64,000 bases of DNA from an uncultured archaeon (GCA_964508365.1 CAZDTP010000016.1:65-64064); one strand, 5' to 3'. Shown: positions 1 to 64,000, counted from the stretch's first letter. Notes: generated by a model not told the origin, from the letters alone. Translations and numbers: made by a program.

Positions 1-2
1 TA

Positions 3-113
3 TTATCAGGAAATCATTCAGCTGAAGAACTACAGCACGGAAGTACAGCAAAAATAATAATCATGAACAGTGTTAAAGATTTGTTTCCAAATCTGATTTA
101 TTCTTTATTCTAA
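3..113 (+). CDS. 3' end of a probable HAD-superfamily hydrolase (partial, runs off the window)
   Basis: Frame 3 reads LSGNHSAEELQHGSTAKIIMNSVKDLFPNLIYSLF*, which resembles HAD phosphatase C-termini; not in the ORF track. Confidence 0.45.
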   Translation, partial: LSGNHSAEELQHGSTAKIIIMNSVKDLFPNLIYSLF

Positions 114-158
114 AAAATATTCAGGTTAAGATATAAAAAAAGTAAAAAAGAAAATCAG

Positions 159-1613
159 CTACTCCTTTAAATCTTCGTAAATTTTCATAAATTCTTCAGG
201 TTTCCATAGCTCCGTCATATATTTACCAATTCCGGAGCTATCTCGCGGTCCAACTACAACGTAAGCATCTGCTTCGTCTTCTAAAGCCCCACTCAAGCGT
301 GCGGCCATACCTGGTATGATTAATATACGATGATCTACTTTATCGAAGGCGCCAAATTCTTTTACTGCTTCAGCAATTGATCCTGCATTAAATTGTCCTC
401 CCGCTACAGCCGATTCAATCCCGATTCCCTCGGAATCCACAACAAGCAACCAAGCGTCTGTGTTCGAACCTTTAATATCTATTTCTACAGGAATTTTAGT
501 TAACCGGTAATTTGAAGTCACAAAAATAGGAGCCATTTTACCAGGTTCTCCTATTGGGAAACAACCAGGATCTGTTGTTGGATAAATACGCGGATCGCTG
601 AATATGCTCTGTCTTAAGGTCATAATTGCTAGTAAGGCCCAAATATCTTCTTCCTTCTTACCACTGTGGAGAACAAGAAGACTTGTGTCAATTGACTCCA
701 TAATCGCCGCCATAATGAGTTCTTGGTATTGATGCTCCCAAAGCTTTTTATCGTCATCAGTATTCACTTGACTCCAATATGCAGCGGGCACCCCCATAAC
801 AGGAAAGCCTGCATTCACATCTTCCTTATTAATTGCAGAAAGTCTCAATCTCATTATGTTATCATAAGTTAAGGTTAGATTTCCGGGACCAAAAACAGTC
901 ATAGCGTCTAAAATCAGATTCTTTACACCAAGCTTTTGTAAAGAAGCACTTAAAGACATAAGTTCGTCTAAGTCACTTGAGACCGCTACAACGGGTAAAT
1001 TATTTTCAACGGCAAATTTACCAATTTGTTCCCAGGATTCCTTTGTTGCAGCATAAAGTAGAGGCTTTAATTCTTTAATTTCAGCAGCGGCAGCGAGTAA
1101 AATATCTGGATTCAGACAGGCTAACATAATAGGGAGAACTGATAATTCCGTAAGTTTTTTCGCAGCCAACTTAAATTGATTTTCGTCACCAGATACACAT
1201 CTTAACGCAATTCCATTCACTCTTAACACATCTCCCATCCTTTCAATAACAAGATTTGTTAAATACTTAGCAACTTCTTCTAAATCCGGATCGTCATCTG
1301 CTATTTCCATGAAAATCGCAGTTTCGTTGTAATATGTTAATTGATGGCGATTAAGAACCTCTTCTCCACCAATTATACATTTACGGTCACCTACTCCAAT
1401 TTCAACAGACTTTTGTGGAGGAGTAGTTAGTTCTATTAATTTAACTCGTTTTTTCGTCTGTTTTGGATCCTGTATTAAGTGCGTACAATCTTGAACTGTA
1501 ACCTTCCTTTCGAGCAAATCTGTAGCAAATGCCATGCAAGTATCTCTTCCACAGTCTTGACAATTACTTTTATCTAAAAGAGCATAAATTTCTAACGGGC
1601 TGGGTCTGGCCAT
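159..1613 (-). CDS. cdhE: Acetyl-CoA decarbonylase/synthase gamma subunit (corrinoid Fe-S protein large subunit)
   Basis: N-terminal Fe-S motif NCxxCGxxTCMAFA, IGGEEVLxRH, IFSDPR and TSNYxLT...AVAGG motifs typical of CdhE/AcsC. Confidence 0.93.
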   Translation of the reverse strand: MARPSPLEIYALLDKSNCQDCGRDTCMAFATDLLERKVTVQDCTHLIQDPKQTKKRVKLIELTTPPQKSVEIGVGDRKCIIGGEEVLNRHQLTYYNETAIFMEIADDDPDLEEVAKYLTNLVIERMGDVLRVNGIALRCVSGDENQFKLAAKKLTELSVLPIMLACLNPDILLAAAAEIKELKPLLYAATKESWEQIGKFAVENNLPVVAVSSDLDELMSLSASLQKLGVKNLILDAMTVFGPGNLTLTYDNIMRLRLSAINKEDVNAGFPVMGVPAAYWSQVNTDDDKKLWEHQYQELIMAAIMESIDTSLLVLHSGKKEEDIWALLAIMTLRQSIFSDPRIYPTTDPGCFPIGEPGKMAPIFVTSNYRLTKIPVEIDIKGSNTDAWLLVVDSEGIGIESAVAGGQFNAGSIAEAVKEFGAFDKVDHRILIIPGMAARLSGALEDEADAYVVVGPRDSSGIGKYMTELWKPEEFMKIYEDLKE

Positions 1614-1917
1614 TTTAATTTCTCCTAAATTCTAATTAGTCCTTTTTTAAATAATTATTTATTATTTTTTTATAGTAAGTGTAGTCTAAATTTACATTAA
1701 AAATTTGTTTTTTTTTCAAAATTTGATGTGTTAAGAATGAAAGTCAAATAGAGTGTACTATTTTTTTCATAAAATCTAAAATCTAGAGAGGTATAGTCTT
1801 AAAATTTATTTGACAAATCGGAGTAAACACATTGATATACCTTAAAACACACTAAAATTTCAGACTTCCGATATAAAAACTCCAACCTTTTGATTGTTTT
1901 TAAAAAGGCCAATAGAA

Positions 1918-3312
1918 TTAGTTATTTAATTTTACTCTCATCAGCATTAGAGGAATTAATGATAAAATTGCCAAAAAACTTGCCGTAATAATCAGAATCT
2001 CAATTTGAATAAAAGCAGAAAAATAAGTCCCAAGCGGGATGAAAATCACACAACTAAATGCATACGCTATTTTCAAGCACTGATATGTAAAAGTTTTATA
2101 CTTCCCATTATTAGAAATCGTCATCATCAAAGATGCGTAATTTAACATCATAACACCGGTAAGCATGTAAATAATTCCTTGAATAATCATCAAAAACAAA
2201 AAATCTGAAATCGCCATCAGAAAAGTTAAAACAGCATATAATCCAACTGTAATAGCGATGATCCTTTTTCGATTAGATAACTTAAGAGCATAGAATACTT
2301 CGTCTTGATTGTCACTTGTAAGATCCAGCTTATTGTGGGTTTCAACCTTGATATTGCAAATTCGTTTATTCTCTTTTTTTGAAATTCGTTGCCCTATTAT
2401 ACAACCCCCAACATTAAGTAAAATCAACACAATATATAATAACGAGTATATACTAAATCCTTCTGCTCCAAATCGATTTAAGATCCAAGATGAAAAAGGA
2501 AATTGATATAGTAAGTCACTCCAAATCAATAAATACGATAGAAATAACAGAACAACATTCAAAGAATTATTTCTCCCGAAACTTATAACATTTCTCTTTT
2601 TCTCTTGTTTATTAGCTGTACCTCTCATAAGTATTGTTGATAAAACAATTGGAAGGGATGCTAAGAAACCAATAAAGAAAAATAGATTCCATTGATTTAT
2701 ATTAAAGATATCATTTAGAATAAAAAGGAACACGACTGAAGGAATAAATGAGCCGACATTCGACGATATATTTATTGTAACTAAATTGTTATCCTTAACA
2801 ACTTCATTTTTGGAAAGATCTATTATCAATTTTGAAACTCCGACCTTTACGATTTCTTGGCTTAACAAATTTATCGCTAATAAAAGACCAACTACACCTA
2901 AATTCCTTCCACCAAATACAGAAAGTAAGAAGCTAACCAAAAAAAGTATACTTGACGAAATCATTATTAATTTTTTATTTTTGGAATATCTATCAAATAA
3001 ATACCCTAAAATTGGTCCCGAGAACATAACAAGATATATGAACACTTGAATGAATGCTAATTGACTTCTATCAACATTTAAAATATTTAATAAATAGACA
3101 GGTAGGTACACAACTAAATAAATTCTTATTACGCTAATAGCAAAATTCAGAAAGAAGAATCCAATATAGGTGGATTGTTTAACGCTCCTTTTTTCGCTCT
3201 TCTTAATGAGTCTGAGGTTCCACTTATACTTAAACTCTGAGCTTTCTATTGATCTATTCTCTGCGACTGTATTTTTGTGTTTTAACATTTTAAGTTTACC
3301 AACTCGAGACAA
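1918..3312 (-). CDS. MFS transporter
   Basis: About 12 hydrophobic segments and MFS motif A (GYLFDRYSK); exact start uncertain. Confidence 0.85.
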   Translation of the reverse strand: MSRVGKLKMLKHKNTVAENRSIESSEFKYKWNLRLIKKSEKRSVKQSTYIGFFFLNFAISVIRIYLVVYLPVYLLNILNVDRSQLAFIQVFIYLVMFSGPILGYLFDRYSKNKKLIMISSSILFLVSFLLSVFGGRNLGVVGLLLAINLLSQEIVKVGVSKLIIDLSKNEVVKDNNLVTINISSNVGSFIPSVVFLFILNDIFNINQWNLFFFIGFLASLPIVLSTILMRGTANKQEKKRNVISFGRNNSLNVVLLFLSYLLIWSDLLYQFPFSSWILNRFGAEGFSIYSLLYIVLILLNVGGCIIGQRISKKENKRICNIKVETHNKLDLTSDNQDEVFYALKLSNRKRIIAITVGLYAVLTFLMAISDFLFLMIIQGIIYMLTGVMMLNYASLMMTISNNGKYKTFTYQCLKIAYAFSCVIFIPLGTYFSAFIQIEILIITASFLAILSLIPLMLMRVKLNN

Positions 3313-3461
3313 ACAATAATTTGTTTTTCTATTTATTTGTTTTCAAACTTATAAACTACACAATTAACATAAATCTGAGGAATTTTGAGATTCTAACAAA
3401 CATTTACATTAGAAGAGTAATAATAATTCATTCTATTGGAAATCTATTGCGCTACATTTTC

Positions 3462-3585
3462 AAAAAAAAGAGAGAAAATATGGTTTTCCCACTTAAGGTT
3501 AAATTCTAACCCTTTAGGTGAGAGAAACATTTAGGGAGTAGCATCAGCACATCCTGGCATTTTAGCCTTGCCTCAAATTATTTTG
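3462..3585 (-). ncRNA. Candidate small structured RNA or attenuator leader upstream of the MFS gene
   Basis: TTTATATA box at 3615-3608, a GC-richer segment, a long imperfect hairpin at 3483-3528, then a T8 tract (3469-3462). Confidence 0.3.
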
Positions 3586-3844
3586 ATGAAATTTAAATTG
3601 CTTATTGTATATAAACTCGCTATTTTCAACCAACGAGTTCTAATAGCATTATACTGTCTCACAATATTTATTCATAAATGAATATAAAAACATAGAGAAA
3701 AAGTAAAAGATAAGTGTGGATTTTTTATACTTACAAAACCGATTAACCATTAAATCAAAAAATTCTTGGCATAAAAAAGTATTTAAGTTCTTACACTAAA
3801 TAAATTCATAATTCTAATGCGCAATTTTCCATAAAATTGAATAT

Positions 3845-6800
3845 ATGGCAAAATTAAATATTGATTTTTTAATAAAAACCCCAATCAAAAATATCCTCGA
3901 AAGGATTGATTACATCTTTCATGAACTTCTTCAAGAAATTGAATACTATCTCAATATTGAAGTAATTTACACTAATATAAATATTATTATTCAAACTGAA
4001 GAATCAAGCATTTCAGATGCGTCAGATAACATTTTTTCAATTGGAGTTGATAGATCTTATAATAACGATATTCTCAGTATTAAAATATATTCAGATTTTT
4101 TTCAATACATCCAATTTATTATGCTACGGGAAGCATATAGATGTTTTATTCCTCCTTTCGCTAATCAAATGAAAATCATTGAAGTTTTTATAAATCAAAA
4201 AGTATTAATTGATCTTGATAAAGTAAAATCTAGCAATGAATGGAACCTGCTCATACAGGATAAGCTGGTTAATTATGAGTTCCTTTCAGGTGAACTAGAT
4301 CGTTTAGAGAATTTTTTGAAACGCGAAAGCACTGAGAACATTGATTCTCCGTTTATCTTCTTCTTTAAATATATAAGAAAAAATATCCAAATTATTGGAG
4401 ATAAAGAACCAAATTTTTACGACACATTTTTCAAGAAATTTTTATTAGTTTCCTCAAAGTCTTTATTCGATAATGAGATAGTAGAAACAATAAGAGTTCT
4501 TGATAAAATCTTCGATGAAGTTCAATATTATACTGCATTATTGAACTATCAACATTATTTTAAAGAATTCAAAGAACAGGGATTCATTCAAACTCATCTA
4601 AGTCTGAATAAATTTACAGAAAATATGCAAAGGATTAAACAATTTAGTAATTTATCACCTAGCTATAAAGTAAATTGGCCCGCGTTGAATATCTACTCTA
4701 TAAATTGTTCTATAAAGTTCGCTCCTATATTAAACAAATCAAAAGTAAATAAAGTTATAGAGGAATTACCTTTTTTTCTTCTTTCTAAAGAATGCAGAAA
4801 TAGTTTCGGTTTCGAAATCGATGGCTATTTTGTTATTCCAAAAATTTATTTTGATGATTTAAAAAGGTTCCTTCATAAACTCGAGGATAATGGATATATC
4901 CTTCAAATTAAATTGACTAATCTTGAAAAAACCGAATCTTTTGTTAACCTAAATTATTTTCGAGAACATCATAACAAAAAAACCGTAGTTAATAAAGATA
5001 ATACATTTTATGAAAAAAAATATGAATTAGATAATTCTCTGAATTATGGGCAAGAAGTTTATAAATCAAAGTTAACTCTCCTAGATTGGTTATTGATTGA
5101 CAGATTCCGCTATTTTTCCCCAACAGGCTTTAATTTCGAAAGAGGAGCAGGAACTCTTAAATTATTGAAGTCAGACCTTATTAACGAGGTGATTAGTCAA
5201 AGAAAATTTATTACTGACTTAAAAACAAATTTGTTAATCATTCATTCCTCGTTAAAACTCAGGAACGATTTTTTTGAGTTTTTAAAAGCAAATGAATCTT
5301 TTGGATTCTTTTACATCAAAAATAAGCTTCATGATTATATCTTTATTTTTAATCTAATTAAAGAAATTTTAACTAAACATCCTTCTATCAACAATATCTT
5401 CAAATTTCGCGAACATTTTAAAAGACAAGGAGTATCAAATTCAATCGAAAATAATACCACCTTTAAAAATTCTACTATTAAAAAGGCTATTTTTAACCAG
5501 TTCCTACCATTATATTTTAAATCAAAGGAGAATTTTGAGGAAGAAATTAACAAATATACGAGTTTTTTTAAAGTAATTAGTTCATGTAACGATTTGAAGA
5601 TCTTCAACCTTCAATCAATTCGCATGATTGCAAACAACAGATCTTTGATAGACACAATATATAAATCTAAGGAAGAAAAATTAATGAATTCATATGAAAG
5701 CTATGAATTATCCAATTTAACATATCAATTAATTGAGGAAAAGCTAAATTATTACTTAAATAGCAAACCACCTGTAATTAAACCAAATTTACTCTCAACT
5801 ATAACTTTTCCAAACGTTCAAGTTTTTATTGTTGTATTGAAAAATAACGAGGAAACTCTAAAAAATCTTAAAAAAATAACTTCTATATCAAAGAGAGGTT
5901 CGATTGGATCTGGAGAAATACTAGATGTAGTATTATTCATTCCATACTTAATTAACAGTGAGAAGGGGACATTTATTTCATTTTTGATTAATCTATTTGA
6001 AGAAAATCTGATTAGTGTTAAAAGATACTTGTGGAGCTATCTTCAACAGGCGTTTTCACGTAAAGTTTTTTATGATTTAGATCGAAAAGAGTTTTTCTAT
6101 ACAAAAGATCTTTTTAAGCAATTTTTCCTTAATGTAAGAAATATTCTTGGTGAAGTGCAAAAACCGCTTCCAGAAACCCAAAATATACAGCAGAAACGAT
6201 TCTGGTCTGAAGAGAAAGATGTTTCTTACTTGATTAAAGAGGTAGAAGATCGTGTAAGAAACGAAACTATAGATTTAAGCTCAGAAAATTTACGAAACTT
6301 ATACGAATTTCATAATCTTTTAAGTAAAAAAATACTTAACATTGAAGAATTTAAAAAATCTCAAGAAGAGTTTTTCTTTAAAAATTATATCAAATCAATC
6401 AATTTATTACCATCTGTTCAAAATTTTGGAATGAGTCAGTATTTTTTGTATTTCTACCCCACAGACATCAATCAAATTGATTTTAAGTTAATATTTAACA
6501 ACGCATTCCAATCAATTAGTTACCCCGCACAGATCGATAATTCAAATTCATTTTTAATCCAATATATTTATCCGTATCGCAATCCAGGCATATCTCCATA
6601 CATTAATTGGCTAACCAAATCGAAAAAAATCATCAGAGAATATTGCTTATTTTTCGTTAAGAAATTCTATCAAATTTTGCATTTCGATTACAATCTGGGC
6701 TCTGAAGGTTGGGATCTTGACCCAAACCGCTTTAAGATATATTTCCAGAATATTTTGTTTAATCCTGATTATAAAGTCCAAATTCCTGATTTAAAGGAGT

Positions 6801-7462
6801 TCAACATTGGTGATGTAAACACTTCAAATTATCTTGGACCCAATTCCTCTGAATTTAAAGCACTATCTCAAATATATAACTGGAAATCGTTGGATATAAA
6901 ATCTTACTTAACGAGACGTTATTTTAAAATAAATACAAGTATAATAGAGTTGTTAAATAAAGGATTAATTAAACCATTTCTTTCTTTAAAGAATTTAGAT
7001 TTAGTGGAAGAAATTACTATCATTTTACCAGATGTTAAAAAAAAACATAACGAGTCAATTCTTAAGATTTTTAGCTTTTTCAACATTGGATTCATCTATG
7101 AAATGGAAGGAGAATATTATATTCATGGATTTGAGGATATAACGAAATTTGAGAATGGTATAATGATTAAACTATATTTCCCCGATTGTCAAATAGATGA
7201 ATTCGAGAAACTTTTCGATTTGCTTTTTGAATACATGGAAATTGACCACTACTTAATCTTAAACGATTTAATTGACGGAGAGAATTTAATTAAATCTACA
7301 TTCAATGGATTGAAATTTTTAGAGACATATAACCCTTTAACCAATCTAATTTGGAACGATGAAGACAAGAGATGGCGAAACCATAAACTCTTTAACGAGA
7401 ATTTTGATCCCGTTTATCCTGATTTGTTATTTGGAAAAAAGAATTACGATTTGGATTCATAA
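3845..7462 (+). CDS. Large (1205 aa) protein with several Lrp/AsnC-like (wHTH + RAM/ACT-like) repeats
   Basis: Long ORF with recurring AsnC-like linker and beta-alpha-beta segments (PSYKVNWPALNI..., LLPSVQNFGM..., LLNKGLIKPFLSLKNLDL...); domain call is inferred. Confidence 0.6.
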   Translation: MAKLNIDFLIKTPIKNILERIDYIFHELLQEIEYYLNIEVIYTNINIIIQTEESSISDASDNIFSIGVDRSYNNDILSIKIYSDFFQYIQFIMLREAYRCFIPPFANQMKIIEVFINQKVLIDLDKVKSSNEWNLLIQDKLVNYEFLSGELDRLENFLKRESTENIDSPFIFFFKYIRKNIQIIGDKEPNFYDTFFKKFLLVSSKSLFDNEIVETIRVLDKIFDEVQYYTALLNYQHYFKEFKEQGFIQTHLSLNKFTENMQRIKQFSNLSPSYKVNWPALNIYSINCSIKFAPILNKSKVNKVIEELPFFLLSKECRNSFGFEIDGYFVIPKIYFDDLKRFLHKLEDNGYILQIKLTNLEKTESFVNLNYFREHHNKKTVVNKDNTFYEKKYELDNSLNYGQEVYKSKLTLLDWLLIDRFRYFSPTGFNFERGAGTLKLLKSDLINEVISQRKFITDLKTNLLIIHSSLKLRNDFFEFLKANESFGFFYIKNKLHDYIFIFNLIKEILTKHPSINNIFKFREHFKRQGVSNSIENNTTFKNSTIKKAIFNQFLPLYFKSKENFEEEINKYTSFFKVISSCNDLKIFNLQSIRMIANNRSLIDTIYKSKEEKLMNSYESYELSNLTYQLIEEKLNYYLNSKPPVIKPNLLSTITFPNVQVFIVVLKNNEETLKNLKKITSISKRGSIGSGEILDVVLFIPYLINSEKGTFISFLINLFEENLISVKRYLWSYLQQAFSRKVFYDLDRKEFFYTKDLFKQFFLNVRNILGEVQKPLPETQNIQQKRFWSEEKDVSYLIKEVEDRVRNETIDLSSENLRNLYEFHNLLSKKILNIEEFKKSQEEFFFKNYIKSINLLPSVQNFGMSQYFLYFYPTDINQIDFKLIFNNAFQSISYPAQIDNSNSFLIQYIYPYRNPGISPYINWLTKSKKIIREYCLFFVKKFYQILHFDYNLGSEGWDLDPNRFKIYFQNILFNPDYKVQIPDLKEFNIGDVNTSNYLGPNSSEFKALSQIYNWKSLDIKSYLTRRYFKINTSIIELLNKGLIKPFLSLKNLDLVEEITIILPDVKKKHNESILKIFSFFNIGFIYEMEGEYYIHGFEDITKFENGIMIKLYFPDCQIDEFEKLFDLLFEYMEIDHYLILNDLIDGENLIKSTFNGLKFLETYNPLTNLIWNDEDKRWRNHKLFNENFDPVYPDLLFGKKNYDLDS

Positions 7463-7565
7463 TTTTCCAAGTTAATATTTAGTTTTGTTAGCAAACACTA
7501 AGACAAATGTGTAAAGGGTAATAAAATCTAAAATAATAAATCAGTTAATATTTTTTCTTATATGA

Positions 7566-8993
7566 ATGACAGTCAAAGATCTCGATTTTGAAAAGTTCAA
7601 AACCTTATTTCACCCAATCAATATCGCTTTTATCGGCGCTAGCGAGAAATCTGCTTTTGGGGCTATGCTGTATTTATCCGCGTTTAAAACTTCGAAATGG
7701 AAAGACACATTTTATCCCGTAAATCCAAAATACGATAAAATTCTCGATTGGAAGTGCTATAGATCAGTCTTAGATATACCAATTCACATAGATACTGCGT
7801 ATATTTCTGTTAAAACTAAATACATCCCGCAAGTTTTAAAAGAATGTGTAGAGAAGGATATTCCCTGGGTGGTAATTTTCGCATCTGGTTTTTCTGAAAC
7901 GGGGGATGCCGAGGGCTTAAAATTAGAAAAAGAATTAAAACACATTATATCAAATTCAAATACGAGAGTTATAGGTCCGAATTGTTTGGGACCCTTCAAC
8001 GCGGAGGAAGGTATGGCATTTTCGTTCAGCGCCAAAATGAATACTCCTGGGCAAGTCTCGTTCATGTCTCAGTCTGGAGGGCATATGAGCCAGTTATTAG
8101 ATGTAGGGTATAAAAGGGATATAAGGTTTAGGTACGGAGTATCGTTCGGTAATCAAATAGACCTGAACTGTATTGATTTTCTGAAATACTATCACAAAGA
8201 TTCTGCAACTCAAGTAATCGCAGCCTACTTAGAGTCATTCGGTTCTGCTACGGGTCACGAATTCTTTTTAGAGTTAAAAAGAACTACAAAAAGCAAACCA
8301 GTGATTATATGGAAAGGAGGGTATACTGATGATGGCTCGAGAGCTGCGTTTTCCCACACTGGCGCTATAGCAAGTGATTTAAGATTATGGCATTCAATGG
8401 CAAAGCAGACCGGTGCGACTATAGTTAAGGATAACGAAGAATTTTGGAACGCTATTAAAACATTTGAATTATTATTTCCAAAATATATCCCTCAAGGTAG
8501 AAATATAGGAATAATTACTCCTGGCGGTGGCTCTAGCGTAAACACAACTGATCTATTCAACTTTCACAATTTAAAAATTCCGGAATTAATTTTAGATTCC
8601 CAAAAGAAGATTAGCGAAATACTTCCTTATGAAAATGTAAATGTGAAGAACCCTGTGGATTTAGGCGCACTTGGTTTTGTTGTAGATGTATTTGTAAATT
8701 GTATTGAGATTGTAGTAAACGATCCAAACATTGATATTATTGTAATTCCGTTATGGCCTCATTTTATCTATAATCATGTTTTCAAACAGATGATTAAAAT
8801 CCAGAAATCAACAAAGAAACCATTTATGTTTTGTTTACCAAGCATTGCTGACTCAACGGACCTTGCTAACCGATTTTCAACGGTTAAAAAAACACTCCAC
8901 GATGAAAGAGTTTTGTATTTTTTTTCGTTAAGAGACGCAGCAAAAAGTGTTTCCTTATATTGCGACTATATTGAGTTTTTAAACTCCCGTTAG
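7566..8993 (+). CDS. Acyl-CoA synthetase (NDP-forming) alpha subunit / CoA-binding protein
   Basis: IAFIGAS, YPVNP, GFSETG, RVIGPNCLG, SQSGG, SHTGAIA (phospho-His) and NPVDL motifs. Confidence 0.92.
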   Translation: MTVKDLDFEKFKTLFHPINIAFIGASEKSAFGAMLYLSAFKTSKWKDTFYPVNPKYDKILDWKCYRSVLDIPIHIDTAYISVKTKYIPQVLKECVEKDIPWVVIFASGFSETGDAEGLKLEKELKHIISNSNTRVIGPNCLGPFNAEEGMAFSFSAKMNTPGQVSFMSQSGGHMSQLLDVGYKRDIRFRYGVSFGNQIDLNCIDFLKYYHKDSATQVIAAYLESFGSATGHEFFLELKRTTKSKPVIIWKGGYTDDGSRAAFSHTGAIASDLRLWHSMAKQTGATIVKDNEEFWNAIKTFELLFPKYIPQGRNIGIITPGGGSSVNTTDLFNFHNLKIPELILDSQKKISEILPYENVNVKNPVDLGALGFVVDVFVNCIEIVVNDPNIDIIVIPLWPHFIYNHVFKQMIKIQKSTKKPFMFCLPSIADSTDLANRFSTVKKTLHDERVLYFFSLRDAAKSVSLYCDYIEFLNSR

Positions 8994-9019
8994 CTTAAAA
9001 ATTCAAAATTTTTGATCAC

Positions 9020-9301
9020 TCAGACTTTCTTCATCATTTCTTTTAGATACGCTTTCATAAAATATCTTTCAATACTGCAATAATCCAACTTCTGGGTATT
9101 TGTTAATTCCTCGTTATTTAGTAAGTATGAGTGGACATTTACAATTTTACCGTAACACTTAGTGAGTTTGCCGTCCAAACAGCTTTCATTTAGTTTAAAT
9201 ACATCCTTTTTCTCCAGAACGGGTAAAATAGGAATGCTTATATAATTAATTCTGTCGAGAATTTTAATGGAATAGTTAATATCAGCTTTACCCGAACTCA
9301 T
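9020..9301 (-). CDS. Hypothetical protein
   Basis: 93-aa ORF, ATG preceded by AAGTGA. Confidence 0.5.
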   Translation of the reverse strand: MSSGKADINYSIKILDRINYISIPILPVLEKKDVFKLNESCLDGKLTKCYGKIVNVHSYLLNNEELTNTQKLDYCSIERYFMKAYLKEMMKKV

Positions 9302-9601
9302 GTAATCACTTTAATCTAAAATTTTATATTATTAAACTACATGTTTTTTGAGACTGCTACTTTGTTTCTAATTTTGTCGGTAACTTTCAAAAATGCATAC
9401 TAAATTGTCTAATTTAGAGGCTTACTATACCTATAATCTCAATTTTGAATATACTATTGTTTTTCTAATATTAAACTCATTGCTTGAGTTTATTAATGGA
9501 TTAATACCCGTAAACTATAATTTAAAATAATATTGGAAGTATTAATTAAAATAAATTAGATAGAACAACGAACAATGATAAGAAACTAGAGCCGACAAAA
9601 T

Positions 9602-10630
9602 TTGAAATTTATATCTGGTTTAAAAGAAGTACTTAAAAAACCTTTATATGTGTTTATAATCTTAATTTTTACTCTTATATGGATATTGATTTTAGTCAAT
9701 TCGTATTTTTCTAACGTACTTATAGGATTAACAGTGCTAATATTTGGTGGAAGCTTATTATACTTCGTAGTAATCATCTTTCTAATTTCAGTTATAAAAC
9801 CCATTGACCAACTAAAAAAATCGGTATTTATCATAGCTTATTTGATAGCGATATTCCTACCCTTTATTTTAAATAATACAGTTTTTTTTATAACATCAGG
9901 ATTATTCTTCATTATCCTATTAACGATAAACCAGTTCTTCACAGCATTTTTTGCTTTTCGTTTAAGCATGGATTCATCTACAAAAGTGGATGATTATCTA
10001 TATAAAAAGAAGAAAAGTCGTATTGTAACTCGATTTATAGAATTTGTTATTTTTTTCTTGTTAAATTTGTGGTTTGCAATATTTATTTTGAGATTTTTCA
10101 GCCTTACACCCACTCCAATATTTTTAAATGTGATCCGCATACTTCAAATTTTATTTTGGGTAAATGTGAGTTTAATAGCAATTGTAATCATTCGTTTACT
10201 TATCACTAAAAAGTTTTCGGCTTATATTTCACTCTTTTTCTTGTTAACTCTATTTTACGCGATTTACATACTTATTGATTACTTATATGGTACTTATTTC
10301 AGTTCTGCATCAGTGGATCCAACTTATGTGTTAATCTCCTTTATTTTTGATTGGTTCTTATTTTTATATATATTAGGAGTAGTTTATTCAAGATCTAGTT
10401 ATATCCAGTCAAAATTGAAGGTCCTCAAAGTCGATACAATAGCATTATTTCTTATAATCATGAAAATTTATGTCCAAGTTTCAAAAATCGTTCCTAAAAT
10501 TGTTGATGATAATATGCGAATTCTACAAGCAGGAGGATTGTTTTTAATTTTTGTTTTTTTCAATATCGTCTTTGGAATTCATTCAATTTTGGCTCATAAA
10601 CAGATAAAAGAAAAAAATACAAAAAAATAA
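9602..10630 (+). CDS. Multi-pass membrane protein of unknown function
   Basis: About 10 hydrophobic helices. Confidence 0.75.
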   Translation: MKFISGLKEVLKKPLYVFIILIFTLIWILILVNSYFSNVLIGLTVLIFGGSLLYFVVIIFLISVIKPIDQLKKSVFIIAYLIAIFLPFILNNTVFFITSGLFFIILLTINQFFTAFFAFRLSMDSSTKVDDYLYKKKKSRIVTRFIEFVIFFLLNLWFAIFILRFFSLTPTPIFLNVIRILQILFWVNVSLIAIVIIRLLITKKFSAYISLFFLLTLFYAIYILIDYLYGTYFSSASVDPTYVLISFIFDWFLFLYILGVVYSRSSYIQSKLKVLKVDTIALFLIIMKIYVQVSKIVPKIVDDNMRILQAGGLFLIFVFFNIVFGIHSILAHKQIKEKNTKK

Positions 10631-10631
10631 A

Positions 10632-11159
10632 CTAGTACATTTCGGTTTTAGTAAATAAGAGTGCAAAACATCCGTAAAATACTCCGTTAATCAGGGCACT
10701 TAATGTTATTGTGATTAATAATATAACTGGATCTACAATCATAATACCATAATATAACAAAGTACTCGGATTTATGAATGCCAGTACTCCTAAAGCTGAA
10801 GAACCGATTAAACAAGTTATCATCCATCCACCGAAACTTGCTCCTTTACTTCCACCAGTACGACCCGCTATGAGAGCAGCTAAAAATGGCGTTACGATAA
10901 GACCAATGGTTTGAATCAAAGATGCATCAAACATCCCTAAAGAAATCTGTGCATATAACATATATATGACGGTACCGGGTATAATAGTAATAGGTCCGAA
11001 GAATATTAACAGTATTATTAACGGATCGCTAGTAATTTCGCTAAATAGTGTATTTAAATTCCCGCTAATAGTTTCGGATATTATGATAAATAAGAAGTTT
11101 AAGCCAATATAAGCGAGCAAGCTAAATCCGAGAGCCTTTCCAAGTCCCAATTTAATCAA
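10632..11159 (-). CDS. Membrane protein of unknown function
   Basis: 4-5 TM segments, Gly-rich (AALIAGRTGGSKGASFGGW). Confidence 0.75.
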   Translation of the reverse strand: MIKLGLGKALGFSLLAYIGLNFLFIIISETISGNLNTLFSEITSDPLIILLIFFGPITIIPGTVIYMLYAQISLGMFDASLIQTIGLIVTPFLAALIAGRTGGSKGASFGGWMITCLIGSSALGVLAFINPSTLLYYGIMIVDPVILLITITLSALINGVFYGCFALLFTKTEMY

Positions 11160-11375
11160 CCTATTTATAAATTTGTGTTTACAATTTAATTATTTAATGC
11201 TATGAATAAAATAGAAAATATAAGCTATTTAAATTTATTTAACTCAAAAATTATATATCATATTTTACTAAATCTAATAAATAACGAATTGAATTAACAA
11301 TTTCATCTAAAATACACCCTTCTATTCTACCCTACCTCCAAAATTTAAATATTTAAAATTTCTATTTGTAATGAG

Positions 11376-12419
11376 ATGGAAATGAGAGAGAAAAAAAATG
11401 AATTTCCAATTGGTAAGCTGAAACACAAGTACCTGCAGAAAATGTTAAGTGAATTTGTATCTACCACTCATTTAGAGGATGACAGAGTTGTTATCAGCTC
11501 GGAAATCGGAGAAGATGCAGCAGTTATAGATATGGGCGATAAATATTTAGTCGCAAAAACAGATCCTATAACATTTATAACTGACGAAATTGGATTTTAC
11601 GCAGTTAATATAAATGTAAATGATGTAGTTTGCATGGGGGCTACTCCAAAATGGTTCCAATCAACTCTTCTATTACCTGCTAAAAAAACTGATGAGGATT
11701 TAATTGAATCTATTTTTAAGAATATCCATGATACTTGTAAATCTTTAGGAATAACCGTGGTTGGAGGTCACACCGAAATTACAGCTAGTCTTGATAGGCC
11801 TATAGTGATTGGGTCTTTACTTGGTGAAGTTGATAAAGAAAAACTAGTATTATCCTCTGGGGCTAAAGAAGATGATTTGATAATCTTAACTAAGGGGATT
11901 TTTATTGAGGGTACTTGCATTATAGCTCGAGAAAAAGAGAATTTCTTAAAAGAGAAAGGATATAGTAATCAATTTATTGAGAAATGTAAAAATTACCTTT
12001 ATGATCCCGGTATTAGCATATTTAAGGAAGCTGTTGTATCTAATGATAATTTTACGGTAACATCAATGCACGACATAACCGAAGGAGGATTATTCTGTGG
12101 TATTGCTGAAACTGCGATTGCATCCAAATTAGGAGTATTAATTAATAAAGATAAAATTAATGTCTTACCAGAGCCAAAGGAATTGAGTAAACTTTTTAAT
12201 ATTGACCCTTATAGCACAATATCTTCGGGATCTCTAATCATTTCAATTAATCCCGAAATTGCTAGAGATTTAATTAATTTATTAGCTAAGAATGGGATTG
12301 CATCAGAAATAATCGGAAAATTTACAAAAGAAAAAACTAAATATCTTACATTAGATGGGAATAATAGAGAAGAGGTTATGATTTACACTGAAGTAGACGA
12401 AATTACTAAAATTATATAA
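11376..12419 (+). CDS. AIR synthase-like (HypE/ThiL/PurM superfamily) protein
   Basis: GKL..., GEDAAV, KTDPIT, NDVVCMGA, GGHTE and MHDITEGG motifs. Confidence 0.88.
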   Translation: MEMREKKNEFPIGKLKHKYLQKMLSEFVSTTHLEDDRVVISSEIGEDAAVIDMGDKYLVAKTDPITFITDEIGFYAVNINVNDVVCMGATPKWFQSTLLLPAKKTDEDLIESIFKNIHDTCKSLGITVVGGHTEITASLDRPIVIGSLLGEVDKEKLVLSSGAKEDDLIILTKGIFIEGTCIIAREKENFLKEKGYSNQFIEKCKNYLYDPGISIFKEAVVSNDNFTVTSMHDITEGGLFCGIAETAIASKLGVLINKDKINVLPEPKELSKLFNIDPYSTISSGSLIISINPEIARDLINLLAKNGIASEIIGKFTKEKTKYLTLDGNNREEVMIYTEVDEITKII

Positions 12420-12596
12420 TTTTTAATTAACAAGATTTCAAATCTGCATTTTTAAGATAAATATTCAGCTATTATTCTTTTACTAAGATTTTTATTTCTA
12501 AATTTTTACATTATATATACGGGTATTTTACAATTTTATAATAAGGGATATAAGGAATTTATTTGTATATTTTAATAAATTAAAGTATGATTTATA

Positions 12597-14516
12597 ATGG
12601 TTAATAGTGAATTACGGGGCATTCTTAAATCCATTGGAGAGCATGCTAAGGGAAGAGATTTAACCATTAAATTGAATTCTCATGTTTTTTTTAATATATT
12701 GGAAGCTAAAAAAAATATTTTTAACAAATTTAAAGAAAGAATTAATAAAGATTGGGAGGAATTTAAGTTAAAAAATCAGAATCGTGTTATTAAAAAAACC
12801 TATAGTTCTTTCTTCTTTCAATATTTCGACGAACTTCTTACATTTTATTTACAAAACTTCTGCGGATACGATACAAATTCTTTAAAGTTAATAGTAAAAG
12901 AGAAGATATCTGATGAGAATTTATTTTTAGAGTATAGTTATCATCTATCTCCCGAAGAAAAGGAAGTTTTTAATGAATTTGCTGAGGAGTTTGATGATAA
13001 AGTTGATGGTCTCACCACTCCATCAGGTTATCTCTATTCAATAATTGCAATACTCGGAGTAGTTCTGAGAAAACTATTAGATGAAAAATTTTATATTGTG
13101 ATAGACGGTGTTGTTTTAAAGAACGGTGAAAGCAACGCTCTGAATTTCTTAATCGTTATTAAAAATAGTAAAGATGAATTATTTGAGAATTATTATTACA
13201 TGAATTTATACTATTTTTTAAAATACTTTAAAGAGGTTCCTAAACAGTATCTTGATAAATTATTAGCTGGGAGGGAAAGGGTATACCAAATCGCTCTTGA
13301 CGAATATTCTAATGCTAAAGTGAACCTCGTTGATCTTTTATATTATTTTTATAAGAAATGTAATTTATTAGAAAATTTTTCTCCGATATTAGATTTTTTA
13401 AATTTCGTCTGCTCAAGAGTGGAAGATTCGGTATTTCCAAAATTAGATATTATAAGAATAGAATTCTTGCGGAATTTCGATTATACTGATGAAAAAAAGA
13501 ACTCTCTATTGCGGATATTTGATTTTATTGATAAAAAATCTACTCTATATTCAACATTTCAAGCGAACAATTTACCTTCCCAAAAATCTCAATTTAATTT
13601 ATTTCTATTATATACAAAATATTATTTTGGAAGCGGAAGTTTAGAATCTTTAGAAGCGAGTGATCTCCTATTTTTTCCTGATAAATTCAAAGCAAAATTA
13701 GACGATTTTAATACTAAAACGGAAAATGTAATTAATGCTAACACTATTTACGAAATCCAAGAGTTTTTAGATAATCTCTCGATTTTGACAAACATCAAAA
13801 ACCCAGATATCTTTTTTATAAAAATATTCAATAAAGAACTCTCCCAATTTAATCACGATTTCTTTAAAGCATTTCTACTTAGTTTGAATTCGAGCATATC
13901 GCGTTTGATTGGGATTGAAAATAAGACTTTAGAAGAAATTCCGAGTAATGAACCATTAAATTTTAAGATCGTAGTGGATCATATTTGTAGAATGTTATAT
14001 ACCTTAATAGATAAAATATTTCTCAGAAAACTTCCAAGCCAAGCGTCCAAAAACTTTATCGACCCAAGAAGTAGATATATTGGTAAAAATATCGCATTGA
14101 GGGTATTAGAGTTATTTATTTTTAGTGATTTAAATGTTTCAGATGATGTTTGGCCTGATTACATTATAAGCATGAATAAAGACGCTTTATTAAAGGATTT
14201 ACAAAATTACAAAATTGAGATACCTGAAAAATATTTCTATCGATATGAAGATATTGCTAGATTTGTTATTACATTTAATTTTCAGTCGTCGTCCTCACAG
14301 ATAATATTCGAGGAGTGGTTAATCAAAGAACTTATAGCTCCAATTATCAATTTTATATCGAAAATTCGTGATTTGATAAAAAAGGATGAAAATAAAACCG
14401 AGATATACAAGATATTAAGAAATTACTTTATTAAGGATACAAAACACCAAGAAAATCTACAAGATATCGATTTTATTTGCCGACAACTCGCAGTTTTTTG
14501 GGTAGATGCTGATTAA
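12597..14516 (+). CDS. Hypothetical soluble protein (639 aa)
   Basis: Long uninterrupted ORF, largely helical; no motif recognised. Confidence 0.75.
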   Translation: MVNSELRGILKSIGEHAKGRDLTIKLNSHVFFNILEAKKNIFNKFKERINKDWEEFKLKNQNRVIKKTYSSFFFQYFDELLTFYLQNFCGYDTNSLKLIVKEKISDENLFLEYSYHLSPEEKEVFNEFAEEFDDKVDGLTTPSGYLYSIIAILGVVLRKLLDEKFYIVIDGVVLKNGESNALNFLIVIKNSKDELFENYYYMNLYYFLKYFKEVPKQYLDKLLAGRERVYQIALDEYSNAKVNLVDLLYYFYKKCNLLENFSPILDFLNFVCSRVEDSVFPKLDIIRIEFLRNFDYTDEKKNSLLRIFDFIDKKSTLYSTFQANNLPSQKSQFNLFLLYTKYYFGSGSLESLEASDLLFFPDKFKAKLDDFNTKTENVINANTIYEIQEFLDNLSILTNIKNPDIFFIKIFNKELSQFNHDFFKAFLLSLNSSISRLIGIENKTLEEIPSNEPLNFKIVVDHICRMLYTLIDKIFLRKLPSQASKNFIDPRSRYIGKNIALRVLELFIFSDLNVSDDVWPDYIISMNKDALLKDLQNYKIEIPEKYFYRYEDIARFVITFNFQSSSSQIIFEEWLIKELIAPIINFISKIRDLIKKDENKTEIYKILRNYFIKDTKHQENLQDIDFICRQLAVFWVDAD

Positions 14517-14528
14517 ATCTATTAACTT

Positions 14529-15032
14529 TTAAGGTATATTAAAAATTTTAGTAAATCTTTCAAAATTTTGTATTATACTAAAAATCGGTATTTGAGATTC
14601 TCTTTCCTCGCTGAATTTATTTAGAGTTATTAAACCTGATATTAATTTAACATTTTTGTTTAATTGGGAATCAATATCCTGTAATTCTTTTACGCATAAA
14701 ATAGTAGGGTATGATACGTTTCTAAAACCCTCAAGAATTATAAGATCAACATTATATGGGCCTTTATTGAGCCAGTTTATTAAAGCTTCTAAGCTGATTT
14801 TTTTATTGAGATAAACAGCGTTTTGATTAAACTTATTTTTAATAACAGAGAAAATCGCGCCAGCTTCAGAAAATTTGAACGAATCTTTTCCTTTTTCGTC
14901 GATTCTATGTTTATGTATGTTTTTTACAACGCTAACTTCAAGGTTAAATTCGGTTTTAAATTTCTTGATAATAAATTCAATTAAATGAGTCTTTCCACTT
15001 CCAGAATATCCGATCACACTAATAACTTTCAT
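14529..15032 (-). CDS. mobB: Molybdopterin-guanine dinucleotide biosynthesis protein B
   Basis: VIGYSGSGKT P-loop, KxxH...D..GKDS...AGA and DLIILEGF motifs. Confidence 0.9.
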   Translation of the reverse strand: MKVISVIGYSGSGKTHLIEFIIKKFKTEFNLEVSVVKNIHKHRIDEKGKDSFKFSEAGAIFSVIKNKFNQNAVYLNKKISLEALINWLNKGPYNVDLIILEGFRNVSYPTILCVKELQDIDSQLNKNVKLISGLITLNKFSEERESQIPIFSIIQNFERFTKIFNIP

Positions 15033-15152
15033 TTTTAATCACAGAATCTAAGAACTTGAAAAATACTAGAGATTTAATATAATCATTAATATCTAAAATG
15101 TGTTAATAGATTAAAGATTAGCTTTTGAAGAAAGGAGAAGTTTTAAGTAATT

Positions 15153-17159
15153 ATGTCAAGACAGAACGAAATCATAGTATTTGATGCAAATTTCTTTATT
15201 TGTATGAACTCGATTAGAGCTAAAAATATCCTTGGAAACCTTGATACCGTCGCATCGGATTTAGGGTTTGAATATTACATTAGCGCCGTTGTTTTTGATG
15301 AAATTAAAGCACCGCACACGTTCCGTGAAAAATTCCAAAAAATCATACATGTTGAAGAAATAACTAATTCTGAGATAGAAACTATTAAAAACGATCTTAT
15401 TGAGCGAGGTATTCGGTTTCCCGCTCAAGATCCTGACTTATCTTTGCTTTCGCTCTCTCAAAAATTGCTCGATAAAGATAATAATCGTGCTATTAATATT
15501 TTATTGGTTTCAGATGATTTTAAACTTGTTAAAAATGCTAATTTATTCTTCCATGAAAAGATCAATATTTTATCGCTCTCCAGCTTTTTACTAAAGATTC
15601 ACAGAACGATTTCCGATAAGCAGTTACGGGGTTATTTTAAAACTATTTGGAAAAAAAGTTTAAACTACACTTTATCTTATATGATAGAACGTTCTAAAAT
15701 TTATCCTGCTGAAGAAAAAATAACATGGTTAATTGAGAAGGCAATAAGTGTGACTCAGGACTCTATAATAACTCAAGACGCACACTATGTTGATAGCCAA
15801 AAAGGTCTCGTTAAATTTGAAATAGGATCAAGCAAATATGAACAAGAAATTGCCATTTGCGAAAAATATATTGAAAACCAGAATCTATCAAATAGTGAAG
15901 AAGAATTAGTAACGGGGATATTAAATTTCCTTGAAAACTTAAAAATCTCTCGTGAATATGTAAAGCAAGCTCGCAAGGCAATTGAAAAGCACGATTCGAA
16001 GAAAGCGGTAACATTTTTAAAGAAAGGTAATGGTTTCTTGATTTCACTATTGCAGATTGCTTCAGGTCAATTAACCAATTTAAAAGATTACGAAATTGTT
16101 GAGAAGTTAATCTGTAGCGAGATTTCTAAGATGGAATTCTTAAGAGCTTTTTTACTAATTTCTTTAGGCAGAGTTAATAATGCTATAGACTCTTTAGAAA
16201 GAGCTGCTTTATTTTCTACAATAATCCATAATCACCAAACATGTTTAACTTTAAACTATGTAAAAGCGTTAATTTTACTGTTTCATGGACTTTATAATAA
16301 TGCCGTAATGGCATATAACTTTACAGAAGAGCTCGCTGATATATATAACGACGGAAGACTAAAACTTAAATGTGCAATCGGAAAAGCAATTGTTCTCTAT
16401 ATCCAAGGCGAAGAAACTGATACTGCGATGGCAATCATGGAAGAAATTTCAACTATGGATATGGAAAAAAATTTTTTAGATACTACTATAGTTTTTAGCG
16501 AGTTAGGTGATTATTTTTTAGCTCTTGGTCATTCACAACTGGCAGTAAATCTCTATAATGAAGCATTAGAAATCAGCATTGACTATAAATTAAAAATTAG
16601 AAGTGATACACTAATAGAAAAGTTAAAGAGAGCTTATATTGCAACCGTTCTAAATGGATATTCTACTGAAGATATTATGATCGATAAGTTGGACGTTTTA
16701 CTCAATAAGGCGTATTCAGTAAAAGATACCGAAAAATATAATGAACAAATAAAAAAAATTTCCATGTTTAACATTCTGTTCTATACTCCATTCCCTTACA
16801 TATCAGGAAAAAAAAAAATTATTCCATTTATCAAACTTCCTAAGGAATTACAAGAAGATTACTTAGAAGTTGTTCATTTTGAGAAGTTAGAAGACGCTAT
16901 TACTTCCAAATATCTTTTCATAGTCTATCATTATGAATTAGGTTTGTTAGGCATTATTCTAAAAACTGATGAAAATGTTATAGGTATCGCTGAGAATTAC
17001 ACTTTAAAATTAAAACCAACTTCAAAAGTTAAAATATACAATCCAAGCGAAGAATTAAAAGATACTTATTTAATTAGAGCGATTATCGAAGTTGTAACTA
17101 AAAATGAATGCGAAATTATATATTCGTTGCCCTCTTTCTTTAAAGCTCTAAACATATAA
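15153..17159 (+). CDS. PIN-domain nuclease fused to TPR repeats and a C-terminal beta domain
   Basis: N-terminal VFDANFFI...VFDEI...DPDLSLL...VSDDF acidic PIN tetrad; TPR-like helices (LGRVNNAIDSLERA, LGDYFLALGHSQLAVNLYNEALEI). Confidence 0.75.
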   Translation: MSRQNEIIVFDANFFICMNSIRAKNILGNLDTVASDLGFEYYISAVVFDEIKAPHTFREKFQKIIHVEEITNSEIETIKNDLIERGIRFPAQDPDLSLLSLSQKLLDKDNNRAINILLVSDDFKLVKNANLFFHEKINILSLSSFLLKIHRTISDKQLRGYFKTIWKKSLNYTLSYMIERSKIYPAEEKITWLIEKAISVTQDSIITQDAHYVDSQKGLVKFEIGSSKYEQEIAICEKYIENQNLSNSEEELVTGILNFLENLKISREYVKQARKAIEKHDSKKAVTFLKKGNGFLISLLQIASGQLTNLKDYEIVEKLICSEISKMEFLRAFLLISLGRVNNAIDSLERAALFSTIIHNHQTCLTLNYVKALILLFHGLYNNAVMAYNFTEELADIYNDGRLKLKCAIGKAIVLYIQGEETDTAMAIMEEISTMDMEKNFLDTTIVFSELGDYFLALGHSQLAVNLYNEALEISIDYKLKIRSDTLIEKLKRAYIATVLNGYSTEDIMIDKLDVLLNKAYSVKDTEKYNEQIKKISMFNILFYTPFPYISGKKKIIPFIKLPKELQEDYLEVVHFEKLEDAITSKYLFIVYHYELGLLGIILKTDENVIGIAENYTLKLKPTSKVKIYNPSEELKDTYLIRAIIEVVTKNECEIIYSLPSFFKALNI

Positions 17160-17160
17160 C

Positions 17161-17433
17161 CTAAAATTTTCTTAATTCTTTATCTCGTTGACTAACTTGA
17201 TGGCTATGAACAGCACAACTTATACAATAATACTTTTTAGAACTTGGGGATTGAATGATTGTCCCAGTTTTCTTCAATTCAGTATACATTCTCCCATCAA
17301 CTAAAGAAGTCCGCCTAGTTACTGCCTTAGCCTTACTACGGGGAACAAAGCGACCACATTTATTGCATTGAACCTGACTATAGTGTCCCTTACTACTTCC
17401 CGATTTTCCTCCAGAACGTCTTTTCTTGGGCAT
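17161..17433 (-). CDS. rps26e: 30S ribosomal protein eS26
   Basis: MPKKRR..G, VQCxxCGRxVPRxKA and YCISCAVH motifs. Confidence 0.95.
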   Translation of the reverse strand: MPKKRRSGGKSGSSKGHYSQVQCNKCGRFVPRSKAKAVTRRTSLVDGRMYTELKKTGTIIQSPSSKKYYCISCAVHSHQVSQRDKELRKF

Positions 17434-17570
17434 TTTCAGCTTTTATTTATAAGTAATTATCTTCTATTTCTACATCTTTTAGAATAAGGCAAACCTTAAA
17501 AAATTTATTCTTTCACTTAGAAGATTAGCAAATAATCGCTCTATTAAGGTTTTTTTACAAGAAGAAGTGG

Positions 17571-18254
17571 TTAATTTTTATCGTGCGTTTCAATTTTGCT
17601 TAATGATTTAAAAGTAAATATTAATCTTTGTATTATTGTCAAAATTAGCAGTCCTGTAAAGACTAAAGTGAATATTGGGAAAAATAGTTCGAAAGGAGCT
17701 CCATAAAATAGGTTTGATAAAAAAAAAAATAAATATTCTGTAATAAATGCGAACCATAAAATAATCAATCTCTCCGCTCTTTCCATAAAACCAACACCCT
17801 TCATATTAATTCCCTCGTTTTCTGCTCTGGCACGAATATAAGAGATCATTATAATTAGAAATATTATCATATAGCCAAAAATGAAATGAAGAAAATTTCC
17901 AAGTGCTAATCCAAGAATTATTGCAGCATCTGAAAGTCTATCTAAATTAGAGTCTAAAAAAGCTCCCGTTTTAGAATTAGAACCAGTTCTCCTGGCTACT
18001 TCTCCATCAAATACATCAAACGCACCCGCCCAAAACATTATAAAAGGGAGTATCCAGGCGATCGAGAATGGAAAATGCAATCCCCCCATTGAGAGCAAAA
18101 AAGCGACGATTATCGAGCACATAAAACCAAAATACGATAACATGTTTGGAGTCACACCACACTTAATTAAAAGGGTAACAGGGAGATCAACAACTTTATT
18201 TAAGATTCTTCTTTGATTACTTCTTTTTTCATTTGCCTTTTCTATTTCGCTCAA
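17571..18254 (-). CDS. CDP-alcohol phosphatidyltransferase (archaetidylinositol phosphate synthase-like)
   Basis: TPN and DxxDGxxAR...GxxLDxxxDR signature, SYIRARAE, GFMERAER. Confidence 0.92.
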   Translation of the reverse strand: MSEIEKANEKRSNQRRILNKVVDLPVTLLIKCGVTPNMLSYFGFMCSIIVAFLLSMGGLHFPFSIAWILPFIMFWAGAFDVFDGEVARRTGSNSKTGAFLDSNLDRLSDAAIILGLALGNFLHFIFGYMIIFLIIMISYIRARAENEGINMKGVGFMERAERLIILWFAFITEYLFFFLSNLFYGAPFELFFPIFTLVFTGLLILTIIQRLIFTFKSLSKIETHDKN

Positions 18255-18318
18255 TATCTCCGCCTAAGTAAGTAATAAAGATAATATAAATTAAACACAC
18301 TCTAAAATAAAAAATTTT

Positions 18319-18918
18319 TCATATCATTAAATCTAAGTTCATCTTAATTAATCGGATCGTCGAAGACGCCAAGTAAGATCGATCTCCTAAACTCAAATTT
18401 ATTAGATTCATATTCTTTAAATCCTTATTATCGAGTAAATCTCCGCTTTGATCTCCTAAAATAAATAACAAATTGTCTCTTGATTGTATTTTAGTAATGA
18501 TTTCATTAAAATTCGCACCTTTTTCGTTTAGAATATATATTTGATACTGATTTTTATCAAATTTCTTAATAGCATCAAAAATTCCTATTTTTGAACGCTT
18601 AATTGAGTTTAGTGGGTTGTCAATATATTTTACTTCCCTACTTGTGCATTTAATGAAATCTACAAAATAATCAGTTAAGATAATTTCACTTTTTGGGAAA
18701 GTTTCATTCTTAAAGGATTTAGAATCAAATATAAATGCTCCGTACTTGTCCAAAAAGACCCAAATTTGAATGTTTTCTTCAAGATTGTTACCCTTTGTAA
18801 GTGCCGACAAAATACATCTTGAGATTACATCAAGTCTTCCAGATGATCCGGGGATATCTTTAATCGTATACTTGCTAATGTCAACTATTGCCGATTTTAT
18901 GAAGAAAATCAAGTTCAT
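18319..18918 (-). CDS. trmY: tRNA (pseudouridine54-N1)-methyltransferase
   Basis: DIPGSSGRLDVISRCI, FILGDQxG and SLGxxxYLAS SPOUT motifs. Confidence 0.9.
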   Translation of the reverse strand: MNLIFFIKSAIVDISKYTIKDIPGSSGRLDVISRCILSALTKGNNLEENIQIWVFLDKYGAFIFDSKSFKNETFPKSEIILTDYFVDFIKCTSREVKYIDNPLNSIKRSKIGIFDAIKKFDKNQYQIYILNEKGANFNEIITKIQSRDNLLFILGDQSGDLLDNKDLKNMNLINLSLGDRSYLASSTIRLIKMNLDLMI

Positions 18919-19094
18919 AAATTTAATGCGCTCAAGATTTTTATATTGAAGAAGAATTTTTCCCTAATTAATTTACTTAGTGCATTCTATGTGGAAATTG
19001 CGTGCAAAATGGTCAATAAGGAGCTATTACTACTGCATTGAGGTGGAAAAAAAGAATTAAATAAAAGTTTTAAAAAAAAATTTACATCAGATCA

Positions 19095-19136
19095 AAAGGG
19101 AAAATGTTTTCCTTTCCTCTTTTTTTATTAAGAGTT
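19095..19136. terminator. Hairpin with T-rich tract downstream of the cbiM-PDGLE operon
   Basis: AAGGGAAAA-TG-TTTTCCTTT inverted repeat next to A/T tracts. Confidence 0.3.
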
Positions 19137-19140
19137 TTTA

Positions 19141-19449
19141 TTATTTCGTGTCCCTTTTCTTCAAATATGTTATCAAGTAAAAAACACCCGTCATGATAGC
19201 TATTGAAAGAACGATACCGATTATCCCAGCAACATAATCGTTAGTAACCCAACTTAGGATAGGAGTCCAAGGAGAAAACAAATTCTCGAGCCACTCTTCG
19301 CCATTATTATCGATTAAAACTCTTTCTAAACCATCTGGGTTTTCTGAAAGAAATCCAATTGTAAATCCTACTGCTATCACAAACATTAGTGCCGCAACTA
19401 CGACTACTACCGTGATTAAAGGCCATTTATATCGACTAATTTCAACCAT
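19141..19449 (-). CDS. PDGLE-domain membrane subunit of the Co/Ni ECF transporter (CbiN/NikN-like)
   Basis: SENPDGLERV motif between two TM helices; directly follows cbiM. Confidence 0.88.
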   Translation of the reverse strand: MVEISRYKWPLITVVVVVAALMFVIAVGFTIGFLSENPDGLERVLIDNNGEEWLENLFSPWTPILSWVTNDYVAGIIGIVLSIAIMTGVFYLITYLKKRDTK

Positions 19450-19452
19450 CCT

Positions 19453-20124
19453 TTATTCTACCCCCAAAATAGATTCAGTTGTAATAAAATCTGGTTTTGT
19501 TTTATAGATATAAAAGACAATTAAAGCGGAAATTAGTGCTTCCCCAATACCTATTATGAGATGCCAGAAAACCATAGCAGGAATGGCAATTTCAATTGGA
19601 ATAGCGCCACCAACACCAATCTCGATGCCACAAATGAAAGAAGCCAAGACAATTGCGATGTAAGATCCAATAGCAGTTGCGATTGTCACTTTTAACTCTT
19701 TTTTTAGCGATGTTTTATTAAAAAGCCTTACAAACAATACTACTATATAGAATCCTACAATGCCACCAATTATCCCCATATTGAAGGCATTTGGTCCCAA
19801 CGCGGTAATCCCTCCGTCCCCAAAAAGGCTTTGAATAACTAAAATTAAAAATAATACTATAACGGATGCCCAAGGACCAAGTATAATAGCTACTAAAGTG
19901 CCTCCAACCAAATGACCGGAGGTTCCTCCTGGAACGGGATAGTTAACAAATTGAAACGCAAAAATAACTGCTGCTAATACCCCAATGTAGGGAATCATCT
20001 TTTCAGAATCTTCTTTTTCAAATATTTTGCCCATTCTGAAATATCCAAGAATCATAATAACAATAGTCACAATCCAGAGTACGATAGTTGTTATAGGGTC
20101 TAATAAGCCATCTGGTATATGCAT
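19453..20124 (-). CDS. cbiM: Cobalt/nickel ECF transporter S component
   Basis: MHIPDG N-terminus, PGGTSGHLVGG, GDGGITALG and HLIIGIGEA motifs. Confidence 0.95.
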   Translation of the reverse strand: MHIPDGLLDPITTIVLWIVTIVIMILGYFRMGKIFEKEDSEKMIPYIGVLAAVIFAFQFVNYPVPGGTSGHLVGGTLVAIILGPWASVIVLFLILVIQSLFGDGGITALGPNAFNMGIIGGIVGFYIVVLFVRLFNKTSLKKELKVTIATAIGSYIAIVLASFICGIEIGVGGAIPIEIAIPAMVFWHLIIGIGEALISALIVFYIYKTKPDFITTESILGVE

Positions 20125-20172
20125 TTTTTATTTTCCTATTTTTCTTTATTTTATTATCGATTAATTTTTTTG

Positions 20173-20195
20173 TTATGAATAATATTTTATCATAA
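20173..20195. promoter_or_regulatory. Palindromic candidate metal-regulator operator between divergent cbiM and cbiQ
   Basis: TTATGA-N11-TCATAA inverted repeat. Confidence 0.3.
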
Positions 20196-20330
20196 TTTAG
20201 TATTATTTAAAAACGATATGATAATTTTATAAATTAATATGAAGTATCAATCTGGAGCCATATGAGTTTTATATAAGAAATTATCTTATGGATTTTACTA
20301 ATTAATAGTAAATTAAGGAGATAAAATAAA

Positions 20331-21134
20331 TTGGACATAGAATTACCTTTCAAACACGAAGATGAGAAAAATGCCTTAAATAAAATTCATCCTTTAATTC
20401 GGTTTATTCTTCCGTTTATTTTTGTTATCCCTTTTCTTATTATAAATGACATTTATTTAGTAATTACTATTATTTTAATTGTTCTACTTTTTAATTTGGT
20501 TTTACGTTTACATCTAATAAAGATTTTTTCAAAACTAAAAGCATTAATTCCATTTCTACTTCTTATTACAATTTTTATTCCTTTCTACGTTGGAAACACC
20601 GTATTCTTTCAATTGAACATTGGAATTTCACTAAATATTTATAGTGAAGGATTAGCTTATGCCTTAATTCTATTTTTTCGCATTATAGGGGCGGCATTTG
20701 TATTCTTAACATTTCTAACGTCTTTAACATATTCTGAATTTATTGAAGCATTAACTAAATTAAAAGCTATTCCCCCATTTTTTATAGGTAGTATAGTTAT
20801 CATGCTTCATTACATCCCAATTCTCGCAAAATCTAATAGAAAAGTACTGGAAGCACAAGATTTAAGAGGAAAAAACTTTACATCGTATTGGCAAAGGGTT
20901 AAAACTCATGCGTTTATAATGGGAAAGAATTTAGTACACAATATGGAAAGAAGCGAAATATTATATGAGAGTTTAAAAATGAGGGGATTTTCTGGTAAAA
21001 TTACCTTTTCTTCAAAGAAAATAAAATTAGCGGATATACTAATAGTAATAATGTTTTTGTTTATTGTGATTTCTTTCATCTATTTTGTCAATCTAGAACA
21101 AATATACATGGGGGTTTTACAATTATTTGTCTAA
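20331..21134 (+). CDS. cbiQ: ECF transporter T component
   Basis: HPxxR N-terminus, TM helices, EAQDLRG and ESLKMRGF coupling motifs; SD AAGGAG upstream. Confidence 0.9.
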   Translation: MDIELPFKHEDEKNALNKIHPLIRFILPFIFVIPFLIINDIYLVITIILIVLLFNLVLRLHLIKIFSKLKALIPFLLLITIFIPFYVGNTVFFQLNIGISLNIYSEGLAYALILFFRIIGAAFVFLTFLTSLTYSEFIEALTKLKAIPPFFIGSIVIMLHYIPILAKSNRKVLEAQDLRGKNFTSYWQRVKTHAFIMGKNLVHNMERSEILYESLKMRGFSGKITFSSKKIKLADILIVIMFLFIVISFIYFVNLEQIYMGVLQLFV

Positions 21135-21874
21135 TAGAAGTGGAAAATTTAAATTTTGAGTATAATTCAAATTTTTCTCTTAACGATTTATCGTTAACCA
21201 TAAAAGAAAATTCAATCTATGCTTTAACCGGGAATAACGGGTCTGGTAAAACTACGTTTCTTAGATTATTAGTTGGTTTACTGAAACCTAAATCTGGAAC
21301 TATTAAAATTTTTAACGAAATCTTAACTAGGGATAAAAAACAACTATGGAGACTTAGGCAAAAGATCGGATTTTTATTTCAAAATCCAGACGATCAATTG
21401 TTTGCCCCAACAATAGGAGAAGATGTAGGTTTTGGAGTAAGGAATCTTGGTCTTGAAGAAGCCGAAGTGAATAAAAGAGTTGAATGGGCTCTCAAGGCAG
21501 TTAATTTATCACAATATACTAAAAATTCTCCATATGATTTATCTTGGGGCCAGAAAAAACGAGCTGCTTTAGCAGGATTAATAGTAATGAAGCCTAAACT
21601 ATTAATTTTAGATGAACCCTTCGCGAATCTTGATTTTAAATCAATATATAACCATCTACAGATTTTTAAAACCCTTAAAAAAGAACAAAAAATGACAATT
21701 TTATTTACAACTCATAATCGTTTTTTTATCGAAAATTGGGCAGATAAAATGCTTGTACTAAATGATGGTAAGGTATTATTTGAAGGCATTCCTAAGGATG
21801 GATTAAATCTTCCCAAAATCAAGCAATTATTGGGTTCATATGATGATCTCTTAACTCTAATTAACCAAAAATAA
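21122..21874 (+). CDS. cbiO: ECF transporter ATPase (probable ATT start at 21122; track start GTG 21140)
   Basis: GNNGSGKTT, FQNPDDQLFAPT, LSWGQKKR and LILDEP motifs; reading frame extends upstream as I-I-C-L-I-E-V-E-N-L behind GGGGGT. Confidence 0.9.
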   Translation: MICLIEVENLNFEYNSNFSLNDLSLTIKENSIYALTGNNGSGKTTFLRLLVGLLKPKSGTIKIFNEILTRDKKQLWRLRQKIGFLFQNPDDQLFAPTIGEDVGFGVRNLGLEEAEVNKRVEWALKAVNLSQYTKNSPYDLSWGQKKRAALAGLIVMKPKLLILDEPFANLDFKSIYNHLQIFKTLKKEQKMTILFTTHNRFFIENWADKMLVLNDGKVLFEGIPKDGLNLPKIKQLLGSYDDLLTLINQK

Positions 21875-21944
21875 TTTAATTTTCCACTTAAATTGAATAA
21901 ATTTTTTAACTTGTTTTTTATATTATTACTTGGGAAAATAATGA

Positions 21945-22260
21945 AGGAACACTAGCATATTCGAGGTCGCTTATGATAACCCGTGATTAAGCGTGCAAAG
22001 TTATGCTTACATCCTGAGTTTATTAATCAACAATTTACTGCATCAAAAATGGGCTCTTAATCAAGCTATGGTATTACCGTGCGATGAGATTGGAGTCAGA
22101 CCCAGCATGCAGATATGATTATGCCCCAAAAAGGCATAGAAATTACTGCCTAGCACGAGAGAACTTATTTGATGTTTATGGTATTACCATAAGATGATAA
22201 ATTTGTGTTAGTGTTCTTAGGCAACAATATATGCTGATTAAAACTCTAACCCTTTTTTTT
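21945..22260 (+). ncRNA. Candidate ~300-nt structured non-coding RNA of unknown class
   Basis: 15-bp end-to-end helix 21945-21959/22204-22218 (three G-U pairs on the + strand), internal hairpins, TTTATA at 21917 and a T-tract at 22253-22260; no ORF of 60 aa or more. Confidence 0.6.
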
Positions 22261-22276
22261 AAAAGATGATAGCGAT

Positions 22277-22753
22277 CTATAAAAGACTTATCGAATCAGA
22301 ATTAAAAAGTTCTTTTAATTCTTTATTCATTTCTCCTTGATCTTCTTGTAGATATCTATCCAACACAGAAGAAATCTTTTTTGAGTACTTGTTCATAATA
22401 GCTCTAACGAGCCCTATTTGAATATTTTTATCGGTTGCAATACATAAGATACCCTTCCCAACCTTTAGTGAAAAGATCATACCTTTAGAATATTCAGTTA
22501 TTTGTAAATGTATATTTCCATACCCTAAGATGTATCCTTGTTCCTGGCCAGCTGTAAATACAGCTCCTCCAATTGCTCCTATTTTTTCAACAGAAACATC
22601 TTCTTCGTTAGGAGACTTCAAAATGAATTTTGATTCGCTCATTATAGTAATTCCTGTATCATCTATGACTATAGCGTATTTTAAACCTGGCGTACTATTA
22701 ATAATTTCCTTAAGTATTTTCTTTAAAATGCGTTCATCATTAGAATAACTCAA
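22277..22753 (-). CDS. Roadblock/LC7 (MglB/LAMTOR-like) protein
   Basis: alpha-beta-beta-alpha-beta3-alpha pattern (PGLKYAIVIDDTGITI...IGAIGG...QITEYSKG...IGLVR); SD GGTG 7 nt before TTG. Confidence 0.88.
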   Translation of the reverse strand: MSYSNDERILKKILKEIINSTPGLKYAIVIDDTGITIMSESKFILKSPNEEDVSVEKIGAIGGAVFTAGQEQGYILGYGNIHLQITEYSKGMIFSLKVGKGILCIATDKNIQIGLVRAIMNKYSKKISSVLDRYLQEDQGEMNKELKELFNSDSISLL

Positions 22754-22917
22754 TTGAATACACCTTCTTTTTGAGCAATTATCCTTATTTTAGAGTGGGT
22801 TTTATTATTTTAAAAAGAATTTATTTAAAGTAAACTCTACTCAATCTCTTTAATATAAAAAAAAGTTAATCTATAAAAACTTAATTCACTCTAAATATTA
22901 ATGTGTTTTACGGAGAA

Positions 22918-23274
22918 TTAGAACAATTCTTGTGCTCGGATTAATGTTTTTAATGGTTTAACTCCATTTTTGTTGTATTTCGATTTTTCGAGTAAAATAA
23001 ATAATTTATACTTTTTCTCTTTATCTATATCGAACTTTAATTGGATCAGATTTGGATCATCTATTATTTCTTTATTCTTTTTATTCTTCGAGATTGCCCA
23101 CAATGCTAATTTGTTTTCATGAATCCAGAGTCGTTTTGAGATATCTGAGCCTATTGTGAATCCATTTTTATCAGTGATAACGCCCGCAACAAAGTTAGGA
23201 AAGTTCTTTTTAATCCTATGTAAAAAATAATTGACCTCAATTTGATTAATTAACCTAATATTTTCCTGTTTCAT
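22918..23274 (-). CDS. Divergent Roadblock/longin-like protein (probable start ATG 23274)
   Basis: LHRIKKNFPNFVAGVITDKNGFTIGS resembles the Roadblock N-terminal half; lies next to a clear Roadblock gene. Confidence 0.55.
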   Translation of the reverse strand: MKQENIRLINQIEVNYFLHRIKKNFPNFVAGVITDKNGFTIGSDISKRLWIHENKLALWAISKNKKNKEIIDDPNLIQLKFDIDKEKKYKLFILLEKSKYNKNGVKPLKTLIRAQELF

Positions 23275-23439
23275 AACAAGTGACCTATCAAAATCAACTG
23301 ATTTATAAATAAAAATTGAAATAAAAAAGTCTTTAATGAGTGTGATATCGTGATAATATTCAATTTCAAATAAATACAATCAACAAAGAAAAATCGGATT
23401 TAGTCTAAAAGAATAAGGTTCTGCTTGTTATCAATAATT

Positions 23440-24411
23440 TTATGATTCTTTTCCTTTAATTCCCAAATCTAGATTTTCTACTAACTCGTTAAATCTATTC
23501 CTAACCGTCACTTCTGTGACTTGAGATGTCTTAGCTATCGCGCGTTGAGTCCTCCGCTCTTTAGCTAATATACTCGCGGCATAAATAGCTGCGGCACACA
23601 CTCCAGTTGGGCCACGTCCAGAGGTAAGTCCTCTTAATTCAGCCATTTTGATTACCTTCTTTGCTAACTTCTGGCACTCAGTGGACAATTCAAGTTCTGA
23701 AACAAAGCGAGTTAGAAAATCTAAGGGTTTAGTTGGGTTTAAATTAAGTTCTAACTCTTTTGAGATAAACCTGTATGATCGCCCTATCTCTTTTTTATTT
23801 ACTCGAGCAACTTCAGCAATTTCGTTTAAAGTACGTGGAACTTTATACATTCTGCAAGCAGCATATAAACTTGCAGCTGCAACACCTTCGATACTTCTTC
23901 CCCGAATAAGGTGAGCTTCAACAGCATCTCTATATATTTTAGCCGAACACTCGCGTAGATTTTTCTGAAGATCGAGATTTGATGCCATTCTATCCAATTC
24001 ACTTAATGCAAAGGTTAAGTTTCTTTCGGTAGCATCTGAGACTCTAATTCTACTCTGCCACTTTCTCAAACGATATATCTGTCCTCTGGTTTTTGCAGAG
24101 ATTTCTTTACCAAAGATGTCTCTATTCTTCCAATCAATCATAGTGCTCAAGCCCTTATCATGGATCATCAATGTCATAGGTGCTCCCGTTCTTGTTCTTT
24201 TCTTTTTTTGATCTGAATCAAAAGCACGCCATTCTGGACCCTGATCTATGTGCTTTTCAGAGTGAACTAGTCCACATTTTTCACATACTAATAAACCTCT
24301 ATTTTCATCAAATAAAATATTCTCACCGCATTCACTGCAATTATTATGATTTCGCATCGTATTTTCTTCTACGAATGCATCGCTTTGATTCCAACTTGAA
24401 ATAAATAACAC
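23440..24411 (-). CDS. tfb: Transcription initiation factor IIB (start uncertain)
   Basis: Zn ribbon CSECG...CEKCG, GPEWRAF, RTGAP...HDKGLST, two cyclin repeats, GRGP. Confidence 0.97.
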
Positions 24412-24450
24412 CTTTTTAATATCCTTTTTTTATTGAAAGTTAGAGATGGA

Positions 24451-24699
24451 TTATCTCATTTTCGCATAAAAATTGTCATTTGGATTAAATTCCTTCTTTG
24501 GAGAAATTTTCATCGAAATGAATGGTAAATTTACTGGACCAAATATCTCTCTAATAGAACCTATCTCGTCAAATTCTTCAGTAAAAACGGATTTATTAGT
24601 TATCTTTTCTAAACTCGTGTTCCATTTTCTTGCTCTAAAAATCTGATGCTTTTTAGATTCTCCGAGATAATTCAGGTTTAACTTGATATACTTCTGCAA
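24451..24699 (-). CDS. gar1: H/ACA RNP protein Gar1
   Basis: IGSIREIFGPVNLPFI motif and conserved gar1-tfb order. Confidence 0.85.
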   Translation of the reverse strand: MQKYIKLNLNYLGESKKHQIFRARKWNTSLEKITNKSVFTEEFDEIGSIREIFGPVNLPFISMKISPKKEFNPNDNFYAKMR

Positions 24700-24952
24700 A
24701 CAAGAACCCTAATATTATTTAAAATATAGAATAGTGAATTGGTGGTTAATATTTAAATATACCTATTGTTTAAAAAGGAATATTTTAATGACTTTTTTAG
24801 CAATAGTCAGCAGTTTTATGTCTATCATTATCAATAAAAATGATAAAAAAATTCTTGGTGATATTACGGGAAATGGAATTGAAATCATAAATCAATCAAA
24901 ATCTAGTATAGCAAATTATTTTTAATTCTAAAATGATATCCGATTTTAAAAC

Positions 24953-26056
24953 CTAAATATAGCGTTTTTGAAGGTGATATTTCATAAGACAATCGCAAGA
25001 ATAGCTCTTATCACTTCTTATTAAATGGTTAATGTCCTGAGTCAAAACGAAATTTTTTAAAGATTTTATCATAAATTCATTACATTCTCGTTTTAAACAA
25101 TTGTGAATGCCTCTCTTAGTGCCAGCGCCCGAAGGAGAAGATATTATCCTCACGGAGTTTAATATATTGTTATCTTTACATGCTTTTATTATACATTTAA
25201 ACAGAGAATAGAACCAAGGGGGCCGATATCTATTTTGATAAAATAAGTATTCTACAAGGGAATTTTTCTGAATATTTAGAGGATTAATCGAAATAGTATT
25301 AATCTTTAATTCTACCAATTTTAGGATTGAATTAACGCAATCTTCTATTGCAGTTTGCTCATTTAGAAATGGAGGTTTAAATAATAAATAAGTTCTTATA
25401 CCTACATTGTTCTTTTTACATAAATGAATTGCATCCAGAAAATCTTTAAATTTCAACCCCTTATTTATGTATTTGTTTCTAATGTAATCATTTACGGTTT
25501 CCAAACCAATGGCAACCTCAATATATTTGTCCTTTAAAAAGGTCTTCATTTTTTTGAGCTTCTCATCAGTTATATAATCAACTCGAGATTCTATAACAAC
25601 TTCTTTAATTTTAGTGATATCTGCTATTTTCTTGAATATATGTTCTCGAACTTCTTCAGATATTTCGTTATCGTCGAAAAAGCTTCCAGAATTATAAATT
25701 TTAACGATAAAATCCTCCTTATCTGAAGTAATATCATTTATTTTTTCTTGAAGGGCATAATTAAATTGGTTAATTAAATGAATTTGATCTATATTTTCAA
25801 TGGTAGAATCTTGTATATATCCACACATTGAACATCCCCCAAAATCTCCCAATGCCCAACTACACCCCTTTGTTCTTAATATTATCGTGAATTCCTTCCC
25901 TTTCTTTTTAAGTAATCGATCTTCTTTTATCCAGAAGCTTACTGGCTTATCTAATTGCATTTCTTCGAATTTAAATTTTCTTTTAATTGCATTAAATCTA
26001 AAATCTTTGATTTTTTCAACGAGTAATGAATTTTCGTTAAATTTTTTCGTAGACAT
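24953..26056 (-). CDS. Archaeosine biosynthesis radical SAM protein RaSEA
   Basis: ILRTKGCSW...GGCSMCGY, YNSGSFFD, ESR, KPPFL, RPPW and GTKRGIHNC motifs; overlaps arcS. Confidence 0.9.
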   Translation of the reverse strand: MSTKKFNENSLLVEKIKDFRFNAIKRKFKFEEMQLDKPVSFWIKEDRLLKKKGKEFTIILRTKGCSWALGDFGGCSMCGYIQDSTIENIDQIHLINQFNYALQEKINDITSDKEDFIVKIYNSGSFFDDNEISEEVREHIFKKIADITKIKEVVIESRVDYITDEKLKKMKTFLKDKYIEVAIGLETVNDYIRNKYINKGLKFKDFLDAIHLCKKNNVGIRTYLLFKPPFLNEQTAIEDCVNSILKLVELKINTISINPLNIQKNSLVEYLFYQNRYRPPWFYSLFKCIIKACKDNNILNSVRIISSPSGAGTKRGIHNCLKRECNEFMIKSLKNFVLTQDINHLIRSDKSYSCDCLMKYHLQKRYI

Positions 26057-28124
26057 TTACAATTTTACCTGTTTTTGAATTTTTAATATAGTTTGAGCCA
26101 ACTATCAGGCTTCCTAATCCGATAAACTTCTCTTGATTTTTCTCGAAAATAAATGTTAAGTCTTTGGGTACGAGATTTGGACTAAAATCAATAATTCCTG
26201 GACGAAATAAAGTGTTACCATTAATTTTTTGACCATCAAATACGATAACATTAGTTTGCTCTTTTAGGGGTAGTAATCTATTCGCTCCATTAAGATTCAA
26301 TTCAATTTGACCAGAATTAAAATTGAATTTTCCTAGATTCTCACGAGTTATTAAGTCATTTATTTCTATCTGATTACTCCTTTTGTTTCTCCATGTTCGA
26401 ATCCCATTATAATATATTTTTTTTCCTACATTTAGACCAAATTGATAATCGATTATTTTAAAAAACTTGCGTGTCCAAGTTTTTAAGAAATTTTTGTTTT
26501 CAGGTATGACATTTCCTAATACTAATGAGTCTTTTAGAGATTTAATGTTACTCTCCAAAGACATTAAAGATTCATTAGTTGTAAGATTACCTTTAACATC
26601 TGTAAAGTAAAATTTATTCTTCAATTTTAGACGAGCTTTTTCAATAATTTTAAAGTATCCTGAGTCTTTTAGGTGGCATAATACAGGAATTCCCTCGTTA
26701 TATTTTTCCAATAAAGAGATAAGCATATTTGCAGCAATTTCTATTTCTTCGTTATCCCAATCTCCTGTTACAGAAATATCGTACGAATTTACGGGATATA
26801 TATTTTCTAATTGCCTTGGAATAGCGCCTAATGGCGATGTTAATATAATTTCTTGGAAATCAGGAAAATCAGGAAATTTCCTTATAATACTCTGAAATTT
26901 TCTATGAGATTTCGACTCAGAGTAAGGTTTTTTCGCCGAGCAAGGGATTAATATTATCAATTTAGTCCAGGATTCTGGTGTAAAATTTTTTATCAATCTC
27001 TCCCGAAATTCTTGAAAATCTGGTCTATTATATGAAGATGGACCATAACATTTAACAGTTTTACCTACCTGAGTAATTGGAGTTTCAAATCTCAATACAT
27101 CAAAGTATTGTTTATCGAGCAATTTTAAGGAAGAGATTATATTCATATCGTCATATGAGGTTTTTTCGATAAAGCCCCTAAAATCTTCCATTCTCATGTA
27201 TAATTTGATTTTATTCATATAAGTGTATGCTGAGATAATATTATGAAGAGTTAGTTGTTCTGTTTTTTCAGCAGAATATTTGTTAGCTAGATTATATTTT
27301 AAATTCCTCTTACAAATAGTACATGGGCACGGAAAATATTTAATCTTATAAATTGGAAGTAAATATTCTATTGTATCATAGAAGTTTTCAGCAGATAAAT
27401 ATAATAAATAAGAACAATCAATTAAGTCGATCCCTAAATAGATTAAAATCGGATAAAATTTCGGAATAATTCTACCGGAAACCATCAATACTAAATTATT
27501 ATCGAGCTCTTGTTTGATTTTAAATATAACTTTTAAAATATTCCTGAAATTACTAAAATTGTCAAAAAGATCTACTAAATTTAATATTCTTACATTTTCA
27601 TTATTCTTAATTAAAGGAATGTATCGATCAAATAATTCATAGTAATCATAAATTTTAACAGATAATCCAAAATCTAAATTGCTATATTGTTCTAAGATCT
27701 GATTAGATCCTTGTATAAAAGTGTTAATTTCCTCTTCAGCAAATTCTTTATCTATAACTGTTGTTGGAATATTGAATGGAATGGAAGGGATAATGTTGTC
27801 TTCTATAAAAATGTCAATATTAGATGCTAATATTTTCTTAAAAGACTCCATTGAACCATTATGCGTATAAATAAAACCAGTCTTTTTAAATTTTTCTCGT
27901 AAGAATCCAATTCTAAGATAGAAATCTTTTAAAATTGAAAAAATCTCATGATCTTCAAATTCCTCAAGAAAGTTTAAATCGTTCATTAAACTTTTTTTCA
28001 TTGGAATAATTATATTTGGGGTTGAAATAAACCTTTTAGATTCTTTCGAACAGACTATTCTCCCTACTCTTGAAAACCCTACACTTTTTGTAATTAATTC
28101 AAAAAAATAACTCATATTTTCCAA
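26037..28124 (-). CDS. arcS: Archaeosine synthase subunit alpha (TGT-like + PCSxxKPY + PUA domains)
   Basis: Degenerate TGT N-terminus with CPCxxC...HN, PCSAKKPYSxSKSH, TSPLG.IPR.LE, YDIxVTGxW and a C-terminal PUA domain. Confidence 0.9.
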   Translation of the reverse strand: MENMSYFFELITKSVGFSRVGRIVCSKESKRFISTPNIIIPMKKSLMNDLNFLEEFEDHEIFSILKDFYLRIGFLREKFKKTGFIYTHNGSMESFKKILASNIDIFIEDNIIPSIPFNIPTTVIDKEFAEEEINTFIQGSNQILEQYSNLDFGLSVKIYDYYELFDRYIPLIKNNENVRILNLVDLFDNFSNFRNILKVIFKIKQELDNNLVLMVSGRIIPKFYPILIYLGIDLIDCSYLLYLSAENFYDTIEYLLPIYKIKYFPCPCTICKRNLKYNLANKYSAEKTEQLTLHNIISAYTYMNKIKLYMRMEDFRGFIEKTSYDDMNIISSLKLLDKQYFDVLRFETPITQVGKTVKCYGPSSYNRPDFQEFRERLIKNFTPESWTKLIILIPCSAKKPYSESKSHRKFQSIIRKFPDFPDFQEIILTSPLGAIPRQLENIYPVNSYDISVTGDWDNEEIEIAANMLISLLEKYNEGIPVLCHLKDSGYFKIIEKARLKLKNKFYFTDVKGNLTTNESLMSLESNIKSLKDSLVLGNVIPENKNFLKTWTRKFFKIIDYQFGLNVGKKIYYNGIRTWRNKRSNQIEINDLITRENLGKFNFNSGQIELNLNGANRLLPLKEQTNVIVFDGQKINGNTLFRPGIIDFSPNLVPKDLTFIFEKNQEKFIGLGSLIVGSNYIKNSKTGKIVNVYEKI

Positions 28125-28239
28125 TTAAAGATATTATTCTTAGGTAATTAACTTATTTTATTTCGCCTTTTTAAGACCAATCATAGTTCCACCTTTGCTC
28201 AAAGTACACTAAAAATTCTAAATTAAATAACTAGCTTTG

Positions 28240-28827
28240 CTATGGTTCAATTTTATATTCACCTCGTTTATACATTTCAAAAAGGATTTTAGCTTCATGA
28301 ATTGCATCATCAGCTGCTCTATGTTTCTCTATATAATCTGTGTTGGGAAAAAAATTATCCCAAGCTTCTTGCATCTTTGGATTTTTGTAACCTCCTCTTG
28401 AATGCATAATTTTACATGCCTCTTTCGCTACTGCCATAATATCTGGGATATCCTTTTTTATAGCAAAACCTCTCGATTCCAAAAATCCAAAATCGAACGA
28501 ATTGTTATATGCAGTCAATGAATAATGATCTAGAATTTCTTGGATTTGATTTTTTAGAATGTTTAAACTAGGTGCGTCTTCAATCTCTTCAAATTTCAAA
28601 TCAGAATTATTGAAAATCCACGCATTCTTATGTTCTTCCCCAAATTCAGGCTCCTTTACAAATGAATCGAAAAGAATCTGAGTTTCACCGGTTATTAAAC
28701 TTAATTCGACAATTCCAATTTCTAGAATTAAACCATTCTCAGGTTTTAAATCCGTAGTCTCGATATCAATGATAGCAATTTTATCATAATTGAACTTTTT
28801 GACAAAATCTACAATATCTCGAAATAT
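28240..28827 (-). CDS. DEDDh 3'-5' exonuclease (extends upstream of the track ORF; start non-canonical or frameshifted)
   Basis: In-frame upstream sequence encodes ExoI IAIIDIETT...ILEIGIV; ExoII AYNNSFD; ExoIII HRAADDA. No in-frame ATG/GTG/TTG before ExoI. Confidence 0.85.
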   Translation of the reverse strand: MFRDIVDFVKKFNYDKIAIIDIETTDLKPENGLILEIGIVELSLITGETQILFDSFVKEPEFGEEHKNAWIFNNSDLKFEEIEDAPSLNILKNQIQEILDHYSLTAYNNSFDFGFLESRGFAIKKDIPDIMAVAKEACKIMHSRGGYKNPKMQEAWDNFFPNTDYIEKHRAADDAIHEAKILFEMYKRGEYKIEP

Positions 28828-28953
28828 GTGAAACTCCCCACAAGGATACGATTTTGTTTAATTTAATCTATATATTAATGATATTAGTCTTAATAAGAAA
28901 AAGGTAATTGAAATGAAATATAAATTATAAGAGAGTGATTAATACAAGTTATT

Positions 28954-29940
28954 CTAATAAATAATAAAATTAGTATATGTTTTCAGTTCATCTAGAACAA
29001 AACTAGTAAAAGTATCTTCAATTTCATCGGATTGGTATAAATTTTTTATGAATTCTGCGTAATCTTCGACCTTTTTAACGCGAACTATCGCAAATAAACC
29101 ATGTTGTTCCCCTATCCTGAAAAGATCGGTTATAAAGCTATTTTTTTCTAAATTTAAGGCAATTCCATTATATTTTGAAGGATCTTTAGGTTTTATTCTT
29201 ACGAGATATTTTCCTCTAAATCCAATCTTTTTCGGACAAAAGTTAAGAGCATAGTTCAAGATGACATTATTTTTTTCGAGCTTTTTAATTCTGTTATGAA
29301 TTGTAGATTGAGAGATTTCTTGTCTGTTTAATTCGCTTAAAAAATCTTGGTGCTTTTCGTTAATTAAATCTTTAATCTCGTAAGTCGAGATTGGTTTTAA
29401 ATTCTGGTTTTCCTGCAATATTTTTAAAATTACATAATCAATATTATCAATTTCGAACTCCAGATCAATAATGTTGCTATCTAATTCAATCCCATTAGTC
29501 TTGAACACTTTAATTGTTTCGATTATATGATACTTCTTAAAGTATGATTGAGCCATTATTGTGTCTATTATACTTAAAACGTGGTAATACTCCTCAGGTG
29601 AATGGAATATGAGTAAAGCAAATAGAGAATATTCTCCTAAAATTCCGTCAAGAATTTTTAATTGAGAAATTTTTAACAAATTTTCTAAGAGTTGAGGTTC
29701 ATTGGGATTAGTTTTAATCTCTAATAATACATACTTTAAGTTAATGGGAAGAACATTCGGATTAATATTGATTGTAAAATTACTAATTATTTTTTCTGTC
29801 TTCAGATCATCAAATCGCTTTTTAAGTGTCTGTCTAGTATAACCTAAAATCTGTGTAAGCTTATTTATAACATATTTAGATTTACTATTGAAACTTTTTA
29901 TAAGATCTCGGTTTTTAAAATCATCTTTAGCTTCAGTCAT
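28954..29940 (-). CDS. Tandem (double) Lrp/AsnC-family transcriptional regulator
   Basis: Two HTH-linker-RAM units (LKKRFDDLKTEKII...; STIHNRIKKLEKNNVI...); divergent from ahcY. Confidence 0.85.
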   Translation of the reverse strand: MTEAKDDFKNRDLIKSFNSKSKYVINKLTQILGYTRQTLKKRFDDLKTEKIISNFTININPNVLPINLKYVLLEIKTNPNEPQLLENLLKISQLKILDGILGEYSLFALLIFHSPEEYYHVLSIIDTIMAQSYFKKYHIIETIKVFKTNGIELDSNIIDLEFEIDNIDYVILKILQENQNLKPISTYEIKDLINEKHQDFLSELNRQEISQSTIHNRIKKLEKNNVILNYALNFCPKKIGFRGKYLVRIKPKDPSKYNGIALNLEKNSFITDLFRIGEQHGLFAIVRVKKVEDYAEFIKNLYQSDEIEDTFTSFVLDELKTYTNFIIY

Positions 29941-30073
29941 AAGAATAAAATATAAATTATACTATTTAAATGTTAATATTTTTATAGATTTTCTTATTCT
30001 TTAACCAATAATATATTTAAATTGATGCTTAAATTAATAATTGTATTAACAAAAAATTATAAATTGAGTTATT

Positions 30074-31342
30074 ATGGTAAATTATAAAGTTGCTGATGAA
30101 AGTTTAGCAGAAAAAGGTAAAGAAGCATTATATATTGCCGAAAATAAAATGCCCGTCATTTCTAAGGTTATTCGAGAACGATTTGAAAGGGAAAAACCTT
30201 TAAAGGGCGTAATCATCGCTGGATGCCTCCATGTGACAAAAGAAACGGGAAATTTAGCTCGAACTTTAAAAGCTGGTGGTGCAGAAGTTTATTTATGTGG
30301 TAGTAATCCTTTATCAACTCAAGATGATGTATCGGCTGCATTAGTTAAAGAGGGAATTAATGTTTTTGCATGGCATGGTAACACTGATGAAGAATTTTAT
30401 TGGTGTATAAGAGAGTGCTTAAAAGCTAAGCCTAACATTCTTATAGACGATGGCGCTGATATGATTGTTACTGCTCATAAAGAATTTCCTGAATTGATTC
30501 AAAATGGTACGATTATCGCTTGTCAAGAAGAAACGACAACAGGTGTGAAGAGATTTAAGGCAATGGATAAGCAAGGGGCTTTGAAAGTTCCATTATTTCC
30601 TGTTAATGATGCTCGTTGTAAAAATCAGTTTGATAATGAATTAGGGACTGGACAAGGAGTTGTTGCAGCAATATATGGAATGCACGTCTTATTTGCTGGG
30701 AAAAATGTGATCATAGCAGGATTCGGCCATTGTTCCTCTGGAATGGCTTTAAGAGCGAGAGGATTAGGTGCTAATGTTACTATAACGGAAGTAGATCCGA
30801 TCAAAGCGCTTCAAGCTAAATTTACCGGGTACAACGTAATGCCTATAAAAGAAGCTCTTCCTTATGCTGACATCATTTTAACTGCTACTGGATGCAAGCA
30901 TGTTATTCCTCCTACCAAAGAAATGTTTGGGTTATTAAAGGATGGTGTTATATTAGGAAATTTAGGTCACTTTGATATTGAGATTCCTACTAAAGAACTC
31001 TATGAGTTTGCTAAAACAATAAACCCAGTCCGTAAGGACGTCGAGGAATTAATCTTTCCCGATGGTAAAAAAGTTTATCTTTTAGCTAAAGGACGTCTGG
31101 CTAATTTAGTACTTTCTGAGGGGCATCCTAGTGAAGTCATGGACATGTCATTTGGACTTCAAGCGTTAATGTCTGAATATATAGTTAAAAATAGTAAAAA
31201 TTTCAAACCTGGAATGGTTGATGTGCCAATTGATATTGACGATAAAGTCGGAATTTTAAAACTCAAAGCTATGGGTATAAAAATCGACACTCTAACCGAA
31301 GAACAATACAAGTACATCCACGGCTATCTTGAGGGTACATAA
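30074..31342 (+). CDS. ahcY: Adenosylhomocysteinase
   Basis: GCLHVTKET, SNPLSTQD, DDGAD, EETTTG, GHFDIEI and GHPSEVMDMSF motifs. Confidence 0.96.
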   Translation: MVNYKVADESLAEKGKEALYIAENKMPVISKVIRERFEREKPLKGVIIAGCLHVTKETGNLARTLKAGGAEVYLCGSNPLSTQDDVSAALVKEGINVFAWHGNTDEEFYWCIRECLKAKPNILIDDGADMIVTAHKEFPELIQNGTIIACQEETTTGVKRFKAMDKQGALKVPLFPVNDARCKNQFDNELGTGQGVVAAIYGMHVLFAGKNVIIAGFGHCSSGMALRARGLGANVTITEVDPIKALQAKFTGYNVMPIKEALPYADIILTATGCKHVIPPTKEMFGLLKDGVILGNLGHFDIEIPTKELYEFAKTINPVRKDVEELIFPDGKKVYLLAKGRLANLVLSEGHPSEVMDMSFGLQALMSEYIVKNSKNFKPGMVDVPIDIDDKVGILKLKAMGIKIDTLTEEQYKYIHGYLEGT

Positions 31343-31419
31343 TTAATCAGAACTGAAAAATATTTTTACAATTTTAAAATCTTAAAATTTTTTTATTACT
31401 TTTTATTTAATTCTATTGT

Positions 31420-32448
31420 TCAAGCTTTGGGAGTTAAAATATCTTCAGCATTACTCTCTCCATATATTTCGAATCCCAATTTTCTGAGACCATCTAATCC
31501 AATTGGTTCTTCAAGGAGTTTATTGGATTCCCAAATCTTTAAGTTTTTAAATTCTTTTTTTATTTCTACAGAAAATTTTAATTGTATTTGGCGCATTTTT
31601 TTACAGAAATTACAGTGTTTAGGATCTGGAGTTAACATATTAATATGAATTGCTTCGAGGTTAATGTATTTTTCAGTTAAATCTCTTGCTCTTTTAACTT
31701 CTTCATAACTTGGTTTCTCAGCTATTGAAACTAGCCTTAAAGATCCTACTGTATGGATCAATTCTGTGATTCTCTCACCACGCTTTTCTAAATCAACTAT
31801 CATATTAAAAATTTCTTTACCCAGTTCTTTTCTTTTTTCATAATCATCATCAAAGGGTTTAAAAAACTGTTTAAACATCTTCGAAAAATTACGCATCGCG
31901 CCTTTAATAGAGTTATAGAAATTTAACGAATATTTTAGGACTACTTTGACCTGATCCTCAGGGATTTCAAAAAGAGTAATCATATTAGCAGTCGGAGGAA
32001 AATCAGCTATAATGATATCAAATTGTACATCTTGAGAATTAATGTCCTCTGCATCTAAAATTTTTTGAAAAAACATGGCGTTTTTTAAAGCCAAGGGTAT
32101 AGAATCTGAAGTAAAAGTAGTATCAATAAATTTCTCGATTTGTGGGATCATACCGACTAAAGGCATCTGCTTTATGAGTGTTTTCATCTTTATAACTAAA
32201 TCTTTGGTATATATTTCAGCGTAATCATTTGCATCAGGTTCAATCGCCCATAAATTATTTGTCATGGGCGTAATTGCGTTTCCTATATCTTTTGACAGGA
32301 GATCTGATAAATTATGTGCCATATCAAACGAAATGAGAAGAATTTTTTTTTCTGGTAATAAATCTGACAATAATACTGCAGTCGCAGCGCTTATGCTACT
32401 TTTACCTACTCCCCCTTTCCCACCTAAGACTACTATCTTTTCAATCAT
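31420..32448 (-). CDS. ArsA/GET3-family ATPase (single domain, CxxC)
   Basis: GGKGGVGKSS, SFDMAHNLSD, DFPPT and C-terminal CNFC motifs. Confidence 0.9.
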   Translation of the reverse strand: MIEKIVVLGGKGGVGKSSISAATAVLLSDLLPEKKILLISFDMAHNLSDLLSKDIGNAITPMTNNLWAIEPDANDYAEIYTKDLVIKMKTLIKQMPLVGMIPQIEKFIDTTFTSDSIPLALKNAMFFQKILDAEDINSQDVQFDIIIADFPPTANMITLFEIPEDQVKVVLKYSLNFYNSIKGAMRNFSKMFKQFFKPFDDDYEKRKELGKEIFNMIVDLEKRGERITELIHTVGSLRLVSIAEKPSYEEVKRARDLTEKYINLEAIHINMLTPDPKHCNFCKKMRQIQLKFSVEIKKEFKNLKIWESNKLLEEPIGLDGLRKLGFEIYGESNAEDILTPKA

Positions 32449-32897
32449 ACTAAACCCGGAAAAAATCTAAAATTAGAAATGAAATAATAAAAATTAATAA
32501 TAATTATATAAAATAAATTCAAGAATTTTAATAATTCGACATCAATTTACTCAATATTTTTGGGAAAAAAAACTAACCTTCCAGAAATAGAGGGTTGGTC
32601 AGAATTCTTATTTTCCTCCAAATAGAAATAAAATCTACCAATATCAGTATTGATTCGGTATTTTGTTTTTTTTTTTGCATTTTTTGATATGTTTTTTAAT
32701 AATTTTCCGTTCCAATAAAGACTCATGCAATTAAAATTATTAACATGAAATATAAAATCGCATTTTATGGAGATGATATATCAAAATTTCAGATCTCTAT
32801 TATTTTTTGATAATTTTTATTGCTTTAATAACAAATACTTAAATTATTGACGAAAAAGATTTGAATTGAAAAAAATTTTTTAAAAGTATAAAAAAAT

Positions 32898-33308
32898 CTA
32901 TTTATATTTATAAAATTTGATTTTTTTGAGTGTTTTATTTAATTCCTCTGCAGAATAATTCTTATCCTTTAACCCGCTTGTAACATTACCAAAAGTTAGA
33001 CCTTCAAGAATATCGGTATAATTTTCTTTTGATATTTCAATTCCCAATTCATCAGGAAATGGTTTTAAATCGTATAAAATTCTATTTACTTCTTCAATTC
33101 GAGGTAATAGAAATTTTTCTATTCTCTGACTAAATTTTGGAGAAAGTGATGGAGAGACAGATTGTAAATTTATGCTTTCTGCTAGTGCATCAAATTGTCT
33201 CTTGTTGAGTTTCACAATACAATATTCTTTTCCTTTTTTCTTAAAATTCTCTTTTATATAAATAACATTATTTTCCAATTTATTGTATGTATTGCCATTT
33301 TCATCCAT
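32898..33308 (-). CDS. Hypothetical protein
   Basis: 136-aa ORF, ATG preceded by GTGGT. Confidence 0.6.
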   Translation of the reverse strand: MDENGNTYNKLENNVIYIKENFKKKGKEYCIVKLNKRQFDALAESINLQSVSPSLSPKFSQRIEKFLLPRIEEVNRILYDLKPFPDELGIEISKENYTDILEGLTFGNVTSGLKDKNYSAEELNKTLKKIKFYKYK

Positions 33309-33972
33309 TGTACAACCACATTTTTAATTTTTTTTTATAAATCAAGTTTTATTTATTTACTTTTAATAATTTAGCCAAATACTCTAATTCGGATAAAAGA
33401 TTCTCTTTTAGGCACAATTTTTTTTATAATTTTATAATAAATTTAGTATTTAAAAACATATCTCGGTGTGGACACAAAATTATAACATTATGGAGATAAT
33501 ATAACCATGAAGGTTAATTCTTCTTTTATTCTTAAATTGAAAAAAGATAAATTTAATGAATTATTCTTATATACTAATCATCAAAAAAATGTTAATTATT
33601 TATAGAGTTTTTAAATAAACTAACCATTCATATTAATAATCATTAAAATTTTAATAGAATAAGTAAAATTTTCAAAAACTATCATCAATTAAATAAAATA
33701 ATAACCCCAAATCAATCAAAAAAAAAAATCAATCAAAGAAGTTATTTAAAATTATTATCCAAACTTATAACGATATATAGGAAGTAGATTCATAATTCAA
33801 GCTTAATAAAGATAAATAAAACTATCTCAAAAGATAAAATATTCAATATTTTAGTTAGAATTAATCAATTTAACACTAGTTCATATCCATTAATTGGATT
33901 TTACTTCTTTTTATAAGTTTATAATTAATTTTAGATTCTTTGATAAAATCAAATATTAATTAGAAAAAAGAA

Positions 33973-35154
33973 GTGATTATGATTACTACTAATAATGTAG
34001 ATTTTACTACAAAATATGTTATCGAAGCAAAATTTAAAATTAAAGGTGTTGTTGCGCAATCAGACATAGTGGGAGCAGTCTTTGGGCAAACTGAGGGACT
34101 ACTCTTAGACTTAGATTTAAGGGATCTTCAAAAATCTGGACGAATCGGGAGAATTGAGGTTGATAATGAATCTGCTGAAGGAATTTCAGAAGGAATCATT
34201 AAAATCCCCTCGAGCCTAACTCGTAAAGAGACTGCGCTGTTGGCAGCGACTGTAGAAACTGTTTCTCGTGTAGGTCCCTGTGAAGCAGAAATTGAACTAT
34301 TGGATATTCGAGATGTTAGAGAAACTAAACGTAAACACATTATTGAGCGTGCTGCAGAATTATTAAAAAAATGGGATCAGAACTCTTTAGAACCGAGCGA
34401 AATCGAACAAAGAATCGACGCAGATATTAATCTTGGAGAAATAACATCTTGGGGTCCAGAGAACTTACCCGCGGGGCCTGATATTGATTCTAGCTCAGAA
34501 CTAATAATCGTTGAAGGTCGAGCAGATGTTTTAAACCTATTACGAATAGGAATTAAAAATACCATTGCGGTTCAGGGCACGCAAGTACCCAAATCGGTTA
34601 TAGAATTAATAAAAACCAAAAATCCCGTAATTGCTTTCCTAGATGGCGATAGAGGCGGTACTATCATTTTAAACGAATTGATGCAACTAGCAAAAGTTGA
34701 TTTCATAGCTAGAGCACCTGAAGGCACAGAAGTCGAGGAACTTACTCGTAAACAAATGATTAAGGCTCTACAGAACAAAAAATCCGCAAGGGATAAGCAA
34801 AAATTTATTACCAAAGAGAAGAAGGAAGTTACTGTAAAAGATACTTTGTTGCAGAAATTGCTTAAGAAGTTAAAGGTAAAAAATCAGAAAGCAATAATTG
34901 AAAGCCTCGAAAAAATAGAACCCGGGTATAGCATAGGATTTAATAAGAGTTTGGAGAAGTTATTTGAACTCCCAGTAGGAGAAGTCTTTGAAAAAATTAA
35001 AGAGCATAAAGATACTCAATTTCTTATAATAGACGGAATTCTAACCAAACGATTGATGCCACTAATAATAAGTATGAAAATAAAATTTATCGCATGTAAG
35101 AACAAAGAGGAAGAATTACGAGTACCAGATCAGATCGTAGTTTATTTCTTTTGA
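33973..35154 (+). CDS. dnaG: Archaeal DnaG (TOPRIM; exosome-associated)
   Basis: DIVGAVFGQTEGLL, LQKSGRIGRI, IIVEGRADV, FLDGDRGG and ARAPxGxEVE motifs. Confidence 0.95.
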   Translation: MIMITTNNVDFTTKYVIEAKFKIKGVVAQSDIVGAVFGQTEGLLLDLDLRDLQKSGRIGRIEVDNESAEGISEGIIKIPSSLTRKETALLAATVETVSRVGPCEAEIELLDIRDVRETKRKHIIERAAELLKKWDQNSLEPSEIEQRIDADINLGEITSWGPENLPAGPDIDSSSELIIVEGRADVLNLLRIGIKNTIAVQGTQVPKSVIELIKTKNPVIAFLDGDRGGTIILNELMQLAKVDFIARAPEGTEVEELTRKQMIKALQNKKSARDKQKFITKEKKEVTVKDTLLQKLLKKLKVKNQKAIIESLEKIEPGYSIGFNKSLEKLFELPVGEVFEKIKEHKDTQFLIIDGILTKRLMPLIISMKIKFIACKNKEEELRVPDQIVVYFF

Positions 35155-35212
35155 GCTTAAAAAGTTTTTTTACCCTTTTTTTTCTATTATTAATAAACCT
35201 GATAATTAATCG

Positions 35213-35644
35213 TTAAATCTGGTTGCAATTAACTTTAATAGGCAATCCTTCTGCTATTGAGTTTGATACTATACAATTTTCCCTAAAATCTTTTACGCAT
35301 TTATTAATATTTTCTTTTGAAGTAGTTTCCTTTACAGAAAATTTCATCTCAACATCCACATTAACTAATCTTAAACGTTTTTTATGACCAACATGAGCTA
35401 TTTTACCTTCAACTAAGACTTTAAATTCATTTAATTCTATATTCCTTTTTTGAAGACAATAGATAAATGTTGTTCCTAAACAACCTCCAATACCAACTAA
35501 TAAATATTCTACTGCACTTGGTCCTAAATCTGTTCCATGAAAAGATTCAGGCTCATCAACATTGAAATCTTTAAAACCTCTTACAGAAGCTTTGAAATGA
35601 AGATTTCTATTATAGGTTAACGCCACTTTCATAAAACTCAACAA
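35213..35644 (-). CDS. OsmC/Ohr-family protein
   Basis: DEPxxxxGTDxGPSAVEYLL...GGC and a second Cys in CIVSNS. Confidence 0.9.
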   Translation of the reverse strand: MLSFMKVALTYNRNLHFKASVRGFKDFNVDEPESFHGTDLGPSAVEYLLVGIGGCLGTTFIYCLQKRNIELNEFKVLVEGKIAHVGHKKRLRLVNVDVEMKFSVKETTSKENINKCVKDFRENCIVSNSIAEGLPIKVNCNQI

Positions 35645-35691
35645 TAAAATCTATTTTAATTAAAGAAGAAAAGAAGTATAATTTAAAAACT

Positions 35692-35943
35692 CTAACGAAT
35701 TCCTAAAACAGAATTTAACAATGTAAAGATAAGTTGAATCGCATAGGATAAAACTCCTAGCACTAGTATTCCAATAGCACATATCTTAAAAACTAGAAGG
35801 TAATCTTTTCTTCCTGGTTTATTAGCAATTTTGATAATTCTTTTCGTATTTTGAAAGAACACGCCAAATCGTTCGTAAAGGGATAGTTTCTTCCCTTTTT
35901 CGTACTTTGCATATTTTTCATATTTAGGATAATTATTTGACAC
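35692..35943 (-). CDS. secE: Protein translocase SecE / Sec61 gamma
   Basis: RIIKIANKP...Y...KI.AIG..VLG single C-terminal TM; downstream of ftsY. Confidence 0.92.
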   Translation of the reverse strand: MSNNYPKYEKYAKYEKGKKLSLYERFGVFFQNTKRIIKIANKPGRKDYLLVFKICAIGILVLGVLSYAIQLIFTLLNSVLGIR

Positions 35944-36000
35944 AAATAGATTAAAAATAAATATTTAAAAAATTTAACTGTTAGTTTTTTAATTGGTTAT

Positions 36001-36903
36001 CTAATCTTCCTTTATACTTAGTATACTAGAAATGAATACTTGACTGCTGAAGGATTCCAGATCGTCATACCCCTGCCCTGTTCCGATAAAAAGAATAGGT
36101 TTTTTTGTTTCATATAAAATTGATAATGCAGACCCTCCTTTCGCATCAGCATCAAATTTAGTTAGGATATTTGCGTCTATTCCCACGCTTTGATTGAATT
36201 CTTTTGCTTGAGTTAATGCGTCATTGCCCGCAAGACTGTCGCCAATAAACAAAATTAGATCAGGCTCAGCCACCTTCACAATTTTTTGCATTTCTCTCAT
36301 CAAATTCTTATTACTAACTTGTCTCCCTGCAGTATCTACTAAAACGACATCAATATTTCTTGCCTTTGCATGTTGAATCGCATCAAACGCAACACTTGCA
36401 GGATCAGATTTGTATTCGTGTTTAATGACTCTAATTCCAACATTCTGCATATGATAGGATAGTTGTTCTATTGCAGCAGCCCTAAAAGTATCTGAAGCTG
36501 CTGCTACAGAAGATATATTATTCTTTTTTAGATAATGAGCTATCTTTGCAATCGTTGTTGTCTTGCCAGTTCCATTAACTCCTAAAAAACAGATAATATA
36601 GGGCTTATTTTGGGTTTTAGTCTTCCTAATCTCATCAATTAAATTGATTTCTCTCTCGGGGGTTAAAATCTCTTTAATGACCTTTCTTAAAATATCGAAA
36701 AGCATCTTTTTTTTTGATGTTAAACGACTTATTTGTTCACCTCTCAGAGATTCACTAATTTTTTGGCATAGAACATCAGCAGTTTCTATGGCCACATCAT
36801 TGCTGATTAATAGTAAATTAAGTTCATTTAATGCGCTTTCTAAATTATCGGATGTAAGTGTTTTTTTAACAAAAGTAGAGAAAATATTACTTATTTTTTT
36901 CAT
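36001..36903 (-). CDS. ftsY: SRP receptor FtsY (short NG form)
   Basis: GVNGTGKTTTIAK, DTFRAAA, DTAGR, TKxDADAKGG and GTGQGYDDL motifs. Confidence 0.96.
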   Translation of the reverse strand: MKKISNIFSTFVKKTLTSDNLESALNELNLLLISNDVAIETADVLCQKISESLRGEQISRLTSKKKMLFDILRKVIKEILTPEREINLIDEIRKTKTQNKPYIICFLGVNGTGKTTTIAKIAHYLKKNNISSVAAASDTFRAAAIEQLSYHMQNVGIRVIKHEYKSDPASVAFDAIQHAKARNIDVVLVDTAGRQVSNKNLMREMQKIVKVAEPDLILFIGDSLAGNDALTQAKEFNQSVGIDANILTKFDADAKGGSALSILYETKKPILFIGTGQGYDDLESFSSQVFISSILSIKED

Positions 36904-36959
36904 TTACTAGATCACTTGAATAGAAAATCGATTTAATCAAAAAAAGAGTTTACCACAAA

Positions 36960-37385
36960 TTATTTTTGCGCCATCCTGTTTTGGAGCATTTGATTCATTC
37001 CTTGAAGATTTAAATCTAAGGCAAAAATTCTTTCCTTGAGAAATTTCAATTGTGTATTGTGTTGGTCAATAAGTTTGTTTAAAAATTCTATGGCTTCTTC
37101 AACAGTTTTTTCTATAACTGTATCTTGGTTAACAAACACAAGAACATTTTTGGTATCTTTAATCGTTGCTTTTATGCTTGCTAATCCCCCTATGGGGATT
37201 AGTATTTCGTCGTTTTCGTTAACACCTTCGAGAAGACTATCCAAAGTTCGTTTAGTAGTAAAAAGATTTCCAAGAGAAGCATTTATTATTTCGAATTGAC
37301 CTTGAAACATATCTCTCTGTTCTTTGAAATACCTATACTGATTTAATTGTTGTTCAAAATTTTGAGTATCTTCCATACAAATCAA
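36960..37385 (-). CDS. pfdA: Prefoldin alpha subunit
   Basis: Coiled coils flanking EILIPIGG beta hairpins; operon position. Confidence 0.92.
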   Translation of the reverse strand: MICMEDTQNFEQQLNQYRYFKEQRDMFQGQFEIINASLGNLFTTKRTLDSLLEGVNENDEILIPIGGLASIKATIKDTKNVLVFVNQDTVIEKTVEEAIEFLNKLIDQHNTQLKFLKERIFALDLNLQGMNQMLQNRMAQK

Positions 37386-37403
37386 CTTTTTTTTAAAAAT
37401 TAT

Positions 37404-37637
37404 CTATCTAGACAATTCTCGAATTAGATAATCTTGAGATTCATCAGGAGATATTTCTTTTATTTCCTGAATATTAATTTGCCTTCTTAAAATACCTATT
37501 GAAGTTATTTGACTTAGAGCTTTTTCTAAGGCATCTTTCTCCTTTAAAGCTCGAACTTCCTTCCGAAATAAATATTTTTTGTACTTTTTTTTATAGGTCC
37601 CTATGATCCTGAAGATTTTTATCTCTGTTGCTGACAT
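37404..37637 (-). CDS. rpl18a: 50S ribosomal protein LX (eL20/L18a)
   Basis: KIFRIIG...F.KEVRA...ALEK...RRQI.I..I.EI motif; operon position. Confidence 0.9.
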   Translation of the reverse strand: MSATEIKIFRIIGTYKKKYKKYLFRKEVRALKEKDALEKALSQITSIGILRRQINIQEIKEISPDESQDYLIRELSR

Positions 37638-37745
37638 AATTTAACATTTCCATTGCTTCAACGAAGTTAACCATGATAATAATTATAAAAATATTAAATT
37701 TTGCTTTTTTTAATAGAACTAAAGATAACATTTAGAAAAGAAGAT

Positions 37746-38426
37746 TTAAAGCATTAGCACATTAGTTAAACGCATCATTTCAGGACCCGTGCATGCATTA
37801 CCAAAAAAACCGCTTCGATCGTTGACAACCGCACCTGAAGAGAGATAAGGTATGCCTCTGTTTACAGTAGAAACATCTGTCTCATTAACTTTTAAAATAT
37901 CGGAAATAACTTCGATCTCTTCGTCGGTTGTTAAAGGATGCACTAAACAACCTTTATTGTTTGCGACCGAAATCGATCCGGGAAGACTAATATTTACATA
38001 TTCATAAACAACGGTTTCAACATTTAAAGTATCTTCAATTAGGTTCTTATACTCCTTTAAGAAAGAAGATATTATTGCGCCTTTATCATTACATAATATT
38101 AAATTCCCAAACGCATTATCTAAAGATTTAAGAACTCCTATTTGATAATCTCCGCTTAAATCGTTTGTATACATCTTTAAGTTTTGAAGCTCGTCGTCCC
38201 TAATTATGTGTGGAACGATTATTCCATTTATATTACTTGCGGTGTATACTCCTAATAAGGTGGAATTGTTAATCGAAATAGGAAAAAAGGGTTCGCTGAA
38301 TACACTTTTAATTTTTTCAATTGTTGAAGCGATTAGAGTAGAGGGGTACAAGCCATAGGAATTATTTACTGCTAAGTAAACACCTACCGAATTCCCTCCA
38401 AAAATCTGATACTTTAAAATCGTCAT
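37746..38426 (-). CDS. eif6: Translation initiation/anti-association factor 6
   Basis: VGVY, AFGNLILCNDKGA, ANNKGCLVHP, TVNRG and TGPE motifs. Confidence 0.95.
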   Translation of the reverse strand: MTILKYQIFGGNSVGVYLAVNNSYGLYPSTLIASTIEKIKSVFSEPFFPISINNSTLLGVYTASNINGIIVPHIIRDDELQNLKMYTNDLSGDYQIGVLKSLDNAFGNLILCNDKGAIISSFLKEYKNLIEDTLNVETVVYEYVNISLPGSISVANNKGCLVHPLTTDEEIEVISDILKVNETDVSTVNRGIPYLSSGAVVNDRSGFFGNACTGPEMMRLTNVLML

Positions 38427-38603
38427 TTAACAAAACTAACTTATATTTTATGTGTTTGATAAAGTTTTAAATCATAAATATTTTATTAAAAATGGATAGT
38501 TTTAGCAAGTCTACTGTAAACTATTTAGAATTTCTGTTTTTAGCAAATCTCCATTTTAATTTATAGTTAATCTTTATTAACAAAGAATTCTCAATTATTA
38601 CCT

Positions 38604-40826
38604 ATGATTGATTGGATTATTGCTTTTTTCTACTTTTTAAATACCCTTGGATTTTTAACATTAGAGCAAATTTTTACAAAGAGTCTAATATTACTGATAT
38701 TTTGTCGAGGTTTCTACATCTTTACCTACTTTTTCACTTATTTAAAGAACAATTCCAGTGAGACAAAAGAAACGACACAAAATTTTTCTACCAGAGAGAA
38801 AACCTACTTCGGTATTAAACAACTCCTGATTTTTTTATTTGGTATGTTGTTTTTCCCGGTTTCTGTATTCATCTCTGTCTATTCGCTCATTATAAGTGGA
38901 TATTATCTTAAAAATATTGCAGAAAATAGGAGTAAAAAATGGCTTAAAGGTTTGAGTAAATTAATCATAATATCAACTCCAATTGTAGGAATACTGTGGT
39001 TTACTTTTGTCGAAATAGATTATTATTCTATAGCTGCTGTTGGGCTCAGTTTACTAGCTTTCCTGCACTACGGTTTAAAAATTTCTAAACTATCAGTATC
39101 AGAATTACTGGTGAAATTTACGAAAAGACGGTTAACAAAACTTCCCAAAATCGTTCAATATGTTGTCCTTTTAATCCTTATAGCATTTCCAATAACATTA
39201 ACAATAGGAACCGCTGTATATGCTCCGCAAAACAAATTCACTTTCATGGTACCTATGAGAGACGATATTGAACTAGCTACGGATGTATATTTTGCCCCCG
39301 GATCTTTTGGTGCACCAAGACCGGTGATACTTATAAGAACGACATATGGTAAAAATGGAATGGGTGATCTTTATGGGATGTTATACCTTACCCAAAATTA
39401 CCATGTAGTAATGCAAGATTGCAGAGGTACTTTTGATTCTCCTGCTGGAGATAAATTCATACTCTTTGCCAATGCCTATAAAGATGGTGTAGACACAATT
39501 AATTGGATCTTAGATCAAAATTGGTGTAACGGCAAAATTGCTTCAGCCGGAGCATCTGCACTCGGTTTAAATCAATTTTTCTATGCAGGAATGAATCCTG
39601 AAGGTTTGGTTGCACAGTCTCTAATGATCGCTTCTCCTGATCTATACAAGACTACAATCTATCAAGGAGGTGCTTTTAGAGAGAGTACATCGACACAATG
39701 GGCTAAATTGACTGCTCCGGATAATTATCTGTATCAACTTGAGCAATTGACGAGTCATCCTATGAAAGATAATTTCTACAACTCCTCGTCGTTATTTATG
39801 GATATCGGACCTACTTTTGAAAATGTAAATGTAAGTGCACTGCATATTGGCGGGTGGTATGACTTGTTTCAACAAGGTACTCTAGATGGCTTCATAGGAT
39901 ATGATGATTTAGGACTTCCAAACGCCCGAGGAAAACAACTACTTATCATGGGGCCGTTTACTCATGGTTTCCCTGATGAAGGACAACAAGGTGAGTTATA
40001 TTTTCCTACTAAATCGATTAGTGCAGCTGATTTATATCTTGATTGGGAACAAAAACTATTTGATCATGCACTAATAGGTACTCAATTCGATTGGACAGGT
40101 GACAGGGTAGCGTATTATATGATGGGAGATTTAGACGATCCTTCTACAGATGTCAACGACTATCGTTATGCAAAAGATTGGCCTCTGCCTTATGAAAACG
40201 ATTCTTGGTACTTTGATGTTGGAGGAGGCTTTTTAAATAATACATTGGCACTTACAAACGCAAATTATTCATATTTGTATGATCCTCGCAATCCAGTGTC
40301 AACATTAGGGGGAACAAACCTAATGATCCCTTCTGGACCATATGATCAGAGATTAGTTGAAAATAGAAGTGATGTTCTAATATTTGAAAGTTCTTCATTA
40401 ACATCTCCTTACGAGATAATTGGTCATATGTGGGCTCATCTCTATATTAAATCAAATTGTACAAATACCGATTTTACCGTTAAGATAAGTGATGTGTATC
40501 CAGATGGACGGTCTATTTTAATTAGCGATAGTATAATAAATGCAGCTAGAAGAGATGGTTTTAATAGTACAGCACCCGATTTAAATACCGTAGAATTTGC
40601 AGAGGTTGATATTGATCTATGGTCAACGGCATATAAATTCAACACTGAGCATAAAATTAGAATTGCTATATCAAGTTCAAATTACCCTCGCTTTGCTGCG
40701 AACCCAAACACAGGAGCACCACAAGAAATTTATTCCTATCAATATCTTCAGAAATATATAGCAAATAATACTCTTTTAATAGGACCTGATTATCCCTCTC
40801 ATATTATCCTCCCAAGACCGATCTAA
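38604..40826 (+). CDS. CocE/NonD-family serine hydrolase with N-terminal multi-TM anchor (paralogue 1)
   Basis: VPMRDxIxLATDVY, RTTY, QDCRG, GASALG, GGWYD, GPFTHG and SSSNYPRF motifs; ~200-aa TM N-terminus. Confidence 0.9.
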   Translation: MIDWIIAFFYFLNTLGFLTLEQIFTKSLILLIFCRGFYIFTYFFTYLKNNSSETKETTQNFSTREKTYFGIKQLLIFLFGMLFFPVSVFISVYSLIISGYYLKNIAENRSKKWLKGLSKLIIISTPIVGILWFTFVEIDYYSIAAVGLSLLAFLHYGLKISKLSVSELLVKFTKRRLTKLPKIVQYVVLLILIAFPITLTIGTAVYAPQNKFTFMVPMRDDIELATDVYFAPGSFGAPRPVILIRTTYGKNGMGDLYGMLYLTQNYHVVMQDCRGTFDSPAGDKFILFANAYKDGVDTINWILDQNWCNGKIASAGASALGLNQFFYAGMNPEGLVAQSLMIASPDLYKTTIYQGGAFRESTSTQWAKLTAPDNYLYQLEQLTSHPMKDNFYNSSSLFMDIGPTFENVNVSALHIGGWYDLFQQGTLDGFIGYDDLGLPNARGKQLLIMGPFTHGFPDEGQQGELYFPTKSISAADLYLDWEQKLFDHALIGTQFDWTGDRVAYYMMGDLDDPSTDVNDYRYAKDWPLPYENDSWYFDVGGGFLNNTLALTNANYSYLYDPRNPVSTLGGTNLMIPSGPYDQRLVENRSDVLIFESSSLTSPYEIIGHMWAHLYIKSNCTNTDFTVKISDVYPDGRSILISDSIINAARRDGFNSTAPDLNTVEFAEVDIDLWSTAYKFNTEHKIRIAISSSNYPRFAANPNTGAPQEIYSYQYLQKYIANNTLLIGPDYPSHIILPRPI

Positions 40827-40933
40827 AAATGCTCTAATCAATTTTATTTTTTTTCTATTTTTTGGATATATCTCTCTAAATGAAAAGATATTTTCGTAAA
40901 CCTTTATAAGTGAGTTAAAATCATTTATGAATT

Positions 40934-43183
40934 ATGATAAATTGGATTATCGCACTCTTTTATCTTTTAGAAGAGTTAGGTTTTTTAAAAATTGAAGACA
41001 TGGTCACGAAAAATCTTCCACTTTTGTTGATTTGTAGGGGTTTCTACTGTCTCACCTATGTTTTTAATTATTACAAGAGTCGTAGCGGTACTTCAGACAA
41101 TAAAAATTCTCTATTTGCTCAGAAAGAGGGTATTTTTTTTATCCTAAAACAAGTAATAATAATACTCTTTGGAACGATTTATTTACCTTTTGCTGTTTTC
41201 ATATCATTCTATTCATTAATGATGAGCGGGAATTACATTAAAATCATTGCTGAAAATAGGGAAAACAAGTATTTAACATTCGTCGGAAAACTAATCAATG
41301 TTTTTTCACCCATATTTGGAATTCTATGGTATACTTTCATCTCACTAGATTATTACTCTATTGCTGCTATAGGTGTAAGTATTGCTGCATTTTTACATTA
41401 TGGTCTAAAAATTTCGCTGTTATCTTCAGAAGAACTGCTAGAAAAATATCAAAGAAGACGTATCGCGAAAGTGCCTAAAGTTCTCCAATATATTTTAATA
41501 ATTTTTCTAATAGTCTTTCCATCAACAGTGATTATCGGAACTGGAGTTTATAAAGTTCAAGAAAAGCAAACTTTTATGGTTCCAATGCGAGACGATATTG
41601 ATCTCGCTACAGATGTCTATTTTGCTCCTGGATCTTTTGGAGCCCCACGTCCTGTAATTTTAGTAAGAACTCCTTATGGTAAATCTGGTTGGGCACACGA
41701 GTTATATGCTCCTATATACTTACTTCAGGATTATCATCTAGTTGTTCAAGATTTAAGGGGCACCCATGATTCTGAAGGGGGAAATGATTTTCTTTTATTT
41801 GTAAATTCTTATAATGATGGAGTTGACACAATTAAGTGGTTGATGGATCAAAGCTGGTGTAATAAAAAAATCGCAAGTGCTGGTGTATCAGCTTTATGCC
41901 TTAACCAATATTATTACGCTGGAATGGGTCCTGAAGGTTTGCTTGCTCAACAATTATGGTTTGGTACGCCTGAAATGTTTGACCACGCTATTTTTCAAGG
42001 TTCCTATCATAAATCCTCGGTTGAGACTTGGGTAAAAAGCACTTCTCCAACGAATTGGGAGTACCAAATAGATACGCTCTTTTCTAAGACGATCCCAAAA
42101 AATGAGGTACTCTATAATTCTACCTCGCTTTCAATTCCAATTGGACCACATTATTCTAATGTTTCTGTCTATGGAATTCATGTGGGTGGGTGGTATGATC
42201 ATTTTTTGCAAGGAACGCTTGACGGCTATGTCGGTTACGACGATTTCGGAGCTACTAGAGCACGAGGGCATCAAAAATTAGTAATGGGTCCATGGACTCA
42301 TGGCTCGATTTATGGTGGGCAACAGGGAGAGTTACTATATCCAGATAATTCTAATGGATTTGATTTACTACTCGGTTGGGAAACCGAAATTTTCGATGAA
42401 GCATTGTTAGGTATTCCCGCTGATTGGACTGGAGCGAGAATTGCATACTATTTAATGGGTGATGTTGAAAGTGATTCCGATAATTGGAATTATTGGAGAT
42501 ATGCATATGATTGGCCATTAGATCATATAGACGATGCTTGGTATTTCACTGCTGATGGAGGATTAAGTAAAACTTCTTCTGGTTTAATAAATAAAAATTT
42601 CTCTTATATATATGATCCTCGATACCCTGTTCCAAATTTAGGAGGTCAAAATCAACCATTCGATTTAGCAGGTCCCATGGATCAAAGATCAATAGAAAGT
42701 CGATCCGATGTATTGGTATTTGAGACACCTGTATTAACTGAAACGGTAGAGACTGTAGGTAGAATTTGGGGTAATTTATCCGTTACATCAAATTGTACGG
42801 ACACGGACTTCACAATTAAGCTAACGGATGTATATCCAGATGGACGATCAATGTTAGTTACCGATGGATCCTTAACTATTAGATATAGATACAATTATAC
42901 ATCTGAAGTTCTAATGTCAGGGAATCAAAATATTGTTTACGATTTATTGATTGATTGCTGGACATCGGCTTATTCCTTCGCACCAGGACACAAAATTAGA
43001 GTGGCAATTTCGAGTTCTAACTATCCACGTTTTGCTGCAAATCCTAATACCGGAGTTCCATTAGCAAGAGAATATCTGATCTCAAATATTGCAAATAATA
43101 CACTTCTTGTAGGCCCTCAATACAGTTCAAACATCATTTTACCCCGATTAGTCAATATGAGTAGCACACATACAATTTATTAA
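40934..43183 (+). CDS. CocE/NonD-family serine hydrolase with N-terminal multi-TM anchor (paralogue 2)
   Basis: Collinear with paralogue 1; RTPY, GVSALC, GGWYD and GPWTHG motifs. Confidence 0.9.
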   Translation: MINWIIALFYLLEELGFLKIEDMVTKNLPLLLICRGFYCLTYVFNYYKSRSGTSDNKNSLFAQKEGIFFILKQVIIILFGTIYLPFAVFISFYSLMMSGNYIKIIAENRENKYLTFVGKLINVFSPIFGILWYTFISLDYYSIAAIGVSIAAFLHYGLKISLLSSEELLEKYQRRRIAKVPKVLQYILIIFLIVFPSTVIIGTGVYKVQEKQTFMVPMRDDIDLATDVYFAPGSFGAPRPVILVRTPYGKSGWAHELYAPIYLLQDYHLVVQDLRGTHDSEGGNDFLLFVNSYNDGVDTIKWLMDQSWCNKKIASAGVSALCLNQYYYAGMGPEGLLAQQLWFGTPEMFDHAIFQGSYHKSSVETWVKSTSPTNWEYQIDTLFSKTIPKNEVLYNSTSLSIPIGPHYSNVSVYGIHVGGWYDHFLQGTLDGYVGYDDFGATRARGHQKLVMGPWTHGSIYGGQQGELLYPDNSNGFDLLLGWETEIFDEALLGIPADWTGARIAYYLMGDVESDSDNWNYWRYAYDWPLDHIDDAWYFTADGGLSKTSSGLINKNFSYIYDPRYPVPNLGGQNQPFDLAGPMDQRSIESRSDVLVFETPVLTETVETVGRIWGNLSVTSNCTDTDFTIKLTDVYPDGRSMLVTDGSLTIRYRYNYTSEVLMSGNQNIVYDLLIDCWTSAYSFAPGHKIRVAISSSNYPRFAANPNTGVPLAREYLISNIANNTLLVGPQYSSNIILPRLVNMSSTHTIY

Positions 43184-43240
43184 TTCTTTTTTTTTTTAAA
43201 GACTAACTGAGAAGAACGAATAAAGAAACTTAATACCAAA

Positions 43241-43477
43241 TTAATCAATCATCTTTAAAAAATCAAGCTCACCGAGAAAAGTTACTCCAAGATTTCTAGC
43301 TCTTTTAAACTTTTCAGAGCTTGCGTTTGGATTACTTGTAACGAAATACCACAAATCGTTAGAAATTTCTTCCCTAATGAGTCCTCCATTTTCGAGAACC
43401 CTTTTTTTTGCTTCATCTCTGTTTATTTTTTTTAGGTCTTCTGAAAAATAAAATTTAATCAAAGATAAATCTGCGAT
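43241..43477 (-). CDS. Stand-alone BRCT-domain protein (probable ATC start 43477; track start TTG 43462)
   Basis: RDEAKKRVLENGG...S....V......S.K...A..LGV....E..FL pattern of LigA/RFC1-type BRCT; SD GGTGA upstream. Confidence 0.8.
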   Translation of the reverse strand: MADLSLIKFYFSEDLKKINRDEAKKRVLENGGLIREEISNDLWYFVTSNPNASSEKFKRARNLGVTFLGELDFLKMID

Positions 43478-43616
43478 AATTAATCACCTTTTTGAAATAA
43501 TATCAATAAAATTAATTTTAATATGTTAAGTAAAAAGGGTAAATATTAAAAGACAAAGACCATAAAAAATTCTAAATTTTTAAAATAAGTTGTAAGAAGA
43601 TTTTGAGATTAATAAC

Positions 43617-44075
43617 CTATTCTGCAAGATAGCATACTACAAGTCCATCAATGTTCTTAGTTGCTCTAATTTTGATTTTTCTTGGAGGTTTTTGAATCCC
43701 TCTTGACCAGATCTTCTCGTTAACTTCTTGCGAAATGACTAAAGATTCTGGTTTAAAATGTCTCTCCATAAATTCTCTAAGGTATCTAATCGCTTTTTTA
43801 GCTCGTTTATTCCTTGGACCTCGTCGTGCTTTAGCTAATGGTATTACATATATTCGTTCGTCTATAATTTCTTCTTCAGGGGGTTTTTCTTCTTCTATTT
43901 CTTCTAATTCCTCAAGTTCCTCTTCAAAAATTTCGCTAACTTCCTCTTCTTCAGATATCTCATCTAAACTGAATTCATCGATTTCTTCAATTTCCTCTTC
44001 AATTTCTTCTTCAGTATCAGCTAATTCGTCTTCTAAATCGTCTAGACTGATTTCTTTTGCTTTTTTTTTTGCCAT
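43617..44075 (-). CDS. rpl31e: 50S ribosomal protein eL31 with long acidic N-terminal extension
   Basis: ERIYVIPL...RAKKAI..LREF..RH...VNEKIWSRGIQKPPRKI core, preceded by ~70 Glu/Asp-rich residues. Confidence 0.95.
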   Translation of the reverse strand: MAKKKAKEISLDDLEDELADTEEEIEEEIEEIDEFSLDEISEEEEVSEIFEEELEELEEIEEEKPPEEEIIDERIYVIPLAKARRGPRNKRAKKAIRYLREFMERHFKPESLVISQEVNEKIWSRGIQKPPRKIKIRATKNIDGLVVCYLAE

Positions 44076-44077
44076 GC

Positions 44078-44239
44078 TTAATCTCTCTTTAATCTAGTAT
44101 TTCGCCATTCTCTTCTAGAATGTGGGCTTGATCTAACTTTTCCCCCGGTTCTCCGGACAACCCAGTTTGGAACTGAACGACTTTGTTTCATACTCTTAGC
44201 TCTTCGTAATTTTGAGGGAAAATTTTTATTGCGTGCCAT
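44078..44239 (-). CDS. rpl39e: 50S ribosomal protein eL39 (53 aa, missing from the ORF track)
   Basis: MARNKNFPSKLRRAKSMKQSRSVPNWVVRRTGGKVRSSPHSRREWRNTRLKRD, between PDCD5 and eL31. Confidence 0.95.
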   Translation of the reverse strand: MARNKNFPSKLRRAKSMKQSRSVPNWVVRRTGGKVRSSPHSRREWRNTRLKRD

Positions 44240-44256
44240 TTTCTTATTCTCGTAGT

Positions 44257-44595
44257 TTACTTTTTTATATTAAATTCTTTTTTGCTACCTGCTGTAATTT
44301 TTTCTAAAATTTTTTTGAACTCTTTATCAGGTAACGGTGTAGCTCCACGTAATTTTCCAGATTGGAATAATTGGATTAATTGCAATTCAATCTGCTCAGC
44401 AAATTGTGGTTTGACTATTCTTATGTTTTCTAATCGTTGACGTCCTTCTTGACTTAATATTTGTCGCATTACCTGGTATTTTTGGTCGTTATACTGTTGT
44501 TGTTGTTGTTCTGCTAATTGTCGTTGAACTGCTTGCTGTTTAAATTGCTCTAATTTCCTTTTCCTAATAGCTTCTAATTCTTCCTCTTCGCTCAA
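44257..44595 (-). CDS. DNA-binding protein, PDCD5/TFAR19 family
   Basis: ELEAIRKRKL...RQILSxExRxRLxNIxxVKP..A..IE..LIQL motif. Confidence 0.93.
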   Translation of the reverse strand: MSEEEELEAIRKRKLEQFKQQAVQRQLAEQQQQQYNDQKYQVMRQILSQEGRQRLENIRIVKPQFAEQIELQLIQLFQSGKLRGATPLPDKEFKKILEKITAGSKKEFNIKK

Positions 44596-44628
44596 AGTTA
44601 AATTCCAAAAATTTTTTATTTATTTAAA

Positions 44629-45048
44629 TTATTTTCTTAAAATTCCATAGGCAGTTCTTTCTAGAAGGCTAGTTCCTTCTGGTGAAGTTATTCTACCATC
44701 CCTTTCTTGCTTCATTATTAGATTAGCATCCTCTAACTGCTGCAATGCTACCCTTATGATCTTTCCACTCCCTTTAGCACTATGGTGTCGACCTGGACCT
44801 TTTTTGTTTTTTCCTCCGTAGTGTTTTCTGAGTTTGTTTACCCCAACTGGACCAAACTTCTTTATCTTTCTCAAAAGTGACGCACACCTAATATACCAGA
44901 AATTCTCGTGATCGATAGGAGCTAATTCCTTAAAAAAAGCAGTCTTCCAAAATTCGCTTCCCTCGGGTGGCTTGATTTCGGGAAACTCTCTTAATTTTTC
45001 TGCTAAAGTTTTAATGAGTTTCTCTGGTTCAACGATATAGATGCTAAT
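44629..45048 (-). CDS. rps19e: 30S ribosomal protein eS19 (probable ATT start at 45048)
   Basis: KTxxxKELAP...WYIRCASLLRK...GVNKLRxxYGG...GSGKIIRxALQQLE motif; track start at 45141 runs through the shared divergent promoter. Confidence 0.95.
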   Translation of the reverse strand: MSIYIVEPEKLIKTLAEKLREFPEIKPPEGSEFWKTAFFKELAPIDHENFWYIRCASLLRKIKKFGPVGVNKLRKHYGGKNKKGPGRHHSAKGSGKIIRVALQQLEDANLIMKQERDGRITSPEGTSLLERTAYGILRK

Positions 45049-45140
45049 AATTATTACACCAAGAATTTTAATATTATATGATACATTTAAAAAGATTAAG
45101 TAGATTAAAAATTTTATGGTAATAGTAGTATTTCGGAGCA

Positions 45141-45413
45141 ATGAGTCATCAAAACGAGTTTAAAAAAGTATTAATATCACCGCCACACGCTACATTAGGG
45201 AAGAAGGGAATTACAGGAGAATTTATAATGCATGTACAGCAATTACTCAAGAAATACAAAATAATCAAAATTAAGATGTTAAAATCAATCGCAACAAAAG
45301 CAAATATCCGAAGTATTGCTGAACAAATATCAAATTCCACAAATTCTTACTTATTGGATATCAGGGGAAAAACAATTATCATATCGTTGAACGATATTAG
45401 AAAAGGGAATTAA
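45141..45413 (+). CDS. YhbY/CRM-domain RNA-binding protein
   Basis: P...LGKKGIT...IKIKML...DIRGKTII motif. Confidence 0.88.
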   Translation: MSHQNEFKKVLISPPHATLGKKGITGEFIMHVQQLLKKYKIIKIKMLKSIATKANIRSIAEQISNSTNSYLLDIRGKTIIISLNDIRKGN

Positions 45414-45434
45414 ATATAACGTAAAGTAGCTACA

Positions 45435-45764
45435 ATGGTGAAAAATAGAAGGAGAAATAAGAGTATCATCAAACAAATAGCAGATATTAGGATGCAATAT
45501 TTATTTCAGAAAGCAAACGAGATATTCCCTCAAAATAGAGAATTAGCTAATAGATATGTATATTTAGCAAGACGATACGCACAAAGAGCAAAGATTCAAA
45601 TTCCTTCAATATGGAAAAAAAGAATATGTCACAAATGTAAGAGGTTTCTCTACCCAGGTATTAATAACAGAACCAGAATTCATTCAAAGGGTAAAGGTTC
45701 TCATGTATCATCAACATGTTTAGATTGTAATCATACAACACGCTACTTTATTAAGATCAAGTAA
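45435..45764 (+). CDS. rnp4: RNase P protein subunit Rpp21
   Basis: IA..RM..LF..A...LANRYV..A, KRxICxKC...PG and CxxC motifs. Confidence 0.93.
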   Translation: MVKNRRRNKSIIKQIADIRMQYLFQKANEIFPQNRELANRYVYLARRYAQRAKIQIPSIWKKRICHKCKRFLYPGINNRTRIHSKGKGSHVSSTCLDCNHTTRYFIKIK

Positions 45765-45800
45765 TAAACGAAATAAAAATTAGAATCATCTCAATACAAA

Positions 45801-46475
45801 ATGCCTTTAATAATAATTTTCGTGGAATGTGGCTTAGAACTCATCCCATCAAATATTAGGAATCATCCTGCCATTCAAAAAAATTTAAAGAAGGATTCAT
45901 ATCCCTCTAAACTCCTTGATAACGCAATTCACCATTCCGCTATGGTTAGACTAAAAGGTGTTGAAAAAAGAGGGCGTCCTGACATCACTCACGCTTGCCT
46001 TCTTAATGCTTTAGGATCAATCGCCAATAAAAGTGGTAATCTAAAAATATACCTTCATACATTCGAAAATAAAATATTTGAAATAAACTCGGATTTAAAA
46101 ATCGCTAGAAATTATAATAGATTTAAAGGCTTAATGGCAAAATTGTTGATAGAAAATAAAACAAAAATTGACAAAATCCTATTAATTTCAGAATGTGGAG
46201 ATAATTTAAGTGAATTAGTTAATTCCATTGATAAGAAGGAAGTTATACTTCTTTCTAGTAAAGGAGAACTGGTGAAAAATCATTCTGAATTATTTGATAA
46301 AAATCTTACTAAAAATTATGTAGCTATAGTAGGTTGTTTTCAGAAAGGTTTTTTTTCAGACGAAATATTAAGTTTAAGCAATAAAATTGTGTCAATTTCT
46401 CATTATTCTCTTGACGCTTGGGTAGCGTTAAGTAAAGTTATCGGATATTATGAATTTTCTAATGATATATTATAA
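45801..46475 (+). CDS. nep1: 16S rRNA pseudouridine N1-methyltransferase Nep1/Emg1
   Basis: LELIP, LLDxxxHHxAM, RGRPDIxH and RNYNRFxGLM motifs. Confidence 0.93.
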   Translation: MPLIIIFVECGLELIPSNIRNHPAIQKNLKKDSYPSKLLDNAIHHSAMVRLKGVEKRGRPDITHACLLNALGSIANKSGNLKIYLHTFENKIFEINSDLKIARNYNRFKGLMAKLLIENKTKIDKILLISECGDNLSELVNSIDKKEVILLSSKGELVKNHSELFDKNLTKNYVAIVGCFQKGFFSDEILSLSNKIVSISHYSLDAWVALSKVIGYYEFSNDIL

Positions 46476-46564
46476 CCAAATAGTATAAGAAAGTTTTTTT
46501 TTAATCGATAATAATCACAAATATTAAAATTTTTTTTTCTAAAAATTTCTTCAATTTTTACCTT

Positions 46565-46636
46565 GCGCTCTTGGTATAGGGGTTAGAATATAGGGTTTCC
46601 AACCCTGCGACCCGGGTTCAAATCCCGGAGGGCGCA
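46565..46636 (+). tRNA. tRNA-Gly(TCC), copy 1
   Basis: Cloverleaf GCGCTCT/AGGGCGC-A; anticodon arm TAGGG-TTTCCAA-CCCTG; T arm CCGGG-TTCAAAT-CCCGG. Confidence 0.95.
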
Positions 46637-46725
46637 TTTATTTCATACTAAAACGATCCTCAAGGCTCAGATGATATCTAGTGGCATACTGTATTTTTAT
46701 CGCATTTATTTAAAGCTCTAATTTT

Positions 46726-46920
46726 TCATTTATTCCTCAAGAAATATCGCATTTTAGTAAAATTAATAGTGAAAGTATAGTTTTTAAAAAACTCGTGGGA
46801 AATTAACCCACTAATCTGGAATCCAAAACAGATTTCAATTGGAAAATTATCAAAGTAAATTCCTCGTATATTTTTCTCAGTTAACGCTCCAAGACTCAGT
46901 TCTTCTATTTCATGAGGTGA
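46726..46920 (-). pseudogene. C-terminal fragment of a retropepsin-like aspartyl protease
   Basis: IEELSLG...GFQISGLISHEFFKNYTFTINF resembles the GxxGxDF...TIDF C-terminal motif; catalytic DTG part is absent. Confidence 0.5.
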
Positions 46921-46925
46921 TAATA

Positions 46926-47104
46926 ATGTCAAAACTAAAAAAAGATGATGTATCATCATTACTCCAACTAATTACAATGACGAAGATAGATAAAGATTAG
47001 CAGATAGCCGCGAGATGATTACTGAAGAATTAATTGAAAAGAATTACGACGACTTCAAATCGAAATATCCAATGTGGGCAGAAAAAAATCCTTCGAAATT
47101 TTAA
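46926..47104 (+). pseudogene. Decayed small gene (frameshift plus internal stop)
   Basis: Strong SD GAGGTGA and ATG at 46926; protein-like sequence continues in another frame (IITPTNYNDEDR*RLADSREMITEELIEKNYDDFKSKYPMWAEKNP). Confidence 0.35.
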
Positions 47105-47261
47105 TAAAACTCAATTTCTTTTTCTTTTTTCTTTTTCCTTCAGAAGGTTTGAGAACCCGATTGAAGCTGGTTAATTAATTAAAATTGTATTTTAAAAAAT
47201 GCATTTGATTGTTAATCCTTATATTGACTGAGAACTTATCCTCTAATAGCAAAATATAGTA

Positions 47262-48203
47262 TTGATCATGTCATCGTTTACCGAGCCAACTATTAAAATT
47301 CAAGGCTTAACTAAAGAATATTTCAAAAAAAAAGTTGTTGATAACATCAATTTAGAGATATCTAACTCTTGTTTCGCACTTTTGGGACCGAATGGAGCTG
47401 GAAAAACAACAACTATGCTCATGCTTCTGAGGTTGGTAAAACCATCAAGTGGAACTGCTTTTATATTAGGTGCTGATATAAAGAAAAACATGGGAGATAT
47501 CCGGAGAAAAATAGGATATTTACCCGAAAATATTGGATTTCACTCCCGAATCACGGGACGTAGTTTCCTCGAATTAGTTTTAAGTCTCAGAAATAAAGCA
47601 AGAACAAAAGATGGAGATGTTGAGTCGTATTTACATTGGTGTGGGTTAGAAGAAAGAGATTGGGATAAGAATGTTAAAACATATTCTCGTGGTATGAAGC
47701 AACGACTAGGAATAGCTCAAGCATTCATTGGGAATCCTTTAATCTTATTTTTAGATGAACCATTATCTAACATTGATCCAATGGGTAGGGAAGAACTCAT
47801 CAAAAAAATACGCGAAAAAAGAAGGGAAGGTAATACAGTTATCATTTCAAGTCATATCATTCTCGAAATCGAACAATTGGCGGATACTTTAGCGTTTATA
47901 GACAAGGGAAAAATAGTGGCTTCCGGTAAAATATATGATCTTGCTCGATCCTATGGTTTAAATGAATTTGAAATATCCCGAATCGGTTATGAGAAAGATG
48001 TATCAATCGATGCACTTAAAGATGAAATTTCTGCGGAAAAAGATTTAATTTCTGGTTCACCGACACTCTTAAGTGAAAAAATCATTTTTAAGACCGAAAA
48101 TCCACGGAAAGTCGCTAAAATAACTTGGAAATACGAAGATTATAATTTTACGCCGATTAGCGGAGCATTAAATAAATTATATAAGAAAATTATAGGGAAA
48201 TAA
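47262..48203 (+). CDS. ABC-2 type transporter ATP-binding protein
   Basis: GPNGAGKTT, YSRGMKQRLG, FLDEP and SSH motifs. Confidence 0.93.
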   Translation: MIMSSFTEPTIKIQGLTKEYFKKKVVDNINLEISNSCFALLGPNGAGKTTTMLMLLRLVKPSSGTAFILGADIKKNMGDIRRKIGYLPENIGFHSRITGRSFLELVLSLRNKARTKDGDVESYLHWCGLEERDWDKNVKTYSRGMKQRLGIAQAFIGNPLILFLDEPLSNIDPMGREELIKKIREKRREGNTVIISSHIILEIEQLADTLAFIDKGKIVASGKIYDLARSYGLNEFEISRIGYEKDVSIDALKDEISAEKDLISGSPTLLSEKIIFKTENPRKVAKITWKYEDYNFTPISGALNKLYKKIIGK

Positions 48204-48207
48204 GATA

Positions 48208-49005
48208 ATGAAAGAAGATTATAATCACAATCGTTTAAATTTTACTGAAGAACCGCTGTTTTTGTTTTATTTGAAAAGAGAGGTTCTCTCAATTCGCTTT
48301 ATGATCTGTATTCTCTTTTCATTGATTCCATTGATGCTTCTAATGTTAGCGTGGGGTGATTGGATTCCTTCAAGTCAGAATGGTATCAATAGTATATTTT
48401 GGTTCGATTTTGTATCGTACACCATTGTATACTCACCGTTTTTTACTCTTATATCCGTGTTTATCACCGCGGACATCGTTTCGGGAGAGTTTTCTAACAA
48501 ATCAGCGATGATTTTATATACACTTGGATCTAGGAGTAAGATACTTATCATCAAATTCTTGTATCTGATGTTAAGTATTTTCATTTTCACAGTGATTTGT
48601 TTTATTTCATTTTCGATTTATAGTTTTTTCAGATGTGAAAAATTAGCTTCGGTAGATTTTTTTCTTGCAGGTTTCATTATAGCTTACTTTGATTTACTCT
48701 TTTTCGTTTCATTGACTTTTCTGTGCTCTACATTAATTAGAAAGACCTCTCCAGTTTTTATTTTACCTATGCTCTACATGTTTCTTGATTTCTATTATTT
48801 TTTTGAAATGTTTGAACTGGATTTACTTTCATACAGATATTACCTATTAAATGTATTTGAGTTCTTTTCCGATATTCTTTATTCAAATGCAATTATTATA
48901 ACTGCTGAAATGATTATTAATTTAATTCTTGCATTTGGACTACCATTGTTATTATTTATAATTACAATTTATGCGTTTACAAAAATAGATATAAGGGTTG
49001 ATTAA
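48208..49005 (+). CDS. ABC-2 type transporter permease
   Basis: 6 TMs with the D.VSGEF.......T..SRSKILIIKF motif. Confidence 0.88.
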   Translation: MKEDYNHNRLNFTEEPLFLFYLKREVLSIRFMICILFSLIPLMLLMLAWGDWIPSSQNGINSIFWFDFVSYTIVYSPFFTLISVFITADIVSGEFSNKSAMILYTLGSRSKILIIKFLYLMLSIFIFTVICFISFSIYSFFRCEKLASVDFFLAGFIIAYFDLLFFVSLTFLCSTLIRKTSPVFILPMLYMFLDFYYFFEMFELDLLSYRYYLLNVFEFFSDILYSNAIIITAEMIINLILAFGLPLLLFIITIYAFTKIDIRVD

Positions 49006-49007
49006 TA

Positions 49008-49514
49008 GTGAATCCGAAATTTTCCTGGTTACTCTTTTTTATCACGCTTTTTACTGCATCTGGGTTTTTTTTAATGTTTATGCCTTTTCCGAGAGAAGAG
49101 GAAATAAATACATACGGTTACCTAAATTTCTCTAAAGGAGATTATATTATTGATGATTTTTTCTATCCTTCAAGATCCTTTGACCAGATAATATATATAA
49201 ACATAAGCCTTCTCGAAGGTAAAATTACTATTCAATTATTAGATTTAGATCAAGAACGCAATTACTGGTTGGGATTGCCTTATATAACTTACTGGGAAGC
49301 CGTGAATATTACTGAAATCACAGAAAAGATACAAATATCTCCACCGTTTCTGCGTGGTGTTTTTTTAATATACTATGGAGAAGAGTATTCTATTATGAAT
49401 GGAGATGTAAAAACGAGATATTTCAGATATTATACGAGTTATTCTGTCTTTTTGATCGGAGTTGCTGTCATTTTATTCTTGTATTGGAGTTATCAAAAGT
49501 ATAAAGAGAAATAA
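49008..49514 (+). CDS. Membrane protein (TM, beta-rich ectodomain, TM); probable ABC accessory
   Basis: Coupled to the permease stop codon; N- and C-terminal TM helices. Confidence 0.7.
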   Translation: MNPKFSWLLFFITLFTASGFFLMFMPFPREEEINTYGYLNFSKGDYIIDDFFYPSRSFDQIIYINISLLEGKITIQLLDLDQERNYWLGLPYITYWEAVNITEITEKIQISPPFLRGVFLIYYGEEYSIMNGDVKTRYFRYYTSYSVFLIGVAVILFLYWSYQKYKEK

Positions 49515-49539
49515 GTAAATTTTTTAAAATTTTTATCTT

Positions 49540-49611
49540 ACGCTCTTGGTATAGGGGTTAGAATATAGGGTTTCCAACCCTGCGACCCGGGTTCAAATCC
49601 CGGAGGGCGCA
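49540..49611 (+). tRNA. tRNA-Gly(TCC), copy 2 (G1>A, possibly non-functional)
   Basis: Identical to copy 1 except the first base is A, which mispairs with the 3' acceptor C. Confidence 0.85.
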
Positions 49612-49649
49612 TTTTATTGTTTCCCAATGTCAAAAAATAATAATTAAGA

Positions 49650-50207
49650 TTAATAGTAAATTTTTTTCGTGATAACTTTCCCTTTAAATGAAAACTCTAT
49701 TCCTTCCATTTCTAACAATGTTCGTTTCATCTCAAAACCTCCCTGAAATCCCCCGAGTTCACCATTTGATTTTATTGCCCTATGACATGGAATGACGATA
49801 GGAAATGGATTCCTTGCTAAGGCATTTCCTACTACTCTCGCACCCTTCGGTATACCGATTTTATTAGCAATTCGTTTATATGTACTAACCCAACCTCTTG
49901 GAATACCGTATTCTGCTAAAAGCACCTTTTTTTGAATTTGAAAACATTGATCAAAATCAATATATTCTAAGTCAAAGTTAATTTTTTCACCCTCTAAGAA
50001 CCGGATTATTTTATATCCAAGCGCTTTGATTATTGAAGAAGAGCCTGAGTCAATCGTTTTGAATGCATCACGCGCTTTTATTTCAGATTTTTTTTCAGGA
50101 TCACTAAGAAATATGCGTTGAACTCGTACATTAGAGTCGATCTCTTCCCAAATTATTGTAAAAGCATCATATAGAGAAGAAAAAGTCGAGTAGAATTGAA
50201 AGACCAT
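49650..50207 (-). CDS. ogt: Methylated-DNA--protein-cysteine methyltransferase
   Basis: IPRG...TY..IA...ARVVGNALARNP.PIVIPCHR and GGF motifs. Confidence 0.95.
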   Translation of the reverse strand: MVFQFYSTFSSLYDAFTIIWEEIDSNVRVQRIFLSDPEKKSEIKARDAFKTIDSGSSSIIKALGYKIIRFLEGEKINFDLEYIDFDQCFQIQKKVLLAEYGIPRGWVSTYKRIANKIGIPKGARVVGNALARNPFPIVIPCHRAIKSNGELGGFQGGFEMKRTLLEMEGIEFSFKGKVITKKIYY

Positions 50208-50260
50208 GCTTGATCATCATTTTCATTTTAATATAAAGTAAAGAATCTCTTAAAGGAATT

Positions 50261-50644
50261 CTAGATAATGTCTTCCCAAAAACTAATTAAATTTCCTTCA
50301 GAATCATTTATTTGAGCAAAATAAGCAAAATCTGCTATGGGAACTTTAGTATGAATTAGCTTGCCACCATTTTTTTCTACTTTATCAATCGTAGTATCAA
50401 TTGACTTTACTTTGATAAAAATATTTGTCACTTGCTGATCATAAGTATCCCTTTGAATTAATCCTCCGTTTATTCCACCTAGTTCAGTAGGAAAACCATT
50501 TTCATCCGTTGGAACTGTTGTAGCAAAATGATGATTTCCATCCATACCGGTAACCATAAAGTTCCAACCAAATATCTCACTAAAAAATTTTTTAGCTCGT
50601 TCCATATTATCTACGGGTAGTCCAAATAGATTTACTCCGTCCAT
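50261..50644 (-). CDS. VOC/glyoxalase-family protein
   Basis: MERAKKFFSEIFGW, GGINGG and DSEGN motifs. Confidence 0.9.
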   Translation of the reverse strand: MDGVNLFGLPVDNMERAKKFFSEIFGWNFMVTGMDGNHHFATTVPTDENGFPTELGGINGGLIQRDTYDQQVTNIFIKVKSIDTTIDKVEKNGGKLIHTKVPIADFAYFAQINDSEGNLISFWEDII

Positions 50645-50915
50645 AAATGCATCTATTCTAATAGAAATTAAAAATATTTAGCTTATTTTTTATAATATTT
50701 CTGTTATTATTCTCATCGGTTTGGGCGTCGTATATCCAATAAAAAAATGGAATTATTACGAATATATGGAGTAATTCAAAAATATTTATGATTTAAATTT
50801 TATTTCTTTAATACTTTCAACTTCCTTCGAACTATAAATTAGATCAATAAACAACTCTAAAAGAAAATTTGAGGTTTATGATAAAGTTATATAGAAAAGC
50901 TATTTTATTATTTTT

Positions 50916-51989
50916 ATGCCGATATTGAACAAACGATTATTAAGGCCAGATGTAAAGAAACTCCAACAAAGGAGTCAAAAAATAATTACGAAAGGAGCAC
51001 TCGAGATTGCGGAAAAGGAAGGAGTCGACATTATAAAAATACTCCCTATAATTGCGGACGGAAATAAACGATTCTACGAGATACTCGAAACTGGAGAAGG
51101 TAAAACAGAGGATCTTTACGATCTTATAAATCGAGACCAAATGAAGCAGCTAGCAAAGATTTTTCGTGGTGCAATGGAATATAAAGGGAAAATTCTACAA
51201 AAACAGCATCCTTTGTCTCCAGATGTAAAAATTGAATCTGTTGATACTGGGGGAGTGCCTGCAGAGTGGCAAATCTCTGAGGGTGTTGACGAAAATAAAA
51301 TCTTATTGTTTTTCCACGGAGGAGGACATGTGTTAGGATCTCCAATGTCCAGCCGACCTTATACAGTTGAGATTGGAAAAGCCGCGCATGTAAAAGTATT
51401 GAGCGTGGATTACGCTCTTGCTCCTGAACATCCATTCCCTGAGGGTCCAAACGATTGCTTTACATCTTATAAATGGCTTCTCTCATATGGATATAGACCT
51501 GAAAATATCATTATCGGTGGAGCTTCTGCGGGCGGAAACATGACTCTTGCAACTCTTATTAAAATTAAAGAGGAAGGTATTACCATGCCTAGAGGTGCTA
51601 TAGTTCTCTCTCCCGGTATAGATTATACGACAAACAGTAAAACAATTCTAGAGAATGCTCCTACCGATTGTGTTATGGCAGATGTGGGCGTTTTTTGGTG
51701 GATTCCCGCATATCTAAACGGAGAAGATCCTAATAATCCTCTCGTATGCCCTATCTTTGCTGACTTTACAGGTTTCCCTTCAATTTTAGCGCAAGTAAGC
51801 AGAAGTGAGATGGTCTACGATCATTCTACTCGATTAGTGGAATTCGCGAAAGCTGCCGGTGTTAATGCCATCCTACAAGAATGGGATGATATGCCCCATG
51901 TCTGGCAAAATTACGGTCTTTATGAACTTCCTGAAGCAAAAGAAGCTATAGATAAAATTGGTCAATTTATAAAAGATTTGTTTGATTAA
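50916..51989 (+). CDS. HSL-family alpha/beta hydrolase (esterase)
   Basis: HGGG, DYxLAPEHPFP, GASAGG and MPHVW motifs. Confidence 0.93.
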   Translation: MPILNKRLLRPDVKKLQQRSQKIITKGALEIAEKEGVDIIKILPIIADGNKRFYEILETGEGKTEDLYDLINRDQMKQLAKIFRGAMEYKGKILQKQHPLSPDVKIESVDTGGVPAEWQISEGVDENKILLFFHGGGHVLGSPMSSRPYTVEIGKAAHVKVLSVDYALAPEHPFPEGPNDCFTSYKWLLSYGYRPENIIIGGASAGGNMTLATLIKIKEEGITMPRGAIVLSPGIDYTTNSKTILENAPTDCVMADVGVFWWIPAYLNGEDPNNPLVCPIFADFTGFPSILAQVSRSEMVYDHSTRLVEFAKAAGVNAILQEWDDMPHVWQNYGLYELPEAKEAIDKIGQFIKDLFD

Positions 51990-52029
51990 TCAAGATGTGC
52001 TCAAATATAAGTTAGATCATTAAAAATGA

Positions 52030-52053
52030 AGGTTTCAAAGGGCATTGAAACCC
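52030..52053. terminator. Hairpin between convergent genes
   Basis: GGTTTCAA-AGGGCA-TTGAAACC 8-bp inverted repeat. Confidence 0.4.
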
Positions 52054-52123
52054 TAATTCTCAAAACTACTCTTAGAAATAGAACTGATTTCACAATTTAA
52101 ATAGTTGAGATTAATTTTTATGC

Positions 52124-54223
52124 TCACGAATCTTTCTTGTCCTTGTTAAATACCAAGCTCTTTACAGTAATTGGATATGCTTGTCCTGAGTAAAGAGGCG
52201 CACCGATATCAATAAAATCACCAGCTTCCAAGATCAATTCGTCCAGACAGACAAGATTATTCTGGATTGATGTTCCACGACGGATTGTGATTCCCAAAAC
52301 TTTAGCAATATCCATGCTAAAGATCAAGATGATGGGCTTTTTCAGAGCAACGGAATGTGAGAGTGAACTCTCGATTGCTTTAGCAAGTGTTGATAATAAG
52401 TTATCAGTGTGATCGATAAATTCTTTAAAGTAGAGAGCAACGATATCTTCACTTTCTTTCATGTCATAATTTTTGAAAGCTCGATTAATCTCATTCTTAA
52501 TATTTTCAAGACTAAACTCTCTTCTTTTTACATTTACAGGCAAAATTGGAATATTATTGAGTGGAAGGACAACATCTTCGTCAACATAGCATGTTGATCC
52601 TGATATCGAAAGAGAAAATGCCCCGGCACCAATTACAGTTGCCCTAATCTTGTTTTCTGGTTCAGTTATTGATAAACCTAGTTCTTCTACGAGAAGATTA
52701 ATCTCCTCAGCCAGATATTTTCCAATGTCATTGAATTCTTCGTGTGAAATATCTCTATCATAAATCATCTCTGCAACTCCACCGGAGAAGGAAAACTCGT
52801 CGATTGGGATGGAAAAATCCAAGTCATCGGTCATCATCAGTTCTTTGGCAATTTTACTTGTTGCTGGACCTCGCATCACTTCGAGTAAGGCTTTAGCGTA
52901 TTCCCGAGAGATGGTCTTAACATCATTCTCAAGGATGATATCTCCTAGTTTATATTTCATGTTCAACTCTTTCATGAGGAATGCACTGGGTTCATCTATC
53001 CTCCAAATTTTAAATTCTTCGTCAATTCCTAATAATCTCCCTCCTATGTTGATGCAAGAAGTGCTATGTACATTTCCCTTCGAAGTTATCGCAATATTAC
53101 TGGTACCTCCCCCAACATCAACATTTAATATAGTTTGCTGATTCTTGCGTGATTGTTCAACGATTCCACTTCCCATGGCTCCAAGAAGTGACTCAAAATT
53201 TGGACCTGCTACTGCGCTGACGAATTTTCCACCCTCAGAAGATAATCGGTTAATTATCTCCGCAGCGTTTTGTTTTTTAGCAGTCTCCCCGGTAACTATA
53301 ACTGCACCCGTATCTACCATCTCGGTTGTAATCCCTGCTTTCTTGTACTCCTCTTCGCAAAATTTTATGATCTCCTCAATATCTATGGTATAACGATCAA
53401 TTAAGGGAGTAAAAATAATATTACTTTCATATATGATGTCTCGATTGGCGAGAACAAATCGATTTGACATGTTAAAAAAACTGGTTTCCCTTTTTAAAGT
53501 TAATTTTGAGAAAACAAGATGAGAGGTGGAAGAACCAATATCAATTCCCACGCTCGTTACATCCAAATATTCAGCATTTGCCTCTTTAGAATCTATATGA
53601 CCCATTAGTAATTCGGCGGATAAGATTTTAATTTCAGGTTCAACTTCTTTACTCTTAATTTCTTCGTTCGGTAATTCTTCTTGAATTCTTACTATCTTAA
53701 TTACCATCTCTTTATCACAGTGCTTTGGTAATTCTTTTTTTTCATTATCAGAGTCATCATTTAGCAGTTGTTCTTTTATTTCTGGTGAAATCTTAAAATT
53801 TTGGTTACATGCCGTACAGTGGTAAATTAAACCCATGGATTTATTACTCCCAGGTATTACTGGTCCTTTTTTTTTTGGAGGAAGTTTGTTTTCTTTAACT
53901 TGGTTTCGAATTCTATCTAAAGGAACATTGAATGATGGTATAACTGCATCGCAACACATGTCAAATTCCTTACCTGGTTTCAAAATCGTTGATAATGCTG
54001 GCTTAAACTCCATGATCAGCCTGTAGTACCGAAGGAGATCATAAATATCTTCATTCTCGTGCTCTTGAAGTAATTTTTTGTATTGATGCAAAAATTCATC
54101 CCCTAAAGATTCTGCATTTGGGTTTGCATTCGCGGCCAGAAATCTTTTTATATAGTAAACAACAGCTGTCATTTGTGAATCAATGTTAATCTCGATATCT
54201 TGTATTCTAATTTTTTTTATCAT
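52124..54223 (-). CDS. eutA: EutA-like B12-enzyme reactivating ATPase with ~215-aa N-terminal extension
   Basis: SVGIDIGSSTSHLVFS, GAVIVTGETAKKQNA, AGPNFE...G.GSG, NVDVGGGTSN, IRATVIGAG and GDFIDIG.P...P.TVKSLVF motifs. Confidence 0.85.
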   Translation of the reverse strand: MIKKIRIQDIEINIDSQMTAVVYYIKRFLAANANPNAESLGDEFLHQYKKLLQEHENEDIYDLLRYYRLIMEFKPALSTILKPGKEFDMCCDAVIPSFNVPLDRIRNQVKENKLPPKKKGPVIPGSNKSMGLIYHCTACNQNFKISPEIKEQLLNDDSDNEKKELPKHCDKEMVIKIVRIQEELPNEEIKSKEVEPEIKILSAELLMGHIDSKEANAEYLDVTSVGIDIGSSTSHLVFSKLTLKRETSFFNMSNRFVLANRDIIYESNIIFTPLIDRYTIDIEEIIKFCEEEYKKAGITTEMVDTGAVIVTGETAKKQNAAEIINRLSSEGGKFVSAVAGPNFESLLGAMGSGIVEQSRKNQQTILNVDVGGGTSNIAITSKGNVHSTSCINIGGRLLGIDEEFKIWRIDEPSAFLMKELNMKYKLGDIILENDVKTISREYAKALLEVMRGPATSKIAKELMMTDDLDFSIPIDEFSFSGGVAEMIYDRDISHEEFNDIGKYLAEEINLLVEELGLSITEPENKIRATVIGAGAFSLSISGSTCYVDEDVVLPLNNIPILPVNVKRREFSLENIKNEINRAFKNYDMKESEDIVALYFKEFIDHTDNLLSTLAKAIESSLSHSVALKKPIILIFSMDIAKVLGITIRRGTSIQNNLVCLDELILEAGDFIDIGAPLYSGQAYPITVKSLVFNKDKKDS

Positions 54224-54320
54224 TTTTTTTATTCCTCTTTCTTTTTCTCCTCTCCTTCCTTTAATGGTAAGTCCATAATTAAATGTGCATATACATGAAA
54301 ATTAAAGATTTTAAATAAAT

Positions 54321-54344
54321 TTCGTGAAACGATGATTTCACGAA
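54321..54344. promoter_or_regulatory. Perfect palindromic operator candidate upstream of the eutA-like promoter
   Basis: TTCGTGAAA-N6-TTTCACGAA next to TTTAAA at ~54310-54315. Confidence 0.45.
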
Positions 54345-54724
54345 TTTTCCTTTTCATATTGATTTGTATAATATCACTAACTTTAATAAAAAAAATCTCA
54401 CAAAGTCTCAACTCAAATGACTGTATAATCTATTTCCTTTTTTTTCTCATATTTATTAAAAATGTCTCGGTTTTTTAATAAAAAATCATAACAGAAGTTT
54501 AAGAGTATTATAATTGGGCTAGTATTTATAAATGCGAATTATCTTATCTTTTTTTAGAAAAAGCGCTCTTTTTTCCATATTTCCATTTCCATATTTTAAT
54601 CACTTGCTCGTAATAACAATTACGGGCGTTTTTTCTCATCTTCTTTCAAATAAAAGGCATATTGAATAACTAATCTTATATTTTTTCTTGTATTATTGAG
54701 CGTTATTGAGAATAATACTATACT

Positions 54725-55873
54725 ATGACGAAGAACTTTAAAATTTTTTATAAGGAATTTAAAACGACCTTAAACAGGTTAAAATACCCCGATTCTTGGT
54801 TTTGGTGCAGATACACTATAAATCCTTACTCTGGATGTGCTCATACTTGTATATACTGCGATGCTAGAAGCGAAAGGTACTATTTAAGTCAGGATTTTGA
54901 AACGGAAGTAATTGTCAAATCTAATATAGATAAAAATCTTGACCAAAGAATTAAGAGATCCCGAACGCTACTTCCAGATGTAATAGGTCCAGGCGGAGTT
55001 TGCGATGCATACCAACCAATTGAATTAGAAGTCGAAAATACTCTAAAAATTCTAAAAGTAATCGAAAAACATAAATATCCAGTTAATATCGCTACAAAAT
55101 CAAATTTGATAACTAGAGACATAGATATATTAAATAGAATTGCAAATGATACCTGGTGTACTGTTGGTTTTTCTATCACTACTATAAATGAGGAATTAGC
55201 ACAATTTTTAGAACCTCATTCTTCTTCACCGAAGGAACGACTCGAAGCTCTAAAACTGATTAAACAGAAAGCACCCAATGTACAAGTTGGAACGTATTTC
55301 ATGCCAATAATCCCCTTTTTAGAAGATAACGACGAAAATTTGGCCGATGTGATTAAACAAACTAAAAAAGCGGGAGCTGATTTTATTCTTTTTTCGCCAG
55401 GTTTGACAATACGCGATCAACAAGCAGAATTTTTTATTAAAAAATTAAAGAACAGTAAATATAAACATATCGTAAAATCTTTACTAAATTTATATAAAGG
55501 ACAAGTCTACCCGCCTGCTGATTATGTAAAAAAATTGCAACCAAAATTGTTAAGTTATTGCGAGGAGTATGAATTACCTATAAGAGAAAAGAGATGGATA
55601 CCGGACGATTACCGAAAGTGGAATTACAAAATTTCTGAGTTGTTATTGAACAAAGAATATTTGGATGCTGTTAAAACTGGAAAATCAAACAATGCCATGA
55701 AATGGGCTGGTTTAAATCTAAATAATCTGGAAGAATCTATTATTATTGTTTATAAAAGAGGAGAGTTAGCTACACTTAAGAACTTTAATTCTAAAGTAAT
55801 AGAATTTGTAGAACCCTATTTAAAAAAAAGCAAAGAAATGAATGAGAGAATAGGAATTGATAAATTTATATGA
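54725..55873 (+). CDS. Radical SAM protein, spore-photoproduct-lyase-like (Rv2578c-type)
   Basis: INPYSGCAHTCIYCDAR, DAYQPIE, TKSxLIxRDID and MPIIPF motifs. Confidence 0.88.
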   Translation: MTKNFKIFYKEFKTTLNRLKYPDSWFWCRYTINPYSGCAHTCIYCDARSERYYLSQDFETEVIVKSNIDKNLDQRIKRSRTLLPDVIGPGGVCDAYQPIELEVENTLKILKVIEKHKYPVNIATKSNLITRDIDILNRIANDTWCTVGFSITTINEELAQFLEPHSSSPKERLEALKLIKQKAPNVQVGTYFMPIIPFLEDNDENLADVIKQTKKAGADFILFSPGLTIRDQQAEFFIKKLKNSKYKHIVKSLLNLYKGQVYPPADYVKKLQPKLLSYCEEYELPIREKRWIPDDYRKWNYKISELLLNKEYLDAVKTGKSNNAMKWAGLNLNNLEESIIIVYKRGELATLKNFNSKVIEFVEPYLKKSKEMNERIGIDKFI

Positions 55874-56619
55874 TAGATTCGATTGTGAAGGAAATATCAA
55901 GATTACTATTAGAAAACACACCTCAGCTATCTGAAGATCAAATAGATAGAATGTATAAGATATTAAATCCAGATATTTCTGATTATATCATATATGGCAT
56001 TCGAATGCCCGAAATAGAAAAGATCGTAAGGTCAGTTCACGAAAAATTTGACTGCAGTTATGATGACGCTGTTGAAGTGTTTAGGAAGCTAACAAGAACA
56101 AATGTTGAAGAACAAAAGTTTGCCGGATTTTTATTCCTAATTCGATTCAAGAAATATTTCAATGAAGAAACTGTTGATTTAATTAGAAAAGAATACGCAG
56201 AACATTGCCACACATGGAGTCACTGCGATTCAACTTGCGTAAGACTTTTAGGCCCGTTTTTAGGAAAAAAGGGTAATGAAACCTTAGCAAAAAACACTAT
56301 AAATGATTGGTCAAATTCAGATAATTTATGGATAAAAAGAGCTTCTATGGTGATATTACTTAAAATAATTATGATGAGAAAAGATTTTGATGAGGATTAT
56401 GTTTTTAAACTAGTAGAAAAAATGTTAGAGTATTCTAAAGCAAACTATATCGAAAAGGGAATAGGATGGCTATTAAAAACATGCTCAAAATATAAACCTG
56501 AAGCTATTATTGATTATTTATTAATGAACACAAAAAATCTATCTAGGCTAATCCTTAGATATGCCAGTGAAAAATTACCTAAAGAAAAAAGAACAGAAAT
56601 TCTTAATAAAAGAAGTTAA
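55870..56619 (+). CDS. DNA alkylation repair protein (AlkD/HEAT-like)
   Basis: YGIRMPE, WxxCD, W..SDNLWIKRA, YIEKGIGWLLK and RYASEKL motifs; ATGA overlap with the radical SAM gene. Confidence 0.88.
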   Translation: MIDSIVKEISRLLLENTPQLSEDQIDRMYKILNPDISDYIIYGIRMPEIEKIVRSVHEKFDCSYDDAVEVFRKLTRTNVEEQKFAGFLFLIRFKKYFNEETVDLIRKEYAEHCHTWSHCDSTCVRLLGPFLGKKGNETLAKNTINDWSNSDNLWIKRASMVILLKIIMMRKDFDEDYVFKLVEKMLEYSKANYIEKGIGWLLKTCSKYKPEAIIDYLLMNTKNLSRLILRYASEKLPKEKRTEILNKRS

Positions 56620-56696
56620 TTCAAAATTTTGGAGCATTTGTGTTAGTTAGTAGGATAGAAAAATAGAAAAACAGATTTGAATCAGTTTGTTCAGCA

Positions 56697-57542
56697 CTAT
56701 AAGTCCATTGTGAGTTTAATAGCATTTACAGGGCAAATATCTACGCAACGATTGCAGTAATAGCATTCTGTTTTTTTACTATTTGCTGCTGCTTCTTGAG
56801 TTGGACAGATTTTTTCGCATAAGCCACACTCAGTACAATCTTCGGTTCTTTCCAATTTATTTCTGGTTAATCGACTAGTTAGGGCGGACAATGCACCAAA
56901 TGGACATAAAAATCGACACCATGGCCGATAAAGAAAAACACTGGCAATGCTTATAATAACTAATCCGATAAACGGAACTACGAACGTGAAAGTATAGATC
57001 GTCTTATAAAAAGAAAAACCTGAAAGAGGATTAAATACATTAAGTAGCATTATACCAAAAACCGCTAAAACTACTATTACCCCCAAAAAATCCGTCGTAT
57101 AATAGAAGGAATTTTCGACGAGACATCAATACGGTATTTCACCTTTTCTTGTACTTTCAAATTAGATTTAAAGTTAATTTTAGAGATCAATTCCTGTAAT
57201 GCGCCTAATGGGCACGCAAATCCGCATAAAAGTCTACCTGCAACTATTGATGACCCCAATAAAACTCCTAAAATTATAATCACAGCAATCAGAGATAGAA
57301 TCGTTCCTCCTCCTACTAAAACACCGAGAAGTTGTTGGATAGGCATGACAACATTTGGGACACCTCCTAGTACAATTCCTCCAAAGACAAGAGTTATGAA
57401 TAAAATTAGTAGGTTTAATTTGTTGGTCAACATTTCTGTGTCTATTAATAAAATTACCAGTATAAAGGTCATTCCCCATATCAAAAACATAGGGACGGCA
57501 AGCGTGTAATCAAATGGAAAAATTTTCAGTTTGAAAAATCAT
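56697..57542 (-). pseudogene. NapH/YccM-like membrane 4Fe-4S-binding protein, broken by two homopolymer frameshifts
   Basis: GRLLCGFACPLGALQE in 57077-57490; RPWCRFLCPFG plus two CxxCxxCxxxCP motifs in 56697-57086; shifts at a T6G5 run (~57080-57090) and a T5 run (~57518-57522). Confidence 0.75.
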
Positions 57543-57643
57543 ATAACTCAATCTAATTATGTATAGTTGTAATATTATTCTATAGAGATAAAATAGAGAA
57601 GAAATTTAGAAATTTATGCTTTGAAGTTTTTATTGTTAAGAGA

Positions 57644-57829
57644 TTATGTATCATAATTTTCTTCGTGGAAATCGTTTTCATTTTCGCCATTTTCCTCCTC
57701 TTCCTCATCTTCCTCTTCTTTTTCATTCCAATCATTGTCCTCTTCTTTTGTTTTCTTTTCTTCACGATTCATTTCCCTCTCATTCCATTCATCCGTTTTC
57801 ATCCTTTTTCTAATTTTAATTTTTTTCAT
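57644..57829 (-). CDS. Small protein with basic N-terminus and acidic C-terminus (61 aa)
   Basis: SD AGGAG before ATG; sequence MKKIKIRKRMK...EEEDEEEENGENEND. Confidence 0.55.
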   Translation of the reverse strand: MKKIKIRKRMKTDEWNEREMNREEKKTKEEDNDWNEKEEEDEEEEENGENENDFHEENYDT

Positions 57830-58244
57830 AATTTTAATCTCCTAAACATTTTTTCTAAAGCACGATTCAAATCTCATTTAATATATTTTAAACATAATTG
57901 TTAAAACTTAGTAAATTTTTAAATATTAATTCTATTACTCTAGGAAATCTATCTTTTTTTAGTGGTATTTGAGGTTCAAATCCTTCAAAAAATAATTATA
58001 TATATATGAGTAAAGAAAAGAAGTGATGTGTACGAAATTGAAAAGATATTGAACCTTTTCTGGAAAAAAATTAAAACACCAAAAGAAATCATAGAAGAAA
58101 AGGTTCGAAAATCGGGTTATCTGATAAATATCCCAAGTATAGCAACCGAGTTTATAGATATTTTAGTTGCGATAATTTTATAAAAAAACAAAAAAATTTT
58201 CGAGTTCAATGTCATTTCTCTTTTTTTTAAAGGATTTTCTCAGC

Positions 58245-59087
58245 TCATCTATCAATCTTCTGACAGGAAGGACAGAAGTATATAGTACCTCCAAGATATT
58301 GTTGTTTTTTGATTAGAATCCCACATGTAGGGCATGGAGTATCAACTGACTTGCTATGCATGATTCTCTTGTATTTACCATAGTTATCAAAGATATCCTT
58401 CTCAGAATCTCTTCCCCCAAGTCTTACCATTTTATGTAGTTCATTTCGAATTGTTTGGTATAGGAGTTTTTGTTGTTCTTTTATCAATGATTTCATCTCT
58501 CTTTTGGGATGAATTTCTGATAGAAAGAAAATATCCTGAATTACTCCATTCCCAATTCCCCTTAATCCGGGGTCTGTAATGCAAAATTTCTTAGCACTGC
58601 ATTTCTTTTTTTCTGGTATTTTCTGTATTAATTCTTCAAAAGCCTTGAAAGTAAATTCTTCTGAAAGCGGATCAATTTTGTTTAATTGAATATGAGGATG
58701 GTTTTCAATATTCTTTACCTCAATTAATCTTACTTCTCCCCATCCAGATACCGTTACTGTCAGATATGTGTGATCATTGAATTCTAATAGTAGTTGATGT
58801 TTTTTGGGAATTGATTTAGCTTGCATATGATAATTAATTCTTTCTCCTCCACATCCAAGGCTCAGTAAATAATCTGAATCCAGTTGGACGAGGATTATAT
58901 TTCCATTTGACCAGCTTTTCGTTATTTTCTTTCCTTTAAGTATTTGTGAAACTTCCTCATCTGAATGGTTACCAATAAACGCAAATTTATGGGGTGTTTG
59001 CCCTCTAATGGCTGATTTTATAGTTTTTCCTATTAGAGTCTCATTGATCTGTTCAGATATTACAATTGCTTCAGGTAATTCTATCAT
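58245..59087 (-). CDS. Fpg/Nei-family DNA glycosylase-like protein (Ile in place of catalytic Pro2)
   Basis: MIELPE N-terminus, H2TH motif GIGNG..QDI.F.S.IHP and C-terminal CPTCG...FCPSCQ zinc finger. Confidence 0.9.
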   Translation of the reverse strand: MIELPEAIVISEQINETLIGKTIKSAIRGQTPHKFAFIGNHSDEEVSQILKGKKITKSWSNGNIILVQLDSDYLLSLGCGGERINYHMQAKSIPKKHQLLLEFNDHTYLTVTVSGWGEVRLIEVKNIENHPHIQLNKIDPLSEEFTFKAFEELIQKIPEKKKCSAKKFCITDPGLRGIGNGVIQDIFFLSEIHPKREMKSLIKEQQKLLYQTIRNELHKMVRLGGRDSEKDIFDNYGKYKRIMHSKSVDTPCPTCGILIKKQQYLGGTIYFCPSCQKIDR

Positions 59088-59349
59088 GTGTAAATTATAG
59101 TTTATTCTTTTTTGACAAGAGGATTATTCATGTTAAATTAAATAGAGAAAATTAACCCTCAAAAAAAAGGTTATAGGTCATAATATATCCTGTATATGAT
59201 AATGAACTTGAGGTTGCGAAAAAAATAGAATTTACTACATAGCGTGATCAAAAACTAAAAAGATTTTTATGACATTCTATACTTTGATTTCTATCTTAAT
59301 TAGGATTAAAAGAGTTTTTTTAATTTCGAGTTAGGAGTAGCTTCAATCT

Positions 59350-59483
59350 GCCAAGGTGGCGTAGTAGAGGCTCTATATCAGAGTTCTGCGAAACCCGGGA
59401 ACGCACTAGACTGAAGATCTAGGTATCGAGGGTTCAAAATACCCTTTGCGAAGTGCAACGGTATGAAAATCCCTCCCTTGGCA
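59350..59483 (+). tRNA. tRNA-Phe(GAA) with two non-canonical introns (59365-59393 at 15/16; 59439-59469 at 59/60)
   Basis: GCCAAGG/CCTTGGC-A acceptor stem and CTAGA-CTGAAGA-TCTAG anticodon arm; removing both inserts gives a 74-nt cloverleaf; BHB motifs at the junctions. Confidence 0.88.
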
Positions 59484-59499
59484 TTTTGCTATTACTTTT

Positions 59500-60036
59500 T
59501 TAACCCCTTAATTTGAGTTCTTGTCTTCTTTTATCTTTACTTATAAAATCCTTAAATTCAGAATTATTATCGTCAATGAATTCCCAAAACTCATCATATA
59601 TTTCTTTTAGACTTCTTTTGCTCTCATGTTTCTTACTTTCCTTCGATTTTTGCCTTAAATCCTTATTATCCTTCACATTAGGTCGATATCCAACGTAATT
59701 GCCTTCCACAATTAAGTTATCAAACAACTCGTTCTCACTTCCACTAAATAGTTGTATTTCTGTTTGTTCCTTTTGATCTTCCTTGTTTTCAAATTCAAAA
59801 TCCACTTTTTGATATCCGCGAACAGCAAAGTTTTTATCAAGAAAAGCTTGAAAGTGATGTTCGCAAATCAATCCTTTTGGCAAAGAAATTGTGGTTAAGT
59901 GCCGAGCTTTGTTAATCACCGATTTAGGGAATTTCATAACTTTACTTGATTTGCATATGGGACAATCAATTTTAACGTTAGAATATTCGTTGAGTTCGCC
60001 AATTTGAGTATTAAAGTTTTCCTGTAAAATAGCCAT
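59500..60036 (-). CDS. Hypothetical zinc-binding protein
   Basis: CPIC...CEHHFQAFLDKNFAVRGYQ motif; SD GGGTG. Confidence 0.75.
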   Translation of the reverse strand: MAILQENFNTQIGELNEYSNVKIDCPICKSSKVMKFPKSVINKARHLTTISLPKGLICEHHFQAFLDKNFAVRGYQKVDFEFENKEDQKEQTEIQLFSGSENELFDNLIVEGNYVGYRPNVKDNKDLRQKSKESKKHESKRSLKEIYDEFWEFIDDNNSEFKDFISKDKRRQELKLRG

Positions 60037-60149
60037 AGTTACTACACCCGCAAAATAGTTAGAAACAAAGCATAAAAACTCCTATAATAATTTACTATAA
60101 TAGGAAAAAAGCAGTAAAGAAAATTAAATAAGGTTAGAAAGAGAGGGTG

Positions 60150-60692
60150 TTACAATTCTTTTGGATCAAATTTCTGATTTAAGTTTTCTGGTCCTAATTC
60201 GAAGCTAAATTCGAGAGTAGGGATAACTTCCGATTTAAACTTGAAAGTGTGCTTTCCTTCTGAAAATTTTTCTAAACCTTCTTCATCAATTTTAATTAAA
60301 ATGTTTATAGCATCTCCTAAAGCTATAATTCTTCCAGCTAGCTTTCCACTCAATAAATCATCAACAGTAAATCCTTTATCCTTTAGATAAAATCTGAAAT
60401 GGTCTTTCAGTTTCTTGACATCAACCTCGTTCTTTGACACATTTATCGGAAACTCATCGAGATATATTTTTCCATAATCAGAAAGTTCAAAATGATTAAT
60501 ATCGAAATTTTTCGTGCTGAATCCACCGAGTTCAATTTCTTTAGGAACTTGGATCGGCATGATCACATTCATTGCTTTAATAAGAAGAGAGTCTGCTTTT
60601 CCATCGTCGTTTGTGTCAACAGTGTAAATGGACTTCTTAGCGGGAAATACTTTTTTAAAGAGTACTTTAAGTGCGGAAATATCGAAAGACAT
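60150..60692 (-). CDS. Hypothetical protein with DxNxDG Ca-binding-like loop
   Basis: DTNDDGKAD motif; beta-rich. Confidence 0.7.
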   Translation of the reverse strand: MSFDISALKVLFKKVFPAKKSIYTVDTNDDGKADSLLIKAMNVIMPIQVPKEIELGGFSTKNFDINHFELSDYGKIYLDEFPINVSKNEVDVKKLKDHFRFYLKDKGFTVDDLLSGKLAGRIIALGDAINILIKIDEEGLEKFSEGKHTFKFKSEVIPTLEFSFELGPENLNQKFDPKEL

Positions 60693-60771
60693 AATTATTA
60701 TTGCAAATAAGATGATAATTTTCTATCTTTGAGTTAAATAATTATTATTCAATTAAAAATTTATGATACGA

Positions 60772-61821
60772 TTAAGGTGTTGTAATGATTTTTACGCACT
60801 TTCTTTCTTTCATTAGTTTAAACCCAGTTGAAATTAATTTTTCTAAAGGTATCATTGTCGTTATTAATTTTTCAACATCTATTACCTTGTTTGAAATTAG
60901 CTCGATCGCGTCTAAAAAATCTTCAGCATAACCAATATAAGATCCCATAATTTTCCTCTGATATCTTACGATGTCATTTGGTTTAATTTTTGCCTCAGCT
61001 CTGTAGTCTTGCCCAAAACAAATCAATCGAGCACCAGGAGCCCATATTTTAGTAGCCATTTCAAAAGTATCTGCAATCCCCACGGCATCAATAATCACAT
61101 CTGCTCCTTCACCACCGGTTATATTTTGAATTTCTTGTTTTACATCCTGCGTTTTAGGATTAATCCAATGATCAGCACCAAGTTCTAATGCTTTCTGGCC
61201 ACGCCATTGATCTATTTCTATACAAATTAATTTTTTTATTGGATGTTTCCTTATAACCGATTCGATAATTAAACCCATAGGGCCTGCTCCAATTATAGCA
61301 ACATTATCTGATTCCTTGACATCCGCAATATTATGACAATGAACCGCACATGATAGGGGTTCAACTAAACTTGCTGCTATCATATCAATAGAATCGGGAA
61401 GTTTGAATAGTGCTTTTCTTGGTAAAACACAATATTTCGCAAACCCACCGTTTTGAAAGATACCAAATGTTGTTCCTTGAGCCATATATTCACATAAATT
61501 TGACAGACCCCTCCTACAATTGATGCAATACCCGCATTTTTCATTCGGATCAGCAACGACTTTATCACCAATTTCTAAATCTTGAACGCTCTCTCCAACT
61601 TCTCTGACTATTCCTGCAAATTCATGTCCTAAAATTGTATCGTCATTAGCAGGATGTCCTCCCTCTATTATTTTTAAATCGGTACCGCAAATCCCACAAG
61701 CTTTTATTTCTATTAATACTTGATTGTTTTTTGTAATGTAAGGTAGGTCAACTTCTTCTAATTTAATATCGCCACTTATTTTATCACCTTTGTGAAATAC
61801 TGCTGCTAACATTTTTTCCAT
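60772..61821 (-). CDS. Zinc-dependent alcohol/polyol dehydrogenase (MDR family)
   Basis: CGICGTD, GHE, CxxCxxC...C, EPLSC and GAGPMG motifs. Confidence 0.94.
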   Translation of the reverse strand: MEKMLAAVFHKGDKISGDIKLEEVDLPYITKNNQVLIEIKACGICGTDLKIIEGGHPANDDTILGHEFAGIVREVGESVQDLEIGDKVVADPNEKCGYCINCRRGLSNLCEYMAQGTTFGIFQNGGFAKYCVLPRKALFKLPDSIDMIAASLVEPLSCAVHCHNIADVKESDNVAIIGAGPMGLIIESVIRKHPIKKLICIEIDQWRGQKALELGADHWINPKTQDVKQEIQNITGGEGADVIIDAVGIADTFEMATKIWAPGARLICFGQDYRAEAKIKPNDIVRYQRKIMGSYIGYAEDFLDAIELISNKVIDVEKLITTMIPLEKLISTGFKLMKERKCVKIITTP

Positions 61822-61981
61822 TTTATTTACCTCAAAATATTTATAGGAAGTTGTAGGTTATTTCCTACTAAACCAAGATTTAATATTAAATAAAAGTTTT
61901 AGCTAAAGACTTATATTAATTAAAATTTAAATTCAATTAACTCTATTAAATTATTTTTATAAAAAAATGGTTGATGAATGA

Positions 61982-63394
61982 ATGAATGAAAGAAAATCTG
62001 AGAAGGTTCCTCTTGGAAAGCGAATTGCCTTTGCATGTGGTGAAGTTGGAGATAATACCGCATTACAAATATTCTCATTCCTTATTTTTACATTCTATTT
62101 TGCAATTGTAGGATTGCCTGTTCTTTGGATTACTGCTGGTTTTATTTTATGGAGTTTTTGGAATGCCATAAACGATCCTTTTATAGGATATCTTTCTGAC
62201 CGTACTAAAACTAGATGGGGGAGAAGAATTCCTTGGATGTTAGGCGCCACTATTCCATTAGCCATAGTAATGATTTTACTTTTTACACCACCTATGGCTC
62301 TTAATTCGGATGTAATAAACTTCGTATACTTCTTTCTAATTCTTTTTATCTTTGATACTGTTTATACAGCGTTTAATCTAAATTATAATGCTATTTTTTC
62401 TGAAATGTTTGTATCTATGGAAGCTCGTAGTTCAACAGGAAAAGTTAGGATAAGTTTTGTGATGGTTGCACTGATTTTTGCGTTTATCCTTCCCACATTA
62501 ATTATAGAAGATTTCTTAGGGGGTAATCCACAAACACCAGCAACTATAAGTAAAGCATTAGGGGAATATCAGTTAACAGGAATTATTGCTGCAGTTGTAA
62601 TTATTATCACATATTCCATAATTTTGAAATGGGGTGTAAAAGAACCTAAACATATCTCAAAAGACGCTGAAACCGCAATGTCTTTTGTAAAAACGCTGAA
62701 AACTACATTTAAGAATAAGTCTTTCCTATGGTTTTTAATACCTGCTTTAGGAACATGGATTGCTATAAATATTTTACCAACTTTGGCACCACTTTTTATG
62801 ATCCATGTTCTTGGAGTTACAGATTCGGAATTAATTGGTCTTGTTCTAGCTCTACAGTTCATTGCAGCTGCCGTTTCCACTCCTTTATGGGAAAAAATTC
62901 GTGTTAAAAAAGGGGCTCGTATGGCGGGATTGATAGGGATTGCAGCATGGATAATTCCTATACTATTTTTTGCTTTCGCGATAAACATTGAAATGGTTTT
63001 TATTGTGCAAATCTTCAACGGAATTGGTTTAGGCGGAGGATTGTACTTCTACGATCAGTGTATCGCAGAAATTATTGATGAAGATGAGGTTATGCATGGC
63101 ACAAGGCGATCAGGTATTTACTATGCTGTCCTTAATTTCCTTATTAGATTATCGTATATTATTAATTTCATCTTAATAGGGATAGTCTTCAGTACAACAG
63201 ATTGGCAAAACTATAATCCAAATCCGAACGTAGATACGATATTAGGACTTCAGATACTGATAGGCGTTTATCCAGCGATCGTCCTTGGACTTTCATTGAT
63301 AGGGATGTACTTCTATCCAATTAAAGGTGATAAACTCAAGGAAAATCGAAGGAAATTAACAGAAATGCACGAAGAAAAACAAAAAAGCCTATAA
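61982..63394 (+). CDS. GPH-family (Na+/melibiose-type) MFS transporter
   Basis: WNAINDPFIGYLSDRTKTRWGRRIPW and DEDE...G.RRSG motifs. Confidence 0.92.
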   Translation: MNERKSEKVPLGKRIAFACGEVGDNTALQIFSFLIFTFYFAIVGLPVLWITAGFILWSFWNAINDPFIGYLSDRTKTRWGRRIPWMLGATIPLAIVMILLFTPPMALNSDVINFVYFFLILFIFDTVYTAFNLNYNAIFSEMFVSMEARSSTGKVRISFVMVALIFAFILPTLIIEDFLGGNPQTPATISKALGEYQLTGIIAAVVIIITYSIILKWGVKEPKHISKDAETAMSFVKTLKTTFKNKSFLWFLIPALGTWIAINILPTLAPLFMIHVLGVTDSELIGLVLALQFIAAAVSTPLWEKIRVKKGARMAGLIGIAAWIIPILFFAFAINIEMVFIVQIFNGIGLGGGLYFYDQCIAEIIDEDEVMHGTRRSGIYYAVLNFLIRLSYIINFILIGIVFSTTDWQNYNPNPNVDTILGLQILIGVYPAIVLGLSLIGMYFYPIKGDKLKENRRKLTEMHEEKQKSL

Positions 63395-63577
63395 TAATCT
63401 AATTATTTTTTTTTATTATATTTCAAATCCATTTTTCTGGTATTATTCTTGGCATTATTTAGTCTTCATATTTCAAAAAAAGTTTGATCGCCATAGAATA
63501 GGATTTCACGCCATTTTAAAACATCGGGGAAAAAAAATAAAATTAAAAAAAATAAAATGTTTAATTTTATAAGTTAA

Positions 63578-64000
63578 TTACAATTTTGCTCCGCAATAAG
63601 CACAATATACTGCGGTTCCTTCACGTTTTACTGAAGTTCCGCAGTTAGAACAATAAATCCCTTTCTCTTGAGATGGTGGTTGATTAGAAGGTGTAATTTC
63701 TACATGCTTTGCCTCGCCAGTTTTAGTAGAGAATTTGCCTCTCAATTCACCTCTTGCCTTGAGATCTAATACTATTGCTCGAGCATCTTTAGTTGTTATC
63801 CCTGTATTAGTGGCGATTTGTTCAATCGAAGCCGTAGGATTTTCTTCAAATTCGAGCTTAACAACATTTCTTAACTTACTTCTGCTTGTAAGCTTATAAA
63901 TTTGGCTCGATATTATTGATAATCCAATCGCAATCCATAAAAATCCAAACCACCACCACCAGTTAAAAACATTTTCAAGGAGAGTATTAAATCCCCACCA
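63578..64000 (-). CDS. Membrane protein with PCI-like winged helix and double zinc ribbon (partial, 5' end outside the window)
   Basis: Manual translation: TM (WWFGFLWIAIGLSII), then SIEQIATNTGITTKDARAIVLDLKARGELRGKF, then YCSNCG...YCAYCG. Confidence 0.75.
   Translation of the reverse strand, partial: WWGFNTLLENVFNWWWWFGFLWIAIGLSIISSQIYKLTSRSKLRNVVKLEFEENPTASIEQIATNTGITTKDARAIVLDLKARGELRGKFSTKTGEAKHVEITPSNQPPSQEKGIYCSNCGTSVKREGTAVYCAYCGAKL

Follow-up and report, generated by a model that had tools for sequence, protein, structure and literature searches.

The closest described systems to the RNA reported here are Pab40, Pf7, Pho40 and Afu4 (HgcG), each of which carries three H/ACA motifs according to the accessible text of Muller et al. 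2008 (PMC2377435). The same text reports that motif 1 of Pab40 guides Ψ2588, in vitro and with the modification detected in vivo, and that in vitro motif 3 guides Ψ2016 in the helix-69 loop, a position masked in vivo by a reverse-transcription pause. The target of motif 2 is disputed there between the equivalents of Pab 2647 (proposed for Afu4) and Pab 2678; Muller et al. favour the U2586-equivalent site for Afu4 and Pf7, and in P. abyssi itself motif 2 acts at position 1932 (PMC2377435). A related case is sR-h45 of H. volcanii, as presented in the available part of Majumder et al. 2020 (PMC7075261): a single pocket of its SL2 directs both helix-69 pseudouridines, with UNUN left unpaired and the ACA at 17 and 19 nt, and its SL1 makes the U2586-equivalent pseudouridine with 3 and 5 pairs only. 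The helix-69 uridines are also guided by eukaryotic H/ACA snoRNAs, namely yeast snR191 and human U19 (PMC7075261, same part). For H/ACA geometry, the accessible portion of PMC4652768 gives an ANA distance of 14–16 nt and a stem of 8–11 bp, with 10 pairs in all crystal structures. Our literature search turned up no publication on Asgard H/ACA RNAs, which does not disprove that one exists.

The locus described here lies in a window of 64,000 nucleotides, the whole stretch of DNA analysed, from an uncultured archaeon (GCA_964508365.1 CAZDTP010000016.1:65-64064). It holds an RNA gene of ~310 nt on the + strand (21932–22241; RNA position 1 = 21932), which very probably encodes a guide sRNA of the box H/ACA type, with three guide hairpins, and corresponds in Asgard archaea to Pab40/Pf7/Pho40/Afu4 (HgcG). 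The gene limits are the limits of conservation in three alignments (A1, A2 and A3), with a conserved GGG at the start and conserved sequence stopping near 22241. Upstream, an A-rich/T-rich, BRE/TATA-like block at 21896–21909, ~23–36 nt before the GGG, is conserved, and the upstream regions of 75 relatives anchored on the GGG gave the consensus AAAAA.TTTTTAA at −36 to −24; judging from its sequence, this block is likely the promoter of the RNA gene. The initial annotation had pointed instead to TTTATA at 21917–22, which is present and falls in a second conserved AT-rich block at 21914–21929 (3–18 nt upstream of the GGG) that is less well conserved than the BRE/TATA-like block. This second block would fit a start at ~21946, where RNA contigs begin. 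We kept the RNA start at 21932, upstream of the contig start, because 21936–39 covary with 22018–21.

At the other end, the alignments show a 3' tail at 22227–22260, made up of the family-specific AAUAUAUGCUGAUU and a T8 tract at 22253–60; the RNA contigs stop short of this tail. The T8 tract, which the initial annotation had also listed, is where it was said to be, and it is common only to the source sequence and its closest relative (alignment A1). It is a possible terminator in the source genome, and the transcript of that genome may extend to it.

The fold was built by hand and scored on 75 non-redundant full-length sequences (alignment A3). In it, 88.2% of cells pair, compared to 31–42% when partners were slid by 1–3 columns, and the covariation score was 0.243 against at most 0.075 for slid partners. 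Double-sided changes were found at 42 of the 75 pairs; shuffles gave 27.2, and none of 500 shuffles had as many. Folding of the + strand reached −79 kcal/mol (z = −2.47), with none of 100 shuffles equally good, and folding of the − strand was weaker (z = −1.73, 4 of 100 shuffles equally good). Covariation strongly supports this fold, a series of three box H/ACA hairpins in which a lower stem leads through an internal-loop pocket to an upper stem with a kink-turn or K-loop cap, and an ANA box lies 3' of the hairpin. The G and A letters of the kink-turns and K-loop are invariant in alignment A3, as are the ANA A's at 22009/11, 22113/15 and 22226.

The initial annotation had rightly recognised an independently transcribed, structured RNA of this polarity, and it had noticed two near-duplicated modules at 22067–87 and 22177–97 with a weaker third copy at ~21972. 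The modules are real: each forms a kink-turn cap, one on hairpin 2 and the other on hairpin 3, and the third copy is a GA-containing loop that forms the K-loop of hairpin 1. The helices that it drew fared differently. Its 15-bp helix joining the two ends is present in the minimum-energy fold of the source sequence, but is not conserved across the 75 relatives. Scored jointly, this helix, TGATTAAG/CTTAATCA, GCAG/CTGC and TATGCC/GGCATA were 70.8% paired compared to 70.0% in shuffles, and 10 pairs with double changes were counted where 8.2 were expected (77 of 500 shuffles equal), so that composition suffices to account for them. Individually, TATGCC/GGCATA was the one helix to be conserved, 93% paired with no double changes, and the other two short helices had no comparative support; GCAG, proposed as part of an enclosing helix, pairs upstream with CTGC at 22038–41 instead. 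The proposed search for homologues and covariation did return homologues across Asgard families and strong covariation, but in favour of another fold.

Hairpin 1 (21954–22011) consists of a 6-bp lower stem (21954–59/22002–07), a pocket whose strands are UUCGAGGU (21960–67) and UGCAAAGU (21994–22001), a 6-bp upper stem (21968–73/21988–93), the K-loop at 21974–87 and an ACA at 22009–11; double changes occur in 4 of 6 lower-stem and 6 of 8 upper-stem pairs. Hairpin 2 (22038–22115) has a lower stem at 22038–43/22107–12, in which all six pairs show double changes, a pocket at 22044–51 and 22098–22106, and an upper stem in two parts (22052–56/22093–97 and 22059–62/22088–91), the first of which is invariant within the family and covaries in distant homologues. 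Its kink-turn 2 sets AA 22063–64 opposite GAUGA 22083–87, with a 3-nt bulge and a cap hairpin at 22065–82, and its ANA box at 22113–15 is AUA here and ACA in most relatives. A small linker hairpin follows at 22122–36; its 3' half is deleted in several relatives (e.g. L018–L020), and we therefore regard it as dispensable. Hairpin 3 (22148–22226) has a 9-bp lower stem (22148–56/22211–22) with a 3-nt bulge at 22214–16, a pocket formed by GAGAGAA 22157–63 and UGUUA 22206–10, an upper stem at 22164–70/22199–22205, GA pairs joining 22171–72 with 22196–97, a cap hairpin at 22176–92 and an ACA at 22224–26. Both of its stems covary, as in the change of CAC/GUG to CAU/AUG in homologue G184, and its pocket letters are invariant in the family and nearly so in the phylum.

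Between ANA box and pocket top, the distance is 14–15 nt in hairpin 1, 15 nt in hairpin 2 and 18 nt in hairpin 3. The last value is beyond the range of 14–16 nt and inside the 17–19 nt that works in the H. volcanii helix-69 guide, as described in the available part of PMC7075261. From pocket to second G:A pair we counted ~10 pairs in hairpin 1, ~12 in hairpin 2, which is slightly long, and 9–10 in hairpin 3.

Two closing helices surround the first two hairpins. Around hairpin 1, closing kink-turn 1 is formed by a 5' half at 21936–21948 (C-stem 21936–39, box C-like AUGAAGG 21941–47, NC stem 21946–48) and a 3' half at 22012–22021 (UCC 22012–14, box D-like CUGA 22014–17, C-stem GUUU 22018–21). 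Its helices are 87–99% paired in the 75 sequences, and G21943 and A21944 of the box C-like element are invariant. The C-stem changes on both sides: at 21939/22018, 43 sequences have C-G, 20 have U-A and 12 have U-G, with none of the 75 unpaired, and at 21936/22021, 46 have A-U and 17 have C-G. The same arrangement is present in homologues from other families of the phylum. Around hairpin 2, UAAUCA 22024–29 forms a 6-bp helix with 22116–21 that is 99.3% paired, with double changes in three of its six pairs (e.g. UAGUCA/UGACUA). As a consequence of the two closing helices, the ANA boxes of hairpins 1 and 2 are placed in internal loops. The two clamps, one of them a box C/D-like kink-turn, probably add a fourth L7Ae site to the RNA. 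We see the closing kink-turn as a small addition to H/ACA architecture.

Proteins of the H/ACA particle are encoded in the same genome: Cbf5 (430.8 bits), Nop10 (57.6 bits), Gar1 (29.3 bits) and L7Ae (81.5 bits) all score at least at their curated cut-offs, the Pfam Gar1 score of 29.3 bits lying exactly at its cut-off. If the RNA behaves as in the established archaeal system, Cbf5 would bind each hairpin through its lower stem and ANA box, L7Ae would bind the kink-turn or K-loop ~10 pairs above the pocket, and Nop10 and Gar1 would complete the particle. The two strands of the internal loop would base-pair with the 23S rRNA sequences flanking a uridine, and this uridine, left unpaired, would be isomerised to pseudouridine by Cbf5. 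The Gar1 gene (24451–24699, − strand) is located 2.2 kb from the RNA gene, after two small Roadblock-like ORFs and TFB. Across loci, the RNA adjoins a 158-aa ORF in 73 of 86, a 153-aa ORF in 67 and CbiO in 55. The block RNA-p158-p153-TFB-Gar1, with Gar1 within 5 kb, was found in 6 of 10 sampled family genomes and in none of 8 genomes outside the family. This proximity of Gar1 reflects family-level synteny and is at most a weak functional hint.

Most of the 23S rRNA is missing from the source genome, where assembly has recovered just the end of the 23S and the final 50 nt of the 16S. For this reason, we read targets on a full 23S from a same-family genome that is 100% complete and carries the RNA, and the search covered that 23S and half a 16S. 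The E. coli numbers used below (U2496, U1915/U1917, U2586 and U2554/2555) are presumed equivalents, assigned from known landmarks. The pairings described are observed as complementarities, and the modifications themselves are predictions; we know of no pseudouridine mapping in any Asgard rRNA.

Pocket 1 offers 4 + 6 Watson-Crick pairs flanking an unpaired UU at 2717/2718 of the same-family 23S, and two further pairs are possible in many relatives. The real rRNA has one occurrence of its exact 12-mer motif, which also turned up in 1 of 60 shuffles. The predicted target of hairpin 1 is U2496 in helix 89 of the peptidyl-transferase region. Pocket 3 pairs through GUUA/UAAC and GAGAG/CUCUC (4 + 5) with both flanks of the helix-69 loop, an arrangement equalled in 3 of 60 shuffles. 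This pairing leaves five rRNA letters unpaired rather than two, and a blind energy scan left the site unranked. Of the 33 order genomes that returned a match to the helix-69 string, 31 have it letter for letter; the remaining two matches are a string of bacterial type from one bin and a sequence with one mismatch that does not resemble rRNA. We predict that hairpin 3 acts on U1915 and/or U1917 of the helix-69 loop in an atypical open arrangement.

The assignment of hairpin 2 is divided between two sites. Across the full 23S, the hybrid energy of pocket 2 is best at the A-loop (−24.3 kcal/mol, UU gap of 2 nt); this energy was equalled by 5 of 60 shuffled rRNAs and is not significant, and the complementarity is lost towards distant homologues. 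On the 3' side of the pocket, the strand AACCC(A) is phylum-wide and complementary to the letters just 5' of U2586. For the 5' strand no convincing U2586 pairing was found, and the 23S held no clean two-sided site for this pocket. The target of hairpin 2 is predicted to be most likely U2586, or else the A-loop at U2554/2555. Blind target scans allowing G-U pairs returned many spurious AU-rich matches, and in the energy-only scan the A-loop site of hairpin 2 was the one site among those of the three hairpins to come first.

The element is single-copy in its own genome. With blastn it was detected in 21 of 24 same-genus genomes (69–98% identity) and in none of 15 from other families. Three invariant blocks, searched for as an exact pattern, occurred once each in 75 of 153 genomes of the order, all of one family, and the reversed pattern, used as a control, had no match in the same 153 genomes. 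A second pattern, run on one genome per prokaryote species, gave 78 matches, made up of 75 true copies, nearly all titled Promethearchaeota or Promethearchaeia, and 3 chance matches without the other motifs. One copy is in a bin titled Nanopelagicaceae, yet is 98% identical to a Loki copy.

The covariance model CM R1, built on RNA positions 1–234 rather than on the full length, scored 242 bits on 21932–22165. It found one copy in 119 of 131 genomes of the Lokiarchaeia family, with all 13 genera represented. With laxer filters it gave full-length matches in 6 of the 18 genomes that belong to the three remaining families of the order (E = 1e-9 to 1e-13), and none in four closed genomes. Outside the family, 33 of 121 genomes matched, from 13 further families of the phylum, always with one full-length copy; these matches were weaker than those inside the Lokiarchaeia family. 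The counts at family, order and phylum level therefore indicate that this is an old, single-copy RNA gene of Asgard archaea.

Among the 22 runs listed as holding part of the stretch, 18 were metatranscriptomes, from salt marsh, soil, sediment and water. Contigs from 4 runs in 4 studies span 21944/46 to 22157/62, with the flanking genes absent, and the best of them have 0–1 differences; one has a depth of 329. Such contigs give presence only, not ends or level, and contig cover is absent for 21932–43 and 22163–22241. The contig with a depth of 329 passes from 22159–62 directly into sequencing adapter, which means that many fragments end inside pocket 3. The ends at 22157–62 possibly reflect a processing site, a reverse-transcription block, or contig breakage at strain variants, and the abundant species in those samples may lack hairpin 3.

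This raises the possibility that the functional molecule is a two-hairpin RNA running from ~21944 to ~22160, with hairpin 3 removed, separate, or a decaying remnant. Contigs from 3 runs in 3 studies share a start at 21944–46 and a stop at 22157–62, one of them running into adapter at its depth of 329, and the largest share of words in any RNA run was 0.55. We nevertheless consider a two-hairpin molecule rather improbable, since hairpin 3 is conserved like the rest, its pocket included, since the 5' letters absent from the contigs covary with 22018–21, and since contigs are no proof of RNA ends and strain variants at 21945 and 22163–66 would break them. It is also unlikely, if a shade less so, that a broader picture holds as a whole, in which a clamped guide with four L7Ae sites and ANA boxes in internal loops is Asgard-wide, pocket 2 of this family has turned towards the A-loop, and the abundant form is perhaps two-hairpin. 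The A-loop site U2554/2555 is pseudouridylated in eukaryotes.

The remaining alternatives concern the class of the RNA. The initial annotation had called it an undescribed class, possibly L7Ae-bound, a guide or a scaffold. Two parts of this description agree with the fold, as the RNA does carry kink-turn (L7Ae-type) motifs and three guide pockets. In support of novelty, the Rfam scan returned nothing at gathering score on the element (the window had two matches, both tRNA), a permissive scan (E up to 10) gave three matches with E of 0.9–9.1, far under the cut-offs, and no Rfam family, HgcG included, matches it; it also has four kink-turn-type motifs and two closing helices unreported in described copies. 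The HgcG model (RF00064, cut-off 77 bits) had no match on the element, and its best score in the genome was 9.3 bits (E = 5.9) elsewhere. However, RF00064 stayed below cut-off in all 14 control genomes too, from which we conclude that it is a narrow model. With all defining H/ACA features occurring three times, two pockets on the known sites of Pab40 motifs 1 and 3, and the initially proposed helices unsupported, a new class of scaffold or guide unrelated to H/ACA RNAs is very improbable; the anatomy and two of the three pockets match the archaeal three-motif box H/ACA sRNA (Pab40/Pf7/Afu4). We regard the element as a known kind of RNA whose variant features are the kink-turn clamp and the second closing helix. 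A large box C/D-type or U3-like RNA, whose 5' box C-like and internal box D-like elements would serve the methylation or processing of rRNA, is scarcely credible. The motifs AUGAnGG and CUGA do make a covariation-supported kink-turn, there is a sub-threshold likeness to sR46 (E = 0.91), and Pyrococcus Pab21 is reported to occur with and without a C/D motif in the accessible text of PMC2377435. But the stretches between the boxes are held in covarying helices (hairpin 1) rather than being free guides of 10–12 nt, U3 and the C/D families all stayed far from threshold, and an additional clamp for L7Ae binding is the simplest view of the motif. The set of boxes C, D', C' and D with free 10–12-nt guides was not found; the box-like letters belong to kink-turn 1 and to the K-loop of hairpin 1.

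Several other assignments were tried and rejected. SRP RNA and RNase P RNA, which the initial annotation had rightly set aside, each have a locus of their own in this genome: SRP RNA on C5 (68.8 bits, full length) and RNase P RNA on C17 (133.5 bits). An end-clamp of C/D type made from the 3' CUGA (22234–37) and the terminal box C was discarded because several subclades have lost this CUGA and the covarying partner is 22014–17, and a kink-turn at AUGAUU (22114–19) because this stretch makes up the ANA box and the 3' half of a closing helix. Bulge-helix-bulge splicing at 22157–59/22214–16 was suggested by an apparent joining contig that is chimeric: it runs on into eukaryote-like large-subunit rRNA (7 metagenome matches, 0 genome matches).

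The reading as a box H/ACA guide explains a conserved orphan RNA that Rfam annotation has missed in well over a hundred Asgard genomes. It carries the prediction that Asgard ribosomes have pseudouridines at helix 89 of the peptidyl-transferase region and at helix 69. Because these sites are common to Pyrococcus and eukaryotes, we take them as an old archaeal trait that implies no special Asgard-eukaryote link. What is contributed here is the family and phylum counts, the covariation test, the covariance model, the test of the initially proposed helices, and the parallel between pocket 3 and sR-h45; a broader family model could be started from the covariance model and the alignment.

Compared with the described systems, the element is like Pab40/HgcG in having ~300 nt and three successive H/ACA motifs that all carry an ANA box and a K-turn or K-loop, and in directing motif 1 to a helix-89 uridine and motif 3 to the helix-69 loop, the equivalence of the sites depending on inferred numbering. 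We infer a constant offset of 92, not stated in the accessible text of PMC2377435, by which Pab 2588/2647/2678 would be E. coli 2496/2555/2586; these values coincide with the sites reached independently from the pockets here. By the same offset, the target of motif 2 appears ambiguous between the same two candidates, A-loop and U2586, as in Afu4/Pf7. Orthology with Pab40/HgcG is most likely, on the basis of architecture and targets, not sequence. Unlike HgcG, the element is missed by RF00064 and is AT-rich, and in a comparison made with Pab40 by its description, the variant here encloses hairpin 1 in a box C/D-like kink-turn and hairpin 2 in a 6-bp helix.

Hairpin 3 resembles SL2 of sR-h45 in its open helix-69 pocket and its long ACA distance (18 nt vs 17 and 19), with five letters left unpaired where sR-h45 leaves four. 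Given SL2, the open geometry and the 18-nt distance are ordinary for helix 69, and the weak pairing of hairpin 2 is less worrying because SL1 works with 3 and 5 pairs. In contrast to the element, sR-h45 has two hairpins, no U2496 guide, and a 56-nt linker in place of the closing helices. Eukaryotic H/ACA guides differ from the element in having no K-turns and in using separate hairpins for the two helix-69 sites. The combination of an H/ACA guide and a box C/D-type kink-turn on one transcript is shared with Pab21/Pf1, as these are presented in the accessible text of PMC2377435.

The guide RNA gene, which encodes a three-hairpin box H/ACA pseudouridine guide sRNA on the + strand, lies 2.2 kb from an 82-aa Gar1 ORF (24451–24699, – strand) whose Pfam Gar1 score of 29.3 bits is exactly the Pfam cut-off. 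Adjoining the Gar1 ORF is TFB (23440–24411, – strand), followed towards the RNA by a 153-aa ORF (22918–23379, – strand) and a 158-aa ORF (22277–22753, – strand). This order, from the RNA through the 158-aa and 153-aa ORFs to TFB and Gar1, was retained in six of ten sampled genomes of the family. Among the 86 RNA loci checked for synteny, the 158-aa ORF stood beside the RNA in 73 and the 153-aa ORF in 67. A Pfam search of these two ORFs returned nothing above threshold for either; the 158-aa ORF showed weak likeness to Roadblock-fold families (MAPKK1_Int, E = 0.0011; Robl_LC7, E = 0.19). Upstream of the RNA lie the cobalt/ECF-type transporter genes for CbiM, CbiQ and an ABC ATPase (19453–21874), with synteny of the ATPase kept in 55/86 loci.

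RNA contigs from metatranscriptome runs X1–X3, which belong to three studies, had near-identical ends and spanned window positions 21944–22162, one of them running on into adapter at 22159–62. The stop at 22159–62 falls inside the guide pocket of hairpin 3 and may reflect a processing site, a reverse-transcriptase stop or an assembly break. In run X4, a 77-nt RNA contig fused the guide RNA (22115–22161) to a eukaryote-like large-subunit rRNA stretch (loci L180–L186). Splicing was rejected as the source of this join, the contig being a chimera of the two RNAs.

The family-specific 3' tail of the RNA, AAUAUAUGCUGAUU (22227–22241), contains a second CUGA; together with the box C-like letters at the 5' end, it could make up an alternative kink-turn. 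This CUGA was missing from several subclades.

A contig titled Nanopelagicaceae bacterium (L078), from a bacterial bin, carries an RNA copy with 98% identity to that of a Loki genome; the contig was probably mis-binned. The sole helix-69 match in the G015 bin (G015:C263:5921–5945) has a stem sequence unlike that of every other genome of the order, and may represent a foreign rRNA contig. Judged against three other Asgard 23S rRNAs, that of genome G170 (L197) carries a ~30-nt insertion immediately on the 3' side of the A-loop, separating the A-loop helix from the conserved block that follows.

On another contig of the window's own genome, the SRP RNA (C5:103671–103994; L021) would be overlooked by standard annotation; its match to the archaeal Rfam model is full-length but reaches 68.8 bits against a gathering score of 96.5.
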